From: a virus | Virus record (IMG/VR): IMGVR_UViG_3300017739_000006 | DNA: 64,000 bases | Reading direction: 5' to 3' (one strand) | In this document: piece by piece, positions 1-64,000 of the stretch | Layout of the letters: every line of letters starts with the position of its first letter | Numbering within the stretch: the first letter of the stretch is position 1 | The notes under the pieces: model-generated | Databases searched by the model: none | Seen by the model: the letters and a program-made list of their open reading frames with translations, nothing else | Told to the model about the DNA's origin: nothing | Made by a program: the position numbers and the translations under genes

Positions 1-204
1 GAGTCCACTGAGGCAAGATACTTATCTTTCCTAGTACAGATGGAGGACGTTGAGTTTATATTCCAGGGCAAGTCACCTGCTGATGTTAAGATTAGACTTC
101 GTAAAATCTATAGACCTGAGAAGTTGAAGGGTGTAAAAATTACACGTATGCTTCCTGCTCAAGTCCTGCATTATTATTGGGAAAAACGACAAGCATCAAT
201 GTAA
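1..204 (+). CDS. 3' end of hypothetical protein (truncated by window start)
   Basis: Frame 1 open from base 1 to TAA 202-204 (...HYYWEKRQASM*); next ATG follows directly at 205. Confidence 0.6.
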   Translation, partial: ESTEARYLSFLVQMEDVEFIFQGKSPADVKIRLRKIYRPEKLKGVKITRMLPAQVLHYYWEKRQASM

Positions 205-588
205 ATGTCAGACATCAATAGCGCTATAATTGAACGCCTAGAACGGGTGGTCGATTCGTTACAGGAAAATTCTGTACGAATGGGTCAACTTCTTGCTGTG
301 CATAATGAAAAACTCAGCAAGCAAGATAAAGTAGACGAAGTATTATTTGAGAAGTTAGATAGACTATCTACTGATTTCAATAGAGAGACAGATGCTATAA
401 AGAAAGGATGCGAAAGAGATATAAGAAAGGTAGATGATAGACTTAGACTTATGGAGAAGAAGATGTGGACTATATTTGGTGCTCTTAGTATCATAAGTTT
501 CCTTGTCAGTCCTATAGGGCAGGCATTTATAAGACCTGTGTTGACACAAACCGATCAATCAAGTATCATTAGAAGCGTCGATCAATAA
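205..588 (+). CDS. Conserved cyanophage hypothetical protein, coiled-coil with C-terminal TM helix
   Basis: 127 aa, heptad-like helix followed by hydrophobic WTIFGALSIISFLV. Confidence 0.7.
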   Translation: MSDINSAIIERLERVVDSLQENSVRMGQLLAVHNEKLSKQDKVDEVLFEKLDRLSTDFNRETDAIKKGCERDIRKVDDRLRLMEKKMWTIFGALSIISFLVSPIGQAFIRPVLTQTDQSSIIRSVDQ

Positions 589-600
589 TTTTAAGTTGGA

Positions 601-1599
601 ATGAGTTTCATTGACATCAAGTACGCTCGCATTGTCGGGTCAAGACTTGATAAGTTCAAAGAGAAAAAATCAACCCTCTATAATTTCAGATGCCCCTACT
701 GTGGAGACTCCCAGAAGCAGGCATCTAAAGCGAGAGGGTATTTCTTTACCAAACAGAATGACATTATCTTTAAGTGTCATAACTGTGGGGTAGGAAGAAC
801 TCTTGGCAACTTCTTAAAAGAACAAGCGAGAGACATATACGAATCCTATATTTTAGAACGATACAAGGATGGATTGACAGGTAGAAGAACACGGGTTGCC
901 AATCCAAATCCAGATGTCTTCAAAGCAAAACCAGTATTTAAAACAGGGACTAACCTTCCAAATATTTCTAGTCTAAATAATGAACATCCCGCAAGAAAGT
1001 ACCTTGAACAAAGAGGCATTACAGGGTCGAAACTCGACCTCATCTACTATGCAGATAAGTTCAAAGAGTACATCAACTCGCAGAAGCATACATTTGACAA
1101 TCTCCAGAATGATAGACCCCGTATCATCATTCCGTTAATCGATAAAGACGGACAATGGTTTGGTGTACAGGGTAGATCCCTAATGCCCAATTCCAGACTC
1201 CGTTATATAACCATTCTTTATAATGAAAACAAACCAAAGGTCTTTGGACAAGACAGACTTGATCCAAACAAACCAGTCTACCTCGTGGAAGGACCGTTTG
1301 ATTCCCTCTTCTTGGAAAACGGTGCTGCTATGTGTGGGTCCGATCTTGATCCTAGGTCGCTTGGTTGGAGCGATTGTGTTTATGTTTTTGATAACGAACC
1401 ACGTAACAAACAAATCACCGACAGGATCTCAGGGACCATCGACAGAGGTTACAAAGTAGTAATCTTCCCGTCAGGTATCCAACAAAAGGACCTTAATGAT
1501 ATGGTTCTTGCTGGACACAACGTACAAACCCTGGTAGAATCAAATACCTATCAAGGATTACAAGCAAAATTAAAATTATCTCAATGGAAGAAAGTATGA
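601..1599 (+). CDS. gp61: T4-like DNA primase
   Basis: Zn finger CPYCGDS...CHNC, TOPRIM motif YLVEGPFDSLF, DNEPRN, KDLND. Confidence 0.95.
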   Translation: MSFIDIKYARIVGSRLDKFKEKKSTLYNFRCPYCGDSQKQASKARGYFFTKQNDIIFKCHNCGVGRTLGNFLKEQARDIYESYILERYKDGLTGRRTRVANPNPDVFKAKPVFKTGTNLPNISSLNNEHPARKYLEQRGITGSKLDLIYYADKFKEYINSQKHTFDNLQNDRPRIIIPLIDKDGQWFGVQGRSLMPNSRLRYITILYNENKPKVFGQDRLDPNKPVYLVEGPFDSLFLENGAAMCGSDLDPRSLGWSDCVYVFDNEPRNKQITDRISGTIDRGYKVVIFPSGIQQKDLNDMVLAGHNVQTLVESNTYQGLQAKLKLSQWKKV

Positions 1600-3899
1600 A
1601 CGTAATTAAAAGAGACGGTATCGCCGTCCCTCTCAACCTTGACAAGGTACACAAGATGGTTGAGTTAGCGTGTGATGGTCTCACTGGTGTAAGTGAATCA
1701 CAAGTTGAGATGAATGCCAATCTACAGTTCTTTGATGGCATCAAGACATCCGAAATCCAAGATATTCTTATTCGCTCAGCGAGTGATCTAATCGATTTAG
1801 ACGCTCCAAATTATCAGTATGTAGCAGCACGTCTCCTTCTGTTTAACGTACGCAAGCAGGTCTTTCCAGAGTGGGCAGACGAGGTTGGTTATCCACATCT
1901 CCAAGACCACGTACAGCGTTGTGTAGACGCAGGAGTATATGATGGCAGCATCCTAAATAAATATAGTCCTATAGAGTGGGATTGTCTGAATAGTTATATT
2001 GACCACGAACGTTGTATGGGTTTTACCTTTGCAGGGTTGAGACAAATTGTAGATAAGTATCTAGTACAGGATAGAAGCACTGGGATTCTTTATGAGACAC
2101 CTCAGTATATGTACATTATGGTTGCGGCAACACTCTTTCAAGACTATCCAAAAAATTCTAGACTTGAATATGTACAACGATACTACACAGCAACCTCCAA
2201 AGGGAAAATCAACCTCCCAACGCCAGTGCTCGCAGGAGTTCGGACAACACTTCGTCAATTTGCATCTTGTGTTCTCGTTGATGTTGATGACACCCTCGAT
2301 GGTATCTTTAGCAGTGATATGGCTATTGGTAAATACGTCGCACAACGTGCTGGTATCGGTATCAACGCAGGCAGAATCCGTGGCATCAACGCTAAAATCA
2401 GAGGTGGAGAGGTACAGCACACAGGTGTTATCCCCTTCCTCAAAAAGTTTGAATCAACTGTACGTTGCTGCACGCAAAACGGTATCAGAGGTGGTTCTGC
2501 TACAGTTCATTTTCCTATCTGGCACCAAGAAATAGAAGATATTCTTGTTCTCAAGAACAACAAAGGAACTGAAGATAACAGAGTCAGGAAACTTGACTAC
2601 TCTATTCAGATCAGTAAACTGTTCTATGAAAGATTCATTCAGAATGCGACGATCTCTTTATTCAGTCCTCACGATGTCCCTGGTCTATATGATGCTTTTG
2701 GGACTGATGATTTCGATGCTCTCTATGAGAAGTACGAGCAGGACGAAACGATTACTAGACGCACCATTGATGCATCGCAAATTGTTCTCTCACTATTGAA
2801 AGAGAGAGCAGAGACTGGTCGTATTTACATTATGAATATTGACCACTGCAATAGTCACTCTTCATTCAAAGATAAGGTTAGTATGTCTAACCTCTGTCAG
2901 GAGATCACTCTTCCTACAGATCCTATCTCTCACATTGATGATGACGGTGGTGAGATTGCATTGTGCATCCTCTCTGCTATCAACGTGGGTAAACTTCGTA
3001 ACCTCAATGAGATGGAGGAACTATGTGACCTTGCAGTACGTGGTCTTGAAGAACTAATTGAATATCAAAATTATCCTGTTAAGGCAGCAGAACGTTCTAC
3101 TCTTGCACGTAGATCACTTGGTGTTGGTTACATTGGACTAGCACATTACCTTGCTAAGAATGGTTTTAATTATGCTGATCAAGGTGCTTGGGATCTAGTT
3201 CATAGACTAACTGAGTCCTTCCAATTCAATCTACTTAAGGCATCCAATGCTATCGCTATGGAGAAGGGTGCGTGTGAAGGTTTCCAACATACAAAGTATG
3301 CCGATGGAATTCTTCCCATCGATACATATAAGAGCGAGGTAGATGAAATTTCTAACGTAGAACTTGCATATGATTGGGATAGTCTTAGGGAATCTATCAA
3401 ACAGTTCGGACTCAGGCACAGCACTCTGTCCGCACAAATGCCTTCGGAGAGTAGTTCCGTTGTGTCAAACGCAACCAATGGAATCGAACCACCTAGAGAC
3501 TACCTGTCCATTAAAAAATCAAAGAAAGGACCTCTTAAGCAGATTGTTCCAGGTTTCCCGTACTTAAAAAATAAGTACACTCTACTATGGGAAATGCCTT
3601 CCAATGAAGGTTATATTAAAATCGTCGCTGTGATGCAAAAGTTTTTTGACCAAGCAATCAGTGGCAACTGGAGTTATAATCCAGGAAATTATCCCGATAA
3701 CGAAGTACCCTCTTCCGTTATGGCAATGGACCTATTGAACACATACAAATACGGTTGGAAAACATCCTACTACCAGAACACTTATGACAATAAGAAAGAT
3801 GGTGAGGAAGAACCAACAGTGCAAATCACAAACAACGTAGATCAACTAGTAAACGAACTATTGGAGGCAGAGGAAGACTGTGACAGTTGCAAAGTTTAA
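1596..3899 (+). CDS. nrdA: Ribonucleotide reductase class Ia alpha subunit
   Basis: ATP cone VIKRDG, QFASCVL, SNLCQEI, C-terminal CDSCKV; ATG 1596 overlaps the primase stop (ATGA); no intein or intron seen. Confidence 0.97.
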   Translation: MNVIKRDGIAVPLNLDKVHKMVELACDGLTGVSESQVEMNANLQFFDGIKTSEIQDILIRSASDLIDLDAPNYQYVAARLLLFNVRKQVFPEWADEVGYPHLQDHVQRCVDAGVYDGSILNKYSPIEWDCLNSYIDHERCMGFTFAGLRQIVDKYLVQDRSTGILYETPQYMYIMVAATLFQDYPKNSRLEYVQRYYTATSKGKINLPTPVLAGVRTTLRQFASCVLVDVDDTLDGIFSSDMAIGKYVAQRAGIGINAGRIRGINAKIRGGEVQHTGVIPFLKKFESTVRCCTQNGIRGGSATVHFPIWHQEIEDILVLKNNKGTEDNRVRKLDYSIQISKLFYERFIQNATISLFSPHDVPGLYDAFGTDDFDALYEKYEQDETITRRTIDASQIVLSLLKERAETGRIYIMNIDHCNSHSSFKDKVSMSNLCQEITLPTDPISHIDDDGGEIALCILSAINVGKLRNLNEMEELCDLAVRGLEELIEYQNYPVKAAERSTLARRSLGVGYIGLAHYLAKNGFNYADQGAWDLVHRLTESFQFNLLKASNAIAMEKGACEGFQHTKYADGILPIDTYKSEVDEISNVELAYDWDSLRESIKQFGLRHSTLSAQMPSESSSVVSNATNGIEPPRDYLSIKKSKKGPLKQIVPGFPYLKNKYTLLWEMPSNEGYIKIVAVMQKFFDQAISGNWSYNPGNYPDNEVPSSVMAMDLLNTYKYGWKTSYYQNTYDNKKDGEEEPTVQITNNVDQLVNELLEAEEDCDSCKV

Positions 3900-5073
3900 A
3901 ATCTCCGAAGGAGATCAACGACCCAAGAAAGGCATCGACAAAATTACAGTATTTAATAAAACGAAACACGATACAAAAAAGCAACCAATGTTCTTCGGAC
4001 AACCTCTTGGTGTCCAGAGATATGATGCGTTTAAGTATCCTGTGTTTGATAGACTAACCAATTCACAATTAGGATTCTTTTGGAGACCCGAAGAGGTATC
4101 TCTCCAGAAGGATCGCTCTGACTTTCAAGACTTATCTGATGCACAGAAGCACATCTTTACTAGCAATCTAAGGTACCAGATTCTCTTGGACTCTGTACAA
4201 GGTCGTGGTCCTGGAATGGCATTCATTCCATATTGCTCACTACCTGAACTTGAGTCTGCGATGATTGCGTGGGAGTTTATGGAGATGATCCATAGTCGCT
4301 CTTACACATACATCATCAAAAATGTTTATGCAAACCCTGAAGAGATCTTTGATACTATTCTTGATGACGAGAAGATCGTCGCACGTGCTAAGTCTGTGAC
4401 TGAAGCATATGATGAGTTCATCAACTACGCACAGGAATGGGGACAAGGCAACTGGTGGAAGTCAGATTGGAAAGATTCTCCTTCTGCATTCTGGGAGAAG
4501 AAAGAACTCAAGCGTAGACTCTATAGAGCAGTTATGAATGTGAATATCCTTGAGGGTATTCGCTTCTATGTTTCATTCGCTTGCTCTTTTGGATTTGGTG
4601 AACTTAAAAAGATGGAAGGATCTGCTAAGATCATTTCACTTATCGCACGCGATGAGTCACAGCACCTTGTACTTACTCAGAATATTTTGAACAAGTGGAA
4701 GGAAGGTGACGATCCTGATATGATCGACATCATCAAAGAAGAAAAGCAGAACGTCTTGGAAATGTTCCAACGTTGTGTAGAAGAGGAGAAAGATTGGGCA
4801 GAGTATCTGTTCAAAGATGGTTCTATGATCGGACTCAATGCTAAACTTCTCGGACAATATGTTGAGTGGACTGCTAATCGTAGGATGAAGGCAATCGGTA
4901 TCGATCCTATCTACGATATTCCTGCTAGAAACAATCCACTTCCTTGGACAAATCATTGGTTGAACTCTAAAGGTCAACAGAATGCACCACAGGAAACTGA
5001 GATTGAATCCTATGTTGTAGGAGCAATTAAACAAGACATCAAAAAAGATACATTCTCTGGATTCAAACTTTAA
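3880..5073 (+). CDS. nrdB: Ribonucleotide reductase class Ia beta subunit
   Basis: FWRPEEV, EMIHSRSY, LEGIRFYVSF, RDESQH, APQETEIESY; GTG start. Confidence 0.97.
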   Translation: MTVAKFKISEGDQRPKKGIDKITVFNKTKHDTKKQPMFFGQPLGVQRYDAFKYPVFDRLTNSQLGFFWRPEEVSLQKDRSDFQDLSDAQKHIFTSNLRYQILLDSVQGRGPGMAFIPYCSLPELESAMIAWEFMEMIHSRSYTYIIKNVYANPEEIFDTILDDEKIVARAKSVTEAYDEFINYAQEWGQGNWWKSDWKDSPSAFWEKKELKRRLYRAVMNVNILEGIRFYVSFACSFGFGELKKMEGSAKIISLIARDESQHLVLTQNILNKWKEGDDPDMIDIIKEEKQNVLEMFQRCVEEEKDWAEYLFKDGSMIGLNAKLLGQYVEWTANRRMKAIGIDPIYDIPARNNPLPWTNHWLNSKGQQNAPQETEIESYVVGAIKQDIKKDTFSGFKL

Positions 5074-5075
5074 TT

Positions 5076-5705
5076 ATGTTTATTGGTGAAGTCCCGACCT
5101 CTGTGTCGGAACCCATCAAGGCAAGACTATTGAATAGTCCTTATTGGCCTTGGTATATGATTACTGAAACAACTGGGTATGATCCTAAGTTCAATGATTC
5201 TATCCCCGATGAAATGTCGGGGGAGGATCCTCAGTTTCAACACACAGTAGTAAACAATCAAGGAGAGATCTCTTCCCAACACGCTTGGGATATTGTTGTC
5301 GAACCTTTGTGGAAACATATATCTGAAAACTTTTCCGATGAACTTGGAGACTTTGAAAAGTTCAGACGTATCAAAATCAATCTATTAACTAGGAAAGAGT
5401 CAAAGCATTTATACCATACACCACACGTGGATTATGATTTTCCACATATGACGTTGTTGTATTATGTGAATGACTCGGATGGTCCTACGTTCTTCTTCAA
5501 TGAAACGTATGATGGATCACGTAAAAAACTGACGATGAAAACTAAGATCGAACCACGTCAAGGGAGGTTTGTTATCTTTGACGGTCATAATTTTCACGCG
5601 AGCAGTAATCCGCAATACAATGACTATCGATGCATAATCAATTTAAATTACATCTCAAGTTCCTCGGGCAACTTAAGCGGGATCTTAAACGAGATAAGGG
5701 CATAG
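5076..5705 (+). CDS. 2OG-Fe(II) oxygenase family protein
   Basis: HxD motif (PHVD), LLYYVNDSDG, distal His (FHASS), RxxxN. Confidence 0.8.
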   Translation: MFIGEVPTSVSEPIKARLLNSPYWPWYMITETTGYDPKFNDSIPDEMSGEDPQFQHTVVNNQGEISSQHAWDIVVEPLWKHISENFSDELGDFEKFRRIKINLLTRKESKHLYHTPHVDYDFPHMTLLYYVNDSDGPTFFFNETYDGSRKKLTMKTKIEPRQGRFVIFDGHNFHASSNPQYNDYRCIINLNYISSSSGNLSGILNEIRA

Positions 5706-5767
5706 GCACGCAGACGCAGTACCGTACCAACAGGAAGCGTAACAAAAAGAAAAAGATTGCTAAATAA
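5630..5767 (+). CDS. Small basic hypothetical protein, 45 aa (MHNQFKLHLKFLGQLKRDLKRDK...KKKKIAK)
   Basis: Read by eye; overlaps the 3' end of the oxygenase in another frame. Confidence 0.4.
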   Translation: MHNQFKLHLKFLGQLKRDLKRDKGIGTQTQYRTNRKRNKKKKIAK

Positions 5768-5785
5768 TACAGGATATGTTATCAT
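5757..5785 (+). promoter_or_regulatory. Sigma70-like promoter TTGCTA-N17-TATCAT, overlapping a late-type TAAATA (5761-5766)
   Basis: 17-nt spacer; predicted start near 5792, at the first base of the riboswitch-like element. Confidence 0.55.
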
Positions 5786-5792
5786 ATCCATA

Positions 5793-5830
5793 CGTTCATC
5801 TCGCAAGAGACGCAAGTAAGTCGCGGAACG
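5793..5830 (+). ncRNA. Glutamine riboswitch-like aptamer 1 (glnA / Downstream-peptide class)
   Basis: P1 CGTTC/GAACG, P2 TCTC-GCAA-GAGA, junction CGCAAGTAAG (compare CGGAAGTAAG of glnA aptamers); lies upstream of a DUF4278-like gene. Confidence 0.65.
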
Positions 5831-5833
5831 GAG

Positions 5834-6039
5834 CGTTCATCCCTATGTTTGGACCATTATTATGTTAATGCATCTAATGATTTTAGCGTATTCAGATCTC
5901 CATTGTGTCGATGCTGCTGTACTGATAGGTAGAGTTGCTAAGCACGAACAGTTATCTAGACAGGTAAAGGTTGAGATCGTTCAAACCATTCAGGAATCAA
6001 CTCCTGAGTGTCCGTGGGACGCAAACGACTAAAGGAACG
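5834..6039 (+). ncRNA. Glutamine riboswitch-like aptamer 2 with a 172-nt loop insertion containing an ORF
   Basis: P1 CGTTC(5834-38)/GAACG(6035-39), P2 TCCC(5840-43)/GGGA(6016-19), then CGCAAA; same scaffold as aptamer 1. Confidence 0.55.
5862..6032 (+). CDS. Small hypothetical protein, 56 aa (MLMHLMILAYSDLHCVD...ECPWDAND), nested in aptamer 2
   Basis: Read by eye; ATG 5862 or 5868 to TAA 6030-6032; resembles a small ORF family seen in cyanophages. Confidence 0.65.
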   Translation: MLMHLMILAYSDLHCVDAAVLIGRVAKHEQLSRQVKVEIVQTIQESTPECPWDAND

Positions 6040-6073
6040 GACCTAAAAATCCAACTACTTTAGGAGTAACCAA

Positions 6074-6217
6074 ATGGAACTTATCACGTATAGAGGCGTT
6101 AAGTATAACGCCAAAGAGTACAAAGCAAAGGTACTTGCCGAAGCATCATCAAACCGCAACCACGATTTGATGTACAGAGGCGTCAAAGTTGAACGCAAGT
6201 TCGCATCAAAGAGTTAA
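6074..6217 (+). CDS. DUF4278-like small protein (GS-inactivating-factor-like), 47 aa
   Basis: MELITYRGVKY...LMYRGVKV with two YRG motifs; SD TAGGAG upstream. Confidence 0.75.
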   Translation: MELITYRGVKYNAKEYKAKVLAEASSNRNHDLMYRGVKVERKFASKS

Positions 6218-6218
6218 G

Positions 6219-6326
6219 ATGGATCTATCATCACCGCTAATGGTGGTGGGACTCATAACATTGGGATCTGCCACGTTCCTAACCTTAATCTATGCAGAAG
6301 TAAAATTCTTGCACCAGTGGGGTTAG
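6219..6326 (+). CDS. Small membrane peptide, 35 aa
   Basis: MDLSSPLMVVGLITLGSATFLTLIYAEVKFLHQWG, single TM helix. Confidence 0.55.
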   Translation: MDLSSPLMVVGLITLGSATFLTLIYAEVKFLHQWG

Positions 6327-6330
6327 GACC

Positions 6331-6489
6331 GTGCGACTCAAGATCTCAATAGATTATGGGTTGCCAGAGTATGACGAGAATAAACACAATCCCGAAAAGG
6401 TCTTCGCCTTTCTTTGCTATCGGGGAGTGTACTATGCCAAATGGTGTAGAATAAACTTGTCATTCAATCAAAACACTTCGGTCAAATAA
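6331..6489 (+). CDS. Small hypothetical protein with a YRGV motif, 52 aa
   Basis: GTG start; ...FAFLCYRGVYYAKW...; TAA 6487-6489. Confidence 0.55.
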   Translation: MRLKISIDYGLPEYDENKHNPEKVFAFLCYRGVYYAKWCRINLSFNQNTSVK

Positions 6490-6502
6490 CTTCGTGAAAC
6501 GC

Positions 6503-6527
6503 ACACCCTTTTCAAGGGTGTTTTTTT
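6503..6527 (+). terminator. Intrinsic terminator
   Basis: ACACCCTT-TTC-AAGGGTGT followed by a T-tract. Confidence 0.8.
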
Positions 6528-6569
6528 ATGCTAGGATATATAATATTAATATAATAAGGTACTACCCGA

Positions 6570-7238
6570 ATGAAAATCTTCCTAGATTGTTCGGACCCCG
6601 AACTTATCCATCACGCAATGGAAACTTGTCTCATTGATGGTGTAACTACTAACCCTTCTCTTATGTTGAAGGCAGGTAGGAAACCTAGAGACGTGATCCA
6701 AGAAATCAGTGATCTTTTTTCTTGGGATGCTTCAATCTCTGCAGAAGTTATGGGCGATACAGCAGAAGAAATGATTGAAGCAGCAAATGAATACTATAGT
6801 ATTGCCCCCAACGTCACAGTTAAACTTCCCTGTACAAGGGAGGGACTGATTGCCTGTAGTGATCTCTCATCCGATGGTATCAGTACAAACGTAACCTTAA
6901 TTTTCTCAGTCTCACAAGCAATCCTCGCTGCAAAAGCAGGAGCATCTATGATGTCTCCTTTTGTTGGTAGACTGAATGACAATTCTTTCTCAGGTATATC
7001 ACTAGTTCAAGCAATCTCTAGAGTCTATCGTATGCACGATGTAGATACAGAGATCCTTGCTGCATCTGTACGCGAAGTGCACCAAGTCGCACGTTGTTTT
7101 GATGCAGGAGCAGACATTGTGACTATGCCATATCAAGTGTTCAATAAAATGTACAACCATATCTTGACAGACAATGGTCTAGAGAGATTTGAGAAAGACT
7201 GGGCAGAACTACAGAACCAATTACATATTGACGAATGA
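6570..7238 (+). CDS. talC: Transaldolase (TalC/Fsa type)
   Basis: IFLD, GVTTNPSL, Schiff-base VTVKLP, SPFVGRL, ILAASVR. Confidence 0.95.
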   Translation: MKIFLDCSDPELIHHAMETCLIDGVTTNPSLMLKAGRKPRDVIQEISDLFSWDASISAEVMGDTAEEMIEAANEYYSIAPNVTVKLPCTREGLIACSDLSSDGISTNVTLIFSVSQAILAAKAGASMMSPFVGRLNDNSFSGISLVQAISRVYRMHDVDTEILAASVREVHQVARCFDAGADIVTMPYQVFNKMYNHILTDNGLERFEKDWAELQNQLHIDE

Positions 7239-7405
7239 AACTCTGGAAACAAAAAGTAAACATCCCTGATGTTGGCGAGGTCTTCGTGGAAGCGGAGACC
7301 AAATTTCCTTGGGAAGTGAAGGGACATATTGAGCGTATCCTCAAAATGGACCACGGAATTTCAAAGTTTGATATGATAGGTGCCCCCGAAGAAGTGAACA
7401 AATGA
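7235..7405 (+). CDS. Hypothetical protein, 56 aa
   Basis: ATGA overlap with talC stop; MKLWKQKVNIPDVGEV... Confidence 0.55.
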   Translation: MKLWKQKVNIPDVGEVFVEAETKFPWEVKGHIERILKMDHGISKFDMIGAPEEVNK

Positions 7406-7485
7406 TTTACCTCAAGGCACTTATGTTATTCTCATCCATCTCCTTGTTTTGTTACTGGGGGATTACCAATGCAGGACCTACCTAA
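7402..7485 (+). CDS. Small hydrophobic peptide, 27 aa
   Basis: MIYLKALMLFSSISLFCYWGITNAGPT; coupled by ATGA and TAATG overlaps on both sides. Confidence 0.45.
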   Translation: MIYLKALMLFSSISLFCYWGITNAGPT

Positions 7486-7652
7486 TGCAAAAGAAAAATC
7501 TAAAGACACTCATCCACGACATTGAGATAGCACTAGCAGAACTCAAGTCCGAAGTCTATTCCGATACATATGCATACCGTATAAGTAGTTCGGATAATGA
7601 CAGACAAACAACCTATCGTGACATCAACGACGAAGACGGGATCTGCGATTGA
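7485..7652 (+). CDS. Conserved cyanophage hypothetical protein
   Basis: MQKKNLKTLIHDIEIALAELKSEVYSD...; TAATG coupling. Confidence 0.6.
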   Translation: MQKKNLKTLIHDIEIALAELKSEVYSDTYAYRISSSDNDRQTTYRDINDEDGICD

Positions 7653-8088
7653 CTATGAGAACCCCTGGATATTTGAAGGAACCCCTTTTCTATCTGAGAA
7701 CATTGACCCTTATTTCGGTTTTGTCTATCGGATTACAAACCTTCAAAGTGGCAAGCAATATATCGGACGGAAGTATTTCTGGTCAAAAAGAAAACCTAGA
7801 GGTAAGACTAGGAGAGTTACAACTGAAAGCGACTGGAAAAAATACTACGGCAGTTGTCCTGAACTTACTCAAGATATTAAACTCCTCGGACGTGGAGCAT
7901 TCAAACGAGAGATACTCTCCCTACACCTTACGGGAGGTAAAACAAATTATGAAGAGACAAAACAACTCTTCATCAACGGTGTCCTCACAGAGTGTGACGG
8001 ATCAAAAAAACCTGCCTTCTACAACTCCAACATTCTAGGTAGGTACTACAGAAAAGATTACTTCCCACACCCCTTGACTTCAGAGTAA
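7597..8088 (+). CDS. GIY-YIG family endonuclease (endonuclease II/DenA-like); start uncertain
   Basis: GFVYRITN...KQYIGRK motif, YYGS, catalytic Glu in YEETKQ, FYNSNI. Confidence 0.75.
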   Translation: MTDKQPIVTSTTKTGSAIDYENPWIFEGTPFLSENIDPYFGFVYRITNLQSGKQYIGRKYFWSKRKPRGKTRRVTTESDWKKYYGSCPELTQDIKLLGRGAFKREILSLHLTGGKTNYEETKQLFINGVLTECDGSKKPAFYNSNILGRYYRKDYFPHPLTSE

Positions 8089-8102
8089 ACCTGATATATA
8101 GT
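8074..8102 (+). promoter_or_regulatory. Sigma70-like promoter TTGACT-N17-TATAGT
   Basis: Near-consensus hexamers upstream of a small ORF and tRNA-Arg. Confidence 0.65.
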
Positions 8103-8129
8103 ATGCTCTGTAGTTCGAAGGCAAGAACA

Positions 8130-8288
8130 ATGTCCTCCTTTAAAACGGATGATTACGATTCTAAAAATCAATTTCTCACATCTACAATAGAGGTTTTGAT
8201 TGACAAGATGCACGAACATCTAGCAGAGAAAGAATTTAATAGGGCGAAGGTTATCGCAGAGCGTATTGCTCAACTACAAAAACAGTAG
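8130..8288 (+). CDS. Hypothetical protein, 52 aa
   Basis: ORF track (trimmed to ATG 8130). Confidence 0.55.
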   Translation: MSSFKTDDYDSKNQFLTSTIEVLIDKMHEHLAEKEFNRAKVIAERIAQLQKQ

Positions 8289-8296
8289 ATGCTTGA

Positions 8297-8370
8297 GGTC
8301 CAGTAGCTCAGTGGAATAGAGCAACTGCCTTCTAAGCAGTCGGTCGATGGTTCGAATCCATCCTGGATCG
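8297..8370 (+). tRNA. trnR-UCU: tRNA-Arg(TCT)
   Basis: Acceptor GGTCCAG/CTGGATC, D arm GCTC/GAGC, anticodon arm ACTGC-CTTCTAA-GCAGT, T arm GATGG-TTCGAAT-CCATC; CCA not encoded. Confidence 0.95.
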
Positions 8371-8412
8371 TTCCCTTCGGGGATTTATAGTCTAGTAGTA
8401 CGAGGTAGCATT

Positions 8413-8613
8413 ATGCCTATCAGTAAGAGAGACCTCAATTATTTGAGGGATGTTGTTAACGGAGACATCGCGCTTGATTACGAGAACCCATCTCTATTCA
8501 AACGTTTGTTCAAATATTACGAGTCTGTTGGTGTCCAATTCTTTGGAGATCCAGACGAGGATTACGAACTCTTTGTAGACAATCTTGCTCTAGACATTGG
8601 ACCCACTTTTTAA
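8413..8613 (+). CDS. Conserved cyanophage hypothetical protein
   Basis: SD GAGG upstream of ATG 8413; MPISKRDLNYLRDVVNG... Confidence 0.6.
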   Translation: MPISKRDLNYLRDVVNGDIALDYENPSLFKRLFKYYESVGVQFFGDPDEDYELFVDNLALDIGPTF

Positions 8614-8624
8614 AGTGGCACACC

Positions 8625-8648
8625 GACCCTCGACAAGAGGGTCTTTTT
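8625..8648 (+). terminator. Intrinsic terminator
   Basis: GACCCTC-GACAA-GAGGGTC-TTTTT. Confidence 0.75.
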
Positions 8649-8680
8649 ATGTGTATAGTGATAACAGTTAAACAAATTCT

Positions 8681-8920
8681 ATGGACCTTATCCACGAACG
8701 CTATCCTTACAAGTATGTTACCTGTGGAAAACTAGAGATCAATGGCAAACCAGATTGCAGGATCCTTAAGTTCAATGAGTACACAGAACGTTACCAGACG
8801 ATGTACTACTGTGACAATATGGATCAGATGATGACTGCTATCGAAGACTTCGATTACACCAAGTGGTTGGACCCTGCAGGTGTCCCTTGCTACGAACGTG
8901 ATACAGTTTCGACACAGTAA
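8681..8920 (+). CDS. Conserved cyanophage hypothetical protein
   Basis: 79-aa ORF, ORF track. Confidence 0.6.
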   Translation: MDLIHERYPYKYVTCGKLEINGKPDCRILKFNEYTERYQTMYYCDNMDQMMTAIEDFDYTKWLDPAGVPCYERDTVSTQ

Positions 8921-8942
8921 TCAAGGTATTCTGACTTAGGGG

Positions 8943-8971
8943 TTGACAAAAGTTTACAATCCCTATATAAT
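8943..8971 (+). promoter_or_regulatory. Consensus sigma70 promoter TTGACA-N17-TATAAT for the hli cluster
   Basis: Perfect -35 and -10 with 17-nt spacer. Confidence 0.85.
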
Positions 8972-8996
8972 TGTAACAGTTCTTAATACTTGATCA

Positions 8997-9194
8997 ATGA
9001 CAACTATCACCGAACAAGGCGGAAGACAAAACATTTTCGCTAAAGAACCTGAAATGCAGGTTATGGATGTTTCAGTTACTCATAACGAGATTGCTGAAAA
9101 ACTGAATGGTAGACTAGCAATGCTTGGTTTTACTACAGGTTTGATTTCCTATATCGCAACAGGAAACTTCTTTTTCTTTGGAATCCTTGGTTAG
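8997..9194 (+). CDS. hli: High-light-inducible protein
   Basis: AEKLNGRLAMLGF chlorophyll-binding motif. Confidence 0.9.
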   Translation: MTTITEQGGRQNIFAKEPEMQVMDVSVTHNEIAEKLNGRLAMLGFTTGLISYIATGNFFFFGILG

Positions 9195-9198
9195 TCTA

Positions 9199-9285
9199 AT
9201 GATCAAATCAATTTTTCCTAACATCGCATTCCTCTGTGTACTAGGTTACACAGCAACTAACGGACTACCGTTCGTATTTTCTTAA
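9199..9285 (+). CDS. Small hydrophobic peptide, 28 aa
   Basis: MIKSIFPNIAFLCVLGYTATNGLPFVFS, between hli genes. Confidence 0.45.
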   Translation: MIKSIFPNIAFLCVLGYTATNGLPFVFS

Positions 9286-9306
9286 ACACCCTATCGGAGA
9301 CTCACA

Positions 9307-9414
9307 ATGACACCTGAAGCAGAAAGATTTAATGGATGGGCAGCAATGCTCGGTTTCGTAGCAGCAGTAGGCGCTTACGTTACAACTGGACAAATCATCC
9401 CTGGAATTTTCTAG
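9307..9414 (+). CDS. hli: High-light-inducible protein (35-aa short form)
   Basis: MTPEAERFNGWAAMLGFVAAVGAYVTTGQIIPGIF; below the ORF-track cutoff. Confidence 0.92.
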   Translation: MTPEAERFNGWAAMLGFVAAVGAYVTTGQIIPGIF

Positions 9415-9415
9415 G

Positions 9416-9598
9416 ATGAGAACCAACACACAATTCTCAGTCCCTGAGCAGAGCACACAGACCTCTGCCAAGGCAATCGCCATCGAACCACAAAAGGTTT
9501 GGGCAGAAACTTGGAACGGTAGAATAGCAATGATCGGTTTGGTCGCTGCTGCTTGTTCTGATTTGTTAACTGGGCATATGTTCTTCGGATTATTCTGA
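9416..9598 (+). CDS. hli: High-light-inducible protein
   Basis: AETWNGRIAMIGL motif. Confidence 0.88.
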   Translation: MRTNTQFSVPEQSTQTSAKAIAIEPQKVWAETWNGRIAMIGLVAAACSDLLTGHMFFGLF

Positions 9599-9630
9599 TA
9601 GAATAAATACGTTCAACGAAACGTATAACT

Positions 9631-9783
9631 ATGACACCGAACCCAGACCAGTTATGGGAGGATATGGAAAAACTCAATGCACTCTATCAAGAATTGTGTT
9701 GGGAACCCGACGACCATCTGGAGTTCGGTCTGGATGTAGTCAACTCTGAAAATGTAATCGTTATTAAAAAACGAAATGATTGA
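9631..9783 (+). CDS. Hypothetical protein, 50 aa
   Basis: MTPNPDQLWEDMEKLNALYQELCWEPDD...; TAAATA late motif at 9604-9609. Confidence 0.6.
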   Translation: MTPNPDQLWEDMEKLNALYQELCWEPDDHLEFGLDVVNSENVIVIKKRND

Positions 9784-9988
9784 ACTTCTCACGTATTATG
9801 TTATCGGTGGTGCTCTCATTATTGGACCACCTGCAGTCTTTCTCATCATTGCTATGATGGGTGCTATCCAAAATACGAAAGGTCGTATGGTTGGATACAA
9901 AGACCACAAAACTTATGGCGACATCTCATTTTACGAGAACGCACCAGTTGATCAAACGAAGTTTTATCTAGTTCTATCAAATGATTGA
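9776..9988 (+). CDS. Conserved cyanophage membrane protein
   Basis: N-terminal TM helix; GRMVGYKDHK. Confidence 0.65.
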   Translation: MIELLTYYVIGGALIIGPPAVFLIIAMMGAIQNTKGRMVGYKDHKTYGDISFYENAPVDQTKFYLVLSND

Positions 9989-10535
9989 ATGGATCTGTGC
10001 AACGTGCTCTTTCAATGAATCGAGAGCACTGCAGTACCTACAGCAGCGTCAAGGGATCAGAGATCCTCTGGCGCTTTCTGTTGTTATGGCAAACATCAAA
10101 CAGGAATCAAAGTTTGTTCCTAATGTTTGTGAAGGTGGTGACCTTGTTGACTGGCAAGACTGTCACAAGGGAGGGTATGGTCTAATCCAATGGACATCTG
10201 AGTCACGCTATGCAGGACTTGGAATGTTCTGTGCTAAGTATGGATTGAATCCATCGTCTTTCGAGGGACAGTTGCGTTATATGTCGAACGAATATCAATT
10301 TCAACAGGCACTACTGACGTGGCAAATCCCTGGTCGTACCTACGCTGAATACCATCGTGCAGCATACAGATGGTTAGGTTGGGGAGTAGAAGGACCACGA
10401 AGCACTTATACATATAATTACCTGGATCGACTATCAAAAGTCTCCGCTGATGAAAAAGTTCAATCTTCAAGTTCAAATCAAAGACGAGTGGGTCACTTTG
10501 AGAAACTACTCGGGTTTATCGGAATTAAAGGGTAA
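9981..10535 (+). CDS. Phage tail-type lysozyme-like protein (lysozyme-like fold)
   Basis: VVMANIKQES (catalytic Glu), GYGLIQWT, QLRY pattern. Confidence 0.65.
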   Translation: MIEWICATCSFNESRALQYLQQRQGIRDPLALSVVMANIKQESKFVPNVCEGGDLVDWQDCHKGGYGLIQWTSESRYAGLGMFCAKYGLNPSSFEGQLRYMSNEYQFQQALLTWQIPGRTYAEYHRAAYRWLGWGVEGPRSTYTYNYLDRLSKVSADEKVQSSSSNQRRVGHFEKLLGFIGIKG

Positions 10536-10570
10536 TTTCTATACAAAGGTTTGCGAAATGTCGAAACCTT

Positions 10571-10879
10571 ATGTACCATATTATTGTAACGTTAGGATGG
10601 TTCCCGATGGTAACTAATGACTGGAGATACTCCGATGAAATGATGGAGTACAGAGCAACTCTATTGCAAAGATGTGTTAATTGGAAAGGAGAACTTACCA
10701 ATAAACATTATGATTTTTGTGATTGGGTTATGAGCAGTGGGCAATATAAAAGACTGATGGAAGTTGAGCAAATTGATTCGGAACTGTTTACACACGAATT
10801 ATCATCACTCTATCTGGAATACTATTATGACACCGAAATTACTAGCAAACAAAAAGATCGCCAAACGTCTGATTACTAA
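10571..10879 (+). CDS. Hypothetical protein
   Basis: ORF track; start uncertain. Confidence 0.5.
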   Translation: MYHIIVTLGWFPMVTNDWRYSDEMMEYRATLLQRCVNWKGELTNKHYDFCDWVMSSGQYKRLMEVEQIDSELFTHELSSLYLEYYYDTEITSKQKDRQTSDY

Positions 10880-11000
10880 TGCGATGAAGCACCCTGAGAA
10901 CTATACTCAGGAAGAGATCAACTATGCTTTCGCAACTCTCCGTCATATCAAAGCGGAGAAGGCACAAAAAGAACTGGCACAAGGGGTTGACAAATCTTGA
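10827..11000 (+). CDS. Hypothetical protein
   Basis: MTPKLLANKKIAKRLI...; trimmed from ORF 10764. Confidence 0.5.
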   Translation: MTPKLLANKKIAKRLITNAMKHPENYTQEEINYAFATLRHIKAEKAQKELAQGVDKS

Positions 11001-11016
11001 ACATTCAATGTATTAT
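10987..11016 (+). promoter_or_regulatory. Sigma70-like psbA promoter TTGACA-N18-TATTAT
   Basis: Consensus -35; same GGGGTTGACAAA context as the hli promoter. Confidence 0.65.
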
Positions 11017-11063
11017 ACATAGTGTTGAATGTTACGGAATGTAAACAATTCCTCAACTATTAC

Positions 11064-11165
11064 TGCTCCCCTTAAACCGAGACCTCTAGGGAGAATAAAT
11101 TACGTCTCTCATACCTGCTGCTGAGGGTGCATCAGGAATATCTATCAGTGTTTCCCTGCACTATT
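11064..11165 (+). ncRNA. PhotoRC-II-like structured psbA leader RNA
   Basis: Pairings CTCCC/GGGAG, GAGAC/GTCTC, CCTG/CAGG, AGTG/CACT with a TTCCCT loop complementary to AGGG; position matches the known cyanophage psbA leader motif. Confidence 0.65.
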
Positions 11166-11182
11166 ACCTAACCCTTTTTTCA

Positions 11183-12277
11183 ATGTCTATTTCAAGTCCA
11201 ACTATTACACGCCAGCGTGGTGGTCTCCTCTCAGGATGGGACGAACTATGTAACTGGGTCACAAGCGTTGACAACCGCATCTATGTCGGTTGGTTCGGTG
11301 TCTTGATGATTCCTTGCTTACTTGCCGCTGCTACTTGTTTTGTAATCGCGTTCATCGCTGCTCCACCTGTGGACATCGATGGCATCAGAGAACCTGTTGC
11401 AGGATCTCTTATGTATGGTAACAACATCATTTCTGGTGCTGTTGTCCCTTCTTCAAACGCAATCGGTCTACACTTCTACCCAATCTGGGAAGCAGCATCA
11501 CTCGATGAGTGGTTGTATAACGGTGGTCCTTTCCAACTCGTTGTATTCCACTTCCTAATCGGAATCACAGCATACTGTGGTCGTCAGTGGGAACTTTCAT
11601 ACCGTTTAGGTATGCGTCCTTGGATCTGTGTCGCTTATTCAGCACCAGTATCTGCAGCATTCGCTGTGTTCTTGGTGTATCCTTTCGGACAAGGTTCATT
11701 CTCAGATGCGATGCCTCTTGGTATCTCAGGTACTTTTAACTATATGTTCGTGTTCCAAGCAGAGCACAACATTCTTATGCACCCCTTCCATATGATGGGA
11801 GTAGCAGGTGTGTTTGGTGGTTCTTTATTCAGTGCAATGCACGGTTCACTAGTCACTTCATCTCTAATCAGAGAGACTACTGAGCAAGAATCTCAGAACT
11901 ACGGTTACAAGTTCGGTCAAGAAGAAGAGACTTACAACATCGTTGCCGCTCACGGTTACTTTGGTCGTTTGATCTTCCAATATGCTTCATTCAACAACTC
12001 ACGTTCACTTCACTTCTTCCTTGCTGCATTCCCTGTGGTCTGCATCTGGGCAACTGCAATGGGTGTGAGCACAATGGCATTCAACTTGAACGGATTCAAC
12101 TTCAACCAGTCGGTTGTTGATGCATCTGGTAAAGTGATCCCAACTTGGGCAGATGTTCTTAACAGAGCAGGTCTTGGTATGGAAGTTATGCACGAGCGTA
12201 ACGCTCACAACTTCCCACTAGATCTTGCTGCTGCTGATTCAACTCCTGTTGCTTTGATTGCACCTTCTATTGGTTGA
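11183..12277 (+). CDS. psbA: Photosystem II reaction centre protein D1
   Basis: [32 protein letters not shown]; uninterrupted. Confidence 0.99.
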
Positions 12278-12301
12278 TACTATCAATTTAATATGATATT
12301 C

Positions 12302-12326
12302 AAGACCCCGAAAGGGGTCTTTTTTT
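12302..12326 (+). terminator. psbA intrinsic terminator
   Basis: AAGACCCC-GAAA-GGGGTCTT-TTTTT. Confidence 0.9.
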
Positions 12327-12344
12327 ATGGCATATAGATACTGT

Positions 12345-12590
12345 ATGATCAAAAAAATTTGGGATGTCTGGAAGTATTCACTTGGGAGTTTCTCCGACGA
12401 CAAAACAGAACGATATGATAACCACATTGTTCTTGTACGGACCATTCTATTTCTCAGTTATCTTATCACTAACTGTTTTATTATCAGCGGAGTCATTCGA
12501 CATTGGAATCCACCCGAAGAAACTGCTACTAAATACCTAAAACGAGTACCTAACACAGACGTTGACTATACAAAACGACCATTGGTTTAG
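12345..12590 (+). CDS. Conserved cyanophage membrane hypothetical protein
   Basis: WKYSLGSFSDDKT...TNCFIISGVIRHWN. Confidence 0.65.
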   Translation: MIKKIWDVWKYSLGSFSDDKTERYDNHIVLVRTILFLSYLITNCFIISGVIRHWNPPEETATKYLKRVPNTDVDYTKRPLV

Positions 12591-15500
12591 TAGAAATTGT
12601 GATCCTGAGGACTCTGGCGAACAGCAAGAAGCAGTCCAGTCTGGAGGGGGTGGTACTGGTGCGCCTGGGGGTGGTGCTTCTCCTAATACATTAGTGGGTG
12701 TTGTAGAACAACTTCTAGGTCAATGTTATGGTGACAGTGGTACTCTTCTACAAAAGAATTTTCCTACAGATCCTGAGTTACCGTTACCACCTCCTGTTCA
12801 CATTCCGTGGGACCCTCTGTTATCACAGATTGTTGGTCTTGGACTGGGAGCACCTTTGACTCCTGATATATTATTTGTTCCTCCTACTGCAGATGATGAA
12901 GATAGTGGTAAGGTTTGTACCTCTCCACCAGGGACAACTAATGCATCTCCAATTACTGTAGAATGCGACAACGATAAGAACTTAGAACTTCAAGATTGTA
13001 TTCAGAATCATCTTGATTGTTTCTTCAGACCCTTTGTTGGTGGTGCGTGGAAACCACCTCAGGCAGACTGTGATTCATTCGTTCCTAAAGCAACGTATGG
13101 TACAACCAATATGGTTTGTATCAGAAATTGTGTTACCGAAAGAGCACCTGTATTTGAAATGAGAAAAGGTATGGGTACTCCAGGGACTGCTATCTTCAAT
13201 GGTGCCAACACTGTAACTGTTACTGGTAATACTTCTCAAACAATATCTTTTCATTTTGAGTGGGATGATAACCCTAGAACAGCAGGCACTGCTGTAGATA
13301 GTATTACTGTTAGTGGCACTACCTTTACTAGAGTTGGGGAGAAAGGAAAGCAGACAATAGCAATCACACTCGCACCTGGGGACCATAGTATTTCTTACTC
13401 AGGTCTATCTGGTTCTGGATATTCTGTTGACAATGATAAGAACTATGGTGACAACAAGTCGATTGCATTCAAAGACAATGATGGTAATGATGCCAACGCA
13501 AGGTTTTCTATCTTAGGTAATAATAATATTGGCAGAGATCATAGGTACAGTCTTTCAGACACACCTGATGCAGGTTATCAGCAGGTAGGTGTATCATTTT
13601 ATGGCAACATAGTTCCATCAAGTACAGGACGTAGTATTTCAGTACATAGAACCTTCTCAGCATCTAGACAAGACACTCAGTTAGTATCTGATGTTGCAGG
13701 TGAGAGTAGTGACCTAGATGAAGGTGGTTACCAACCACGTGATGAGATTCTTTTCTATGGATATAGAGAGGCAGAAGATATGATCTCAGAACTGATGGAG
13801 GGTGAGAAACCTGCACCTCTACATCGGTACTATAGTTTTGAGGGTAATGATCATAAGTATTCAATTGAATCACTTGGTAATGTAGCGAGCGCACCAAATC
13901 TCAAGAATAATATATTCAGGTTTGAAACCCCCGCTGAGTCTGCACTTAAGATTCAACTTAACATACGACGTGGTGGTGCTTCCTATGAGAATACATTTGG
14001 ATGGTATGTAACTAACGCAGACAATGAACCTATCTTTGGTCGTGTTCTAGTAGACAATGCTACTGATGCATCTGGTACTTTCCATAGAAAGATTCCTAGA
14101 GACGAGATCAATTCTTATATGCCTTGTAATCTTGGGTTCTTTATAATTTCTGATGGTAATAATGGTGGTGCATTTGATGGTCAAGACATTACATTCTCAC
14201 CACATAATAATTCGCACGGTCCTGGATGGACTACTAATGAGAACAGTCATCCTAAACAAAACGGATATGTATTTTTCTCAGACAGGAGATTGAATCCAGA
14301 TAAAAGGGATCAGACTAAGTGGCCAGATAATGTTTGGCAATATTGGGAAGACTTGTTCGATGGTGATGAGGACTATAATGATGTTCGTATATCATATAGA
14401 GTAGGGTATGGTGAAAGTGAATACTACTACGAAGGTATTGAATGTTATGTGTTCTCTGAACCTGCTCAACCAGTTATGGCAAACATCAACGTACAAGATG
14501 ACTGTGAGAAGAAAGCATTTAGGAAGGGGTCATTTGGTGATGTGATGTTGGTCCGTACAGAATGTGGTTCCTATCACGAACATCCTAAGACAGGTGCTGA
14601 CACGTGGGAGTGTGGTAAATGTAAAGGTGACTATGCAAATAGTATTAACAGAGTACAGAAAGTTAAGATTGCAAAATCTACAACACTAACGATCAGATCA
14701 CACGGTGGTATGACTGCAGGTTATGGTGACTGCACTAAGTTTACTTGGTTACTTAAATTGAATGGTGATGTAATCTATCAAGAGAAATCACTAGTATCTG
14801 AATGGAAAACGATCGGTGCTGTCTTACATACTTTTGATGTACAGAAGGGAGACAACTTAGTATTTAAAATTAAATCAATCGACACAGGACACTACAACGG
14901 AAAAGCATCTCCTGCATTCGCAATCAGAGATGAATCGGAAGGTACATACGTCAATACTTGGACTGTCAATTTACTTACACAGTCACACAGTTATGGAACT
15001 GACAGTAAAGATCAAGCAGAGGGACAACCACAATCAGGTCCTGAGATTACAGAACCGTGTGGTCTACCTACTAGTGGTCAGTTATTTGTTTGGAATAATC
15101 ACTTGGATGATGACCCAGATAAGGAAGATTATACAACTGTAATAACAAATAAGGTAGTGGATCAAGCAGCAAACGTTTATTTGGATCATCCTGATAGAGC
15201 ATCACAGAGATGTAGGATCATTAATGGTAAAGATATTGCACTTAGATACGAAGATGGTGATGTAGGTTACGTTGATGTCGTCGCAAAGAACGGATTCTCA
15301 GTGAGACTCAAGTATCTTATTGAAGATAAAGACAGTTATTATGTCAGATGGTACCTTGATAGTGTTGAAGACTGGGGTAGTGGTGGTTTTAAAGTTAATG
15401 ATGAGTTTGATTTACTCATTGATGATCAGGATGAGTATTTCAATACAGATGAAAATGGATTTGATGGTATTACTTGGTCTGGTCCTGAGTATTATAAGAT

Positions 15501-16212
15501 AGGATTCAAAGTGACTGGTGTTAACTCTGATCAGTGTCCCGACCCTAATGAAAATCAAGGTAGGATTCAAGACATTGCTCTTGGTGCATATGGTGACATA
15601 ACAACTCCTAGACAACCAGATGCGATTGTGGTAAACAATCAGAGCACTACAGGTAATGAGTATGCAGTTAATATGAATGAGGTCTTCCAGAGTTTCTTCT
15701 TGTATGAGAGTGGAACTGCAACATCATTCCATCAGTATTGGTTGGAACAAACCGCTGCAGGTAATGACGTAGTGTTTGCAACAGATTACTCTGATCAGAA
15801 AGGACTACGTTTCAGACTAAGGATAAGAGTTACACGTCAGGACAACTATGAGTCTGGTGATGCGTATAAGTTTGATAGATATGGATGGTTTGGTATGGTA
15901 AGAATCTCACAAGTATTCTCTTACGGTAAGAGATATGATGCAGATGATGTGCTTAATATTCAGTGGCCGCCTAAGCAATTGCAGGTTACTGATGGTGATG
16001 AACCAATGTCTCCTTACTTCCCTAGTCAAAAGAACCTACCTAAGAAAGTTCTTGTACGGGATGCTACCACCGCTAGATACAAACGTAATGCTAGAATGGC
16101 AATCTACCAATCAATGCACGACAAAACGAGCACGGTATGGTATAGTAATAGGACTGCTTATCAACCTACACAGGTGAGGCAGTTCAACATAATCATTAAA
16201 GATACCGACTAA
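12562..16212 (+). CDS. Large putative virion structural protein with a DUF4114-like domain
   Basis: 1216 aa, TTG start, TAAATA at 12530-12535; YENTFGWY...FFIISDG...WEDLFDGDEDYNDV. Confidence 0.65.
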   Translation: MTIQNDHWFSRNCDPEDSGEQQEAVQSGGGGTGAPGGGASPNTLVGVVEQLLGQCYGDSGTLLQKNFPTDPELPLPPPVHIPWDPLLSQIVGLGLGAPLTPDILFVPPTADDEDSGKVCTSPPGTTNASPITVECDNDKNLELQDCIQNHLDCFFRPFVGGAWKPPQADCDSFVPKATYGTTNMVCIRNCVTERAPVFEMRKGMGTPGTAIFNGANTVTVTGNTSQTISFHFEWDDNPRTAGTAVDSITVSGTTFTRVGEKGKQTIAITLAPGDHSISYSGLSGSGYSVDNDKNYGDNKSIAFKDNDGNDANARFSILGNNNIGRDHRYSLSDTPDAGYQQVGVSFYGNIVPSSTGRSISVHRTFSASRQDTQLVSDVAGESSDLDEGGYQPRDEILFYGYREAEDMISELMEGEKPAPLHRYYSFEGNDHKYSIESLGNVASAPNLKNNIFRFETPAESALKIQLNIRRGGASYENTFGWYVTNADNEPIFGRVLVDNATDASGTFHRKIPRDEINSYMPCNLGFFIISDGNNGGAFDGQDITFSPHNNSHGPGWTTNENSHPKQNGYVFFSDRRLNPDKRDQTKWPDNVWQYWEDLFDGDEDYNDVRISYRVGYGESEYYYEGIECYVFSEPAQPVMANINVQDDCEKKAFRKGSFGDVMLVRTECGSYHEHPKTGADTWECGKCKGDYANSINRVQKVKIAKSTTLTIRSHGGMTAGYGDCTKFTWLLKLNGDVIYQEKSLVSEWKTIGAVLHTFDVQKGDNLVFKIKSIDTGHYNGKASPAFAIRDESEGTYVNTWTVNLLTQSHSYGTDSKDQAEGQPQSGPEITEPCGLPTSGQLFVWNNHLDDDPDKEDYTTVITNKVVDQAANVYLDHPDRASQRCRIINGKDIALRYEDGDVGYVDVVAKNGFSVRLKYLIEDKDSYYVRWYLDSVEDWGSGGFKVNDEFDLLIDDQDEYFNTDENGFDGITWSGPEYYKIGFKVTGVNSDQCPDPNENQGRIQDIALGAYGDITTPRQPDAIVVNNQSTTGNEYAVNMNEVFQSFFLYESGTATSFHQYWLEQTAAGNDVVFATDYSDQKGLRFRLRIRVTRQDNYESGDAYKFDRYGWFGMVRISQVFSYGKRYDADDVLNIQWPPKQLQVTDGDEPMSPYFPSQKNLPKKVLVRDATTARYKRNARMAIYQSMHDKTSTVWYSNRTAYQPTQVRQFNIIIKDTD

Positions 16213-16481
16213 TGGATTACTGGGATAGACGCTTTATGAAATCTAAGATGGAGTTGGATGCTATTAAAGGAGCACTCAAGTCTGGAGATCAAGCGAAAGC
16301 GAAACAGAAACTTAAAAAGATTAGAAAGTTTTTTAGATCACCCTTGGGAGAGGTTGCAAGATTGGACCAAACCCTATATAATGTTACGAAACCGACACAG
16401 GAGGACACGATTGATGCCATCAACGAAGGATCAAAAGATTCGGGGGATGACACTGCTGATAGAGAGTCTGCACAAACCTGA
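16212..16481 (+). CDS. Hypothetical protein
   Basis: TAATG coupling to the upstream gene. Confidence 0.55.
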   Translation: MDYWDRRFMKSKMELDAIKGALKSGDQAKAKQKLKKIRKFFRSPLGEVARLDQTLYNVTKPTQEDTIDAINEGSKDSGDDTADRESAQT

Positions 16482-16599
16482 CTCTAAACTCAGAGCGTGT
16501 GCACACAACCAAGAATGTTACGATGAACTCTTAAATTATCGTGACGAATTAGTAGAGTATTGCCATACAAAATTGGGAGAAATCAATGCTCAATCTTGA
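16414..16599 (+). CDS. Conserved cyanophage hypothetical protein
   Basis: SD AGGAGG upstream; MPSTKDQKIRG...LRACAHNQECY. Confidence 0.6.
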   Translation: MPSTKDQKIRGMTLLIESLHKPDSKLRACAHNQECYDELLNYRDELVEYCHTKLGEINAQS

Positions 16600-16795
16600 T
16601 CAATATTACCATTCTTATTTGGAGAATAAACAGAAAAAGTTCTGTATTGATGGGGTTTATGAGTCCGTAGTCTCCTATGGTTACCATTGTGATGGTAGCG
16701 ACATAACTGGACACTATGTCTTGACAGATAACTACCGTTTAGTGTATGATCGTTCTGGGTTATTTCAATACAAGGAAAAGTGGTCGAGTGGTTGA
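16586..16795 (+). CDS. Hypothetical protein whose stop lies inside tRNA-Ser
   Basis: 69-aa ORF. Confidence 0.55.
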   Translation: MLNLDQYYHSYLENKQKKFCIDGVYESVVSYGYHCDGSDITGHYVLTDNYRLVYDRSGLFQYKEKWSSG

Positions 16796-16858
16796 TGGCA
16801 TTGGTCTTGAAAACCAACGATGTGAAGGCATCCGTGGGTTCGAATCCCACCTTTTCCG
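16774..16858 (+). tRNA. trnS-UGA: tRNA-Ser(TGA)
   Basis: Acceptor GGAAAAG/CTTTTCC, anticodon arm TTGGT-CTTGAAA-ACCAA, long variable arm, T arm GTGGG-TTCGAAT-CCCAC. Confidence 0.95.
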
Positions 16859-16881
16859 TTACACAATTAAACAATGTTGTG

Positions 16882-16889
16882 TATAAATA
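16882..16889 (+). promoter_or_regulatory. T4-type late promoter TATAAATA
   Basis: Exact consensus upstream of ORF 16956. Confidence 0.75.
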
Positions 16890-16955
16890 ATCATTCGTGC
16901 CCGAATCGTATCGCATCACGAATCGTTCACACTATTAATTAAGGAGTTTTTTTAA

Positions 16956-17324
16956 ATGATCAAATCTGCATTCGCTGCTCTTGCCGCTGCAACTGCTATT
17001 GCTGCCCCATCTGCGGTCCTTGCAGGACCCTACGTCAACGTGGAAACAAACGCTGGATGGACTGGTTCTAATTACACATCTGCAACCACAGATCTTCACG
17101 TGGGGTACGAGGGTGCCACAGGAAGCGCTTCATATTACGTTCAAGCGGGTCCATCTGTAATCGCTGTTGACGGTGCTGAGAGCAGCACTGAGTTCTCAGG
17201 TAAGGCAGGTCTTGGACTGTCTGTTTCAGAAGCAGTTGGAGTATATGGTGAAATCTCATTCCTAACAGATGAGGTTGCTGACACTGGTTATGGTGGTAAA
17301 TTAGGAGTTAAGTACGCTTTCTAA
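16956..17324 (+). CDS. Outer-membrane beta-barrel-like protein with signal peptide
   Basis: Ala-rich signal peptide, alternating beta-strand pattern, C-terminal GVKYAF beta-signal. Confidence 0.65.
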   Translation: MIKSAFAALAAATAIAAPSAVLAGPYVNVETNAGWTGSNYTSATTDLHVGYEGATGSASYYVQAGPSVIAVDGAESSTEFSGKAGLGLSVSEAVGVYGEISFLTDEVADTGYGGKLGVKYAF

Positions 17325-17348
17325 GTTTTTCATACCATAATAGATACT

Positions 17349-17372
17349 AGGGAGCATAGTGCTCCCTTTTTT
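17349..17372 (+). terminator. Intrinsic terminator
   Basis: AGGGAGCA-TAG-TGCTCCCT-TTTTT. Confidence 0.85.
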
Positions 17373-17380
17373 ATTCTCTA

Positions 17381-17629
17381 ATGACAATGCCTAACACTAC
17401 TATTATCTACACTCGTGACGGTTGCCCTTTCTGTGTTAAGATTAAGAAACTATACGAGATGAAAGGATGGAAATTCCAAGAACAAAAACTTGATGTCAAC
17501 TTCACACGTCCACAATTCTGGGAAGAGTTTGGTCGTACTGCTACGTTCCCACAATTAATCGTTGATGGTAAAAGGACTGGTGGGTGTAACGAAACACTCA
17601 CACAGTTTAGATCCCAGGGTCTTCTATAA
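17381..17629 (+). CDS. nrdC: Glutaredoxin (NrdC/NrdH-like)
   Basis: CPFC active site, TFPQ cis-Pro loop, GG motif. Confidence 0.9.
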   Translation: MTMPNTTIIYTRDGCPFCVKIKKLYEMKGWKFQEQKLDVNFTRPQFWEEFGRTATFPQLIVDGKRTGGCNETLTQFRSQGLL

Positions 17630-17632
17630 ATA
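17625..17632 (+). promoter_or_regulatory. T4-type late promoter TATAAATA
   Basis: Exact consensus overlapping the glutaredoxin stop. Confidence 0.7.
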
Positions 17633-17693
17633 ACCTTAGCGTTATAGGAGGTCTCTAACTTGCACCCTTTGTTCACCTTACTTGGAGAGACCG

Positions 17694-17924
17694 ATGGAAA
17701 CAGCATTATATGTCTTCGCAATCATAGGATCATTCCTAATTGGAGGACTGGTAACTTGGACAGCGAAAGACTACATTGATGCATACATTGATAACGCTGC
17801 TTACGCAAAGTCAATTACGCATCCTGAGATGCTGGATGAGGAAGGCAATGTAGATCAGACTGAACTGCTCTACTTGCGATTCACAGAGAACGATGATATA
17901 CTTGATGTTGAAGACGACGACTAA
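17694..17924 (+). CDS. Conserved cyanophage membrane-anchored hypothetical protein
   Basis: N-terminal TM helix; HPEMLDEEGN. Confidence 0.65.
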   Translation: METALYVFAIIGSFLIGGLVTWTAKDYIDAYIDNAAYAKSITHPEMLDEEGNVDQTELLYLRFTENDDILDVEDDD

Positions 17925-17927
17925 GTT

Positions 17928-18797
17928 ATGATCCTGGTCGATATGAATCAGGTAATGATCGCTAACCTTATGGTTAGTTTGTCACTATCTGATGAACTAC
18001 AAGAAGGACTGGTTCGCCATATGATCCTTAACTCGTTGCGTAATTACAGGCACGAGTTTCGGAAAGAGTATGGTGAGTTAGTCCTTTGCTATGACAGTAA
18101 ACACTACTGGAGACGCGAATACTATCCGTACTATAAAGGTACGAGAAAGAAAGACCGAGAGAAGTCCAAGCACAATTGGAACAACATCTTCGATCTACTG
18201 AACAAACTTAAGGATGAGTTTCGAGAGTCACTCCCCTATAAAGTTGTTGAGGTTGATGGAGCAGAAGCAGATGACATCATCGCAATCCTTGTTAAAGACC
18301 AAGGTCTTAAGAACATACGATTGCAAAACAATATGCAACCTGCTCAGAAAGTTTTGATCCTATCTGGTGATAAAGATTTCATTCAACTACAACGCTTTAG
18401 GTTTGTTACTCAGTACAATCCTTGCCTCAAGAAATATGTGAACGGTGTAGACCCTCTCATCTATATCTCTGAGCACATCCTCAAAGGCGATAGGAGCGAC
18501 GGAATCCCCAACATCCTATCAGACGACTCCTGCCTTACAGAAGGACGCAGACAGCGCCCTCTGGCACGTAAGAAGATCGATGTCTGGGTACAGAACTTAG
18601 ACTACATCCCTGAGGAAAACAAAAAGAACTACGAAAGAAACAAAACTCTGATAGACTTTTCTTGTATCCCAAAAGAGGTTGAAGAAAAGATTATAGATAC
18701 CTATGAGAGTTTTAATCCTCCTGCACGTAAGTACGTGTGGAAGTATCTTGTAGACAACGAACTAAATGATTTGCTCCAACAAATAGGAGACTTTTAA
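17928..18797 (+). CDS. rnh: T4-like RNase H (5'-3' exonuclease)
   Basis: ILVDMNQ, YKGTR, EADDII, SGDKDF, GDRSDGIPN. Confidence 0.93.
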   Translation: MILVDMNQVMIANLMVSLSLSDELQEGLVRHMILNSLRNYRHEFRKEYGELVLCYDSKHYWRREYYPYYKGTRKKDREKSKHNWNNIFDLLNKLKDEFRESLPYKVVEVDGAEADDIIAILVKDQGLKNIRLQNNMQPAQKVLILSGDKDFIQLQRFRFVTQYNPCLKKYVNGVDPLIYISEHILKGDRSDGIPNILSDDSCLTEGRRQRPLARKKIDVWVQNLDYIPEENKKNYERNKTLIDFSCIPKEVEEKIIDTYESFNPPARKYVWKYLVDNELNDLLQQIGDF

Positions 18798-18799
18798 CT

Positions 18800-19249
18800 A
18801 TGGCATTTAAACTTATGATTTCTGAAATTCTGCAGAAAGCACACAACGCTAAAACAAAAGCAGAGAAGGTGAAAATCCTTCAAGAAAATAATTCACAGTC
18901 ACTCAGGTCACTGTTCATCTGGAACTTTGACGAGACTGTAGAGTCCATCGTACCAGAAGGTGAAGTACCTTACCGAGAAAACGATGCACCCCAAGGAACA
19001 GAGCATACACTTCTAGAGAAAGAAGGACGTAAGTTTTATTACTTCATCAAGGGTGGTGCAGAAAACATCAACAAGATGACACGTGAGAATATGTTTATTC
19101 AAATGTGTGAAGGGTTGCATAAAGATGAAGCAGAAGTTCTTTGTCTTGTAAAAGATAAGAAGTTGCACAAGAAGTTTCGTATCACAAAGAATGTTGTGAG
19201 TGAAGCGTTTCCAACTATCAATTGGGGTGGTCGGAGTCAGAACGCTTAA
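18800..19249 (+). CDS. Conserved T4-like hypothetical protein
   Basis: ISEILQK...PEGEVPY...RENMFIQMCEGLH; usual position after rnh. Confidence 0.75.
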   Translation: MAFKLMISEILQKAHNAKTKAEKVKILQENNSQSLRSLFIWNFDETVESIVPEGEVPYRENDAPQGTEHTLLEKEGRKFYYFIKGGAENINKMTRENMFIQMCEGLHKDEAEVLCLVKDKKLHKKFRITKNVVSEAFPTINWGGRSQNA

Positions 19250-19503
19250 TGAAAATACTTAAAGAGAGTGTGCCACTAGAAGCAGGTAACGATCGGACGC
19301 TTCCAAACAACTCGTATCTTGTTACTTATCTTGACGAGAACGACAATCCCCTCTATGATATAGCGATGGGTGATACAGGTAGAATCTTTGATCACTACTA
19401 CGATAAGTATAAGAAGAAGTTTCAAAGGTTTGAACAAACCCAAGGACGCATCTCCCCTAAATTATGGAATCCAAACCCTCAACCTCCTGGCAAGAAAAAA
19501 TGA
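19249..19503 (+). CDS. Conserved cyanophage hypothetical protein
   Basis: TAATG coupling; FDHYYDKY...ISPKLW. Confidence 0.65.
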   Translation: MKILKESVPLEAGNDRTLPNNSYLVTYLDENDNPLYDIAMGDTGRIFDHYYDKYKKKFQRFEQTQGRISPKLWNPNPQPPGKKK

Positions 19504-19730
19504 CATACATCAGGGGTCTTAACAAAGAAGACTCTGATGATGCCAAGAAAGAATATGAAGTCACTCCCGAACAAGTCGGGAAGTTCATTGGAGTTTTCCT
19601 CCTTGGACCGCTACTTCTGATGGTGTGTTGGAATGGTTTAATGCCGTACCTCTTTGGATTAAAGGCACTAAATTATCTACACGCATTTTATATGATTGTA
19701 CTAACTAGGTTTATTACTAATGCCGACTGA
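19500..19730 (+). CDS. Membrane hypothetical protein
   Basis: Two hydrophobic segments; ATGA coupling. Confidence 0.6.
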   Translation: MTYIRGLNKEDSDDAKKEYEVTPEQVGKFIGVFLLGPLLLMVCWNGLMPYLFGLKALNYLHAFYMIVLTRFITNAD

Positions 19731-20439
19731 CCCTACGAAGGTATGCTTAGTCTCCGTCACACCTGATGCTGAAAAGACTATTGGATACATCGCTCGTGTG
19801 AGCAACCCTAAAAATCAAGACAACCCTAAAATTTCTGGGTTGTTGAGTTACTGCATCAAGCACGGACACTGGTCTGTATTTGAGCAAGCAAGTATGACTC
19901 TTGAGATTACGACGACCAGAGCAATCGCTGCCCAAATTCTGAGGCACAGGTCGTTTACATTTCAAGAGTTTTCTCAACGCTATGCAGACGCATCACAGAT
20001 TGAAAATGAAATCCCTTTGTTTGCATTACGCAGACAGGATACAAAGAACAGACAAAATTCCATCGATGATATTGATGATTTCACTAGGCAAAAGTATGAG
20101 ATTCTAGTCCGTAAACATTTTGATGAGTCGATGGATCTGTATAAGCAAATGGTTACAGATGGTATTGCAAAAGAGTCAGCAAGATTTGTGCTACCTCTTG
20201 CCACACCAACTCGTTTGTATATGACAGGCAATCTTCGCAACTGGATTCATTACATTGAACTACGTGAGAAGAATGGTACGCAACTAGAACATAAAAAGAT
20301 TGCTGACACCGTGAAGAATCACTTCATCTGTCAGTTCCCTATTATTTCTGCTGCTCTTGACTGGTGTCCTGATGAGGATTGCAACTGTGTTGACGAGAGT
20401 TACTGGAATGATCTACAACCTTGTCTCCGTATTGATTAA
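19720..20439 (+). CDS. thyX: Flavin-dependent thymidylate synthase
   Basis: HWSVFEQ, RHRSFTFQEFSQRY ThyX motif, ARFVLP. Confidence 0.95.
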   Translation: MPTDPTKVCLVSVTPDAEKTIGYIARVSNPKNQDNPKISGLLSYCIKHGHWSVFEQASMTLEITTTRAIAAQILRHRSFTFQEFSQRYADASQIENEIPLFALRRQDTKNRQNSIDDIDDFTRQKYEILVRKHFDESMDLYKQMVTDGIAKESARFVLPLATPTRLYMTGNLRNWIHYIELREKNGTQLEHKKIADTVKNHFICQFPIISAALDWCPDEDCNCVDESYWNDLQPCLRID

Positions 20440-20681
20440 TGAACACACAAGCAATGTCAGCACAAATTGGTGCTATTGATTTATCGGACATAGAAGAACA
20501 GAGAAATCGGATTCCCGATTTAGAAAAAAAGGAAATGAATCTTTTATCTGATGCATTGAAGGTTGAACTTAAACAACTTATCAATGAGGTCTTGGATGAA
20601 AGAGAATACAAACACAAATTAGATGGTCCGTATGATATGATAGAAGAGTTCCCAGACGATGCTTCATACGACTGGGTATGA
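20439..20681 (+). CDS. Hypothetical protein
   Basis: TAATG coupling. Confidence 0.55.
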   Translation: MNTQAMSAQIGAIDLSDIEEQRNRIPDLEKKEMNLLSDALKVELKQLINEVLDEREYKHKLDGPYDMIEEFPDDASYDWV

Positions 20682-20724
20682 CCTATATAAAGTTACCCTC
20701 AACACCCACATTATTCTAAGATAA

Positions 20725-20955
20725 ATGCCAACCTACGAATGGATTAACAAAGAATCAGGTGAGATCACAACCAATTTTATGTCGATCAAAGACCTCGATA
20801 AATACAAAGAAGAACATCCTGAGTTGGAAAGATACTTGGGTAATCAACACAACGGTACTGTCTATGGTAAACCTAGGCAGTCTGAAGGATTCAAAAACGT
20901 GATGCAAAAAATCCAAAAGGATCACCCTGCAGCGAACCTTAGTCGCTTTACCTAA
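20725..20955 (+). CDS. Conserved T4-like hypothetical protein (FmdB-like N-terminus without Cys)
   Basis: MPTYEW...; usual position upstream of phoH. Confidence 0.65.
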   Translation: MPTYEWINKESGEITTNFMSIKDLDKYKEEHPELERYLGNQHNGTVYGKPRQSEGFKNVMQKIQKDHPAANLSRFT

Positions 20956-20958
20956 ATT

Positions 20959-21711
20959 ATGCCACAACGCAAGAGAAAGACACCTGTCTCATCCTTTTCA
21001 CGCTCAGCGAAACAGATGCGAAGAAAGAAACCAATCAATCAAGAACATCTTAAGACGATTGAACCCATCACCACTAATCAGGAGCGGGTATTCAAGTCTT
21101 ATGCTGAAGGTAAAAACCTATGCCTACACGGTGCAGCAGGTACTGGTAAAACATTTATCAGTCTTTATATGGCACTCAAGGAGGTTCTAGAACCTTCCAC
21201 TGCCTATGAAAAGGTTTATATGGTTCGTTCTCTTGTACCTACAAGAGAGATTGGTTTCCTTCCAGGTGACCACGAAGACAAGTCAAACCTATACCAGATT
21301 CCTTATAAGAATATGGTAAAGTATATGTTCGAAATGCCAGATGATGCTGCATTCGAAATGCTTTACGATAATCTTAGAGCACAGGAAACTATTTCATTCT
21401 GGTCAACATCATTCATCCGTGGTGTCACGATGGATAATTGTATTGTTATCGTCGATGAGTTCAGTAACTTGAACTTTCACGAACTTGATAGTATAATTAC
21501 TAGGGTGGGAGAGAACTGTAAGATCATCTTTGCAGGTGACTACACACAGTCTGACCTCATCAAAACAAATGAAAAAAATGGTGTCCTAGATTTTATGAAG
21601 ATCATTCAAACAATGAGTTCGTTTGACTGCGTAGAATTTGGTATCGAAGACATCGTGCGTTCTGGTCTGGTACGTGAGTATCTGATCAGTAAAATCAATC
21701 TAGGATTTTAA
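20959..21711 (+). CDS. phoH: PhoH-like ATPase
   Basis: GAAGTGKT P-loop, IGFLPGD, FIRG, DEFSN, GDYTQSD, IVRSGLV. Confidence 0.95.
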   Translation: MPQRKRKTPVSSFSRSAKQMRRKKPINQEHLKTIEPITTNQERVFKSYAEGKNLCLHGAAGTGKTFISLYMALKEVLEPSTAYEKVYMVRSLVPTREIGFLPGDHEDKSNLYQIPYKNMVKYMFEMPDDAAFEMLYDNLRAQETISFWSTSFIRGVTMDNCIVIVDEFSNLNFHELDSIITRVGENCKIIFAGDYTQSDLIKTNEKNGVLDFMKIIQTMSSFDCVEFGIEDIVRSGLVREYLISKINLGF

Positions 21712-21713
21712 TT

Positions 21714-22385
21714 ATGTTTAACTTAGTGGGACCTCCAGTTCCACTGACTGAGATGAATGCTGTTACCAAGAGTAATGGTCTTCGTCTCTATGAAGTTGGT
21801 GAAAACAAATGGTACCCATCCGTCACTACAGTCACTGGTCATAGGACTAAGGACAAAATTATGAAGTGGAGGAAGAGGGTTGGCGAGAAGGAAGCAAACA
21901 AGATCTCAGGTCGTGCTTCCTCACGTGGCAATAAGTTTCATAGTATGGTAGAATGTTACCTGAAGAATGAAACTGTCAAGTTTGATGAGAAGAATCCACT
22001 AGCATCTTTTATGTTTAAGACTGCTAAGGATACTCTCAATAACATTAACAACATTCATCTTCTTGAAAGTCCTCTTTACAGTGATCACCTTCGCATAGCA
22101 GGTCGAGTAGACTGCATTGCTGAGTATGAAGGTAAGTTATCAGTCATTGATTTCAAAACTTCTACTAAACCCAAGAAGGAATCCTGGATCGAGAACTACT
22201 TTGTTCAAGAAACTGCATACGCTGTGATGTATTACGAGCGGTGTGGTGTCAAGGTTGATAGTATTGTAACTATTATTTCTACTGAAGAAGGATCTATGCA
22301 GATCATTCAGAAGACAGACCTTGATTATTATTACCAACTACTTGTCGAATACATCAACGAATTTATGCAGGATAAACTACAATGA
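21714..22385 (+). CDS. PD-(D/E)xK exonuclease (T4-like cyanophage core gene)
   Basis: YPSVTT, GNKFH, AGRVDC, IDFKTS, QETAY. Confidence 0.85.
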   Translation: MFNLVGPPVPLTEMNAVTKSNGLRLYEVGENKWYPSVTTVTGHRTKDKIMKWRKRVGEKEANKISGRASSRGNKFHSMVECYLKNETVKFDEKNPLASFMFKTAKDTLNNINNIHLLESPLYSDHLRIAGRVDCIAEYEGKLSVIDFKTSTKPKKESWIENYFVQETAYAVMYYERCGVKVDSIVTIISTEEGSMQIIQKTDLDYYYQLLVEYINEFMQDKLQ

Positions 22386-22627
22386 AGGAATACAAAGACA
22401 AATTTATGACACAAGCAAAATTTTCTGCTGCGGTTGAAGATGTTGTCAAAAACAGCAACGGTCTTGTCAACTATATTGATGCAGTCATTGTTGTCTGCGA
22501 TGATCTTGACATTGAGGTGGATACTGTCAACAAACTCATCAGCAAACCGCTGAAGGATAAGATTAAGTTTAATGCCCAAGAGTTAAATTATGTTAAACGA
22601 ACATCAAGGGGAGTCCTACCAATATGA
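22382..22627 (+). CDS. gp33: Late transcription coactivator
   Basis: YIDAV...KLISKPLKDKIKFNAQELNY. Confidence 0.85.
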   Translation: MKEYKDKFMTQAKFSAAVEDVVKNSNGLVNYIDAVIVVCDDLDIEVDTVNKLISKPLKDKIKFNAQELNYVKRTSRGVLPI

Positions 22628-22965
22628 CCAATCCATTTTACGAATCAGAAGTCGTACGTGGTGAAGTAAAAGAGATGGAGAAACTCTATCTCGAACTAGC
22701 AAAACTATCAGTAAAGTTTACTGAACTAGATGATGAAGGCAGGCGAGAGCACCTAGAGGGAACTCTAGAACTGATCGCCAAACAAAAGGTTTTCTATGCT
22801 AGACTTGCTCTGATGGCACATCAGGACAAGGAGGCAGCAGACATCAAGTTCAAAATTGATACGCTTTCAGAGATGTATTCTGGAGGCAAGCACATCAATG
22901 AAGTTCTTGATGATATGGAGACAAAACTCAAGGATATGCGTAGAGAGCACCTTGACAACAACTAA
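22624..22965 (+). CDS. DUF1825-like protein
   Basis: FYESEVVRGE...LIAKQKVFYARLAL; position upstream of gp32. Confidence 0.7.
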   Translation: MTNPFYESEVVRGEVKEMEKLYLELAKLSVKFTELDDEGRREHLEGTLELIAKQKVFYARLALMAHQDKEAADIKFKIDTLSEMYSGGKHINEVLDDMETKLKDMRREHLDNN

Positions 22966-22980
22966 ATAGTACGTTACCCT
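22952..22980 (+). promoter_or_regulatory. Possible dual promoter for gp32: TTGACA-N17-TACCCT plus TAAATA (22963-22968)
   Basis: Overlapping sigma70-like and late motifs. Confidence 0.45.
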
Positions 22981-23023
22981 ATATGGGTAGTACAATCACA
23001 CAAAAACACTAACACTAATACAA

Positions 23024-23941
23024 ATGGCATTCGCAGATCTTAAAAAGAAGTCAGGTAAGTTCGCTAACTTGACTAAGGAAATTGAGAAGATGAGCAGTGG
23101 AGGAAAGAAGGTTGATGAACGCTTCTGGAAACCACAGGTAGATAAAGCAGGTAATGGATTCGCAGTGATCCGTTTCCTTCCAGAATCTGAGGGAGCAGAA
23201 CTTCCTTGGGCACAGGTTTGGAGTCACGCATTCCAAGGACCTGGCGGTTGGTTCATCGAGAATTCTCTTACCACTCTCGGACAGAAGGATCCAGTCTCTG
23301 CACTGAACTCTTCACTCTGGAATTCTGGTATCGAGTCTGATAAAGAAATCGCACGTAAACAAAAGCGTAAACTGTCATACTACAGTAACATCTACGTTGT
23401 AAAGGATCCATTGAATCCTGAGAACGAAGGGAAAGTATTTCTCTATAAGTATGGCAAGCGTATCTTTGACAAGATTATGGCAAAGATGCAACCCAATGAG
23501 AATGATTACGATCCAGAACCCGCATTCAATCCTTTCGATCTTTGGAAGGGTGCTGACTTCAAATTGAAGATCAAGCAGGTTGCAGGTTACTGGAACTATG
23601 ATGACTCAACGTTCACTTCACCACAAACTCTAGGTAGTTTTGATGATGATAAACTTGAAGAGGTTTATGGTCAGGCACACGATCTTGCATCGTTTACTTC
23701 ACCAGATCAATTCAAGTCTTATGAAGAACTTGAGGCACGTTTGAAGTCTGTGCTTGGTCCTAAGACTGCTGCTCTGCAGGTTGATGAGTCTCTTGAAGAC
23801 GAGTCTGAAGGACGTGGACCTGCTCCCACTATCAGTGCTACAGCAGGACCATCTTGGACTGAACAAGTATCCACTTCAACAAGTGGCACAGGTGAGGACG
23901 ATACTCTGTCTTACTTTGCTAAACTAGCAGAAGAAGAGTAA
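23024..23941 (+). CDS. gp32: Single-stranded DNA-binding protein
   Basis: DERFWKP, GNGFAVIRFLP, HAFQGPGGW, NYDDS, acidic tail YFAKLAEEE. Confidence 0.96.
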   Translation: MAFADLKKKSGKFANLTKEIEKMSSGGKKVDERFWKPQVDKAGNGFAVIRFLPESEGAELPWAQVWSHAFQGPGGWFIENSLTTLGQKDPVSALNSSLWNSGIESDKEIARKQKRKLSYYSNIYVVKDPLNPENEGKVFLYKYGKRIFDKIMAKMQPNENDYDPEPAFNPFDLWKGADFKLKIKQVAGYWNYDDSTFTSPQTLGSFDDDKLEEVYGQAHDLASFTSPDQFKSYEELEARLKSVLGPKTAALQVDESLEDESEGRGPAPTISATAGPSWTEQVSTSTSGTGEDDTLSYFAKLAEEE

Positions 23942-23949
23942 AGGAACCT

Positions 23950-24234
23950 ATGAAGAAGTTTGCCATCGCACTACTGCTACTGTCTGTCGCTACACCTGCG
24001 ATGGCACACCACCGTGCACCGAGGTTGAGAAGTGGTAATTTTGAGGTTGAACCCTCACATTGCACTTACGATAAATTGTTTGAGACTTGGAACTGTTGGT
24101 ACACACCAGTCCCCAAGCGAAGACATCATCACTACCACGGTGATCACAATCACGGTGAATACTTCACACCTAATAAGCATAACGAACACGGAACACCGTG
24201 TTATATCTACAAGAAAAACGGTTGGTGTTTCTAA
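23950..24234 (+). CDS. Secreted-type His-rich hypothetical protein
   Basis: Signal peptide ending AMA; HHHYHGDHNH. Confidence 0.55.
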   Translation: MKKFAIALLLLSVATPAMAHHRAPRLRSGNFEVEPSHCTYDKLFETWNCWYTPVPKRRHHHYHGDHNHGEYFTPNKHNEHGTPCYIYKKNGWCF

Positions 24235-24473
24235 CCTAGAGCATAATCTAAAGCAAGTTTGGCGGTCGTCTTAAGTTTAGGACGCCGCCATTCTGCGTAT
24301 GGAATAGTCACAAGAAATCCTAGGAGATCTCCGTCTGGAACATCAGGAACTCCTACTGGTTGCACAAAAAATATACCTGCGTGTGCTACAGTTTTCCAAC
24401 CTATATCTACAAACCCTAATTCACGAAGAGCACACTCTAATTTAAGAGATTGTGCTCCTTCAATACAAAGCAT
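24231..24473 (-). CDS. Hypothetical protein
   Basis: TAATG coupling to gp53 on the minus strand. Confidence 0.55.
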   Translation of the reverse strand: MLCIEGAQSLKLECALRELGFVDIGWKTVAHAGIFFVQPVGVPDVPDGDLLGFLVTIPYAEWRRPKLKTTAKLALDYALG

Positions 24474-25420
24474 TAATATCCTCCTGAGGATCCAGATGAT
24501 CCAGAGGATGAAGAAGAACTAGATGAGGAAGAACTAGAACTGGAACTGGATGATGACGAACTGCTGCTTGCTGTCTCTGTATTGTATGATGTAGTGCTAT
24601 TACTTGTTGTACCTGTACTGCTAGTCCCAGTAGTTACTTCTGTTGCTACTGCTGCTGCAACACCTGCAGTACCTGACCCACCACCAGATGCAATGAGAGC
24701 AGTAGATGATCCACCACCACGTGCAGAACCAGTTGACGCTGTGCTCTGACTTGGTTTTCTATAGTTAGTAATACCAATGAACTCCTCTGCCAGTGTGGTA
24801 GGGGTTTTCTTATTGCCATCAGAATCTACTTCATCATTAGGTAGATACTTGCTGAGTCTTCTGAACTCATTCACAAAGTCATCAACGTATGCACCACGTA
24901 GCAAATAGATCTGACGTTTGAATTCATTCTCTTCATCCATCGTTTCATAGTTACTGACAGGTCTACGAGAATCATTCTTAGGAGTCAGGGTACCATCTGG
25001 TTTGATGTACTGAAAATTCTCATTGACTTGAAGACCTTCAGGTAGAATCACTTCACCATTCTGACCTTTAACCTCTTTAGTTTCATAGTGATGTACACTA
25101 TCTACAGTACCGAATCTGTCTACACATATCTTATAAAGGTCCTCTCTTGTCACTGGCCATTCAGTGTTTACATTGATGATGTTGTTCACAAGTAAAACAA
25201 TCCAGTCTAATCCACTATCACCATATGCATTCTTTGCAATTTGATCAGGACGTTCGTTATCTTTGATAGCATACTTAGTGAACCCTAAAAGTTCTCCTTT
25301 GTATAGATCTCGGATCTTAATACGACGGAAGATATTAACAGTCAGTTCATATGGATGGGTACCATTAAGGAACGTTCTGTTTCTTACATATACGTTAGGT
25401 AAATATTTAAAATATGCCAT
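24473..25420 (-). CDS. gp53: Baseplate wedge subunit with Ser/Thr/Gly-rich C-terminal extension
   Basis: MAYFKYLP start, ERPDQIA...YG...DWIVLLVNNI, HHYET, ENEFKRQI. Confidence 0.9.
   Translation of the reverse strand: MAYFKYLPNVYVRNRTFLNGTHPYELTVNIFRRIKIRDLYKGELLGFTKYAIKDNERPDQIAKNAYGDSGLDWIVLLVNNIINVNTEWPVTREDLYKICVDRFGTVDSVHHYETKEVKGQNGEVILPEGLQVNENFQYIKPDGTLTPKNDSRRPVSNYETMDEENEFKRQIYLLRGAYVDDFVNEFRRLSKYLPNDEVDSDGNKKTPTTLAEEFIGITNYRKPSQSTASTGSARGGGSSTALIASGGGSGTAGVAAAVATEVTTGTSSTGTTSNSTTSYNTETASSSSSSSSSSSSSSSSSSSSSSGSSGSSGGY
24490..24720 (-). repeat. Low-complexity Ser/Gly/Thr-coding tract in the gp53 tail
   Basis: (GAA/GAT/ACT/GCT)-rich triplets on the + strand encoding a poly-Ser run. 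Confidence 0.8.
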
Positions 25421-26514
25421 TAGGAACCTCCTCTTGCAAACATATCTGAAGTAAGGAATTGAGTTTCCTTGAAGGTGAGAGTCATTGTATATGCAACTGG
25501 ACCATAGTCCCAAGTGTTATCAGTAATGTCTCTCAAAGTATTCATAAAGTTATCAGGTGATGTATTCAACTGTAGATTCTCAAGTACAACCTTGGAAGGG
25601 AATGAGTGAATACTCTTGAGCATACCACCATTGCCTGTAATCCTAAGATCATCACCACTCTCAGTCTCTTGTGCTTTGACACGAACAATACCGAGTCTGA
25701 AATAGTTTGGAATGTTTAGGAACCTAGCGTTGTTCAGAGTTCCTACATCAGTACCATTCCCTGTTGAAAGAGCATTTGTTGCTTTTTCTGCATTATCTCT
25801 AGTTTCTTGATCAGTGCTGGTGAGACCTAACTTAAACATCTTCTTGATCGCATCAGCATTACTACCAGACATCGTAGGATGCATAGCAAAACGAAGGAGT
25901 TTGAATATACCTAGTGCTTCTTGTGCTTCCTTAGCATTACGTGGTGCAATCTTAAAGTTAAATGTGTGGTTTCTATATGCCACACCTTTGAATGTAACTT
26001 CTTGGTATGGGTTGAATATTTTCTTAGTTGCAATGGCAGACAAAGCATTGCCATCAATATCTCCACCTGCACCTAGAGTAGAGTTAACTGTACCAATAGC
26101 AGATGATATTGAGTTCATTAAAAACTCTGGTTTTAAAGATCCTGCTGTTTCTTGTAGAGTATTAACAGCATTTCCTTGAGTCGGATTTGATGCTGCTTGC
26201 ATAGCACCAAGACCTGCTGCACCTAAAGTGGTTTCATTATACATCGCTGTATAATTTTCTTGTAAACCATTAGGTAAATATAAAAATACATTACCAACTA
26301 ATCCTGCATCAGATGCATTTCTAAAAGGTTCTGCTACGGGTTTACCGTTGTTACCTACATAAGTATAAGGATTACCACCCTGTTGAGGATCGTACACTTG
26401 AATTTTAAGATAATCTACGAGTTTAGTCGCAAAAGTATCTTCACGAGAGATCTCACGTCGCGACCCGAGTATATCGGTCGGCAATGTTCTTGGGTAAACT
26501 AGTGGGGTAGTCAT
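25420..26514 (-). CDS. gp48: Baseplate tail tube cap
   Basis: LYLPNGLQENY, FNPYQEVTFKGVAYRNHTFNFKIAPRN; adjacent to gp53. Confidence 0.85.
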   Translation of the reverse strand: MTTPLVYPRTLPTDILGSRREISREDTFATKLVDYLKIQVYDPQQGGNPYTYVGNNGKPVAEPFRNASDAGLVGNVFLYLPNGLQENYTAMYNETTLGAAGLGAMQAASNPTQGNAVNTLQETAGSLKPEFLMNSISSAIGTVNSTLGAGGDIDGNALSAIATKKIFNPYQEVTFKGVAYRNHTFNFKIAPRNAKEAQEALGIFKLLRFAMHPTMSGSNADAIKKMFKLGLTSTDQETRDNAEKATNALSTGNGTDVGTLNNARFLNIPNYFRLGIVRVKAQETESGDDLRITGNGGMLKSIHSFPSKVVLENLQLNTSPDNFMNTLRDITDNTWDYGPVAYTMTLTFKETQFLTSDMFARGGS

Positions 26515-26949
26515 ATGCAGCGAAGTTATTCTGGAAGGTTCAGACCTAGTTACCCAGGAAAATACAAAGGTGACCCTACGAATATTATTTATAGGAGTTT
26601 GTGGGAACGTAAATTAATGGTATGGTGCGATAAGAATGCAAACGTAATGGAATGGGGTTCAGAGGAGATAATCATTCCATATATCTCACCTATTGACAAT
26701 AGAATACACAGATATTTTCCAGACTTCTACATCAAAGGAAGAACTTCCTCTGGTACTACTAAATATATAGTGGAGGTAAAACCCAAGGCACAAACTCTTC
26801 CACCTAAAAAAGGTAGGAAGACTAAGAGATTATTGACAGAGATTGCCACGTACGGAGTCAATCAGGCGAAGTGGAAGGCAGCACGTGAGTATTGTGCAGA
26901 TCGTAAGATGAAATTTATTATACTCACAGAAAAAGAACTCAAAGTATGA
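26515..26949 (+). CDS. gp4: Head completion protein (TnsA-like nuclease fold)
   Basis: KYKGDPTNIIYRSLWE, WGSEE, HRYFPDF, EVKP, NQAKW. Confidence 0.93.
   Translation: MQRSYSGRFRPSYPGKYKGDPTNIIYRSLWERKLMVWCDKNANVMEWGSEEIIIPYISPIDNRIHRYFPDFYIKGRTSSGTTKYIVEVKPKAQTLPPKKGRKTKRLLTEIATYGVNQAKWKAAREYCADRKMKFIILTEKELKV
26586..26593 (-). promoter_or_regulatory. Late promoter TATAAATA on the minus strand, inside gp4, driving gp48-gp53
   Basis: TATTTATA on the + strand, about 70 nt upstream of the gp48 start. Confidence 0.7.
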
Positions 26950-27401
26950 GCGTCTATCAAGATCTAAAAGATCTAGCAAACAATAGAGCACAGGCACCTT
27001 CTTGGTGGAGGAGTCAATTGTTCTTCTACCTATCAGGTCGTGGTATAGATGGTCCTGCTGTGGGAGGAGTATGTACTTTCCAGTATGCAGCAGAGTATGC
27101 AGAGAAGTATCAGTTCTGGGACAAATATCCTTTGGTGTATGTCATAGGTGAGTCAACGAACCACTTTTGGGGTGCTAATGTACACTATCTACCACCTCAA
27201 GCACGGGTCTCAGGGTTCACTCCGTCACCACCTCCTGTTACTCTGCATAAATACTTGCGAAGTAATGTTTTATCACCCTATTACAGCATTGAAAACTCTG
27301 AGTGGGCAGATATTGGTTTGATTCCCTCCGAAGAATTTGTAACCACTGTCAACGGAAGAAACATATCCGTACCAACGTCGTTAGTATTAAAGAAACTCTG
27401 A
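26946..27401 (+). CDS. gp2: DNA end protector-like protein
   Basis: FQY.A...WDKYPLV...FWGANVHYLPP; follows gp4. Confidence 0.7.
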   Translation: MSVYQDLKDLANNRAQAPSWWRSQLFFYLSGRGIDGPAVGGVCTFQYAAEYAEKYQFWDKYPLVYVIGESTNHFWGANVHYLPPQARVSGFTPSPPPVTLHKYLRSNVLSPYYSIENSEWADIGLIPSEEFVTTVNGRNISVPTSLVLKKL

Positions 27402-28126
27402 TGTCATACGCAGCACCCAATTCATTTAGATCATTCACAGACCTCGTTTCTAAGGGAGCGTGGGAACCCTCCCGTGGTAATCTTTACTCTGTAGAGATTG
27501 GATTCCCTGGTGTCTTGGGATCTGCAGCACTTAATGGTGGTGGGACGATTGCATATGGTAGAGAATATTATGACGCTGTAAATTATTTTGCTGATCAAGT
27601 TACTATCCCTTCAAGAAACTTGACGACTGGAGACACTCAGAACTTTGGTCTTCAAAGATCATATGTAACAGGACAGACACCTAATGAACTAGCAGTGTCA
27701 TTCTTAGTGACAAAGAACCAGTGGCATAGAAATTTCTTTGAGACTTGGATGAATTCTATTGCACCTGATGGTGAGAACAGAGTCAGTTTCTATGATGATT
27801 ATATTTGTGACATTATTGTAAGGAAATGGGAGAGAGGATCTAACTTTATCGTGCAGACCGTGAAGAAAGGACAAAAATATCAAACACGTTTAAATAAAGC
27901 AGTTGGTATATGGAGATTCAATGGAGCATATCCATTCAACCTAGGTACAATGACCTTCGGTAACAGTAATTCAGAAGTGATGAGATTAGATGTACAGTTT
28001 AAGTTTGAGCGTTATAGATTTACTACAAAACAAGAGAAGGCAGGTGGTTGGACCAACGAAAAGGTTATAAACAATATAGATAGTGTTCTCGACGATAATG
28101 ATTTCAGGACCTACGTCGGGGTCTAA
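27401..28126 (+). CDS. Tail tube / baseplate tube initiator family protein (gp19/gp54-like)
   Basis: RGNLYSV, VTIPSRNL, FFETWMN, AYPFNLG, LDVQFKF. Confidence 0.75.
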   Translation: MSYAAPNSFRSFTDLVSKGAWEPSRGNLYSVEIGFPGVLGSAALNGGGTIAYGREYYDAVNYFADQVTIPSRNLTTGDTQNFGLQRSYVTGQTPNELAVSFLVTKNQWHRNFFETWMNSIAPDGENRVSFYDDYICDIIVRKWERGSNFIVQTVKKGQKYQTRLNKAVGIWRFNGAYPFNLGTMTFGNSNSEVMRLDVQFKFERYRFTTKQEKAGGWTNEKVINNIDSVLDDNDFRTYVGV

Positions 28127-28155
28127 ATAGTTTTACTGAATTGTAATTTTACACG

Positions 28156-28860
28156 ATGCCTTTACCCAAACTGAGCATTCCAGATTATGAATGCGTGCTT
28201 CCTCGTGGTCAAAAGGTTACCTATAGACCATTCCTAGTGAGAGAAGAGAAACTTCTTTATCTTGCTATGGAAACACAGGATAATAAAGAGATGATCAAAG
28301 CGGTGAAAGAGATTATCAAGAATTGTACCAACCTCAAGAAACTTGATGACCTTGCTACATTTGATATTGAATATCTCTTTCTTAGAATCCGTGGTAAATC
28401 TGTTGGTGAGGTGAGTGAATTTAAGATCACTTGCCCTGATGATGAGAAGACTCAAGTTGATGTTGAAGTCAACCTTGATGATGTGAAGGTAATAATTCCT
28501 AAGGAACATACCACCATTCTTAAAGTCAGCGATGATGTCACTATCACTATGCAATATCCATCCTTGGATGTGTTTGTGAAGAATAATCTCGTTGACAACC
28601 CAGGTGTAGACGATCTATTCAAACTTGCTGCTAGTTGTACTGAAAGTATTGCTGAAGGTGAGGATGTATATGAAGGAAAAGATCACACAACTAAAGAACT
28701 AGTTGAATTCTATGAAAATATGAACTCACAACAGTTCGGTTTAGTTCAGAAGTTCTTTGAAACTATGCCTAAACTCTCCCATACTATTGAGGTTTTCAAT
28801 CCGAAGACTGAAGTTACATCACCAATTGTACTCGAAGGACTAGCAAGTTTTTTCGCGTAG
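28156..28860 (+). CDS. gp26: Baseplate hub assembly protein
   Basis: MPLPKL, YRPFLVREEK, FDIEYLFLRIRGKSVGE, C-terminal EGLASFF; TAAATA at 28124. Confidence 0.93.
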   Translation: MPLPKLSIPDYECVLPRGQKVTYRPFLVREEKLLYLAMETQDNKEMIKAVKEIIKNCTNLKKLDDLATFDIEYLFLRIRGKSVGEVSEFKITCPDDEKTQVDVEVNLDDVKVIIPKEHTTILKVSDDVTITMQYPSLDVFVKNNLVDNPGVDDLFKLAASCTESIAEGEDVYEGKDHTTKELVEFYENMNSQQFGLVQKFFETMPKLSHTIEVFNPKTEVTSPIVLEGLASFFA

Positions 28861-28880
28861 CCCTAGCGCACGATTCGTTG

Positions 28881-29054
28881 ATGAACATCTATGAGACCAA
28901 CTTTGCTTTGATGCAACATCATAAGTACAGTCTCACAGAACTTGAAAATATGATGCCGTGGGAAAGGGATGTTTATGTGAACCTCTTGATGCGTTACTTA
29001 CGTGAGGAAGAGGCAAGACAACGCCAACAGGCGGGACAACACCAGTCACTTTAA
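28881..29054 (+). CDS. gp51: Baseplate hub assembly catalyst (57 aa; missed by the ORF track)
   Basis: YETNFALMQHHKYSLTELENMMPWERDVYVNLL. Confidence 0.9.
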   Translation: MNIYETNFALMQHHKYSLTELENMMPWERDVYVNLLMRYLREEEARQRQQAGQHQSL

Positions 29055-31552
29055 TGGCAAAAGCAGCACCCAAGTTATCAATAAGAAACTTTATTCCTGT
29101 CACTACCTCTGGTATGGACAAGAAGGATCCTGCAATGTCAATGACCCTAGCGGTCAACCGATTGGGACATACTGTCACCGATGTTGGTAAGATTCTCACA
29201 AGTGGACACCAAGCACGACTTGATGCAGCGTACGCTGTGCAAGGGAGAAGATCTCTAGCACAGGACAGGGCGAGAGAGAGTAAGATTGAGAAGAAAGCAA
29301 CTGAAGAGATAGAAAGAGAGTCGAAATCAAGAGGATATTCAAAGGGTGGGAGTGGTATCTTTGGGTTCCTATCACCATTAATAGAACCACTGATTAAATT
29401 TGCGGCAACTCTTGGTACATTCTTTGCATTAGACTGGTTGTCTAAGAAGGAAAACAAAGAGTCAATTCGGACTGGGTTCGAATGGATCGGTAAGTGGTTG
29501 GGCACGGTCTGGAAGGTTGGATCGTGGGGATTCGGTATGATATATGATGGACTGTTCGATCCAGATGGGAACGACAGTTACTTAATGAGAGCGTTGAAGG
29601 TTGTAGGGGGCATCGCCGCGCTCAAGGTAGCAAGTAGGATTTTAATGCCCTGGAAGTTGGCAGGAGATATTGGTAAACTATCAAAATTATTTAAAGTTAA
29701 TCGTACCAAGGCAACAAAAAACGCAAAGAAAGTAAATCAAAATAATTTCTTAAAGCAAAAACCAAAAAGAGTAGCAAAAGGTATCAGGTCTGGTAACGCA
29801 TCAAAGGCAGCACGAAAGAGATACGCTAGAAGATTTGGTGGCAATGCATCCAAGTCAAGATTCGGTGGTCGTATTGCAGGAAGGGCAGGATTTAAAGGTA
29901 TGACAGGTATGGGTCGCTTTATGCGATCTGGTGCTGGTGGAGGTATATTTGCAGGTGCACTCTCATTTGGATCCAGACTCGCTGCTGGTGACAAAATGAA
30001 TGTAGCAGCAGGTGGAGGTATCGGTGCCACTATTGGTACAGTTGCGGTCACTGCACTGTTAACACCTGTCCTAGGACCATTCGCACCTATTGTGGGTGGT
30101 GTTCTAGGTGGGTTCTTTGGAGATAAGATTGGAGCGTTCCTTGGAGAGGCAATAGAACCTGTTCTGAAACCTCTTGGAGATTACTTTAAGAATATTGCTT
30201 TACCAATGTTTAATGCATTTGTAAAACCAGTTGCAACAGCAATACAAAATTTGTTTGAACCTTTGAAGCACGTCCTTGATATGGTGCTTGAGTTTATTGC
30301 ACCTATTGCAGGTGCTGCTTTCCAAGGTTTGATGGACTATGTTATTGGTCCTGCTGCTAAGGCAGCGTTAGATAGTATTGTCTGGATATTTGAGAAAGCA
30401 ATATGGGCAATTAATAATGTTGGAGGATTTATTAAAGGTACAGGGAATACTTTAACCAGAGTCATTGGTAGTGATGGTCAAAAGGCAATGGCACAGGTAG
30501 AGAATGAAGACTATGATGTGAAGAGATTGAAGGCAGAACTTAAAGTAATAAGAGAAAGAATTGCAAATGGTGAAGGTGGAAGTAGATCTGCCTGGTTTGG
30601 GGTTGATGGCGTGTTCAAGACATCAAATGGTGCTCCAGGGATGACCATTATGAATGGACACTGGAATGGTTTAGGTTCAACCAACGAAGAAAAAGCGAAG
30701 CACTGGGAGAATGTTTTAATACCGTTCGCTGAAGAAAAAGCAGCGAGTGCGAAGGCAGCATTGGCACAGTTTGAGATGGCACAACCTCAAACTTCTATGG
30801 TCGATGATCCATTTGTATCGAAGAAAGGTATCGGTACCGATGATAGTCCTGTACCAAAAGGAGGACGTATAGATTTCCAAGGACACGGTGATGGTGCTAC
30901 TGGTGTGCTACGTCTGTTTGATGGTAAGAATAGAAAGATTGGTCAGTGGGAAGCGATTAGTGGTCAATATAGTACAGCAGGCACATCACAATCACAAAGA
31001 AGAAACGTATCTGGTGCTCTTTATCCTTTACCAGATGGTAAGTATCCTCTTGTTGGATTTGCAGAACACTCAAATGTAAGTGGTATTGGAACTTGGTCTA
31101 CCTTTATTAACAATATGGGTGGTGTTATTGGTAAGAGATCTGCAATTCAACTTCATAATGATATTAATGACAATGGTACTGCAGGTTGTGTTGGTGTGAC
31201 TCTTGGTGGTACTGCAGGTAATAATAAAGATAAGGATTTTGTGAAAAAATATAAACAGGTGATGCCAGAAACTATAAGAGTTTCTATCGCTAAAGGTGCA
31301 AAACAGTTGAGCACTGGACCTTCACCTAGTCCTGACAATAGAGAAATCAGACCAACAGATCTAAATAGTACGAAGACTAGTGAATTAACACGGTCATCTC
31401 AACAACAAGATACCGAACTAAGTTCTGGAGATGGATCTTCAATGGTAGTATTCCAACCAATTATTAAACCTGTTGTCTCAGAGACTGGTGTGATAGGAGT
31501 ACAAACGGTCACTAAGTCTGGTGATTTCTCTCTAACAGGTTTAAATTCATAA
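29054..31552 (+). CDS. Tape-measure/gp29-like protein with a C-terminal YkuD/Tlde1-like domain
   Basis: Helical N-terminus, Gly/Ala-rich hydrophobic repeats, C-terminal IQLHND...GTAGCVG. Confidence 0.65.
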   Translation: MAKAAPKLSIRNFIPVTTSGMDKKDPAMSMTLAVNRLGHTVTDVGKILTSGHQARLDAAYAVQGRRSLAQDRARESKIEKKATEEIERESKSRGYSKGGSGIFGFLSPLIEPLIKFAATLGTFFALDWLSKKENKESIRTGFEWIGKWLGTVWKVGSWGFGMIYDGLFDPDGNDSYLMRALKVVGGIAALKVASRILMPWKLAGDIGKLSKLFKVNRTKATKNAKKVNQNNFLKQKPKRVAKGIRSGNASKAARKRYARRFGGNASKSRFGGRIAGRAGFKGMTGMGRFMRSGAGGGIFAGALSFGSRLAAGDKMNVAAGGGIGATIGTVAVTALLTPVLGPFAPIVGGVLGGFFGDKIGAFLGEAIEPVLKPLGDYFKNIALPMFNAFVKPVATAIQNLFEPLKHVLDMVLEFIAPIAGAAFQGLMDYVIGPAAKAALDSIVWIFEKAIWAINNVGGFIKGTGNTLTRVIGSDGQKAMAQVENEDYDVKRLKAELKVIRERIANGEGGSRSAWFGVDGVFKTSNGAPGMTIMNGHWNGLGSTNEEKAKHWENVLIPFAEEKAASAKAALAQFEMAQPQTSMVDDPFVSKKGIGTDDSPVPKGGRIDFQGHGDGATGVLRLFDGKNRKIGQWEAISGQYSTAGTSQSQRRNVSGALYPLPDGKYPLVGFAEHSNVSGIGTWSTFINNMGGVIGKRSAIQLHNDINDNGTAGCVGVTLGGTAGNNKDKDFVKKYKQVMPETIRVSIAKGAKQLSTGPSPSPDNREIRPTDLNSTKTSELTRSSQQQDTELSSGDGSSMVVFQPIIKPVVSETGVIGVQTVTKSGDFSLTGLNS

Positions 31553-31555
31553 ACT

Positions 31556-33580
31556 ATGAGTAAGATAAGACTATACAAATACGTCACACCACCTAAAGAG
31601 GCAGATGGTGCACAGATGACTGTCGGTAAAAAAACATTTACCACCACAGGTTTCGTCCCGACAGTTAAAGCAATTAATTCCCTAGGAGCGACTGTAAATA
31701 GTATTGGTCTTGCACTGAAGAAGAACCAACTAGCACAACAAAGACTTATGGATGAGCAGCGCCGCTTTGCTGCTCTTCAAGCAGATAGACAAAGAGAAGC
31801 AGCGATAGAAGCAAAAGGAGATACTGCAGATAGTGCAATCAGTGCCACAAAGGGCGCTGGTTTGGGATTTATGGAATATTTGATGAAATTCCTTAAAAAC
31901 CTCTTGATATTTGGTGCACTCAATTGGTTATCTAAGAAAGAGAACCGAGAGAAGATAGTAAAAGCGTTTGAGATGGTTAGTGGGTTATTTAAGTGGATTG
32001 GGAACACGATAAATTGGTGGAAACAGAAATATGGCGAGTTATTTGGCGAAGATAGTGATGGATGGACCAGATTCAAAGCAGCAGCAAAAATGCTTGGTGC
32101 AGGACTTGCTGTATTAGCAGGTTTATCATTCCTGAAGAATCCTATCGGAACTGTCAAAGCATTTGGTAGTATTATTGGTACTATCGGTAAAGGTATCCTG
32201 AATCTGGGTAAATTCCTTGGTGGCAACCCTCTAGGTCAGTTAGCACTAGCAGGTGCACAGGGTGCTGCAGCATATCAGGATGTATCACAGAACTATGACG
32301 GTGTTGAAGAAGACAGGATGGCAGCGGCGAGAGGTGCTGGTATTGGTGCTGCAGGTGGCGGTATGGCACTTGGTATGATCGGCAACCAGATTGCAGGTCC
32401 TATCGGTGGTTTGATTGGTAACGCTGTTGGTGGATTACTAGGAAAAGAGGCAGGCAAGTTCCTTGGACCTATAGTTGGTAATTTCTTTAATACTATTAAG
32501 GAAGCATTTGACTTTATGATGCAGACACTTGATGAGTTCTTTAAACCTTTAAGAGAGGCAATTACAGAACTTTTCAAAGCAGTGGGTCCTCCATTGCAGA
32601 TGATAGTAGATGCGATCAAACCACATCTACCTAAATTACTGTCGTTTGCCGAATTTATGGGTAAAGCGGCATTCTTCCCACTGATCAAAATGATCGAAGG
32701 GTTGACATTTTTCCTCAAGATGATTCCTGGGGTGCAAGAGAGAATGGACGCGGCAGAGAACGCAAATAACGAAGATACGCCAGAAATGTCCATAGGTGGA
32801 ATCGTTCCACAGACTGCAGTTCTACCTGAGAAGTCGGATGGTGGTTGGATCTCTGGACCACAATCAGGTTACCCAGTATCACTCGATGGTGGTAAGTCCG
32901 TATCCTTTATCGGACACGGAACTGAATATGTGGCACAAAGATCTCGTGGGGGTTTTGTTGTTCCCTTTAATACCCCCCATACTAAGAAAGACCCTGGACT
33001 TACTAGTAGAAGAATTCAACAAGCAACTTCTGCAGGATATAAAGTCCCTGGATTTTCTATGGGTGGTACAGTTCCTTTTGATTTCGGATCTAAAAAGTCA
33101 ACAGCAGTTTCATCACTACCCCCATCAAACTACGGACAATATAAAGGATATTCATTTGGTGGTATGTTGAAAGGTATAGGTTCAGCAGTGGCATCGGCAA
33201 CTCTACCCCCAGGTGCACAGGCAGCAATGAACTTTATGCAACCACATATCAATACTGCTGCACAGAATATTGGTGGTGTTGTGAATAATGTTGTTGATAT
33301 TATGCCACCTGCACTTAAAGCAAGAACTGGTAATATTATTAATAAAACAGTTGCAAATATCAAGAGTATTGCTACTAAGGTCAAGACTAGTGACCTAAAT
33401 TCTAGTATAGAGACTATGGTTGCTGAAGCAATCGTACTACCTACTGCTAAAACTAGTTCAGGTGGTGGTGGCGGTACCCCTGTTGTACAAAAAGGTAATC
33501 CCAATCCAGCGAATGACTTCTTGTCTAGCAGGTTTGGTAGAGTTGCTGAATCCGCTAGTGTATTGAGTAATCTGTTCTGA
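31556..33580 (+). CDS. Second tape-measure/gp29-like protein
   Basis: Same architecture as the upstream gene (coiled coil, LxWL..KEN, Gly-rich TM-like repeats); GGWISGPQSGYPV motif. Confidence 0.6.
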   Translation: MSKIRLYKYVTPPKEADGAQMTVGKKTFTTTGFVPTVKAINSLGATVNSIGLALKKNQLAQQRLMDEQRRFAALQADRQREAAIEAKGDTADSAISATKGAGLGFMEYLMKFLKNLLIFGALNWLSKKENREKIVKAFEMVSGLFKWIGNTINWWKQKYGELFGEDSDGWTRFKAAAKMLGAGLAVLAGLSFLKNPIGTVKAFGSIIGTIGKGILNLGKFLGGNPLGQLALAGAQGAAAYQDVSQNYDGVEEDRMAAARGAGIGAAGGGMALGMIGNQIAGPIGGLIGNAVGGLLGKEAGKFLGPIVGNFFNTIKEAFDFMMQTLDEFFKPLREAITELFKAVGPPLQMIVDAIKPHLPKLLSFAEFMGKAAFFPLIKMIEGLTFFLKMIPGVQERMDAAENANNEDTPEMSIGGIVPQTAVLPEKSDGGWISGPQSGYPVSLDGGKSVSFIGHGTEYVAQRSRGGFVVPFNTPHTKKDPGLTSRRIQQATSAGYKVPGFSMGGTVPFDFGSKKSTAVSSLPPSNYGQYKGYSFGGMLKGIGSAVASATLPPGAQAAMNFMQPHINTAAQNIGGVVNNVVDIMPPALKARTGNIINKTVANIKSIATKVKTSDLNSSIETMVAEAIVLPTAKTSSGGGGGTPVVQKGNPNPANDFLSSRFGRVAESASVLSNLF

Positions 33581-34947
33581 TGTCTGAATCAACGTACCAA
33601 GCAAAAGGGTATAAAATTAAACAGTTTAATCTGTATTTGGCAGATGACTATGTTCCATCAGAAAAGATTCAGGAACTGTCACCTGAAGGGGGAAAGGCAG
33701 TAGATATTAGAGGTATCTGCCCTGGATTTAATTATATTGAGTCTATCGATTCTCCTTCGGTCAGAATGGAGATTGCAGTAATGGATACTGTTGACTTGAT
33801 TTCGGATCTAACTGGTAATGAATTTATTCAACTAGAAATGGAGTCAGATAGTGCTCCAGATCAACCTCTAATCGTCAGACAACGTATTTTTAAGATTGGT
33901 GCGGTAACTAAATCTGAAAGAGCACAATCATATGTGATATATACAGTTTCACCAGAAGCATATAACAATGAAACAAATAGAGTATTTAAAGCATTTAGAT
34001 ATAAGACTGGATCAAGTCACGTAAAAGAAATTGTCAACAAGTTTTTGAAGTCATCTGGACGGAAGTATTCATACGAAGGTTCTAAAGGTAACTTCAATTT
34101 TATATCTCCCTCTTGGAGACCATTTGATGTTATTGCATATATCTCTGATAAAATTGTTTCATCTGAAAACAACAAGGCAGGATATTTGTTCTTTGAAAAC
34201 AAGAATGGGTTCTATTTTAATACTATAGATACCCTTACCAAGGGAGAATTGATGAACAAGGGAAGTGTCCCGACGTTCACATATGAACAAGCAAATGTCG
34301 GCAATGCCGAGTATAATGCTTACAGTATCGAAAGTATGAATTATCCAGATCAGGGCAACCATCTGGAAAAAATGCGAACTGGTGCATATGTAAATACCGT
34401 TATCGGTGTTAAAGCACCTGCACTCACTTCAGGTAATCTCCCTACAGCAGGGAGTGGAAAGAGTGGACCCTCTGGTTCAATCTCACCGCCAAGGACTCAA
34501 TCATTAATTGAGGTATTTGGACAGGCAGAAACACTTAATGATGCTTTTCCTTTTCCAAAGATCAAGGAAGCATACTTTGATGAGAAAAAACCTACCAGAG
34601 TTAAAATCCGTGCTCTACCTGGAATGAAGAATGCGAAAACGTCTCAAGATGGAACCGATACTGCAGGAAATATGGATAATGACACCATTGCAGCGAGTTC
34701 ATACTCGTATTCTCGATGGCAGTTACTTAACTCCATAAGACTTGACATAACCATCCCAGGTAATGTATCATTGGCTGTCGGTATGGTAATTCAATGTAAA
34801 ATTCCTGCATCTTCTAACGTAGAGGAAAGAACTGTATTGGATCCTGTATATTCGGGACGTTATCTTGTCGTAGGACTAAAACACGACTATAGTCCTACTG
34901 GATTAACTACCCATTTACAACTATCTAAAGATAGTGTAACCTCATAA
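33580..34947 (+). CDS. Baseplate hub-like tail protein (gp27/GpD-like)
   Basis: YIESIDSP, ISPSWRPF, YLFFEN, IPGNVSLAVG, YSGRYLV; position after the tape-measure genes. Confidence 0.7.
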   Translation: MSESTYQAKGYKIKQFNLYLADDYVPSEKIQELSPEGGKAVDIRGICPGFNYIESIDSPSVRMEIAVMDTVDLISDLTGNEFIQLEMESDSAPDQPLIVRQRIFKIGAVTKSERAQSYVIYTVSPEAYNNETNRVFKAFRYKTGSSHVKEIVNKFLKSSGRKYSYEGSKGNFNFISPSWRPFDVIAYISDKIVSSENNKAGYLFFENKNGFYFNTIDTLTKGELMNKGSVPTFTYEQANVGNAEYNAYSIESMNYPDQGNHLEKMRTGAYVNTVIGVKAPALTSGNLPTAGSGKSGPSGSISPPRTQSLIEVFGQAETLNDAFPFPKIKEAYFDEKKPTRVKIRALPGMKNAKTSQDGTDTAGNMDNDTIAASSYSYSRWQLLNSIRLDITIPGNVSLAVGMVIQCKIPASSNVEERTVLDPVYSGRYLVVGLKHDYSPTGLTTHLQLSKDSVTS

Positions 34948-34957
34948 AGGAGACCTA

Positions 34958-35185
34958 ATGAAATCACTAGAAGACCACATCCAACACGATAAAGAAATCT
35001 TGGATAATCCTACAACAAGTCCTCAGACTCGTAGGCACATCGAAGGCGAACTTCACGAGTTGGAAGATTACGTCGATCATCACAAAAAAGAAATTGAGGA
35101 AGGAGATCATCACGATCCTACTGCTCTCGAACTATATTGTGATCAAAACCCTTCAGAACCAGAATGTCTGGTTTATGAAGACTAA
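34958..35185 (+). CDS. cp12: CP12 Calvin-cycle inhibitor
   Basis: C-terminal LELYCDQNPSEPECLVYED. Confidence 0.92.
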   Translation: MKSLEDHIQHDKEILDNPTTSPQTRRHIEGELHELEDYVDHHKKEIEEGDHHDPTALELYCDQNPSEPECLVYED

Positions 35186-35768
35186 TAACCTATCATCTAT
35201 TATTATGGCAGCAGTACAATCGTTTATTGCAGGTGGCAAAATAAAAGAAGAAATCATTGACGGTGTAGTAGATTTTTACAACACCTGTGATTATCTTGCC
35301 AAAGTCCCTGGTGAATATAGTGGTGGAACTGATCCATTGATCAAGAACTCCACGGATATGTCTGTTCCATCTTGGATCAAAGATCCGAGAATTACAAATT
35401 ATTTGGATGAGGTACAAGCGTGCATTCAATTGTACGTCGATCAATATCCCTGGGCAAAAATGGCGGATTTGGAGGTTATCGAACCATTCAATATCCAGAA
35501 GTATGAACCAGGGCAAGCATTCACACAACCACACTGTGAAAGAGTAGGTTCCAATAAGACCACCTCTTTCAGACATCTGGTATGGATGACATACCTAAAC
35601 ACCGTAGAGGAAGGCGGTGATACACAATGGGTTCATCAAGACCTACAGATTCAACCAGAAAAGGGTTTAACCCTGCTGTGGCCTGTAGATTGGACTCATA
35701 TTCATCACGGTAACCCTGCACCAAACGAAGAAAAATTAATTGTAACTGGATGGATTTCGTATGCGTAA
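35175..35768 (+). CDS. 2OG-Fe(II) oxygenase (prolyl-4-hydroxylase-like)
   Basis: IQKYEPG, HCE, WMTYLN..EEGG.T, WTHIHHG, KLIVTGW. Confidence 0.85.
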   Translation: MKTNNLSSIIMAAVQSFIAGGKIKEEIIDGVVDFYNTCDYLAKVPGEYSGGTDPLIKNSTDMSVPSWIKDPRITNYLDEVQACIQLYVDQYPWAKMADLEVIEPFNIQKYEPGQAFTQPHCERVGSNKTTSFRHLVWMTYLNTVEEGGDTQWVHQDLQIQPEKGLTLLWPVDWTHIHHGNPAPNEEKLIVTGWISYA

Positions 35769-36450
35769 TGTCCTATTGGCGACATTGTTGAGTTTGAGTT
35801 TACCTGTAGCAGCAAACCCTTTACCAAAACCTATTGAAGGTAAAATTACTAAAGGGTGGTTTACAAATGATGCTATGGGATGTATGCTCCTACAGGAGTG
35901 TACTGAAGATGTAAAGAGAGTCCGTAATACGGACGATGTACAAAAGATTTTTTCTAACCAAAACTTCAATACAGTTAGAGAAGAGTTTAATAGTCTATCA
36001 AGATCATTTGACAAATTAGGAATTAACGTTTATATTGCAAGTCCAAAGTATTTTCCTGTTGGACATAGAGGTGTTTACCATACTGTGAGTAATCATTTCT
36101 ATCTAAATGAGGCACACGTCAGTCGTCCTAATGTGTTTATGGCAGTAGTCAGGCACGAAGGTTGGCACGCTGCTCAGGATTGTATGGCAGGTACCCTTAA
36201 CAATTCATTGATCGCTATTATTCACCCAGAGGACCAAGTTCCTAAAATGTGGCAGAATATGGCAGAGAAAACGTATTTCCAACAACCCTCGGCAATCCCT
36301 TGGGAAAAGGAAGCGTTTTGGGCAGGGCACACAGAGGGTATGACTGCACAAGCACTTAAAGTCTGTGCATCATCTACTCCTATGTGGGAACATTACTCAC
36401 CCACTCCTCTCACAAGGAAGTGGTTACTCAAAAACAAATACATTAAATGA
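35761..36450 (+). CDS. Secreted-type protein with HExxH zinc-peptidase motif
   Basis: Signal peptide; VRHEGWHAAQDC; later EKEA. Confidence 0.65.
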   Translation: MRNVLLATLLSLSLPVAANPLPKPIEGKITKGWFTNDAMGCMLLQECTEDVKRVRNTDDVQKIFSNQNFNTVREEFNSLSRSFDKLGINVYIASPKYFPVGHRGVYHTVSNHFYLNEAHVSRPNVFMAVVRHEGWHAAQDCMAGTLNNSLIAIIHPEDQVPKMWQNMAEKTYFQQPSAIPWEKEAFWAGHTEGMTAQALKVCASSTPMWEHYSPTPLTRKWLLKNKYIK

Positions 36451-36605
36451 ATTGTTGGCATTGCCAAACTGAGTTAATCTGGGGAGGTGACCATAGTCTC
36501 GATGAAGAAGACTATCCAGTCACCTCGTCGGAGTATTCTATGGTCACTAATCTGAGTTGTCCTAAGTGCAACTCATTTGTTGAAGTTTATTATCCACATC
36601 AATGA
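36447..36605 (+). CDS. Small zinc-ribbon protein, 52 aa
   Basis: CWHC...CPKC. Confidence 0.65.
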   Translation: MNCWHCQTELIWGGDHSLDEEDYPVTSSEYSMVTNLSCPKCNSFVEVYYPHQ

Positions 36606-36760
36606 AGAAAAAGCATTTTCATCAAGTGAAAGCATCACCTTACTACGTTTTCTGGGGTATTTGTACTGTTGCTGTTGTAGCAGGACAAATTTATATTGGC
36701 AGCGGTTATCACCGTATGTCAGAGAGTTTTAATAACTATGTTGAGTCACTTGCTAAATAA
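36602..36760 (+). CDS. Small membrane protein, 52 aa
   Basis: YVFWGICTVAVVAGQIYIG; ATGA coupling. Confidence 0.6.
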   Translation: MKKKHFHQVKASPYYVFWGICTVAVVAGQIYIGSGYHRMSESFNNYVESLAK

Positions 36761-36778
36761 TAAAAACTATATATCGCT

Positions 36779-39235
36779 GTGAGTTTAACTGCTGCTGTCG
36801 GAAAATCTGATGTAATGGGACGCGACGGGTTCACTTGGTGGATCGGAGAAGTCGAGTCTATTAAAGATCCTCAGATGATCGGTAGGGTCAAGGTGCGTAT
36901 TGTCGGTTGGTACACTGGTGCTGGCGGTGAATCGTATCTTGATAAAGTCCCTACTGAAGATTTACCGTGGGCAGTTGTTATGCTTCCTACAGATCAGGCA
37001 GGTATCAAGAATACTGGTACTAAGACTGAACTGCAGGTTGGTGCACAGGTTCTAGGTTTCTTTTTAGATGGTGAAGAAGCACAACTTCCTGTTGTGATGG
37101 GATCCCTCCGTGGATTCCGTGGTATGAGTAATCCTAAAAGTGGAGATACTACACCTACGTCAGATGAGAAGATCAGTGCAACTACTATTGCATCTAATGA
37201 TGAGGCATTATCTGATGATGAAATGCCTCCTGCATCAAAAGATGTAAAAGGACAAGTTGCACACCAAGGTACTTCATTTAACGTAGATCCAAGTCAACAG
37301 GTTGGTGACGAGGGTGGTGGTGAAGAAAAGTCTAGAGGATTGTTGTCAATCCTAGAGCAACAAACACCTGGAAATCCATATACAAACCCTACTAAGGTTC
37401 CAGCAGAAGCACAAGGTGTTGCTGATGGAGCGGTCGGTCCAAGTGGGGACGGTTTTGAAAAAGACCTTGAAAGAATGCTGACAGAGTTCGGCAATCTTAG
37501 CGGCACACTCGCGACTGACTTAAATGGTAATCTCACTTCATTGATTACTGGTAAGAAGGTTTTTAACGATGTGATGAATGAATCGATGGCAGGTATCAAG
37601 AACTATGTTTCTTCTGCTATGACTGGTATCCTAAGTTCCTTGAAACAGATGCTTGCAAAAGGCATCGAGGCAATTATGGATAAGATTATGTCTGCTATTA
37701 GTAATGTTGTCCCTACAGGAGTTATCTCTTCAATCCTAACACTTGCAGACTTCATTACCAACTTGTTCTGTAACTTCGAAGCAAATTATATTATCAAAGG
37801 ACTTCAGGGTGCACTTGGAGATATTAGTGGATTCGCCAGTGATATTGCAGGTAAGGTAGTTACTAAAGTTGTCGGTGGTTTTGCTGATAAAGTTACTGAT
37901 ACAGTCAACGCAGTTATTGGTAAGGTTCAAGGTGCTATTGGTAAAGTTTCTGGAGTTGCTAATAAGATCACATCAGCACTTGCTATGGCAAAGAAGGCAA
38001 CTGGTGTTGCTCGTAATATCAAAGATAAACTAGATACTCTTTTTGAATTTGATTTCTCTAAGTTAAACTTCCAATCACTCGTTTCAATCATTCTTGGTAT
38101 CCTTGCAGCACTGTTTGGAAACAAGGATTGCGGGAGGAAGATTAAACGACCGAAAATTAAATTCTGGATGCCCTTGTTGGGTACAACGACGTGTGCTAGT
38201 GTTCCAGACTTCTTAGAAGAAGAAGTTACTGTTTATACTGGTGGTGGAAAAAACAATAAGAAGAAGGGAAGTTACCTCAGTAATCTTTTCTCGGATATTG
38301 ATGTATATGCTACACAAGCAGAATCATTCTTGAATGGTGCAAAAACTATTCAAGATAACACCCCAGGAAAAGAGAAAACTATTGTTCAGCACGCAGGTGG
38401 TCAGACTGTGATCGCCACCGTGATGGGTGACCAACATACAAACGTCCCTGGAAATGATACAAAGATCATTGGTAGAGATGATTGCAAGACTGTCAAGAAA
38501 AATAAAACTCTGACTGTTGAGGGTGATCTTAACCTCAAAGTTATGGGTGATTTCAACCTTGAGGTTGGTGGTGCATTCAATACTCACCTCTCACAAAATG
38601 TTGAGACAGATGAAAAGACTGGTGAACCTGCATCAGGTGCAAAGCAATCTAAAGCAGCACAAACATATTCATCAGATTATAACGTTGCTTATGAGGGTGA
38701 CTATCAGATTCAAGCAGCAAATATTAAATTGAATGCTCACAGTGAGTTGAGTTTAAACGCTTCAGCAATTAATAATAAGTGTACAACATTAATGAACACT
38801 GTTTCTGGTGAGATTATCAACGAGGCAGCGTGGAAGTCTGAGTTTATCAACAATGTTATTTTCCAGAACATTGGAATGACTAATGTGATCCCTGGATTGA
38901 CAGGTAGATGTACTTTGATGAAAGGTCTTGACCTTACTATCTGTGGATCAGGAGCAGGTACATCACCTCTCCCTGCTGCACACGTTCGTATTGCTGAGTG
39001 TACAGGACAACCTGGGGGTATGGTGGATCTAGTTACAGGTACAGGTGGTGGTCACTTGACTCTGGTTAAAACACCTAAAGGTGGTATCGGAGAATTCGTT
39101 ACAGGAGCAGGTGGTGCTATCCTAAACACTGTCAACAACGGTGCTATGGCATATACAGTTGGAACTGGAGTCTACACAGCAGGTTGTACAGGTGGTCTAG
39201 CACAGTTCGTTGGACTACCCATTATGCTGAATTAG
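36779..39235 (+). CDS. gp5: Baseplate hub/tail spike, gp5-like (no lysozyme domain evident)
   Basis: GFTWWIGEVE...GRVKVRIVG...LPWA...VLGFFLDGEEAQLPVVMG OB-fold; C-terminal beta-helix-like repeats. Confidence 0.88.
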   Translation: MSLTAAVGKSDVMGRDGFTWWIGEVESIKDPQMIGRVKVRIVGWYTGAGGESYLDKVPTEDLPWAVVMLPTDQAGIKNTGTKTELQVGAQVLGFFLDGEEAQLPVVMGSLRGFRGMSNPKSGDTTPTSDEKISATTIASNDEALSDDEMPPASKDVKGQVAHQGTSFNVDPSQQVGDEGGGEEKSRGLLSILEQQTPGNPYTNPTKVPAEAQGVADGAVGPSGDGFEKDLERMLTEFGNLSGTLATDLNGNLTSLITGKKVFNDVMNESMAGIKNYVSSAMTGILSSLKQMLAKGIEAIMDKIMSAISNVVPTGVISSILTLADFITNLFCNFEANYIIKGLQGALGDISGFASDIAGKVVTKVVGGFADKVTDTVNAVIGKVQGAIGKVSGVANKITSALAMAKKATGVARNIKDKLDTLFEFDFSKLNFQSLVSIILGILAALFGNKDCGRKIKRPKIKFWMPLLGTTTCASVPDFLEEEVTVYTGGGKNNKKKGSYLSNLFSDIDVYATQAESFLNGAKTIQDNTPGKEKTIVQHAGGQTVIATVMGDQHTNVPGNDTKIIGRDDCKTVKKNKTLTVEGDLNLKVMGDFNLEVGGAFNTHLSQNVETDEKTGEPASGAKQSKAAQTYSSDYNVAYEGDYQIQAANIKLNAHSELSLNASAINNKCTTLMNTVSGEIINEAAWKSEFINNVIFQNIGMTNVIPGLTGRCTLMKGLDLTICGSGAGTSPLPAAHVRIAECTGQPGGMVDLVTGTGGGHLTLVKTPKGGIGEFVTGAGGAILNTVNNGAMAYTVGTGVYTAGCTGGLAQFVGLPIMLN

Positions 39236-39265
39236 TGCTATACTAAGGTCAGTCACAAGAATTCA

Positions 39266-39421
39266 ATGCCTGCAAGGAAGTACGAAGTTCTCCTTCGTAG
39301 ACCAAACGGTCCAATCAAACGTGTTATAATTGACGAAGTGTTCTCTGCACAAGAGGCACGTCAAACCGCAGCATCTATGTATGGTCTGCAAGTTATCGAT
39401 TGCTATCCTACATACAAATGA
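39266..39421 (+). CDS. Hypothetical protein, 51 aa
   Basis: MPARKYEVLLRRPNG...; read by eye. Confidence 0.5.
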   Translation: MPARKYEVLLRRPNGPIKRVIIDEVFSAQEARQTAASMYGLQVIDCYPTYK

Positions 39422-39621
39422 CTGACGAGTACCTAGACCAATTGTACGTTGATTATGTTTGGATCAATTTTCCGAAACGCACCCTGTCCATACAAGTTAG
39501 TGATGGAAATATTGAAAAGATTCGGTATAAGTTCACCGAAGAAGGAGCAGAAGGATTCCGAGAATCCGTAACTAATGTCCAAGGGGCAGTTGACAACGAA
39601 TCTATTTGTTATTTACTATGA
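39418..39621 (+). CDS. Hypothetical protein
   Basis: ATGA coupling. Confidence 0.55.
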   Translation: MTDEYLDQLYVDYVWINFPKRTLSIQVSDGNIEKIRYKFTEEGAEGFRESVTNVQGAVDNESICYLL

Positions 39622-39764
39622 TCCATCACTACAACGCTGATCCAAATATCACATTTCCGATCTCCATTATGGTTATCGTTGTGATCTTTGTTTTCTATGG
39701 CGTCTACAAAGGATTCTTTGATAACGAGGGACTTGACGATCCATTTGATGACCACGATGATTAA
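39618..39764 (+). CDS. psbN: PsbN-like protein, 48 aa
   Basis: Single TM helix followed by YKGF...LDDPFDDHDD, matching the PsbN C-terminal L.DPFEEHED pattern; missed by the ORF track. Confidence 0.7.
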   Translation: MIHHYNADPNITFPISIMVIVVIFVFYGVYKGFFDNEGLDDPFDDHDD

Positions 39765-39769
39765 AACCT

Positions 39770-40033
39770 ATGATTAGAGTTACTATCGACGAAGCACAAG
39801 AAAATTTTGATTTCTTGTTCAAACTTGTTGAACGCGGTGAGAATGTTCTCATCGAAGCACCTAAAGGTAATGTTGTTATGACACAAGTTGCCCCAGGGCG
39901 CACTATTGGTTCTGAAGTAGATTCACTTCTTAATGAAGAAGAACAACTACCCAATATGGACAACTTACCTAGCGAAGGAGCACTTGGTGCACACGTTGCA
40001 CAAGAGACTGCTGCCGCTCATAAGATGCTGTGA
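39770..40033 (+). CDS. Phd/YefM antitoxin-like protein
   Basis: VTIDEAQENFDFLFKLVERGENVLI pattern. Confidence 0.5.
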   Translation: MIRVTIDEAQENFDFLFKLVERGENVLIEAPKGNVVMTQVAPGRTIGSEVDSLLNEEEQLPNMDNLPSEGALGAHVAQETAAAHKML

Positions 40034-40467
40034 CCGAGATTGAAGAATTAAAGTCACTGTTGTTTCATCCTTGGGAAAACAAACAACAAGCACAGAACTC
40101 TCCATCTCATTTCTCCCACGTTCACTATCAGTTCTGGGAAGAAGATGGAGAGATTCATTCTGCTCAATGGTATGACTGGAATGGAGAAATGTACCGAGAG
40201 CGTAATCACAAACTCTTGGACAAAGGTAATCACATTGAGTTGCAAACCTTTCGCAAGGATAATACTCAAGAACCTAGTATGCTCTTCACTAAGGTAGGGA
40301 AGGGTGGTTTCTGTGGTAGAACTGAACAGGATGCTAAGAATAGCAGAGGTGAAGACGTATATTCTTACGTCACTGTGACTGCTGAAGAATTTACATCTAT
40401 TGATAAAGGTACGACGTGGGGTAAAACTCCAGGACCATTCATTTTCAAAAGAAAATATATAGATTAG
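40030..40467 (+). CDS. cpeT: CpeT/CpcT-like bilin lyase, copy 1
   Basis: WENKQQAQ.SP..FSHVHY, QWYDW...YRER.H, WG..PGPF.F. Confidence 0.7.
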   Translation: MTEIEELKSLLFHPWENKQQAQNSPSHFSHVHYQFWEEDGEIHSAQWYDWNGEMYRERNHKLLDKGNHIELQTFRKDNTQEPSMLFTKVGKGGFCGRTEQDAKNSRGEDVYSYVTVTAEEFTSIDKGTTWGKTPGPFIFKRKYID

Positions 40468-40471
40468 ATCT

Positions 40472-40906
40472 ATGAAAAAGTTTCTTGATCACTTAGTCCA
40501 CCACTGGCATAACATCAAGCAATGTCAACTCAACCCGACTTCATTTGCTTATGTACATTATGAGTGGTACTACGAAGATGACGTATTGAAAACTAAACAG
40601 TGGTATGACTGGAATGGTGATGTATATCGCCAGAGAGAACATAAAATTGTTATTGATAATGATCAACTAATCCTACAAACTTTCAAAGATGGAATCAACG
40701 TCAGTGATATGACGTTCACAGAAGTCCAAGATCGTGTTTGGGTCGGTAAATCTGAAAGGATTGACGAACAAGGTAGGAGAGTTGAAACCAAGGCAAGACT
40801 TACTAAAGACTCTTGGGAAACGTCTGACAAAGGGTGGGACAAATCAGGAACTCTTCTATGGGGATCAGAAAAAGGACCTTTTGAGTTTGTAAAATGTACA
40901 CGGTAA
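40472..40906 (+). CDS. cpeT: CpeT/CpcT-like bilin lyase, copy 2
   Basis: WHNIKQCQ.NP..FAYVHY, QWYDW...YRQR.H, DKGWD...LWGSEKGPFEF. Confidence 0.75.
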   Translation: MKKFLDHLVHHWHNIKQCQLNPTSFAYVHYEWYYEDDVLKTKQWYDWNGDVYRQREHKIVIDNDQLILQTFKDGINVSDMTFTEVQDRVWVGKSERIDEQGRRVETKARLTKDSWETSDKGWDKSGTLLWGSEKGPFEFVKCTR

Positions 40907-41151
40907 ATTCAGATTTTAGACTTATTCACGGACAAGGTGTCGTCAAGATGTGGTACATCAATGGCATCCCCTTTACGTTTGATGAAGTTGATCGACCAAC
41001 TCCTGAGTTAATAGATGAATGTACTGAAAAAATGTGCTATACTATGGAGGAACTTTATAGGCACTCCCAATACCTCATTATGGAATCTTGCCACCCTATC
41101 GTCTTTGAGTTGACAGACGTGGTAAGATGTGAAGAGGAATTGCCATTTTAA
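40894..41151 (+). CDS. Conserved cyanophage hypothetical protein
   Basis: WYINGIPFTFDE...ESCHP. Confidence 0.6.
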   Translation: MYTVNSDFRLIHGQGVVKMWYINGIPFTFDEVDRPTPELIDECTEKMCYTMEELYRHSQYLIMESCHPIVFELTDVVRCEEELPF

Positions 41152-41153
41152 TA

Positions 41154-41354
41154 ATGCCACACTACAAACCTTATTCACCAGAATGGAACAGGAGACGCTA
41201 CTTACAGGAAGCGTTAGACTCCTACATCAACGATGACGTTGATAACGATGACATTTTGTCAGACATTCTTGGTATCCTTTCAGATCGATCAGAGTCAGCG
41301 TACGCTGAATTCCAGAAGGTTGATGCCTTGAAAGAGATACTCGGTTCTAAATAA
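41154..41354 (+). CDS. Conserved cyanophage hypothetical protein
   Basis: YKPYSPEWNRRRYL. Confidence 0.6.
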   Translation: MPHYKPYSPEWNRRRYLQEALDSYINDDVDNDDILSDILGILSDRSESAYAEFQKVDALKEILGSK

Positions 41355-41372
41355 TCAAAACGCTCGTAGACA

Positions 41373-41684
41373 ATGCTCTCAACTGCTTACCGACTTCGAC
41401 TCGAAGGGATCTGTAAGAAAATCTCCAAAGGAGAAGAAGTATCAATCTCAGATATGATCTGGGCAGAGAAATTATCAAAGAGTCATACAACTGCCCGAGA
41501 GTGGATGCGTCAGGCACGACGAGCATCCAAAGGGATCGATGAAGGCAGTACCGATGATTTTCTGAATAGGATGGGGTTAGGTGAACCAGACCCATCCGAT
41601 ACAAGAACAGGGTTCACCGACGCTGATGACATCAATGATTGGTTTCATCACGATAAACCAGATGATTGGAGACAGAGAGATTGA
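41373..41684 (+). CDS. Conserved cyanophage hypothetical protein
   Basis: MLSTAYRLRLEGICKKI...DDFLNRMGLG...KPDDWRQRD. Confidence 0.7.
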   Translation: MLSTAYRLRLEGICKKISKGEEVSISDMIWAEKLSKSHTTAREWMRQARRASKGIDEGSTDDFLNRMGLGEPDPSDTRTGFTDADDINDWFHHDKPDDWRQRD

Positions 41685-41692
41685 GTAGTAAG

Positions 41693-41980
41693 ATGATGTT
41701 CTTGGTTGACACTGGTGATGGTAGGTGTGTCAGTCACGATGGTTACATCCAACTCGGTAGTTTCTCTCATACTGTAGAGAAACATCTCGAACTATGTCCT
41801 GATCAAGAATGGCAAGTTACCTACTGGATGCCTGACCCGTTCTATATGAGGTATAAAAGACCAAACTATCAACATACTATGAAGGCAAACGAAGGTTCTC
41901 CTAGAACTGACAATGCTACTGATAGTAGACCAAGGGATTTCCCAGACCAAGCAACAACCAGATTAGAGAGAACATTATGA
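41693..41980 (+). CDS. Conserved cyanophage hypothetical protein
   Basis: EKHLELCPDQEWQVTYWMPDPF; start uncertain. Confidence 0.6.
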   Translation: MMFLVDTGDGRCVSHDGYIQLGSFSHTVEKHLELCPDQEWQVTYWMPDPFYMRYKRPNYQHTMKANEGSPRTDNATDSRPRDFPDQATTRLERTL

Positions 41981-42210
41981 CAAAACCTGTTGAAAATTAC
42001 GAGCAACTTATTGCTCGCTTTACTAAACGTAAAGAACAACTGTCTGCTAGACAAGATGACCTACAAGGTTGGTATGAAGAGTATATAAAGAATGAGAACG
42101 CTCTGACAAGATTGGAAGGTTCTCTACAAGCAATCGAATACGTTGCCTTTGGCAAAATGCCTGGGGACGGTAACCACGATAAATTCAAAGACCACAAACC
42201 ACAGAACTAA
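41977..42210 (+). CDS. Hypothetical coiled-coil protein
   Basis: ORF track. Confidence 0.55.
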   Translation: MTKPVENYEQLIARFTKRKEQLSARQDDLQGWYEEYIKNENALTRLEGSLQAIEYVAFGKMPGDGNHDKFKDHKPQN

Positions 42211-42498
42211 ATGCTATCACTTCTATTCACAGCAGCAGGTGTGTTGAACTTGTTCTTCTACATCTTCGCAGTTGGATTCGTAATATCACTACTGTTAGAA
42301 CAGTGGTTGAAATACAGACCTTTCTCTGCTTTTAAAGAGGTAAACGAGAGGAATAATTTTATAGTCCAGACGAATAGGAAATATTGCTGGAGACAAGCGT
42401 GGGTAACCAATCTAATGTGGTTCACTTGTAATGTAGTTTTGTATATTGTTTCAAGAAATATGCAATCACCATCAGATACATTCTGGAATGGTTTGTAA
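42211..42498 (+). CDS. Membrane hypothetical protein
   Basis: Two TM segments; RKYCWRQAW. Confidence 0.6.
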   Translation: MLSLLFTAAGVLNLFFYIFAVGFVISLLLEQWLKYRPFSAFKEVNERNNFIVQTNRKYCWRQAWVTNLMWFTCNVVLYIVSRNMQSPSDTFWNGL

Positions 42499-42529
42499 GG
42501 GTAAATAGTAGTATCTTAAAAGGCGACAG

Positions 42530-42769
42530 ATGAGTCATCCGAATGCAGTTTTGTACAGCAATGGTTCACAAGAGTGCGAGAGAGCAGAACAGTTCCTTCA
42601 ATCTCAAGATTTCGACTTTCAAACATATCAACTAAATCATCACTTTACACAACGAGCATTTGAGAATGAATTTGGAGAGGGTGCATCGTACCCTCAAATT
42701 TCTATCGGATCCAAGCATATTGGTAGTCTGAAAGAGACGCTTCAAGACCTCTACCTGCAACGTGTATAA
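42530..42769 (+). CDS. Glutaredoxin-like protein lacking CxxC
   Basis: VLYS...QEC, FGEGASYPQI.IG..HIG. Confidence 0.7.
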   Translation: MSHPNAVLYSNGSQECERAEQFLQSQDFDFQTYQLNHHFTQRAFENEFGEGASYPQISIGSKHIGSLKETLQDLYLQRV

Positions 42770-42772
42770 ATA
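42765..42772 (+). promoter_or_regulatory. Late promoter TATAAATA
   Basis: Exact consensus upstream of the structural genes. Confidence 0.75.
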
Positions 42773-42800
42773 AGATTGTATAAAAAAGCGCCTGAGTCAA

Positions 42801-44126
42801 GTGGGAACAAAAAGAATTTCACAATTAGAAACTCTGGCAGATGCCGTTTTGACGGGAGAAGCGATTCTTCCCGTTGTGATTTCTGACCCGCTGATACCGA
42901 ATAGAAAAGCAAAAATAAATCAACTTTTCAAAGGTGTATCCGCAGGAAGTCAGTCCCAACCTGGACTTTCGTTCGATTTGGATAGGGACACAGGACTATA
43001 CCAGAATTCATATAATGAGATTGGTATTGCTTTTGGTACATCAAGTATGTACTATAGAAAGCAACCAAACGCTGACGGTTCTGCTACGATTCGAATGATC
43101 GCTGGAGATACTACATCTTCCAACGTTAATATCGATATGCGTCCACAGGGATCTGGTAGATTCCTAGTGAATGGACCTGCTGAGTTCCAAGATGTCAACC
43201 TGCTTATTGCAGATGACCAGAACCCAGATAAGAAAGCAAAATTTGAAATCTCTGGTGTTTCAACTGGTGCAGGTATTCGTACCTTCGCACTTCCAAGCAC
43301 AGGTAGTTTTACATCAACAACTCTTTTAGGTAACGATACTGCACAGACTATCAGTAACAAGACGATCATCATCAAAGATGGCGACTTGAGAATTACTGGT
43401 TCATCTGACACTAGTAAGATTGCTCTATTTGAGTGTGACTCTTGGGAATCCCCTGGAACTCACCTCTATAGACTTCCTGATTATGGTGCAGGTGTTGCAC
43501 AATCAACACTTCTTGATACTGTTACCGAACAGAATGTTAGTAACAAAAACTTCATTAACCCCTCAATTAGTAATATTGAGTCTGGTGATGCTAATAATCC
43601 GACACCACAAGTCACATTCCAATCTGGTGATGTAACTTCTGATCGTATTGTTACTTTCCCTGACCAGTCACTTACAGTTGCAGGTACTGAATCAACTCAG
43701 GTATTCAAAAACAAAGAATACGCTGATCCTAGATTTGCAGACGCAACTGACGTTACCAAACGTATCCAGTTCGATCTATCTGCTATTTCTGGAACAACTC
43801 TTTTACGTTATGCGTTCCCACATAATAATCTGAATGTTCCTATCTCATCTAATAACGTAGTTGTTACTGAGAAAGCACAACAGGTTATCGAGAACAAATC
43901 TGTGGTAGGTCTTCAACTAATCAGTGGAGACAACGATCAGAACAAGATCAATTTTGTGCTAGATAATGTAGAAGGAACACGTTCTATCAGATTCCCGAAT
44001 GCTGATGCAACGTTACTTTCAACCGAAAACGTTACGACACTTGGTGTTAGTTTCGGTGGTTCAATTTCTGCTCCTGATCTTGGTGGCAGACTAAGATTAC
44101 AACAACACTTTTTCTCAGGTTTCTAA
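42801..44126 (+). CDS. Virion structural / tail-fibre-associated protein
   Basis: GTG start, KRISQL, PGLSFDLDRDTG, repeated RxxxFPD...TLL..QxxxNK units. Confidence 0.7.
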   Translation: MGTKRISQLETLADAVLTGEAILPVVISDPLIPNRKAKINQLFKGVSAGSQSQPGLSFDLDRDTGLYQNSYNEIGIAFGTSSMYYRKQPNADGSATIRMIAGDTTSSNVNIDMRPQGSGRFLVNGPAEFQDVNLLIADDQNPDKKAKFEISGVSTGAGIRTFALPSTGSFTSTTLLGNDTAQTISNKTIIIKDGDLRITGSSDTSKIALFECDSWESPGTHLYRLPDYGAGVAQSTLLDTVTEQNVSNKNFINPSISNIESGDANNPTPQVTFQSGDVTSDRIVTFPDQSLTVAGTESTQVFKNKEYADPRFADATDVTKRIQFDLSAISGTTLLRYAFPHNNLNVPISSNNVVVTEKAQQVIENKSVVGLQLISGDNDQNKINFVLDNVEGTRSIRFPNADATLLSTENVTTLGVSFGGSISAPDLGGRLRLQQHFFSGF

Positions 44127-44129
44127 AAA

Positions 44130-46043
44130 ATGAGCGCAGGTAGACTCGCTGCATCCGCCCCTGCAGCAACAACAAATACTGTGCTGTACTCGACTAGTCA
44201 GTTGAATACAGCATCCACCGTATTACTAGCATCGGAAAGAGGTGGATCCGCTGCGACTTATCGAGTTGGTCTTAAAGACTACACTCAGAAACTCACTTTA
44301 GACGCGAGTAATTACAAGTTTAATAGAGGTAACCCAGTTTCAACATATAAACTGGAAATTGCACCTGGGATTTCAAGATCCGATGCAACCCCTGGTTTAC
44401 AGATCTCTTCTTCTGACTTTGCTAAACAAGCATCAGTCTTGGACGTGGTTGTTGATACCAGTGTTATCACGAACTATGTGAAGGTTAAGACATATACTTC
44501 TATTGGTATTGATGCAACTGGTATTTCAGGAACATTTCAGGGCGGTGAAACTGTAACTGGTGGTACTTCAGGTGTATCTGCAACATTCCGTGGTATCGGG
44601 ACCACAATGAATATTGAGATTGCAGACATTGCTTCAGGTGCAACAACACTCAAGATGAGTGATGGTACTGCATCTGCTGGTAGTTCATATTTCGTACTAT
44701 CTGATGGAGTCAATGGATATACTCCTGAGGTCATCCAAGTGGGTACTCCTACCTTCTACAGTGGCACAACTGGCGGTGCTAACGCAACTGTCACACGAGC
44801 ACAATTCGGTACCTCTGCTGCTGCACACCCGTCAGGACAGATGGTTTCATTCTTCCAAGATTCAGGAACCACTACAACTATTAACGAAGGTGCACAGTTC
44901 GCTGTAGCAGACACTACGTTGACTGTTACTGATGGTACTGTAATCGTCTCTGGTCAATACTTACGTGTTGGCAACGAGATTATGCTTTGTACTGGTGTAG
45001 TTGGTAACGATCTTTCAGTTACCAGAGGTCAGTGGGGTACTGTAGATGCTGCACACGCTGATGGTGCAACTGTCACACCTATGTCACAGGGTGCTCAAGC
45101 AATGGTCAACTGGTTTGACAGTGCTGAGACTGTTACAGGTGGTACTTCTGCTGCTACTGTTGACACTCAGTTCACTGCAACTTCAAGTGCTATCTACACA
45201 ACAGGATTTGTTTGGGGTACTGTTTCAGGTCAGGAAGTTGTTCCTTCTACGTTCTCTATGGATGTGGAAAGAACATACAGATTTGATCAGTCAGATTCAA
45301 CAAACGCTTCACTTCCTCTTAGATTCTCTGATACACAAGAGGGTACAGGAGCGACTCCAGTTGCAGGTACAGAATACACAACTGGTGTAACGAAATCTGG
45401 TACTGCTGGAACGGACGGGATCATTGATCTTATTCCCACATCACAATCACCTAACCCACTGTATTACTATGCTGAGGGAACTGTTTCAACTGCAGGTACT
45501 ACAGTTTATTCTGCTAGTTTAACTGTTGTACAAAACCCACAATACACAGAGATACTTCTCTATGATGTGGATGGAACTTGGGTCACTGGTGATACATTCT
45601 TGGTTGGTACTTCAACAATTACTGTTGGTACTGTAACTGGTGGTAAGTATGGTTGGGTCACAGACTGGACTGCTCCAGTTCTTTCTGTTGCTCTTGGAGT
45701 TGGATCTGCAGCATTTGCAGGGGCAGACACATTCGTTGACACACCCCCTGAACAGGGTGCTGACAGAAGTACAGTCACTGCCAGTTCGGTTACTGCCCCT
45801 AGTGACCTTGCAACTGAAGATTACATTTATTATGACTATGCTATCAGTGCTAATGGTGCTAACAAACATAGTGGAATTGTGGTAGGACCTAATTCACACA
45901 TTGTGGTTTATGCATCAAGTGCAGATTTGTCATTCCAAGTGAATGGATTCGAGAATGAGGCGAACGATTTCTTACCCGATCAGTACAACCAAGCTGCTGC
46001 AGGTGGCGGTGGTGCTGGTGGAGGCGGCGGTGCTGCTCCATAA
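44130..46043 (+). CDS. Virion structural protein (Thr/Gly-rich beta repeats)
   Basis: Internal repeats (VTRAQFGT..AAH / VTRGQWGT..AAH; ETVTGGTS twice), TYRFDQSD domain. Confidence 0.7.
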   Translation: MSAGRLAASAPAATTNTVLYSTSQLNTASTVLLASERGGSAATYRVGLKDYTQKLTLDASNYKFNRGNPVSTYKLEIAPGISRSDATPGLQISSSDFAKQASVLDVVVDTSVITNYVKVKTYTSIGIDATGISGTFQGGETVTGGTSGVSATFRGIGTTMNIEIADIASGATTLKMSDGTASAGSSYFVLSDGVNGYTPEVIQVGTPTFYSGTTGGANATVTRAQFGTSAAAHPSGQMVSFFQDSGTTTTINEGAQFAVADTTLTVTDGTVIVSGQYLRVGNEIMLCTGVVGNDLSVTRGQWGTVDAAHADGATVTPMSQGAQAMVNWFDSAETVTGGTSAATVDTQFTATSSAIYTTGFVWGTVSGQEVVPSTFSMDVERTYRFDQSDSTNASLPLRFSDTQEGTGATPVAGTEYTTGVTKSGTAGTDGIIDLIPTSQSPNPLYYYAEGTVSTAGTTVYSASLTVVQNPQYTEILLYDVDGTWVTGDTFLVGTSTITVGTVTGGKYGWVTDWTAPVLSVALGVGSAAFAGADTFVDTPPEQGADRSTVTASSVTAPSDLATEDYIYYDYAISANGANKHSGIVVGPNSHIVVYASSADLSFQVNGFENEANDFLPDQYNQAAAGGGGAGGGGGAAP

Positions 46044-46094
46044 CCTAATCTTGACCCTTCATAAATAACCATATAGACAGGATTCCTATAGAAG

Positions 46095-49000
46095 ATGGCA
46101 CTAACACGTCTTAAAAATATCATCACGTCGAGGACTGGTCGTATTATATACGTCAACCCCGACGACTTCGATGCATCGGATGCTTACGACAACCGAGGTA
46201 ACTCGGCACTGCGCCCGTTTAAGACGTTGCAACGTGCCTTTCTTGAGGTATCGAGATTTTCATATAGAGTTGGACTTAGTAATGACGAATTTGACGCATT
46301 CAGTATATACCTATATCCTTCAGAATACGTTCTAGATAATAGACCAGGGACCAGCAATTTTAACGAGATTACGCCGTTTGACGAAAATACAAACTTTGAT
46401 TTAACTTCTCCTAACAATATCCTATACAAATTTAACTCTGTGAACGGTGGAATCATCGTACCCAGAGGTTGTTCTGTTGTTGGATCTGACCTTAGAAGAA
46501 CTAAGATCATTCCTAAGTATGTTCCATATCCTACTATTAACGCATCACTTGGTATTACAGGTGCAAACGAACCAGGGGCATCAGCAATCTTCAGATTGAC
46601 TGGTGGTACTTACTTCTGGCAGATGTCCTTCTTTGACGGGGACAATAACGGGGTATATTATAGAGGAGACGTTGCAGATACCATTGCACCTAACTTCTCA
46701 CACCATAAGATTACTTGTTTTGAGTATGCTACGATCCTTGACCTAGATCTTTACTATCAGAAGATCTCAAAGGCATACGCAACAATTCCAGATACCTCTG
46801 GAACTATCGCACAAGACCAGTTACAGGCAAGAGTCGAAGAAAACAGGATCGTTGGTCCGATTTCAGACGAATTCCGAGTATCTCAGATTATCCGAAATGG
46901 TCAAACTGCAACTGCTTTTACGGTTGATATTCAAGATAACCCTAGTAATCACGGTTTCTCTGTGGGTGTTGCAGTTAACATCTCTGGTGTTACTGGACCG
47001 ACAGAGACAGATTCTAATCTATACAACGGATCCTTCCTCGTAACGTCAGCACAGGGTAACCAGTTTACCTACCAGATGTCAGCAGAACCGTCAGGTAACG
47101 CGATTGGTTCTAACGTACTGGTTAAAGTTGAGATTGACACGGTTGACTCAGCGTCACCATATGTGTTCAACTGCTCCCTACGTTCTGTGTGGGGTATTTG
47201 TGGTATGCACGCAGATGGTTCACTCGCCACTGGTTTCAAATCAATGGTTGTTGCTCAGTTCACTGGTATTTCACTACAGAAGGACGACAGAGCATTCGTA
47301 TTATATAATCCATCAACAGGAAACTATGAAGCACAAGCAAGCGGATCTGGCGCACATATTAACGGACTATGTAAGTACAGAAAAGGATGGAGACACGTCC
47401 ACATTAAAGCAAGTAATGATGCTTTCATTCAGGTCGTTTCTGTGTTCGCTGTTGGATTTGGTGATCACTTCTTCTCAGATAGTGGTGGTGACCTTTCGAT
47501 TACTAACTCTAACAGTAACTTCGGTAACACGTCTCTTCGAAGTAAAGGATTTAAGTCAGCATCATTTACGAAAGATAAAGCAGGTCAAATTACACACGTA
47601 ATTCCACCAAAAGATATTTCAGACGTAGCAGAGATCTCTATCAACTGGGTGACATTTGATATTAATAAGATCCGTGCTGCAGCAGACCCTACAAAATTAT
47701 ACCTCTACGGATATACAAACGAAACAGGTAAACCACCCTCTAAGATTCAGGGTTATACCATTGGTGCTAGAAGAGATTCACCTACACTACCTGACAAGAT
47801 TAACGTTCTGTTGATTGCTTCAGGTGCAAACTCACCAACAACACACACAGCGAAGATTGATCCTTCAGGTGGTGATGTTACAGGTACATCCCCAGGTGAT
47901 GACAACTCACCTATCAAGTGGGATGCTAACCAGTCTAACTGGTATCTACAAGTCGATTCAAACCAGAACGACATCTATACAACTCTAATTGCTAACAGTC
48001 AGTATCAAAATCTTGGATTCACACCGACATCATTCATTAGAAGAGTACCCGACGCAAGAGACCTTAAAGATAGAATCTACAGATTTAGATATGTACTGGA
48101 CAAGGATGCGTTCCCGATTCCTAGACAACCCATTACTGGTTTCGTGGTACAACCTAGATCTTCAGAGACTAACTCACCTGCATATGACAAGACATACTAC
48201 ATCTATGAAGTAGAAGTCTATCAAGTATTTGAAAGAGGTCTCAAGGATGGTATTTACTATCTGACATTCCTGAATGCATCAGTTGCTCCATCTACATCTA
48301 ACTTTGATGACTTCGCATTCTCACAGCAGACAGTTGATCTATACCCCGCATTTGACAGAGACAACCCAGTAGCAGACCCAGGTCCCGCTATCTCAGTTGC
48401 TGACAATGACATTCTTGGCGTTGTTACTACCACTGATGGTGCCACACCTACACCTAATGAGAACACAAAACTCTCTATCACTAAAGAGACAACACAGTTC
48501 TTCTTACTTGAACAGGAAAACAACCTAGGATATAACACAACATCTAATACACTGAACAGTATAGTTGTTACAGGACGCCTTGGTGATGAAGAAGAGAGAA
48601 AGATCCCTCTGAAGTTGAACGCTGATAACTCAGTTGCTCCTATTCTATGTGAACTACGAAGATACTCCATCCTTAGAGCATCTGGTCACACGTTTGAATA
48701 TCTTGGATTTGGGCCAGGTAACTACTCAACTGCATTCCCATCTACACAGGTGGAAGTTCTATCACCTGCACAGGTCAGACTGTCGCAGTCATTGAAAGAA
48801 GCAGCAGGTGTTGCATACTACTCAGGTGTTAACTCTGACGGTGAACTATTCGTTGGTAACCAAGTTATCAACCCAGTTACAGGTCAGATCACTAACGAAG
48901 ATATTGCACAACTTAACGTGTTGGGTGAAGAAGGTACAACTATTGAGACGTTCTCAGAGATTGTTCTTACTGACAAACTAACTGTTATTGGTGGTGCATC

Positions 49001-49670
49001 TAACCAGTTAGAATCTGTATTCTCAGGTCCAGTTACATTCCAGAAGAGAATTACTGCTCAGGAGAATATTCAGACTCTGAAACTGACTTATAGTAACACT
49101 GATGGTACCGTACTAAAGCAGACATTCCTTGCAGAAGATGATGGGTCAGGTCAACCAGATATTGATGCTGCATTGGCATTTAACGATGGTGATATTATCT
49201 ATAATATCGACTGGCAGTCAGGTGATTCACTTGGATGGATCTACGATTCAGGAACTTGGTACAAATTTGGTATGACAGATACTGGACCAATTACTGCACG
49301 TAGGTTCAGTGGTGTCACTAACTATGGTATTGGAATGGCACCTGATGCATCCAATAGAATGAAGATCAGTGGTAACACATTCATTTCTGGTGACTTAGAT
49401 GTTACTGGTAAGTATGGTTCTGCTGATAAGTATAGACTTGCAACAGGTCTTGCTAATGACAATAACGGGGTCACATACAATGGTAACGGGTCAACATCAT
49501 CCTTTGCTATTTCCCCAGGGCATACCTCTTACTCTGTTCTTGTATTCTTGAATGGTGTCGCCCAAATCCCAGGTACTGACTATCAAGTTAGCGGCAACGC
49601 TGTTGACTTCTCAATCGGTACTCCACCCTCAACTGGTGATGTGGTCCAGATCAGGGAACTAGTCATCTAA
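46095..49670 (+). CDS. Large conserved cyanophage tail-fibre-like protein
   Basis: MALTRLKN...RPFKTLQRA beta-helix entry, SPYVFNCSLRSVWG, C-terminal VFLNGV..IP..DY domain; CATAAATA at 46060. Confidence 0.75.
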   Translation: MALTRLKNIITSRTGRIIYVNPDDFDASDAYDNRGNSALRPFKTLQRAFLEVSRFSYRVGLSNDEFDAFSIYLYPSEYVLDNRPGTSNFNEITPFDENTNFDLTSPNNILYKFNSVNGGIIVPRGCSVVGSDLRRTKIIPKYVPYPTINASLGITGANEPGASAIFRLTGGTYFWQMSFFDGDNNGVYYRGDVADTIAPNFSHHKITCFEYATILDLDLYYQKISKAYATIPDTSGTIAQDQLQARVEENRIVGPISDEFRVSQIIRNGQTATAFTVDIQDNPSNHGFSVGVAVNISGVTGPTETDSNLYNGSFLVTSAQGNQFTYQMSAEPSGNAIGSNVLVKVEIDTVDSASPYVFNCSLRSVWGICGMHADGSLATGFKSMVVAQFTGISLQKDDRAFVLYNPSTGNYEAQASGSGAHINGLCKYRKGWRHVHIKASNDAFIQVVSVFAVGFGDHFFSDSGGDLSITNSNSNFGNTSLRSKGFKSASFTKDKAGQITHVIPPKDISDVAEISINWVTFDINKIRAAADPTKLYLYGYTNETGKPPSKIQGYTIGARRDSPTLPDKINVLLIASGANSPTTHTAKIDPSGGDVTGTSPGDDNSPIKWDANQSNWYLQVDSNQNDIYTTLIANSQYQNLGFTPTSFIRRVPDARDLKDRIYRFRYVLDKDAFPIPRQPITGFVVQPRSSETNSPAYDKTYYIYEVEVYQVFERGLKDGIYYLTFLNASVAPSTSNFDDFAFSQQTVDLYPAFDRDNPVADPGPAISVADNDILGVVTTTDGATPTPNENTKLSITKETTQFFLLEQENNLGYNTTSNTLNSIVVTGRLGDEEERKIPLKLNADNSVAPILCELRRYSILRASGHTFEYLGFGPGNYSTAFPSTQVEVLSPAQVRLSQSLKEAAGVAYYSGVNSDGELFVGNQVINPVTGQITNEDIAQLNVLGEEGTTIETFSEIVLTDKLTVIGGASNQLESVFSGPVTFQKRITAQENIQTLKLTYSNTDGTVLKQTFLAEDDGSGQPDIDAALAFNDGDIIYNIDWQSGDSLGWIYDSGTWYKFGMTDTGPITARRFSGVTNYGIGMAPDASNRMKISGNTFISGDLDVTGKYGSADKYRLATGLANDNNGVTYNGNGSTSSFAISPGHTSYSVLVFLNGVAQIPGTDYQVSGNAVDFSIGTPPSTGDVVQIRELVI

Positions 49671-49694
49671 ATAGAAGAGGAGCAGTAGGATCCT

Positions 49695-50561
49695 ATGTCA
49701 ACAAAGATTAATGGTAATCAGATACAAGCGACAACTAGAGGTCTAGTTGAAGCGTGGTCTATTTCCGAACAAATAAATTTACCGCCACTTAACCAATCAC
49801 AGGTCAATGCCCTCGGCACACCTGCATTTGGTACTGTCATCTACAATACGACAGAAGATATGGCACAGATCTACAAACAGGATGCCGCACAAGGCAACCC
49901 TGGGTGGTCTGATGTTGGTGGGGGTGGTCCTGCTATTGGTGAAGGTTCTATCATTAGAACTAACGGTACAAATATTGGAGAGAACTTAACTGTCGGTCCT
50001 ACTGCAAACGGCGGTGTAGAGTTTACAAACGGATTTTCAGCAGGTCCAATTCAAATTAACTCAGGTTATACTGTTACTATTGAGAATGGTGCATCTTGGA
50101 CACTACTTGGTGACGATGACCTGTCATACGCTGAATTTGTTGATATTGAATCACAACACGCTACATTCACTGGTACACTTCATTATGGTGAAACAAAAGA
50201 GCAGGTTTACTATTACACATCAAGTGGTTCTATAACTCACGATTATAATAATTCAAATTCAATCTGGATCAACAAAACTGGTGGTAGTAATTTCACTATC
50301 AGTTTTACTAACGTTCCTACTGATGGTGCACACGCATATGGTATGACTGTTGCTATCAAAAACCAAGGTGGTGAGGGTATTCCCACATCAGTTAACGTTA
50401 ACGGACAGTCAACAACTATATACTGGTCAGGTGGTGCTGAACCAAGTTGGGGTGAAGATGATACTTATGTTGTTGTCTCATTTGCATTGGTCTACACACC
50501 TAACACTGCTCAGCAATCATTCACTATATTTGGTTCTTCTACTGGATATTATCAAGCATAA
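49695..50561 (+). CDS. Tail-fibre-associated protein
   Basis: VIYNTT, GGGP, IIRTN...AGP...GYTVTIENGASW motifs; TAAATA at 49668. Confidence 0.65.
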   Translation: MSTKINGNQIQATTRGLVEAWSISEQINLPPLNQSQVNALGTPAFGTVIYNTTEDMAQIYKQDAAQGNPGWSDVGGGGPAIGEGSIIRTNGTNIGENLTVGPTANGGVEFTNGFSAGPIQINSGYTVTIENGASWTLLGDDDLSYAEFVDIESQHATFTGTLHYGETKEQVYYYTSSGSITHDYNNSNSIWINKTGGSNFTISFTNVPTDGAHAYGMTVAIKNQGGEGIPTSVNVNGQSTTIYWSGGAEPSWGEDDTYVVVSFALVYTPNTAQQSFTIFGSSTGYYQA

Positions 50562-50563
50562 TT

Positions 50564-51544
50564 ATGTCTACTAACATTGGTTATTCTGGGATGTTCAGTC
50601 CCTTGTCTTCCTCTTTGGCATCACGTGGTGGAGGAGCAGGTGGCGGTAGTGCTGCTAGAATTATTGCTCAAGATAACGGAACAGTTTTTGACCAAGCATA
50701 TGAAGGTCTGAACTTCAGATTCCATAGATTTACAAGTACAGGAGATAATAGTCTATACATTGATGCAGGTGCAGGTGCAACTCTATACGCTTGGTTGTGG
50801 GGTGCTGCAGGCGGTGCAGGTGGACAAGGTGGAGCAGGTGGTGGTGCAGGTGGTATGTCATATAGTGAGATTACAGTACAGGCAGATTGGATCGCTCAAG
50901 GTGGAAGAATGAGAGTTTACGTCGGCGGTGGCGGCGGCGGTGGATCAGGTTGCTACGGATGTTGGGGTGGCGGCGGTAATGGTACCAATGGATCAGGTTA
51001 TGGTTCAGGCGGTCGTGGCACCAACGCATCTTGTAGTGGATGTTCAGCAGGTGGTGGTGGAGGAGGAGCAGCAACTATGCTCTTCACACCATTGGGCGTA
51101 AGTATGGATAGTACACACATTCTCGCAGTCGCAGCAGGCGGCGGTGGTGGTGGAGGTCGTGAAGGTTGCTCTGGAGCAGGTTCTGGTGGAGCAGGTGGAC
51201 AAAGAGGAGCAAACGGACAGTGCGGTTCACAGGGTGGAGCAATGGGTGGTAACGGTGATACCAACGGTGATGAGTGTGGCAGACCAGGGAACGATTCTTC
51301 TGGTGGAGGCGGCGGTGGCGGCGGTTACAACGCTGGACAGTGTGGTGGAAACCCTAGTTGTGATTGTAATGGTGCTGCTGGTGGAGGTGGAGGTGCATCT
51401 TGGATTTCTTCTCCATACCACATCGGTGGTTCCATAAGTAATGGTGACTGGGGAACCCCAGGGGACACTTCTTCTCAATTCAGACAAGGATATGCCCAAC
51501 CTAATGGTGGACAAGGTATAGGAACTCTTGGTTATTTGATCTAA
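50564..51544 (+). CDS. Gly/Cys-rich adhesin-like protein
   Basis: FHRFTSTG, LWGAAGG, VYVGGGG, AVAAGGGGGG polyglycine segments; many Cys. Confidence 0.7.
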   Translation: MSTNIGYSGMFSPLSSSLASRGGGAGGGSAARIIAQDNGTVFDQAYEGLNFRFHRFTSTGDNSLYIDAGAGATLYAWLWGAAGGAGGQGGAGGGAGGMSYSEITVQADWIAQGGRMRVYVGGGGGGGSGCYGCWGGGGNGTNGSGYGSGGRGTNASCSGCSAGGGGGGAATMLFTPLGVSMDSTHILAVAAGGGGGGGREGCSGAGSGGAGGQRGANGQCGSQGGAMGGNGDTNGDECGRPGNDSSGGGGGGGGYNAGQCGGNPSCDCNGAAGGGGGASWISSPYHIGGSISNGDWGTPGDTSSQFRQGYAQPNGGQGIGTLGYLI

Positions 51545-51546
51545 TT

Positions 51547-52080
51547 ATGGCAACAACTAACGACCCAAAGACAGTAGACGACGGTTACCAAAATTTTAAC
51601 GTCGCTACAGCAGTTTTCGATATAGGCGAAAACACAACTATTGGTGGTGGATTTTCGACTCTAAAGTCAAAAGACGTAACCATTAAGATGAGTGTAAGAA
51701 AGTTTGGAGAGTACAAACTGAAATGGGATAACGGTTTAAGAATCGGTATTTCAGTTTCAAAACCAGATGGTACACAGGTCTTCACACAACAACTTGATAA
51801 CATTTTATCGAGTGACTCTAAATATCAGTTGACAGCATCATTACCTGCTTTAACTCCTGAAGTTAAATACGCAGTTCAAATGTGGGCAGGTGATAATGAG
51901 AAATCTCTAATACATAGAGAGGATATTACGATCCCCGATTACGAGGATCCATCCGCTCAAAGAGTCAATCCTGAAGGTACAGTTGTGTACCACGACGGAT
52001 ACTATCCCGATGACGCACAGTGGGCAGCAGATCAACCTTATCTGCCTGCAGGTTTCACACGCCCTGTGCCACCTACATAA
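51547..52080 (+). CDS. Hypothetical protein (possible fibre chaperone)
   Basis: ORF track; follows the Gly-rich gene. Confidence 0.55.
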   Translation: MATTNDPKTVDDGYQNFNVATAVFDIGENTTIGGGFSTLKSKDVTIKMSVRKFGEYKLKWDNGLRIGISVSKPDGTQVFTQQLDNILSSDSKYQLTASLPALTPEVKYAVQMWAGDNEKSLIHREDITIPDYEDPSAQRVNPEGTVVYHDGYYPDDAQWAADQPYLPAGFTRPVPPT

Positions 52081-52082
52081 TG

Positions 52083-52090
52083 TATAAATA
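52083..52090 (+). promoter_or_regulatory. Late promoter TATAAATA
   Basis: Exact consensus upstream of ORF 52118. Confidence 0.75.
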
Positions 52091-52117
52091 CATCAGAGGA
52101 AATTTTAACAGGAAAAA

Positions 52118-52918
52118 ATGAGCACACTCAAAGTTGCATCTATTAGAGACCTGTCTGGCATTGGTGGTTTTACCCTCGCATCTGGTAATATTACTGCTAA
52201 TGGTACGCTGACTGTTAGTAACTTGACCGTTAATGGTACGATGTCAGGTTCATCTAGTCAGATCGTGCCTAGTGTCTCAGGTCAATCAGGTAAGTTTCTT
52301 ACCACGAACGGATCGTCAATGTCTTGGACAGACGTAAGTTCAGAAAACATCAGTTCTATGCAAATCTGGACTGGTAACGGTACTTGGAATAGACCAAGTG
52401 GCGTAAAATATATTCACGTTCGCTGTCAAGGTGGCGGTGGTGGAGGTGCTGGTCACGGTGAATCAGGCGGTGCAGGAGGTTACTCCGAACGTGTGATGTC
52501 AGTTGCCAACATTTCATCAGTCGGTATTACGATTGGTGGTGGCGGTGGAGGTACTTGGTATTTCAACCGTGGTGGTGATGGAGGATCATCTTCATTCGGT
52601 CCTTATATGTCAGCAGGTGGTGGACACGGTGCTGCACGTAATAACTCACACTCAGGTGGACTAGGACGAGAAGGTTCTGGTGGAGACCTGAATATCTGGG
52701 GTGGTGGTGGACAGTCCCACGCTGCTCACGGTGGTGGAACTGGTGGACCTTCTCACTTCGGTGGATCGGTTGCTGCTGGTTGGCCAAATGGTGGAAACTT
52801 CAGTCATAACCACCAAGATCACTCAGCATATGGTTCAGGTGGTTCAGGTGGTCACTTCCACTCTTTCCGTGGTTCAAACGGTAAGTATGGTGTTGTTACT
52901 GTTATCAACTACAAGTAA
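52118..52918 (+). CDS. Gly/His-rich adhesin-like protein
   Basis: MSTLKV, SGQSGKFLTTNG, WTGNGTWNRPSGVKYIHVRCQGGGGGG, GVVTV. Confidence 0.72.
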   Translation: MSTLKVASIRDLSGIGGFTLASGNITANGTLTVSNLTVNGTMSGSSSQIVPSVSGQSGKFLTTNGSSMSWTDVSSENISSMQIWTGNGTWNRPSGVKYIHVRCQGGGGGGAGHGESGGAGGYSERVMSVANISSVGITIGGGGGGTWYFNRGGDGGSSSFGPYMSAGGGHGAARNNSHSGGLGREGSGGDLNIWGGGGQSHAAHGGGTGGPSHFGGSVAAGWPNGGNFSHNHQDHSAYGSGGSGGHFHSFRGSNGKYGVVTVINYK

Positions 52919-52927
52919 GGGGTCACT

Positions 52928-53446
52928 ATGAAAAAAGCATTAATGGATTTTACAGGTTACGTTGCTGACGTAGTAGAACCTGGGGAAGAATATGCATTAT
53001 TCTTAGGTCGTGGTTGCTCACAGATGTGGGTAAATGCACCTGATGATATTACAAATGTGTGGACTCTTGAATGGTCACCTTCGGCAGAAGATATGACTTG
53101 GGTTAAGAGAACTGAAACATATGCAGACCCTGCAACAACTCGCAGAGTGGCATATGGTGAGGTAGGGGCACAATTAGATATGCTCTACAAAGACCTTGCA
53201 GCAGGCAGAGCATTGACAGCAGAGGATGCTCTTTGGTATAATCACGTGAAGACAGTTAAAGACAATACGACACAACCTTCATCAGTTGAGGAACCAATGG
53301 ATCCTACAATGACTGAGGAAGAGATCGCTGAGTTTATGTCTGACGCTGTAGAGCCTGGAGTCGGAAGACCCTGTAAACTATCATCGAAAGAACAACCTTG
53401 TTGGGAGAGATATTCTAACTGGGGAAGAACCTACGAAGAACTTTAA
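52928..53446 (+). CDS. Tail-fibre assembly chaperone-like protein
   Basis: RRVAYGEVGAQLDMLYKD...WYNHVKTVK pattern. Confidence 0.6.
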   Translation: MKKALMDFTGYVADVVEPGEEYALFLGRGCSQMWVNAPDDITNVWTLEWSPSAEDMTWVKRTETYADPATTRRVAYGEVGAQLDMLYKDLAAGRALTAEDALWYNHVKTVKDNTTQPSSVEEPMDPTMTEEEIAEFMSDAVEPGVGRPCKLSSKEQPCWERYSNWGRTYEEL

Positions 53447-53455
53447 CTTTTTGGT

Positions 53456-54946
53456 ATGCAACTACATAAAATCTGTATTGTCGGTGGCGGCAGTGCAGGG
53501 TGGATGACTGCTAGTGTACTAGCGAAACATTTTGGTAATACAAAAGAGATTGTGTTGATCGAATCTCCTACAAAACCTAGAATTGGTGTAGGGGAAGCGA
53601 CAACGCAATTTTTTAATACTTTTATTAGGTATCTGGGATTGGAAGATTCCGACTGGATGCCTAAATGTGATGCCACATACAAACATAGCGTACGGTTTGA
53701 GAACTTTAATCCAAAAGGTCCATTCCATTATCCATTTGGGAAGACAGAGGGACCTGCATCGGTTGCTGACTACTACACTTGGAGAAAGATCGGAAAAGTT
53801 GACAGTATGACTTGGGGTCTGATATATTCAGATACAGTCCGTAGTTCAGAAAATGGGAAACTCATTCCTGATCTCACTCACTTCAATGTCGGTTACCATT
53901 TCGACGCTATTTCCTTTGCAGAATATCTAAAACACAACTATGCAATTCCTAAAGGTATTAGACTCATTGAAGATACAGTCGTCTCGATTGAATCCAGCGT
54001 GGACGGGATTAGCGGAGTTTGCCTTTCTGGTGGCGATCGGTACGATGCAGACCTTTTTATAGACTGTACAGGATTTGATGCAATTCTCAGCAATGAGGTA
54101 GGAAGTACGTGGGAAGCGTGGAATTCAGATATTAATGGTACAGATGAGTTGATGTGTGACTCAGCGTGGACAACGAGAATACCATATAAAGACAAAGCAA
54201 AAGAGTTAGTTGCATACACAAACTGCACAGGAATGAGCAGTGGATGGGTATGGAGAGCACCCACGTGGTCACGAATTGGCACGGGTTATGTATTCTCATC
54301 CCGTCATCAATCGAAAGAGGATGCATTAACAGAATTCAAACAGCATTTAGGTGTAGGTGATGATCAAGAGTTTAGATTCCTTAAGTTCCCTACAGGTGTA
54401 AGAAAGGAGATATGGAAAAAGAATGTGGTATCTATTGGATTGGCAGGTGGTTTCATTGAACCACTAGAATCAGGTGGATTATATTCAGTTCACGAGTTCT
54501 TATTTAATCTGATACAGGTTCTTCCTAGAGAGATTGACTATTACAATGGTTTCATAAGAGAACAGTTCAACTGGGGATCGAAGAGGAGACTACAGTCATT
54601 CAAGGATTTTGTACTAGCACATTACTGTTTGAGTCCTAGGAGTGACACACCATTCTGGAAGCATTATAATCAGATGAACTTCCAATCGGAGTTCCCTGAT
54701 GTATTGACACAAAGATTTGAACAGATCGGAAACCTCAATTATCTATCCGAGGGTGCTCTCTACTTGCTAGGTGGGTACGAATATGATATAATTCCTGATA
54801 GGTTCGATGTTATTGCCAGACACGATGGTTACGAATCACCCGACTTTGATGATATGTTTATGGATCATTTAACCAAGCAAGATCCAGACTATCCAACCCC
54901 TTTGGAGTATTATCAATCTACCCTATATAAGAAAGAAGAATCTTAA
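53456..54946 (+). CDS. Flavin-dependent (tryptophan-halogenase-like) halogenase 1
   Basis: IVGGGSAGW, VGEAT, ATYK (catalytic-Lys position), FIDCTGF, GWVWRAP, FIEPLESGG. Confidence 0.88.
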   Translation: MQLHKICIVGGGSAGWMTASVLAKHFGNTKEIVLIESPTKPRIGVGEATTQFFNTFIRYLGLEDSDWMPKCDATYKHSVRFENFNPKGPFHYPFGKTEGPASVADYYTWRKIGKVDSMTWGLIYSDTVRSSENGKLIPDLTHFNVGYHFDAISFAEYLKHNYAIPKGIRLIEDTVVSIESSVDGISGVCLSGGDRYDADLFIDCTGFDAILSNEVGSTWEAWNSDINGTDELMCDSAWTTRIPYKDKAKELVAYTNCTGMSSGWVWRAPTWSRIGTGYVFSSRHQSKEDALTEFKQHLGVGDDQEFRFLKFPTGVRKEIWKKNVVSIGLAGGFIEPLESGGLYSVHEFLFNLIQVLPREIDYYNGFIREQFNWGSKRRLQSFKDFVLAHYCLSPRSDTPFWKHYNQMNFQSEFPDVLTQRFEQIGNLNYLSEGALYLLGGYEYDIIPDRFDVIARHDGYESPDFDDMFMDHLTKQDPDYPTPLEYYQSTLYKKEES

Positions 54947-54948
54947 TT

Positions 54949-56601
54949 ATGCAAGTTAACAATGTTGTGATTGTTGGTGGTGGATCATCTGGATGGATGA
55001 CTGCAGCAGCACTCTTGAAACTGTGCCCTTGGATCAGCGTTGTACTGGTCGAATCTAAGAAGTATAAACCAGTCGGAGTTGGTGAATCAACTATTGGACA
55101 GTTTAATAAGTATTTGCGAGCACTCGGTCTTAAAGATGTAGATTGGATGCCTAAGGTAGGAGCAACATATAAGAACAGTATTCAATTTACAGACTTTCGT
55201 GAAGTAGGATCTACATTTCAGTATCCATTTGGACCTGCAGATCTATATAATTGTAAGAACGATATTCAAGATTTCTTTGATCTTCAAAGACTATATCCTG
55301 ATGAGTTCCCGCCAGAGTTATTTGCTAAGTATTACTTGGCAGGCAATACCTGTATGGCAGAACATAACAAAGAATACGATAACAAAGATGGGAGAATTAG
55401 GGATTTTGATTTTGCTAGTGATACTGCCTACCATATTGATGCTGACAGATTCGGCGAATACTTAAAGACTGATGTATGTTATCCGTTCGCTGAACAGGAT
55501 AGATTCACACACATCACAGGTGATGTACGAGGAATGGTCAAAGATGTTACTGCAGGTGGATCACCATCTCAAAGTAACAGAGTCATCAAACAACTAGCAG
55601 TAAAACTAGACGCAGATAAGAAAACTATCGGAGTACAGGGAGATCTGTTCATTGATTGCACAGGATTTAAGGGTGCACTCATTGAGGATATGATGTCTGT
55701 ACGTCATATTAGTTTCGAGAAGTATCTACCAAACGACAAAGCATTCTTCGCTCGTATTCCTTACCAGAATCAGAAACAACGTGAGGAAAAGATGCACAAC
55801 GTGACAGACTGTCGCGGTGCAAATACTGGTTGGATGTGGACTATTCCATTGTGGGATAGAATCGGAGTTGGATACTGTTGGTCATCACGTTTTGCTATGG
55901 AAACAGAAGCAAGACAGGAATTCGAAATTTGGATTGAACAAGAGTTTGATCTGGAACCAGAAGAATATGAAATCCAACTAATTGATATTAAGCACGGATA
56001 TAGAGAGAAAGCGTGGGAGTTGAATTGTGTAGCAATCGGGATGTCATATGGTTTCATCGAACCATTAGAATCCACTGGTCTGTTGACAACTCACGAGAAT
56101 ATCCTTAGACTGGTTGATGTTCTCAATCGTCGTCAGGGTTATGTGTCAGGTATTGAGCGTCAATGGTTCAATTATGCTGCACAACGTGAGGTCATTGGAT
56201 TCAGTCATTTCGTAGCAATGCACTATGCATTAAGCAAACGAACTGATAATCCATACTGGAGACACGCATCACAAAGATGTGAGTATATGCTCGAACAGTT
56301 TGATGGTAACATCAAGGTGAACGATGAGTATGAGAGGATGGGAGATATTCTAGATCTTGGTAGACCACTCAGAGCAAACGTTGCAGGTATGAATTTCATC
56401 GCTGCAGGTATGGGACTGAGATTGGGAACTAGGTTCAATGGATATGGAAACGTTGAAGAACTCACTCACGTTGGAAATGAGCGTCTAGATTACATTAAAG
56501 AGGTTGAGGAATTCGTCAAGTCAGATGAAGTTCCAACACATTATGAATTCTTACTTGAAAACATTTATGGTGAAGACAATGTTCAACTTCCTGAGGAATA
56601 A
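54949..56601 (+). CDS. Flavin-dependent (tryptophan-halogenase-like) halogenase 2
   Basis: IVGGGSSGW, VGEST, ATYK, FIDCTGF, canonical GWMWTIP, FIEPLESTG. Confidence 0.9.
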   Translation: MQVNNVVIVGGGSSGWMTAAALLKLCPWISVVLVESKKYKPVGVGESTIGQFNKYLRALGLKDVDWMPKVGATYKNSIQFTDFREVGSTFQYPFGPADLYNCKNDIQDFFDLQRLYPDEFPPELFAKYYLAGNTCMAEHNKEYDNKDGRIRDFDFASDTAYHIDADRFGEYLKTDVCYPFAEQDRFTHITGDVRGMVKDVTAGGSPSQSNRVIKQLAVKLDADKKTIGVQGDLFIDCTGFKGALIEDMMSVRHISFEKYLPNDKAFFARIPYQNQKQREEKMHNVTDCRGANTGWMWTIPLWDRIGVGYCWSSRFAMETEARQEFEIWIEQEFDLEPEEYEIQLIDIKHGYREKAWELNCVAIGMSYGFIEPLESTGLLTTHENILRLVDVLNRRQGYVSGIERQWFNYAAQREVIGFSHFVAMHYALSKRTDNPYWRHASQRCEYMLEQFDGNIKVNDEYERMGDILDLGRPLRANVAGMNFIAAGMGLRLGTRFNGYGNVEELTHVGNERLDYIKEVEEFVKSDEVPTHYEFLLENIYGEDNVQLPEE

Positions 56602-57364
56602 GAAAAAGAAACCTTGGTTGCGATTCTTCTCTCTAGAACCAGGGTTAGTCGAGAATTATCCTTTGATACCAACGAGTTCCGTGAGAAGACGTTGGCAATC
56701 TAAGGAAGAGCGAAATAAGAAATGCCCCTTTCGGGGTAATATGAATGTGGCAAATTGCCCAGGTCTGAAACAGATCACTCGTATGGGTTATGTTGTAGTA
56801 GCACCAATGGATTTCATCATTCGTACAAACGGTGATGGAGTTGGTTATGAGTATGAGATTCCTACAATGTTCACGAGACACGCGAATTTTGTTGGTGATC
56901 ATCCACCAGACCAAACTGTACCCTTGGTAGACAGTCCACGTGAATCACTTGCACACATTATCAAACTTGAAACACCGTGGAGAGTGAGAGCAAGTGATGA
57001 TATTATTTTTCTGCAGACACCCGTTTACTGGAACAATGAGTCCCGTTTCGAAGCAACTGCAGGGATCTATGATCCAAGATTTGCTATGCAAGTTAACGTG
57101 CAACTTATCTGGCACGTTCTAGATGGTGAAACTCTAGTTAAGGCAGGGACACCACTAGCACAATTCATACCAATGCCAAGAGAAACACTTGACAAGAGTT
57201 GGTATGATATTCGTATAGATAATGCAACGACTGAAGATTGGGATCTAGAAAATGCTTTCAATTACTCATTGAAGGCAGAGTATCCTAACGATGACGATGT
57301 ATCGCACAAAGTCGCTCGTGCTATGAGAGCGATCAAACACCACAGCAACGGAATTGACCGATGA
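56579..57364 (+). CDS. Hypothetical protein, DUF6065/dUTPase-like fold (tentative)
   Basis: CPG...GYVVVAP, KLETPW, AGIYD, KAGTPLAQFIP. Confidence 0.55.
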   Translation: MFNFLRNKKKKPWLRFFSLEPGLVENYPLIPTSSVRRRWQSKEERNKKCPFRGNMNVANCPGLKQITRMGYVVVAPMDFIIRTNGDGVGYEYEIPTMFTRHANFVGDHPPDQTVPLVDSPRESLAHIIKLETPWRVRASDDIIFLQTPVYWNNESRFEATAGIYDPRFAMQVNVQLIWHVLDGETLVKAGTPLAQFIPMPRETLDKSWYDIRIDNATTEDWDLENAFNYSLKAEYPNDDDVSHKVARAMRAIKHHSNGIDR

Positions 57365-57684
57365 GTCTTACACTTGATGAATTGATCCAAAACTTCCATC
57401 TTCAAAAGGGGGAAGTTGATAAAATTATCGACAACTACGATACAGAGTTCTCTAACAAGAAACTGAATCCATACGGTGTCACCACAGTTGAGTTTCAAAA
57501 GAGATCTGATGCATATGCTCAGAGATCTAGATTGGAGGGTGCTATCGATGCACTCTTTATTGTGAAACGTGATATAATGGGTGATGAAACAGATGTCAAT
57601 ATGCCTATGGCAGAAATTGATGCTGCAGATCCAGAAATGGAAATTATTGGTAATGTATCAGAGGAAAATGAAACGGAGGAGTAA
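57361..57684 (+). CDS. Hypothetical coiled-coil protein
   Basis: ATGA coupling. Confidence 0.55.
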   Translation: MSLTLDELIQNFHLQKGEVDKIIDNYDTEFSNKKLNPYGVTTVEFQKRSDAYAQRSRLEGAIDALFIVKRDIMGDETDVNMPMAEIDAADPEMEIIGNVSEENETEE

Positions 57685-57686
57685 CA

Positions 57687-57854
57687 ATGTCTAAATCGTA
57701 CCACGTCTATTACAATGGTAAAGTTTTATTCAAAGACTTGAACCAAGAAGAATTCGATGTAGTATGGGGAAGAATTTACCATTCGTATCATACAGATAGC
57801 ATTTCGATGGAATGCCTTTCAGAAAACTTAGAGGAGTGTGAACAGAGTTACTAA
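57687..57854 (+). CDS. Hypothetical protein, 55 aa
   Basis: MSKSYHVYYNGKVLFKDL...; TAATG coupling to the next gene. Confidence 0.55.
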   Translation: MSKSYHVYYNGKVLFKDLNQEEFDVVWGRIYHSYHTDSISMECLSENLEECEQSY

Positions 57855-58396
57855 TGCGAGTTATTCGTAATGTGATCCCTGCTGTATATCAGAAGAGGAT
57901 CAAACAAATGATGTTAGATGTTGGATTTCCTTGGGGTTACCTTGAGGATGTCACATACAGAGATACTGATGAAGTGCGAAACCGATTTCCAAATGCAAAT
58001 GGAACTCAGGGGTTCGCACATTTGTTTTTCGATGCAGAAACAAATACTCACTCAGAGTTTTGTAACATCATAATGCCACTACTGTTTTCATTCGTAGAGA
58101 CACACGAGTACAATCTGTTTAGGATCAAGGGTGGACTATTGTTACCACAAGGTGAACTAAAGTCACCACATAATATGCCACACGTGGATATGAACAGACC
58201 ACACACTACTGCACTATATTATGTGAACTCAGCAGACGGTGAAACTGTATTTTTTGATGAAGAAGACAATGAAATAAGGAGAGAGAAACCAGAGGCAGGT
58301 AAAGTCATTATTTTTGATGGTTCTATTTACCACGCATCGCAGAATCCCACACAGTCTACAAACAGAATTACACTAAATTTTAATTATGAGCATTGA
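57854..58396 (+). CDS. 2OG-Fe(II) oxygenase
   Basis: PHVD, LYYVNSADG, YHASQNP, RITLN. Confidence 0.82.
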   Translation: MRVIRNVIPAVYQKRIKQMMLDVGFPWGYLEDVTYRDTDEVRNRFPNANGTQGFAHLFFDAETNTHSEFCNIIMPLLFSFVETHEYNLFRIKGGLLLPQGELKSPHNMPHVDMNRPHTTALYYVNSADGETVFFDEEDNEIRREKPEAGKVIIFDGSIYHASQNPTQSTNRITLNFNYEH

Positions 58397-59102
58397 GATC
58401 TTTTACTACCAGTATGACGGTGGTCAAGACATTCTAAACTGTTGGGATTCACCTCTAAGTTTGGATGGTATTGGTATTGAACCCAAGAAAGTTATTGATG
58501 AGTACGAAGGAAACAAATTCGTACCATATATGCAATGTCCTGCTTGGACACATAAGAACTCACGTGAGTTTATTATGTACAATCCGAAGGACTTGACAAT
58601 CGTAATCAACAAGGAAGGATATATTACAGTAAAAGAATTGAATGATCAGCAGATTCAGAAATATTTGAAGGTAGAAGATTTAGAACCACCTATCAAGACT
58701 CTACAGATTTCAGTACCACAATTATTGTTGTGGACAAAATCGAAAGGTGTATGGGTAGAAGCAAGAGATTATCCCTTGACAAGTAGAAACAATAACTTTA
58801 CAATAGTAAACGGTTGGTTCAATCTATCTGATTGGTGCCGACCTATATCTTTCGGTATCAATGTATGTGATTCTGAACAGGATGTAAAGATTAAACGCGG
58901 TGACCCAATTTATAAATTCGCTTTCTATAAAGAAGGAGATCTACGAGAGTCATTCAAGTTAACCAAATCAGTACCACCACAGGAAATGTTACTGCAGATG
59001 CATAAACGTCTGGCAGTAAAACAATTCACACCGTTCCTTGCTAAAGATATTATCTTTGGTGAGAAAGAAAAGAAATGCCCTTTCCCTTGGTTTAGAAAAT
59101 GA
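58386..59102 (+). CDS. Hypothetical protein, paralog-like to 56579 (DUF6065-like, tentative)
   Basis: CPAW, GWFNLSDWCRP, KRGDPIY, KKCPF. Confidence 0.5.
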   Translation: MSIEIFYYQYDGGQDILNCWDSPLSLDGIGIEPKKVIDEYEGNKFVPYMQCPAWTHKNSREFIMYNPKDLTIVINKEGYITVKELNDQQIQKYLKVEDLEPPIKTLQISVPQLLLWTKSKGVWVEARDYPLTSRNNNFTIVNGWFNLSDWCRPISFGINVCDSEQDVKIKRGDPIYKFAFYKEGDLRESFKLTKSVPPQEMLLQMHKRLAVKQFTPFLAKDIIFGEKEKKCPFPWFRK

Positions 59103-59764
59103 AGTTTGTAGAAGAGTATTGCCCAACCATAGTAATCGATAATTTTTTCGAGACACCATCGTTGGTCGTTAACTTAGCGAAACAGCAACAGTATTTTCGG
59201 TGCTATGATCACCCCAACAAGGGCAATTGGCCTGGGATGAGGTCGAATCTTCTTGACGGAGTTGATCCTATCCTACACGAAATCATATGCAGAAAGGTTA
59301 TAGCATATCTACCGTCTTTCGTCGCATTTGATATTGCTGATGTTGCATTTCACGTGTGTGATGGTAACAACAAACGTGGATGGATTCATTCAGACCCACC
59401 ACACTTAGGTGTCGGTATGGTTATCTATTTGAATGATGGAGTTGTACCTGATCGTGGTACAACCATCTACGATGTGCCACCACATTTTAAGGGACAAGGT
59501 TTCGAAGATGAATTCAAGAAACAATTACTTGCTCAGGATGATACTGAATCGGCAGCAGCATATGATACCTATAGAGAAGAATGTAATGCGATGTATCAAA
59601 CATCAATTAGTGTTGAAAGTCGATACAATCGTTGCTTACTATTTGATGGTAGAAAGTTTCACGGTGGTATGGATTTCTTCGGAAAAGATGTACACGATTC
59701 TCGCCTAACTATAGTAGGTTTCTTCCACGGAATCGCTGATGATCTTATAAACAACAAACATTAA
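59099..59764 (+). CDS. 2OG-Fe(II) oxygenase-like protein (DUF6445-like)
   Basis: IVIDNFF, WPG.R, WIHSD, IYLN, YNRCLLF...FHG, RLT..FF. Confidence 0.78.
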   Translation: MKFVEEYCPTIVIDNFFETPSLVVNLAKQQQYFRCYDHPNKGNWPGMRSNLLDGVDPILHEIICRKVIAYLPSFVAFDIADVAFHVCDGNNKRGWIHSDPPHLGVGMVIYLNDGVVPDRGTTIYDVPPHFKGQGFEDEFKKQLLAQDDTESAAAYDTYREECNAMYQTSISVESRYNRCLLFDGRKFHGGMDFFGKDVHDSRLTIVGFFHGIADDLINNKH

Positions 59765-60418
59765 ATGGAAGTGATTATTGACGAGAAAATCGAAGAATTT
59801 GCCAACGGTAAACTTTGGCGAATTCGTAATGCATTATCACAGGAAACTTGTGAACATTTGAAGCACGAATTCATTATGATTAAAAACATAATTGAAGCGA
59901 CAACTTCAGGTCCCACAAGCGATCCCATAATGCCAGGTGCCTTTGCAATGTACTCACCAGTATGTTTTGAAGCAATGGGACAGGTAATTAAGAAACAGAT
60001 TGAGGACGTGGTTAGATGTAAATTATGGCAGACATTTAGTTACGCTAGAGTATATACTAAAGGCACGAATCTGGTACGACATAGAGACAGAACGAGTGGT
60101 GAATGGGTAGGAAATATATGTGTAACAAGAGACGAAACTAATTGGCCCTTTTACATCGAAATTGATGGTAAATCGTATGACCTACTGATGAATCAAGGTG
60201 ATATGATTGTATTCAGAGGACATAAAGATTTTCATTGGAGACCAAAATATCAGGGAGATCTACAGATACAGGCATTTGTATCTTATGTGGATCAAGATGG
60301 TAGATACTCTGACAATAAATGGGACGGTCGTCCGATGTTGGCAGCACCTTGGGAAACAGCAAGTGAGAAAATCCAGAATGAACAATCAATGATCAACACA
60401 TCACCCTATTACACATAA
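59765..60418 (+). CDS. 2OG-Fe(II) oxygenase
   Basis: YARVY..G..L.RHRDR, GDMIVFRG...HWR. Confidence 0.82.
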   Translation: MEVIIDEKIEEFANGKLWRIRNALSQETCEHLKHEFIMIKNIIEATTSGPTSDPIMPGAFAMYSPVCFEAMGQVIKKQIEDVVRCKLWQTFSYARVYTKGTNLVRHRDRTSGEWVGNICVTRDETNWPFYIEIDGKSYDLLMNQGDMIVFRGHKDFHWRPKYQGDLQIQAFVSYVDQDGRYSDNKWDGRPMLAAPWETASEKIQNEQSMINTSPYYT

Positions 60419-61107
60419 TGAAACTGACAGTCAGCAATCCATTTGACACAGCATATAAGAAACTAGATGATGTAATCGTCTTTGAGGATATAATCCCACC
60501 AGTATATCAAGACTGGTTACTCTTATGTGCAAACAATCCAGATCTTGCTTGGTATCGTAAGGACAATGCAATCACGGACATCCCCGAGTTTATTGGTGAC
60601 CCTCGCAATGGGTTCGCTAACTTACATTATTTGTATGAAATTGAGTACGGTGACAAATCACATTGCTCAACACTTACAAATGGGTTTATGCCGCTCGCTC
60701 TTCAGTTCCGTGAAGCATTGAGTGCTGAATGTTTGCTACGGATGAGAATCAATGCAGTTCCTGCAATGGGATGCAATCAAGTTCAAATGCCACACATTGA
60801 TAGTTACGTTCCTAACTCTTGGAATGTAATCTACTATCTAAATGATACTGACGGTGATACAATCATCTACAATGAGAGGACTCAGGATGCCTTTGAATAC
60901 CCTGCAATGGTTGACAAGGACGCTTGGACTGAAAAGCAGCGAATCACCCCTAAGAAGGGCAGAGCGGTTGCTTTCAAGGGTGATCTATTTCACAGTTCAT
61001 CCTACTCAACACTCAATCCACGTTTAGTGGTAAATATAAATGTGAGTGAGAAAACACCCACAGACATTCGTTCCTCATACAATCCTAATTATGGCAACCT
61101 TACTTGA
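60418..61107 (+). CDS. 2OG-Fe(II) oxygenase
   Basis: PHID, IYYLNDTDG, FHSSS, RLVVN. Confidence 0.82.
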   Translation: MKLTVSNPFDTAYKKLDDVIVFEDIIPPVYQDWLLLCANNPDLAWYRKDNAITDIPEFIGDPRNGFANLHYLYEIEYGDKSHCSTLTNGFMPLALQFREALSAECLLRMRINAVPAMGCNQVQMPHIDSYVPNSWNVIYYLNDTDGDTIIYNERTQDAFEYPAMVDKDAWTEKQRITPKKGRAVAFKGDLFHSSSYSTLNPRLVVNINVSEKTPTDIRSSYNPNYGNLT

Positions 61108-61765
61108 AACTGGAGAGGATTGGACTCTCTGGAGATCACCCTGTATCGTCCACGAACAGGATGAAATGATCACACAATTGGGAAGAGCATATCGTCTCTT
61201 CAAAAATACTTTTACAGGATTCGATTCATCGCTGACTGATAAAGGATTGACAATCGGAAATCTTCCTACTCTATTCGATTATGATGAAAAACGCAAGGAA
61301 GATGAGGATTTTATCAAGAATTGGGGCAAAAACCAGCATTCTGGGTATCGGTTCTATAACATATTCGCACTTACGTCCCCGAGTCCGCTATTCTGGTTAT
61401 TGAACAGAGATCTTCAAACTATTGTGCGAAGCACTCTTGAAACTGATGAACCATTATGGTTTCAATGTTGGATGAACTACCACACACCCGATCAGGTGTT
61501 AAAGTGGCACGATCACAAATTTGATTACCACGGTTATATTAGTATCGAACCACACAACACTACAACCGAGTTCAGACAAGACGGTAAACCACTCTACAAT
61601 ATAAAGAATGAAGTGGGCAATGTGTACTTTGGGCCTGGGTGGGACAGGCAACACAGAGTTGTAGTTCACGAGGAATTTAACACACCTCGTATTACTTTAG
61701 GGTTCGATATTCATACTCAGTCAGATTTACCTGACGATCAGTTCTCACTTATTCCACTATTGTAA
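61091..61765 (+). CDS. Putative 2OG-Fe(II) oxygenase-like protein
   Basis: CWMNY, WHDH, GYISI, QHRV, RITLGFDI. Confidence 0.6.
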   Translation: MATLLETGEDWTLWRSPCIVHEQDEMITQLGRAYRLFKNTFTGFDSSLTDKGLTIGNLPTLFDYDEKRKEDEDFIKNWGKNQHSGYRFYNIFALTSPSPLFWLLNRDLQTIVRSTLETDEPLWFQCWMNYHTPDQVLKWHDHKFDYHGYISIEPHNTTTEFRQDGKPLYNIKNEVGNVYFGPGWDRQHRVVVHEEFNTPRITLGFDIHTQSDLPDDQFSLIPLL

Positions 61766-61793
61766 ATAGTATATACGTTCGCTTGGGGGAGCG

Positions 61794-61976
61794 ATGTTCT
61801 TAAAAACCAGAATGCTTAACAACACACAGCAGTCAGTTTTACGCAAAGCGATACTGTTGTACATTTCGTCTCTACATAAGAGACATCACAATGGACAAAT
61901 CAATGACATCACATTAAGCGAAACACTTAATGAGGTGAATTTGATTACTGATTTATTACATTTGAAACAGGATTAA
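61794..61976 (+). CDS. Hypothetical protein
   Basis: ORF track. Confidence 0.45.
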   Translation: MFLKTRMLNNTQQSVLRKAILLYISSLHKRHHNGQINDITLSETLNEVNLITDLLHLKQD

Positions 61977-62305
61977 TGTCAACACCTTTATTCATTTCGG
62001 AGTCTATCCCATTGGAAATTAGAAACGTACTCAAATCTCTTGAAATTGGTATGCCTGCACGGTATAAGGATTTCACAGGTACAATCGAATTTGTATCAGA
62101 AGAGTATATTACTCTCTGTATTTCAGAGAAACCCAATCCAGAAGGATCAAGACATCCTATGAATAAATGTTGTTTACTGGTGTATTCACGTGATTGGGAT
62201 GATCTAGAAATAGATGATTCTCCCTTTAAAAATGTAAAGAATTACAAGGGAAAAACCAATGACCACCCAGGAAATGAGATGTTACCACCGATCGAAGACC
62301 GATGA
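61976..62305 (+). CDS. Conserved cyanophage hypothetical protein
   Basis: GTIEFVSEEYITLCI...CCLLVY. Confidence 0.6.
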   Translation: MSTPLFISESIPLEIRNVLKSLEIGMPARYKDFTGTIEFVSEEYITLCISEKPNPEGSRHPMNKCCLLVYSRDWDDLEIDDSPFKNVKNYKGKTNDHPGNEMLPPIEDR

Positions 62306-62445
62306 AACACAGTAATTACGATGAAAATATGTATGAGGAGATTTTGATTTATTACGCACACGACAAACCAAAATCTGCTACAATACAGGAACACACCGAT
62401 CAATGCCAGAAATTCACAAATGAACAGTCTCGCACTCTCACCTAA
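62302..62445 (+). CDS. Hypothetical protein, 47 aa
   Basis: ATGA coupling; read by eye. Confidence 0.35.
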   Translation: MKHSNYDENMYEEILIYYAHDKPKSATIQEHTDQCQKFTNEQSRTLT

Positions 62446-62596
62446 AGAACTGCTAGGATGTATGTCAGCAATGCAAATGCTTGATGACAAGTCACAACAG
62501 AACTGGGAATCACTTCTCGGTATCAAATATAATGATCTCTATCAAAAATTAGAAAATGCCCTTGAGGAAATTGGTGAAGGTCACACCGAAATCTGA
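62420..62596 (+). CDS. Hypothetical protein, 58 aa
   Basis: MNSLALSPKELLGCMSAMQML...; read by eye. Confidence 0.5.
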   Translation: MNSLALSPKELLGCMSAMQMLDDKSQQNWESLLGIKYNDLYQKLENALEEIGEGHTEI

Positions 62597-62765
62597 CCGA
62601 ACAAAGCAACAGTTCGTCAATCTGATGAACAACAATCCAATCTGCGAAATTCAAGAACGTAGAAAGGATGGACGTTTGTTTATGTCATCTAAACATAATC
62701 CAGAAGTCTGGATATGGTCTGACGGTGACGATGATCCCCATTGGTCTTATGAGCGCATTGCCTGA
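62556..62765 (+). CDS. Conserved cyanophage hypothetical protein
   Basis: VTPKSDRTKQQFVNLM...DPHW. Confidence 0.55.
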   Translation: MPLRKLVKVTPKSDRTKQQFVNLMNNNPICEIQERRKDGRLFMSSKHNPEVWIWSDGDDDPHWSYERIA

Positions 62766-62961
62766 GTTTTTCAAATCCACGTCTGACTTGCCATATGACC
62801 GTCATTGGTATAAAATATGGTGCAAGGACAACTCAGTTAAAATCGTGGAGTCTTACGAGGAAGTCCAAACCGCTTGGTGGAACTTCCATTTTCACATTTC
62901 ACATATCGAGGTTATTGATGCCAAACGAACAAAAGGAGGGAAAAGCAGGGGATTCGCTTAA
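62749..62961 (+). CDS. Conserved cyanophage hypothetical protein
   Basis: PYDRHWYKI...WW...IEVID...GF. Confidence 0.6.
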   Translation: MSALPEFFKSTSDLPYDRHWYKIWCKDNSVKIVESYEEVQTAWWNFHFHISHIEVIDAKRTKGGKSRGFA

Positions 62962-63142
62962 GATACAAGTTGAAGACGGTCAGGTTACTCTTGACTGGGA
63001 CAGAAATGACCCTATGTGGAACTTTCTAAACAATCTAACACAGGAACAACTACAGGAATTTGTTAATGAATCAATCGAACACGGACTATCAACTACTGAT
63101 CTCTCTGGCGAAACTGATGCACGAGAAGGTGACGGAGTGTGA
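62918..63142 (+). CDS. Hypothetical protein
   Basis: VTLDWDRNDPMWNFL. Confidence 0.5.
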   Translation: MPNEQKEGKAGDSLKIQVEDGQVTLDWDRNDPMWNFLNNLTQEQLQEFVNESIEHGLSTTDLSGETDAREGDGV

Positions 63143-63374
63143 CTTCACAAAGTATCTACAGTCAAATCTGAATACTGTAATCTATGAACTCGAAAGGCAA
63201 CACACCTTGCAACAATCCTCTGAATTGCAATTCATTCAAAAAAACAATGGTGGACATATTAGGAAGGATCTCGATTCCATCGGAGACGGTCTTATCTCAT
63301 TCACAGATACAGGCATCCGTCAAGACAGTTACGAGCACTCACCATACTACTGGGAGACAGATCGAAACAGGTAA
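63066..63374 (+). CDS. Conserved cyanophage hypothetical protein
   Basis: LQSNLNTVIYELERQ...HSPYYWETDRNR. Confidence 0.5.
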   Translation: MNQSNTDYQLLISLAKLMHEKVTECDFTKYLQSNLNTVIYELERQHTLQQSSELQFIQKNNGGHIRKDLDSIGDGLISFTDTGIRQDSYEHSPYYWETDRNR

Positions 63375-63389
63375 AGATAAGTAACAAAA

Positions 63390-63405
63390 TGTATTCATCG
63401 TTACA
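63390..63405. promoter_or_regulatory. NtcA-box-like palindrome TGTA-N8-TACA
   Basis: TGTATTCATCGTTACA in an intergenic region. Confidence 0.45.
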
Positions 63406-63510
63406 TTATTATGTTATGATTCCAGAACAATCTAAATACTAGTAGAATTAACGAGGACACAATGCATCCAGTATGTTCTACATTATGGTATAAAATTTGG
63501 AGTAACAACT

Positions 63511-63666
63511 ATGCACAACTTAATGGCGAAGGAGCAACTCGTTGAATGGACTAATCAGTCTCTAAACGACGAAGAACTAATGGACGATTATTTCAATTGC
63601 TTAATCGAATGCTCGATTGAACCACACTCAGGAGAATGCAAACGAATTTGCAGAGATATGTTCTGA
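63511..63666 (+). CDS. Small Cys-containing protein, 51 aa
   Basis: MHNLMAKEQL...DYFNCLIEC...CKRICR; SD GGAG upstream. Confidence 0.65.
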   Translation: MHNLMAKEQLVEWTNQSLNDEELMDDYFNCLIECSIEPHSGECKRICRDMF

Positions 63667-63688
63667 CCGTGTGACAATCCAACAACTG

Positions 63689-63729
63689 ACCCATCGATCC
63701 CCCATCGGTGGGTTTTTTGGTGTTATACT
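63689..63729 (+). terminator. Terminator-like hairpin fused to an extended -10 promoter (TGnTATACT)
   Basis: ACCCATCGAT-CCCCC-ATCGGTGGGT-TTTTT, then TG-T-TATACT at 63721-63729. Confidence 0.6.
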
Positions 63730-63754
63730 ATGTGTAACAGATCAGGAGAGACAT

Positions 63755-64000
63755 TTGAGCGTTAATCTTCGCAAGCACCAACAGAGAGCAGTAGACGCTA
63801 TGAAGCGTGAGACTAAAGGTCAGGTCATCATCCCTACAGGTGGCGGCAAGACAATGTGTATGATCTATGATGCTTTAAGGACGCTCAACACTAACAGCAA
63901 CAGCACCATTGTAGTTGTTGCACCTCGTATCCTACTCGCTAATCAGTTGAGTGAGGAGTTTATGCAGTTCCTTAAGGCAGATTGGGTTCACGTCTATCAC
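63755..64000 (+). CDS. Superfamily 2 (DEAD/type III Res-like) helicase, N-terminal part (truncated)
   Basis: LRKHQQRA Q-motif, IPTGGGKT Walker A, VVAPRILLANQL; SD AGGAG; open to the window end. Confidence 0.8.
   Translation, partial: MSVNLRKHQQRAVDAMKRETKGQVIIPTGGGKTMCMIYDALRTLNTNSNSTIVVVAPRILLANQLSEEFMQFLKADWVHVYH

Follow-up and report, generated by a model that had tools for sequence, protein, structure and literature searches.

Two glutamine-riboswitch cores, apparently interlocked around a nested gene, in a putative operon leader of a cyanomyovirus

The locus described here raises the question of how one RNA can hold two copies of a glutamine-riboswitch scaffold when the second copy is parted by an entire gene. 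In the 64,000-nt stretch of viral DNA that was analysed (IMG/VR record IMGVR_UViG_3300017739_000006, referred to as the window), the scaffold CGTTCA-...-CGCAA-...-GGAACG is present twice where the preliminary description placed it, with every letter verified and 0.00 chance occurrences of the compact pattern expected in the window. The TCCC/GGGA stem of the second copy encloses, as described, 172 nt with a 56-aa ORF (Table 1). The assignment to a cyanomyovirus also held, relatives of the locus spanning at least ten named cyanomyovirus genera. Upstream, the arrangement TTGnnn, 16 to 18 nt, TAnnnT is also found in 137 of 155 unique relatives, ending at a distance of 7-10 nt from the first CGTTCA, and judging from its position the promoter of the window would begin transcription a few bases upstream of the first CGUUCA. 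We consider it probable that the locus leads a short phage operon, consisting of a promoter, a sensor with its nested gene, the DUF4278 gene, two small ORFs and a terminator, and that the two cores of the sensor are interlocked, one nested in the other. What the analysis demonstrates of this explanation is the pairings themselves, that they are conserved and covary, and that the nested ORF codes for protein.

Table 1. Position of the sensor, its strands and the neighbouring genes in the window; pairing partners are those of the nested model.
Feature	Position	Strand	Basis or remark
Sigma-70-type promoter, TTGCTA 5757-5762, 17 nt, TATCAT 5780-5785	5757-5785	+	9/12 matches; TG before -10
Copy 1 of scaffold, compact	5793-5830	+	letters verified
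Strand a, CGUUCA, 5' strand of outer P1	5793-5798	+	C5793-C5797 would pair with G6039-G6035
Outer P1a hairpin UCUC-GCAA-GAGA, compact in this phage	5799-5810	+	hairpin covaries freely
J1 CGCAAGUA	5811-5818	+	C5813, putative linchpin partner of G6040; AGUA 5815-5818, loop-E 5' strand
K1 AGUCG, 5' strand of shared P2	5819-5823	+	partner 6026-6030; covariation
Strand b GGAACG 5825-5830 and linker GAG 5831-5833	5825-5833	+	inner P1 3' strand and capping loop
Copy 2, CGTTCA 5834-5839, TCCC 5840-5843, 172 nt, GGGA 6016-6019, CGCAA 6020-6024		+	
Strand c CGUUCA (inner P1 5' strand) and UCCC (inner P1a 5' strand)	5834-5843	+	CGTTCA invariant
7-codon mini-ORF MFGPLLC, ATG at 5845, TAA 5866-5868	5845-5868	+	at ancestral start position
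Nested gene, 56 aa, T4-like gene cluster 430, phrog_504	5862-6032	+	PHROG match E = 6e-20
GGGA (inner P1a 3' strand), J2 CGCAA with linchpin C6022, A6025	6016-6025	+	
Copy 2, 3' part, CGACT 6026-6030, TAA 6030-6032, GGAACG 6034-6039		+	
K2 CGACU (shared P2 3' strand) and AAA (loop-E 3' strand)	6026-6033	+	U6030-A6032, nested-ORF stop codon
Expression platform, CUAAAG 6029-6034 with CUUUAG 6058-6063, overlapping Shine-Dalgarno AGGAG 6062-6066	6029-6066	+	
Strand d GGAACG (outer P1 3' strand) and G6040	6034-6040	+	G6040, putative linchpin partner of C5813
DUF4278 gene, 47 aa, two YRGV motifs, phrog_5049	6074-6217	+	Pfam PF14105, E = 1.4e-5
35-aa hydrophobic peptide	6219-6326	+	ORF
52-aa ORF, phrog_6192	6331-6489	+	PHROG
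Terminator-like hairpin, then T run	6503-6521	+	distal unit 6219-6530

In the model that we favour, the outer unit would be a complete type-1 (glnA-type) glutamine aptamer to which copy 1 contributes its 5' half and copy 2 its 3' half. Its P1 would pair CGUUC (5793-5797) with GAACG (6035-6039), its P1a would be the hairpin at 5799-5810, its loop-E would set AGUA (5815-5818) against AAA (6031-6033), and its P2 would join AGUCG (5819-5823) to CGACU (6026-6030). This P2, having no capping loop, would open into a second, circularly permuted core, the inner unit, whose P1 would be formed by CGUUC (5834-5838) with GAACG (5826-5830) capped by GAG, and whose P1a, UCCC (5840-5843) with GGGA (6016-6019), would close the 172-nt loop with the 56-aa gene, followed by J2 (CGCAA, 6020-6024). 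Across all parsed loci strand a is invariant, and the linker between the cores is always 3-4 nt long with GA at its start. The hairpin of strands b and c is present both in the ViennaRNA minimum-energy fold and in the RNAalifold prediction.

Both units are glutamine-riboswitch cores, as had been claimed, each with all the ligand-site letters of PMC6698751 (CGUUC, CGC and GGAACGG); in the model, both would bind L-glutamine. The P1 letters CGUUC/GAACG of RF01739, with their conserved flanking A and G, occur twice, with strand partners assigned by the model; a covarying P1a lies directly after CGUUCA and before CGSAA; and J1 CGCAAGUA agrees with the RF01739 consensus CGGAAGUA. Beside P2, the loop-E of the class (AGUA opposite GAA) appears as AGUA/AAA in the window, with GAA in many relatives, P2 itself being closed by the second core and not by a loop. 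The letters of the linchpin pair, which joins the third letter of CGS to the base after GGAACG, are found in both cores. The DUF4278/IF17-like gene and translational platform generally seen with glutamine riboswitches are likewise present, given a Pfam match and a covarying anti-Shine-Dalgarno helix. In Rfam, copy 1 of the window scores 24.9 bits with Glutamine RF01739 (cut-off 35) and 24.7 bits with Glutamine-II RF01704 (cut-off 33), and no RF01739 match spanning the ORF was found in the window, which stays below the gathering score because of the 172-nt insertion and the nested layout. ORF-free relatives do exceed the RF01739 gathering score (42.9, 35.5 and 35.3 bits). As to RF01704, whose P2 hairpin holds GGAACG in its loop, no 3' strand of this hairpin was found downstream of either GGAACG in the window; AGUCG has its partner in the other unit, at a distance of 200 nt.

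Three pairings covary in 172 unique related loci, namely the stem over the ORF, AGTCG/CGACT and the anti-Shine-Dalgarno helix. For the stem over the ORF, where loci were collected via the protein and not via the RNA, positions 1-4 are canonical in all 81 unique stem-end pairs, with the types CG, TA, AT and TG represented and with variants that include longer ones (e.g., TCCTCA/TGAGGA and TCTA/TAGA), which bears out the covariation expected of it. The AGUCG/CGACU helix occurs as 25 distinct sequence pairs in the 172 loci, with positions 1, 2, 4 and 5 canonical in 98-99%; compensatory variants include ATTCG/CGAAT, AGTCA/TGACT, AGTTG/CAACT and GGACGACG/CGCCGCCC, and the observed level of pairing was reached in 0 of 5000 partner shuffles. 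The exact complementarity noticed at the outset is therefore real, conserved and covarying. In its 8-nt form, this P2 helix is 94-95% canonical at positions 7-8 and has recurrent C-A mismatches at positions 3 and 6; it would be weak without tertiary support. Finally, in the anti-Shine-Dalgarno helix, CURAAG/CUUYAG, R covaries with Y, and A stands opposite C in 0 of 172 loci.

How these helices are connected is a separate matter, as the two units could also lie side by side, each CGUUC pairing with the GAACG of its own copy, with AGUCG/CGACU as a kissing or pseudoknot contact. Each unit would then have glutamine-II topology, its missing P2 strand lent by the other unit; in a milder form, the side-by-side fold would arise first during transcription and later exchange strands into the nested fold. 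Indeed, the strand after CGCA runs directly into GGAACG as in the glutamine-II Rfam alignment, copy 1 alone scores about 25 bits in both Rfam models, the K segments are near-palindromic, as expected of a symmetric dimer-like contact, and a glutamine-II RNA formed a domain-swapped dimer in the crystal and is functional in two pieces (PMC6698751). The order of transcription also favours pairing of strands a and b: about 200 nt are transcribed between the first GGAACG and the last, so that the tandem fold can arise before the nested one. Nor are the energies far apart, at -71.6 kcal/mol for the tandem fold, to which the kiss adds about -4.5 to -6.6, and -74.0 kcal/mol for the full nested aptamer fold; the minimum-energy fold is at -79.0 kcal/mol. 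As all four P1 strands are invariant across relatives, the choice of P1 partners rests on the linchpin, a long-range contact of the third CGC letter with the base that follows GGAACG (C19:G41 in PMC6698751). In the window, nested pairing would join C5813 to G6040 and C6022 to G5831 of the linker. In 17 unique loci J1 reads CGG and a C follows the last GGAACG, while J2 stays CGC and the G after the middle GGAACG is kept; in the remaining 140 loci the linchpin is C with G. This G-with-C variant fits nested pairing only, as side-by-side pairing would break both linchpin pairs in the 17 loci (G-G and C-C), although the change may be a single evolutionary event in one clade. The top Rfam score also belongs to the nested reading: in one ORF-free relative (L197), the RF01739 match of 42.9 bits (cut-off 35) runs from the first CGUUCA to the last GGAACG with AGU...ACU as P2, and its single copies reach only 20-31 bits. 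RNAalifold, given 28 ORF-free loci, predicts the a-d and b-c pairings unaided, and the strict 3-4 nt linker is what a hairpin loop would require. We therefore regard side-by-side aptamers as quite unlikely and favour one aptamer nested in the other; of the proposed kiss the pairing stands, and it is better read as the P2 of the nested aptamer than as a contact between neighbouring aptamers.

Two local pairings were rejected. Copy 2 could be a compact aptamer using the CGTTCA inside the ORF at 5978-5983 in place of that at 5834, in keeping with the scaffold pattern and a weak Rfam match (15.9 bits, E = 1.4) at 5976-6043. This internal CGTTCA, however, occurs in only 2 of 136 loci (the window and its nearest relative) and has no P1a stem beside it, whereas the copy at 5834 is invariant and its stem covaries with GGGA, so that we give such an aptamer almost no credence. 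The Rfam Glutamine-II alignment suggests that K1 pairs over 3 bp with the start of copy 2, but such a pairing is inconsistent across linker variants.

The nested ORF is a real gene by its pattern of sequence change: it is open in 135 of 136 loci, which comprise 127 distinct proteins, its proteins are only 21-86% identical, its codon-position entropies (1.35 / 0.85 / 1.61) show a coding substitution pattern, and two cysteines (Cys15 and Cys50) are invariant, so that the second core is closed across a real ORF, as claimed. It ends W-D-A-N-D-stop; its last codons do not vary at any of the three positions, and the final six, counting the stop, are at the same time aptamer core. AlphaFold2 models the protein as a two-helix hairpin (pLDDT 82). 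The model had no match at E <= 0.001 in the PDB by Foldseek, being a generic helical hairpin, and the ESM Atlas returned viral clusters without names only; the ORF itself had no match in Pfam, and a word-based protein search retrieved its own cluster and one other only. In 114 of the 135 loci its start codon directly follows the 4-nt stem strand. At this ancestral start position the window, together with only two relatives (L007 and L055), has a mini-ORF, the TAA of which overlaps the second ATG (5868) of the 56-aa ORF, which places the main start codon of this sub-lineage 18 nt into the loop, while in most relatives it lies in the stem. The same design recurs in the outer unit, where in 37 of 172 unique loci P1a closes over an ORF of 60-70 aa (phrog_6471), whose start codon is in or next to the 5' strand of the stem and whose stop codon falls in the 3' strand or in J1. 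This ORF is paralogous to the nested one by profile comparison (hhalign probability 96.4%, E = 1.2e-9); BLASTP between the two families gave no significant match.

We tentatively propose the following working of the locus. In the absence of glutamine, CUAAAG (6029-6034) would pair with CUUUAG (6058-6063), a helix that is part of the minimum-energy fold and spans a small hairpin of GGA (6039-6041) with UCC (6050-6052), and would hide the Shine-Dalgarno site of the DUF4278 gene. When glutamine is present, both cores would fold and draw CUAAAG out of the anti-Shine-Dalgarno helix, and the DUF4278 gene would therefore be translated, as in known glutamine riboswitches. The same fold would bury the 5' end, a GGAG (G5830-G5833) that is a possible Shine-Dalgarno site of the nested ORF, and the start region of this ORF, which would therefore be turned down; such repression is less obvious in the window than in most relatives because its inner P1a has just 4 bp and does not include the main start codon. 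A ribosome on the nested ORF, on the other hand, would have to melt P1a, J2, P2 and the outer P1 and would stop inside the anti-Shine-Dalgarno strand; since it melts the core, translation of the nested ORF and sensing would then be mutually exclusive. The coupling of ribosome transit, glutamine binding and a long-range helix that the preliminary description suggested is plausible, as the stop codon and the last codons sit inside the aptamer core. In a bolder reading, which we think possible but less likely than not, a polycistronic phage mRNA would build two interlocked glutamine sensors from its intercistronic segments, with glutamine turning the nested Cys-hairpin genes off and the DUF4278 (glutamine-synthetase-inhibitor-like) gene on, and ribosomes on the nested genes resetting or gating the sensor. 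Within this proposal we infer ligand binding by both cores, the direction of nested-ORF control, be it by glutamine or by ribosome traffic, and the effect of the ribosome. The identity of the downstream gene as DUF4278-like was upheld with a Pfam score of 25.8 bits, just above the cut-off of 25.3. If the bolder reading is true, the locus would be a riboswitch whose aptamer is made of the boundaries of coding genes and which combines metabolite level with translation.

The structure may instead be real and the ORFs mere passengers, with P1a loops that tolerate insertions and a switch that governs the DUF4278 gene only, translation of the nested ORF being without regulatory significance. All four combinations of compact and ORF-bearing stems do occur (106, 30, 29 and 7 unique loci), which means that the ORFs are dispensable to the sensor, and compact variants share ocean samples with ORF-bearing ones. 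Passengers would not, however, be expected to be embedded as tightly and repeatedly as these are, with the start codon next to the stem strand, the stop codon within both the aptamer core and the anti-Shine-Dalgarno strand, and a paralogous gene similarly placed in the other stem; moreover, a ribosome on the ORF cannot coexist with the fold. We thus think it unlikely that the ORFs are only carried along.

The riboswitch class itself is already known, and it is for the interlocked, ORF-enclosing layout that we found no paper. With the type-1 glutamine riboswitch (glnA RNA, RF01739; gifB leader of Synechocystis, PMC6212724) the phage RNA shares CGUUCA, CGSAAGUA and GAAGGAACG, a three-way junction of P1, P1a and P2 with loop-E and linchpin pair, and its place before a DUF4278 (IF17-like) gene, with which the glutamine riboswitch is known to be associated (PMC6212724), behind an anti-Shine-Dalgarno platform that suggests, by analogy, an ON switch. 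It differs in that its P2 opens into a second core and not a hairpin, its P1 has a span of about 240 nt, entire genes are enclosed by one or both P1a stems, and it is found in phages. Glutamine-II (Downstream-peptide motif, RF01704; PMC6698751) agrees with the phage RNA in its ligand-site letters, among them CGC and its partner, the G that follows GGAACG; the phage RNA lacks its P2 hairpin 3' of GGAACG. The CGUUC/GGAACG helix of Glutamine-II can form between separate chains (PMC6698751), which makes a split aptamer physically plausible. The Glutamine-II dimer is regarded as a crystal artefact (PMC7357161), whereas the phage cores, both within one RNA, appear built to share strands and, if the proposal is true, would be a natural counterpart of the strand-swapped dimer so dismissed. 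Like tandem riboswitches (the glycine riboswitch and 'tandem' glnA RNAs, PMC2864571), the phage leader has two putative ligand-binding cores and potentially a steeper response. Its cores are nested and share a helix, however, where those of tandem riboswitches stand end to end, and coding sequence parts their halves.

In mgtA/mgtL of Salmonella and in attenuation leader peptides, RNA folding of a sensing leader likewise has to compete with ribosomes that translate an ORF within it. The ORFs concerned encode short regulatory peptides and lie in the expression platform, whereas the phage ORF encodes a conserved folded protein and lies inside an aptamer stem-loop. Group I introns of T4-like phages carry ORFs in peripheral loops and, like the phage leader, assemble a structured RNA core across a loop with a whole gene; the intron core is a ribozyme and its ORF a mobility gene, while the phage core would be a metabolite sensor. 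To our knowledge, an aptamer stem closing over a functional gene would be the first known natural case. No published account of an interlocked, gene-enclosing architecture was found in the literature, the 'tandem' drawings of Ames and Breaker (2011) lying outside the comparison. Riboswitches are regarded as rare in phages, one survey having found two glutamine aptamers in cyanophages (PMC5473149) and a second two among 133 phage genomes (PMC9004378).

The layout extends well beyond this phage, being one of four cassette variants in more than 400 cyanophage records; some relatives have a paralogous ORF in the other stem, some have ORFs in both stems, and some have none in either. In GenBank, 413 cyanophage records contain the 36-nt junction core, 290 of them at >= 99% identity, and it is unannotated throughout because the interlocked, ORF-interrupted layout defeats covariance-model scans. 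This suggests a general blind spot, in that large insertions in tolerant loops may conceal further riboswitch classes. The locus offers a compact, testable system for setting ribosome traffic against ligand binding on one RNA, and it hints at the way in which the nitrogen status of Synechococcus and Prochlorococcus is sensed by abundant ocean viruses. A sample of 301 genomes from the picocyanobacterial order, to which the hosts belong, yielded no host copy of the locus. Five pattern matches were obtained there, three of them chance matches within coding sequence; the other two are real but seem to be phage DNA binned with host genomes, because they are flanked by homologues of phage genes of the window (nrdB in one, DUF4278 and the 52-aa ORF at 6331 in the other). 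Among prokaryote genome contigs the architecture was present in 0 of the first 120 matches to a 15-letter junction pattern, a search dominated by chance matches that does not imply absence. Contigs from four RNA libraries cover the locus and break at the conserved cores, and cannot prove transcription, ends, strand or level. Apparent joints skipping 167-174 nt, which might be taken for splicing, come from other phage genotypes, in which the stem is compact or holds a different ORF.

We propose a revised reading of the tandem glutamine sensor of this cyanophage, favouring one aptamer nested in the other with a shared P2 helix rather than the two kissing aptamers of the preliminary description. 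That description was largely right in its interpretation, and the promoter, both scaffold copies, the nested ORF and the DUF4278 gene were each found where it had placed them; what changes is the geometry. The source record is a complete 182-kb T4-like cyanomyovirus, and the compact scaffold has a chance expectation of 0.00 occurrences. Glutamine riboswitches in T4-like cyanophages have already been published (PMC9964418, PMC9602691), tandem glnA RNAs have been mentioned (PMC2864571) and phage riboswitches are treated as rare (PMC5473149, PMC9004378); our literature search found no paper on aptamer-nested genes or an interlocked fold. The riboswitch class itself is known.

Features of the sensor locus and its surroundings in the window
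Feature	Position	Remark
nrdB	3880-5073	upstream neighbour of the sensor locus
2OG-Fe(II) oxygenase	5076-5705	between nrdB and the sensor locus
Promoter-like TTGCTA-17 nt-TATCAT	5757-5785	
Copy 1	5793-5830	
CGTTCA-TCCC	5834-5843	
Mini-ORF MFGPLLC, 7 codons	5845-5870 region	ancestral start position of the nested gene
Nested ORF	5862-6032	inside a 172-nt stretch
GGGA-CGCAA-A-CGACT-AAA-GGAACG	6016-6039	
DUF4278 gene	6074-6217	
Terminator-like hairpin	6503-6521	closes the transcription unit
talC (transaldolase)	6570-7238	downstream neighbour of the sensor locus
tRNA gene	8297-8370	Rfam
PhotoRC-II RNA	11054-11149	Rfam
tRNA gene	16774-16858	Rfam

In a blastn search the region had matches in 430 GenBank phage records, every one from a cyanophage, and the 36-nt junction core alone matched 413 GenBank records (290 at at least 99% identity), none of which annotates the core. 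Twelve annotated relatives from at least 10 named genera, 71 viral contigs retrieved through the nested protein and not through the RNA, and 120 further contigs retrieved through the junction pattern were parsed to 172 unique loci, to all of which one plan is common. Its first half runs from strand a (CGTTCA) through the outer stem P1a(1), CGCAAGTA, K1 (AGUCG in the window) and strand b (GGAACG) to a 3-4 nt linker, and its second half from strand c (CGTTCA) through the inner stem P1a(2), CGCAA, K2 (CGACU in the window) and RAA to strand d (GGAACG); beyond it lie a small hairpin, CTTYAGGAG and the start codon (ATG) of the next gene. Each P1a stem is either a short hairpin or closed over a whole ORF: 106 unique loci share the window's type, with P1a(1) compact and an ORF in P1a(2), 30 have ORFs in both, 29 are compact in both and 7 have an ORF in P1a(1) with P1a(2) compact.

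In three contigs from RNA libraries of the same ocean samples (X13, X16, X18) the 172-nt ORF loop (window 5841-6017) gives way to some 9 letters or to another ORF, about 170 nt long, so that compact and gene-bearing stems coexist in natural populations. The cargo under the switch varies as well, since in five relatives (L105, L126, L132, L135, L167) the 47-aa DUF4278 form is replaced by a longer gene that starts MNTL and carries several YRG motifs. Among 301 sampled genomes of the picocyanobacterial order there were only two real instances of the locus, each of them flanked by genes homologous to phage genes of the window. These phage-type loci lie in assemblies filed as picocyanobacterial genomes, L328 (G264:C3) alongside a phage-type nrdB and L330 (G246:C1) with genes homologous to orf6331 and to the DUF4278 gene of the window; they look like viral contigs that were binned together with host DNA, or like infected cells.

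Comparison of the relatives indicates that the long-range P1a stems are real, as had been proposed for the stem of copy 2 enclosing the ORF. Positions 1-4 of P1a(2) closed over an ORF are canonical in 81/81 unique stem-end pairs, by CG, TA, AT and TG, and longer variants include TCCTCA/TGAGGA, TCTA/TAGA and TCCCATG/CATGGGA, the last of which pairs the start codon itself; P1a(1) behaves likewise over its ORF (TCCA/TGGA, TCTCATG/CATGAGA, TCTCAC/GTGAGA). The enclosed ORF also holds up as a real gene, being open in 135 of 136 loci, encoding 127 distinct proteins of 49-66 aa and showing codon-position entropies of 1.35 / 0.85 / 1.61 in its body. In its last codons each of the three positions is frozen, so that the RNA at least partly dictates the W-D-A-N-D tail. 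The protein belongs to phrog_504, a family of unknown function, has invariant Cys15 and Cys50, and is modelled by AlphaFold2 as a two-helix hairpin (pLDDT 82) for which no informative fold match was found. The ORF in the other stem of relatives (phrog_6471) matches it over the Cys-to-Cys core (hhalign probability 96.4%, E = 1.2e-9), which identifies it as a paralogue, and this paralogy would fit a history in which aptamer and nested gene were duplicated in tandem as one unit. In 114/135 loci the start codon comes immediately after the 4-nt strand of the stem. In the window, where the inner P1a has 4 bp only, and in its nearest relatives the start is shifted: an ATG at 5845 opens the mini-ORF, and the TAA that ends it shares bases with the nested gene's second ATG at 5868 (TAATG), a hint that translation of the two may be coupled in this sub-lineage.

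The AGTCG/CGACT pairing of K1 with K2, previously described as a possible aptamer-aptamer kiss, is real, as its covariation shows, and we now place it as the shared P2 of nested aptamers. Positions 1, 2, 4 and 5 are 98-99% canonical across the 172 loci, and positions 7 and 8 of the 8-nt form are 94-95% canonical; one weakness of the case is that C-A mismatches recur in that form, at positions 3 and 6. The 25 distinct combinations include the compensatory variants ATTCG/CGAAT, AGTCA/TGACT, AGTTG/CAACT, AGCCGACA/TGCCGACT and GGACGACG/CGCCGCCC, three-letter insertions are gained by K1 and K2 together, and 0/5000 partner shuffles among the combinations reach the observed pairing. AGUA stands before K1, and GAA or AAA after K2; in Rfam alignments these are the two loop-E strands flanking P2 in the type-1 consensus CGGAAGUA-P2-GAAGGAACG, so that copy 1 contributes its 5′ half and copy 2 its 3′ half to one complete type-1 aptamer. 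The inner unit (c, P1a(2), CGCAA, K2 ... K1, C, b), in which all ligand-site letters are present, would be a circularly permuted aptamer with its P2 common to the outer one.

Copy 1 of the window scores 24.9 bits for Glutamine and 24.7 bits for Glutamine-II, below the Rfam thresholds (35 bits for RF01739), and no match bridges the nested ORF in the window, while the ORF-free relative L197 passes RF01739 with its best score, 42.9 bits, for the nested reading, in which P2 takes a 48-nt insertion. For single copies RF01739 gives 20.8-35.5 bits in the five loci examined, two second copies being barely at the cut-off. RNAalifold, unaided, predicts a-d, b-c and both P1a stems on 28 ORF-free loci. 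A side-by-side tandem fold uses the identical strands, is able to form earlier during transcription, and may then exchange strands with the nested fold. In the glutamine-II crystal structure the third letter of CGC pairs at long range with the base after GGAACG (C19:G41; PMC6698751). In 17 unique loci, which may reflect a single evolutionary event, J1 (the segment after P1a(1)) reads CGG and d is followed by C, with J2 (after P1a(2)) staying CGC and the base after b staying G; the other loci have C paired with G, and the variant is also seen in the RNAalifold alignment. Only a-d with c-b keeps both long-range pairs, and the b-c linker of always 3-4 nt fits the requirement of a hairpin loop; like the L197 score and the RNAalifold prediction, both results favour the nested reading.

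An expression platform is provided by CURAAG. Its letters are shared with the last part of K2, the loop-E strand, the initial G of d and the nested-ORF stop codon, and its pairing partner CUUYAG runs into the Shine-Dalgarno AGGAG. Throughout the 172 loci R = A is always accompanied by Y = T, and R = G by C or T, with no exception. The ViennaRNA minimum-energy fold of 5791-6080 (-79.0 kcal/mol) includes this helix, the b-c hairpin and P1a(1), and the full nested aptamer, when forced, reaches -74.0 kcal/mol; binding of the ligand together with tertiary contacts could plausibly make up this difference of about 5 kcal/mol. The arrangement fits the ON-switch behaviour demonstrated for gifB and for a DUF4278 gene of Prochlorococcus (PMC6212724). 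We infer that glutamine would fold both cores, freeing the DUF4278 ribosome-binding site and burying the start region of the nested gene, whose translation would in turn unfold the sensor.

The transcript would begin at the sensor, since 137/155 unique relatives have a sigma-70-type promoter whose end lies 7-10 nt ahead of strand a, with or without an ORF in P1a(1). Contigs from four RNA libraries cover the locus, although such contigs cannot prove transcription or map transcript ends. A 7-bp inverted repeat (GGATATG-TTAT-CATATCC, 5772-5789) spans the -10 box of the window; perfect repeats of at least 6 bp occur there in 91/144 unique relatives versus 12/144 after shuffling, with 58 different arm sequences, so that complementarity and not the letters is conserved. 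The repeat may serve as an operator or as a processing hairpin in read-through RNA, or have some other role. Just upstream of the -35 box, about 45-60 nt before the first CGTTCA, 94/159 unique relatives (e.g. L019-L021, L029) carry an NtcA-like GTA-N8-TAC palindrome, suggesting that transcription is under nitrogen control in many of them; the window has GTAACAAAAAGAAA there, without the TAC half. Six relatives (L002, L003, L005, L006, L024, L037) are without a sigma-70-type promoter upstream of the sensor and have TATAAATA, which resembles the T4 late-promoter motif. Elsewhere in the window a PhotoRC-II RNA (72 bits) and two tRNA genes are above Rfam thresholds.

Follow-up and report, generated by a model that had tools for sequence, protein, structure and literature searches.

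A predicted -1 frameshift between gp26 and gp51 of T4-like phages and its likeness to the lambda G/GT tail assembly chaperones

Frameshifted tail chaperones are found in the myophages P2 (gpE/gpE+E') and Mu (gp41/42), and P2 uses the slippery sequence T_TTT_TTG. E. coli dnaX undergoes a -1 frameshift on A_AAA_AAG, with a Shine-Dalgarno-like stimulator 5' of the site and a hairpin 3' of it. The -1 frameshift of tail assembly chaperone genes, as in gpG/gpGT of lambda, is conserved in long-tailed phages (Levin, Hendrix & Casjens 1993; Xu, Hendrix & Duda 2004, 2013, 2014; summarised in PMC5009743), and a 2016 review describes the G/GT frameshift as nearly universal in these phages "except T4" (PMC5009743). 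In T4, both gp26 and gp51 are classed as chaperones of hub assembly; gp51 is an essential non-structural protein, absent from the particle, whose function in hub assembly is unknown (PMC3004832). No published description of a gp26/gp51 frameshift was found in a full-text literature search, which did not cover Xu et al. 2004 and 2014.

The locus described here lies in a stretch of 64,000 nucleotides from a marine cyanophage (IMG/VR record IMGVR_UViG_3300017739_000006), referred to below as the window. It is highly probable that gp26 and the small ORF annotated as 'gp51' are one recoded gene, which by a -1 slip would give short and long chaperones of the G/GT kind; the products, their ratio and their binding are inferred. 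The relevant features are the following.

27398-28126, plus strand: tail-tube-fold gene, gp54 / gp19.2-like baseplate tube initiator (PF23849 Phage_TTP_2, 6.2e-08; phrog_45 'tail tube', 9.5e-44)
28156-28860, plus strand: gp26, the 0-frame short product (PF12322 T4_baseplate, 4.7e-69; phrog_150, 1.3e-77)
28834-28839, plus strand: purine-rich Shine-Dalgarno-like GAAGGA, 8 nt 5' of the heptamer, a possible dnaX-type stimulator whose role is only inferred
28848-28854, plus strand: slippery heptamer T_TTT_TTC, in X_XXY_YYZ phase relative to gp26, where two tRNA-Phe are proposed to slip back in tandem by one base
28858-28860, plus strand: TAG, the 0-frame stop of gp26, one codon 3' of the heptamer
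28854-28880, plus strand: -1-frame bridge R V A L A H D S L, from the slip site to the annotated gp51 start, overlapping the gp26 stop
28854-29054, plus strand: the whole -1 extension, 66 codons and TAA, which includes the annotated 'gp51' ORF (28878/28881-29054) and matches phrog_634 and T4-genus gp51
29054-31552, plus strand: first large tape-measure-like / hub protein gene, 832 aa (phrog_790, 1200, 2588 and 17500, shared with the next gene)
31556-33580, plus strand: second large tape-measure-like gene, 674 aa (phrog_1200, 1.9e-88; phrog_167 'tail length tape measure protein', 8.4e-09)

The 3' end of gp26 reads AGT TTT TTC GCG TAG. The original prediction had claimed that T TTT TTC at 28848-28854 stands in X XXY YYZ phase, that the -1 frame is open from the slip into the gp51 ATG at 28881, and that this ATG has no obvious Shine-Dalgarno sequence. 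The heptamer and its phase are exactly as claimed, the open frame is confirmed, and no GGAG-type motif occurs in the window 5' of ATG 28881. Read after a -1 slip, the sequence is TTT TTT CGC GTA GCC CTA GCG CAC GAT TCG TTG ATG (FFRVALAHDSLM), and the frame continues through TTG 28878 and ATG 28881 to the TAA at 29052-29054. The bridge from 28854 to 28880 codes only for ribosomes that arrive in the -1 frame. The predicted products are a short form of 234 aa (26.7 kDa) and a long form of 299 aa (34.6 kDa), the latter being gp26 residues 1-233 joined to the 66-codon extension. Both lambda and this locus would thus make a C-terminally extended second product by a -1 shift, although the lambda heptamer is G_GGA_AAG and that of gp26 is U_UUU_UUC. 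The requirement of a canonical -1 cassette for X_XXY_YYZ in the 0-frame phase is met. P2 and Mu likewise have a contractile tail and a U-rich X_XXY_YYZ heptamer where the chaperone gene ends, ahead of the tape measure gene.

The gene neighbourhood is that of a G/GT pair, where two overlapping ORFs lie between the tube-fold and tape-measure genes as in lambda. As predicted, the large tape-measure-like genes (29054-33580) follow directly 3', and the ATG of the 832-aa gene overlaps the stop of the -1 extension (TAATG). The order of tube-like gene, gp26/51 and tape-measure-like gene is kept in six lineages, that of the window and five others. For example, the upstream neighbour is annotated as gp54/gp19-like in Mosig, phiM12, S13, KVP40 and Aeromonas phage 65, and the gene in the position of the 832-aa gene is noted as tape-measure-like in phiM12. 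The tape-measure identity is only moderately supported, since phrog_167 matches the second gene alone.

Conservation was examined in 204 distinct 350-nt junctions, the most distant of which share 27% gp26 identity with the window. These come from isolates and metagenomes and represent cyanophages, pelagiphages, and phiM12-, S13-, KVP40- and Aeromonas-65-type phages; the KVP40 gp26 query returned only 2 IMG/VR loci, so that this lineage is thinly sampled. An in-phase T_TTT_TT(C/T) was observed in the last codons of gp26 in 203 of the 204, the exception being the T4 genus. Outside that genus the heptamer is in phase in 203/203 (180 TTTTTTC and 23 TTTTTTT). The proposed check of whether the heptamer and open bridge are conserved across T4-like cyanophages is hence positive, and extends to further lineages. 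The heptamer together with an open -1 frame is conserved far beyond chance.

In a single genome, a similar picture could arise from a sequencing error in the homopolymer or from a recent frameshift that split one continuous gene; homopolymers are error-prone, and T4-genus gp51 is an existing in-frame version. The same frame offset occurs, however, in 203 distinct junctions from isolates and metagenomes, at least 9 studies (2016-2025) have DNA runs that contain the exact stretch, and the 0-frame stop shortly past the heptamer is itself conserved. An artefact or gene decay can be given almost no credence.

Within 178 distinct 111-nt segments, heptamer positions 1-6 have zero entropy, with neighbouring positions at 1.1-2.0 bits. 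The codon 5' of the heptamer is always NNT, yet it encodes S, D, A, N, T, H or G; in these genes the background frequency of T-ending codons for those amino acids is 56%, and Phe is TTT in 65%. In the same segments, variability 5' of the heptamer peaks at 0-frame third positions (1.70 bits), and 3' of it at -1-frame third positions (1.53 bits), the latter also in the stretch that precedes every annotated start. The switch between the two periodicities falls exactly at the heptamer. Past the gp26 stop the median open length is 62 codons in the -1 frame versus 6 in the +1 frame, and the stop itself lies 0-1 codons past the heptamer in 141/201 tallied junctions. The first -1 codon is CGN (Arg) in 155 of 201 junctions, with all four synonymous codons in use, and the 0-frame codon that overlaps it varies (V/A/G/E/stop). 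The bridge is conserved as protein, F-F-R-[VI]-[AG]-L-x-H-[DNT]-x-L, across Kyanoviridae, pelagiphages and several other T4-like lineages, and the distance from the heptamer to a conserved NF anchor in gp51 is 15 codons in 183/183. These substitution patterns indicate that the -1 frame is under selection from the heptamer onward.

An independent gp51 would be a small protein started from its own ATG or TTG (28881/28878) or by termination-reinitiation, with the T-run present only as Phe-Phe codons. The window does have an ATG 20 nt 3' of the gp26 stop, many GenBank records annotate a separate gp51, and FF is invariant in the gp26 alignment; partial conservation of FF as protein, with AT-rich genomes, explains part of the T-run. 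In Pseudomonas phage Cygsa01 the heptamer is absent and a TAATG stop-start overlap is found instead, so the C-terminal module may act as a separate peptide in some lineages. Against a general role for independent starts, the stretch from the heptamer to the conserved motif lacks an ATG in 120/183 junctions and any ATG, GTG or TTG in 76/183, and 62 of the 63 ATGs that do occur there have no Shine-Dalgarno-like motif. Nor would it account for a bridge conserved as -1-frame protein with -1-frame wobble periodicity ahead of the ATG, or for the invariant wobble T of the codon before the heptamer. T4-genus gp26 retains F-F, F-I or L-F without slippery codons (TTC TTT, TTC ATT and TTA TTT at the heptamer position), and T4-genus gp51 is an in-frame fusion of both parts. 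The independent reading is accordingly improbable, with only a slim chance left to it, although ATG 28881 and TTG 28878 leave room in the window for a 57-aa gp51 to be translated to some extent independently or after re-initiation.

The T4 genus provides a comparison for the predicted frameshift. Window gp26 is a clear PF12322 homologue of T4 gp26 (208 aa) and gp51 (249 aa), matching the family over residues 9-234 with 232.9 bits, well above the curated cut-off of 24.5 bits; its ESM Atlas cluster is 100% PF12322 (TM 0.96). In T4-genus gp51 (250 aa) residues 1-201 are PF12322 (4.7e-55), and the C-terminus (200-246) aligns across the junction with the bridge and gp51 of the window. The -1 extension with its bridge matches phrog_634 'baseplate hub assembly catalyst' (E 3.2e-29), covers positions 232-278 of the 282 in phrog_150, a family that spans both the PF12322 body and the C-terminal extension, and finds T4-genus gp51 residues 200-246 by BLASTP at 1e-05. 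By these alignments T4-genus gp51, encoded in a single frame, is colinear with the predicted fusion, body and C-terminal extension standing in the same order in both. In the T4 genus the two forms come from paralogous genes, 26 and 51, which stand apart, are divergently transcribed and lack a slippery site, whereas the window has one gene and a predicted frameshift for both forms. Only one PF12322 gene occurs in the complete genome (181,945 bp) to which the window belongs, so that recoding is the only route to a long form there.

The fold of gp26 was examined on an AlphaFold model (pLDDT 90.7). This has a N-terminal domain like that of tail assembly chaperones (TAC), approximately residues 1-93, followed by an alpha/beta body. 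Over residues 1-93 the best three of 48,161 chains compared with the model are 3fgx_B (Z 8.0, rmsd 4.1, 83 residues aligned), 3klu_A (Z 6.8) and 2ob9_B (Z 6.8). In a second structural comparison 2ob9_A (Z 7.0) and 3klu (Z 6.8) stood well clear of the row that followed (Z 2.3). These three structures are named as the phage tail assembly chaperones (PMC9603447). Structure comparison favours the chaperone reading for the gp26 part, whose modelled N-terminal domain matches three solved tail assembly chaperones best, at moderate Z of 6.8-8.0. The TAC ('spiral') fold expected of a G part is met on a model, not on a solved structure. Foldseek with the whole gp26 model against PDB and AFDB/Swiss-Prot gave no significant match (2ob9_B, E 1.9, probability 0.33), and the gp26 alignment profile had only a chance-level match among PDB sequences.

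Lambda gpG/gpGT and gp26 are alike in this modelled N-terminal fold, and the T4 homologues likewise serve as assembly chaperones, of which gp51 is missing from the particle (PMC3004832). They differ in several ways. The gp26 short form (234 aa) is about twice the size of gpG, with the alpha/beta body as an extra part. A four-Cys zinc ribbon is present in this body in many relatives. The extension of gp26-51 is short, 66 aa, and helical. No curated Pfam TAC family is matched above threshold by gp26 (39 homologues); below threshold, PF06896 Phage_TAC_3 (E 0.072) and PF10109 Phage_TAC_7 (E 0.13) each appear in 2/39. The P2/Mu chaperones, which belong to PF10109, have no significant sequence similarity to gp26, and the domain sizes differ.

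Less can be said about the extension. A T4-genus gp51 from IMG/VR, a natural in-frame homologue, was modelled in place of the window's own fusion. A wide structural search with this model neither repeated nor contradicted the TAC match, and the matches to its C-terminal extension were generic three-helix bundles (best Z 5.7, unspecific). When the extension (68 aa) and the tube-like protein encoded upstream were modelled as a complex, the score was 0.00; controls were not run and the result carries no weight either way.

Possible stimulators of the slip are inferred. As in dnaX, a purine-rich Shine-Dalgarno-like element precedes the heptamer, ending 8-10 nt upstream in 190/203 distinct junctions. 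Its role is unproven, since it coincides with conserved Glu-Gly codons. Unlike dnaX, the gp26 junctions show no conserved downstream hairpin or pseudoknot; RNAalifold on 166 distinct sequences found no consensus pair. Folding of the 40-100 nt 3' of the heptamer in the window gives MFE z values of +1.6 to -0.9, and the mean z over 203 junctions is -0.43. The RNA structure that a canonical -1 frameshift has 5-9 nt past the heptamer was not found, and the frameshift efficiency may consequently be low. A further difference is that the frameshift product of gp26-51 is the long form, while that of dnaX is the short form.

Transcriptional slippage could also place gp51 in frame, if the polymerase added one U on the T-run in a subset of mRNAs. 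The site is a homopolymer, and 23/203 relatives have runs of 7-8 T. The other 180/203 have just 6 T, however, which is a rather short run for a polymerase to slip on productively. The heptamer keeps strict X_XXY_YYZ phase in 203/203, as is characteristic of tandem slippage by tRNAs. In two studies, RNA-library contigs read across the junction with no letter inserted or deleted, weak evidence that bulk RNA carries the genomic T6, for contigs drop rare variants. Available only in this form, the libraries cannot reveal rare slippage products, transcript ends or expression level. Polymerase slippage remains a very doubtful source of the long form.

Tandem tRNA slippage in translation is the mechanism preferred here, and very probably a short and a long protein are made from one tail-assembly gene, in the absence of protein-level evidence. 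Most ribosomes would terminate at the TAG (28858-28860) and release the 234-aa gp26. A fraction would slip back one base on T_TTT_TTC, the P- and A-site tRNA-Phe re-pairing on UUU UUU, then read CGC and add 66 residues to give the 299-aa gp26-51 that ends at 29054. That the slip occurs, and at what rate, is inferred. By analogy with lambda gpG/gpGT, the TAC-like body shared by both forms may coat the tape-measure/hub protein encoded just downstream, and the small helical C-terminal module of the long form may recruit another tail or hub component; these binding partners are likewise inferred. Both chaperone forms would leave before the tail is completed. The G/GT-like reading put forward in the original prediction is supported by gene order, the TAC-like model, the colinearity with gp51 and the listing of the T4 proteins as chaperones (PMC3004832), with the product, ratio and binding unshown.

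A broader interpretation, held with some reserve but judged more likely than not, is that gp26/gp51 are the 'missing' G/GT chaperones of T4-like phages, made by frameshift in most lineages (cyanophages, pelagiphages, KVP40-, S13- and phiM12-type phages) and by gene duplication in the T4 genus. There the gp26 copy would have been truncated just past the slip position (...EFF-ELL*) and the gp51 copy fused in frame (...VF-KLLVNPD...). T4-like phages may then not break the lambda G/GT rule, since T4 makes the same pair from two genes. If the T4-like phages examined here, other than the T4 genus and Cygsa01, do link gp26 to gp51 by a frameshift, the T4 exception would disappear, and the tail-chaperone frameshift would be without exception among long-tailed phages. 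The long-puzzling 'catalytic' gp51 of T4 would act on the gp29 tape measure as the recruiting, GT-type form. This would yield a testable model of gp26/gp51 as short and long chaperones acting on the tape measure, and a natural case of a frameshift pair resolved into two genes.

There are also consequences for annotation. A joined gp26-51 CDS is annotated in 0/12 GenBank/RefSeq records examined, so the protein sets of hundreds of cyanophages and other marine phages probably lack the long product. The gp51 part is often unannotated or given an arbitrary start. For example, the extension is retained in ACG-2014b, S-WAM1, S13 and Aeromonas phage 65, none of which has an annotated gp51 gene.

The gp26 gene ends AGT TTT TTC GCG TAG, with a slippery T TTT TTC heptamer in the phase of its own frame. 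A slip into the -1 frame here gives CGC GTA GCC CTA GCG CAC GAT TCG TTG ATG (R V A L A H D S L M) and leads straight into the small ORF annotated as gp51, open to a TAA at 29052-29054. No Shine-Dalgarno (SD) motif is found before the ATG at 28881 in the window sequence. The original prediction had drawn the junction in this way, and its sequence details are all correct. The predicted sizes are 234 aa (26.7 kDa) for the 0-frame product and 299 aa (34.6 kDa) for the -1 product.

Features around the junction
27398-28126, tail-tube-fold gene upstream of gp26 (PF23849, phrog_45)
28156-28860, + strand, gp26 ORF
28834-28839, + strand, SD-like GAAGGA upstream of the heptamer
28848-28854, + strand, heptamer T_TTT_TTC, X_XXY_YYZ phase of the gp26 frame
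TTG 28878 / ATG 28881 (start), + strand, annotated small ORF (gp51), entered by the proposed -1 reading
29054-31552, first large tape-measure-like gene, downstream
31556-33580, second large tape-measure-like gene, downstream (phrog_167 "tail length tape measure protein", 8.4e-09)

The heptamer is conserved across the T4-like phages compared outside the T4 genus, Pseudomonas phage Cygsa01 excepted. Annotated GenBank records and IMG/VR contigs (queried with gp26 of the window, pelagiphage Mosig, Sinorhizobium phage phiM12, Cronobacter phage S13 and KVP40) provided 268 loci. These reduce to 204 distinct 350-nt junctions, with gp26 identity to the window as low as 27%. An in-phase heptamer occurs within the last codons of gp26 in 203 of the 204 (T_TTT_TTC in 180, T_TTT_TTT in 23). 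Entropy is zero at heptamer positions 1-6 (178 distinct 111-nt segments) and 1.1-2.0 bits just outside. Immediately before the heptamer stands an NNT codon without exception (AGT, GAT, GCT, AAT, TCT, ACT, CAT and, in locus L104, GGT), and this invariant-T codon encodes seven different amino acids. Elsewhere in these genes, only 56% of the codons for the same amino acids end in T, and TTT makes up 65% of the Phe codons. Because positions 1-6 and the preceding NNT are fixed against this background, selection is inferred from the alignments to act on the nucleotides of the heptamer, not only on the Phe-Phe dipeptide. The 0-frame stop lies 0-1 codons past the heptamer in 141/201 junctions; past that stop, the median open length is 62 codons in the -1 frame and 6 in the +1 frame. 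None of the 12 GenBank/RefSeq records examined annotates a joined CDS, and a full-text literature search found no published description of a gp26-gp51 frameshift.

The signature of -1-frame coding starts at the heptamer, ahead of the annotated ATG. Before the heptamer, variability peaks at 0-frame third positions (1.70 bits vs 0.84 at second); from nine bases after the heptamer start onward, it peaks at -1-frame third positions (1.53 vs 0.87). Reading in the -1 frame opens with a CGN Arg codon in 155 of 201 junctions, with all four synonymous codons used, while the overlapping 0-frame codon is Val, Ala, Gly, Glu or stop. The peptide F-F-R-[VI]-[AG]-L-x-H-[DNT]-x-L is kept from cyanophages to pelagiphages, which bears out the predicted open bridge between slip site and gp51. 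From heptamer to a conserved N-F-A-L-M motif there are 15 codons, without indels, in all 183 junctions where the pattern located that motif. This stretch holds no ATG in 120/183 and no ATG, GTG or TTG in 76/183, and 62 of its 63 ATGs lack an SD-like motif. The whole gp51-like extension is open in the -1 frame, with no annotated gp51 gene, in S-WAM1, ACG-2014b (no ATG ahead of the conserved motif), Cronobacter S13 and Aeromonas phage 65, where annotation gives only a 26-aa ORF.

Tandem slippage on U_UUU_UUC would shift ribosomes to the -1 frame. The same class of heptamer is used by P2 E/E' (T_TTT_TTG) and HIV-1 (U_UUU_UUA). No conserved downstream RNA structure was found. In 190/203 junctions a purine-rich SD-like element (GAAGGA in the window) lies with its end 8-10 nt ahead of the heptamer, a spacing resembling that of the dnaX stimulator. 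A stimulatory role by analogy is only a possibility because the element coincides with conserved Glu-Gly codons. Transcriptional slippage on the T-run, which could also make the long form, is a less favoured explanation: 180/203 junctions have a run of just six T, the heptamer keeps strictly to the phase expected for tRNA slippage, and no indel is seen at the site in RNA-library contigs from two studies, although contigs cannot exclude rare variants.

The virus record behind the window is complete (181,945 bp, with terminal repeats), and the window's relatives are marine Synechococcus/Prochlorococcus myophages (Kyanoviridae). At least nine studies of estuary, marine, seawater and viral metagenomes (2016-2025) have DNA runs containing the exact stretch 28300-29400, which also occurs in the RNA-library contigs. 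This phage type is widespread and probably transcribed in situ, although the RNA libraries may contain carried-over DNA. Together with the 203 distinct junctions, these DNA runs rule out a sequencing artefact.

For gp26 the family matches are Pfam PF12322 T4_baseplate (E 4.7e-69) and phrog_150 "baseplate hub", and for the small ORF phrog_634 "baseplate hub assembly catalyst". Positions 5-232 of the 282-position phrog_150 profile match gp26 and 243-278 the small ORF, so some phrog_150 members hold both parts in a single chain.

In the AlphaFold model of gp26 (pLDDT 90.7), the N-terminal domain best matches three phage tail assembly chaperones (TACs; PMC9603447), in keeping with the original prediction. 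The best three of 48,161 solved chains, compared exhaustively, all cover residues 1-93: 3fgx_B (Z 8.0, rmsd 4.1, 83 aligned), 3klu_A YqbN (Z 6.8) and 2ob9_B, the HK97 TAC (Z 6.8). Re-comparison of Foldseek candidates gave 2ob9_A (Z 7.0) and 3klu (Z 6.8), the next scoring Z 2.3. Pfam TAC families gave only sub-threshold sequence matches (E 0.07-0.13, 2/39 members each). Since these Z scores are moderate and the Pfam matches sub-threshold, the modelled domain is termed TAC-like, not a Pfam TAC family member. BFVD contains whole-fold relatives of the model (E 1e-5 to 1e-8) from large myophages distant from T4, among them Bacillus SP-15, Campylobacter CP220, Ralstonia phiRSL1, Pseudomonas PaBG and Leptospira LE4, as well as an Ackermannviridae 'cysteine-rich protein'. 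A four-Cys zinc-ribbon pattern (C..C ... KCxxCG) is seen in gp26 of many relatives (S13, KVP40, loci L097 and L104, the T4 genus); the cyanophage/pelagiphage clade, window included (28400-28460, 28790-28830), keeps one Cys (CPDDEKTQ), with NPKT replacing KCxxCG.

The T4 genus has two separate genes without slippery codons (TTC TTT, TTC ATT or TTA TTT; Phe-Phe not strictly kept), whereas the window has one gene with the heptamer. The T4-genus phage L087 has genes 26 and 51 in divergent orientation, and gene 25 comes after gene 26. Its gp51 (250 aa) matches PF12322 over residues 1-201 (E 4.7e-55), aligns at residues 200-246 with the window's bridge and gp51 (BLASTP E 1e-05), and is spanned end to end by phrog_150. 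T4-genus gp51 (...VF-KLLVNPDEIF...MIPAER...) is also colinear with the gp26 end (...FF) plus -1-frame RVALAHDSLM...MMPWER... of frameshifting phages. Because of these matches, T4-genus gp51 is deduced to correspond to the predicted fusion made in frame, and T4-genus gp26 to the short form. In the T4-genus gp51 model (pLDDT 93.1) the gp26 body recurs, with additional helices at 196-248. Only one PF12322 gene is present in the window's complete genome, and therefore the long form is obtainable there only by recoding. T4-genus gp26 proteins (L268-L278, which are T4-genus and related IMG/VR loci) end EFF-ELL*, EFF-KVL*, EFI-RIL* or EFI-DIL*, resembling the first three residues of the gp51 extension (VF-KLL-VNPD) and then stopping; this suggests that T4-genus gp26 derives from a duplicated in-frame long form, later truncated. 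Pseudomonas phage Cygsa01 (PP179332.1, L282:1260-1500), a phiW-14-like relative, has no heptamer (…AGC ATT TTC ACC TAA) but a TAATG stop-start overlap, and its gp51-like ORF again lies in -1 relative to gp26. Separate expression of the module is therefore possible in some lineages, and such coupled translation may be a third solution beside the frameshift and T4's two genes.

The gene order is tube-fold gene, gp26/51 and tape-measure-like gene, with gp3 next in S13 and KVP40. The likeness to lambda G/GT, the TAC pair made by -1 frameshift, lies in this order and in the frameshift itself. PMC3004832 lists T4 gp26 and gp51 among the hub assembly chaperones and has gp51 as needed but missing from the particle. 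The predicted G/GT-like chaperone system is supported by gene order, T4 genetics, the frameshift signal and the TAC-like fold, with no product observed. In such a system, two chaperones would act on the tape measure, a short one and a less abundant one with a C-terminal extension; the extension's partner is unknown. The case can be classed as a G/GT-type chaperone frameshift, of unknown efficiency, in a lineage thought to lack one. The -1 extension and the first tape-measure-like gene meet in TAATG, where stop and start overlap. This gene and the second are in tandem and share phrog_1200, 2588 and 17500; in most non-cyanophage relatives one gene of ~600-650 aa stands in their place.
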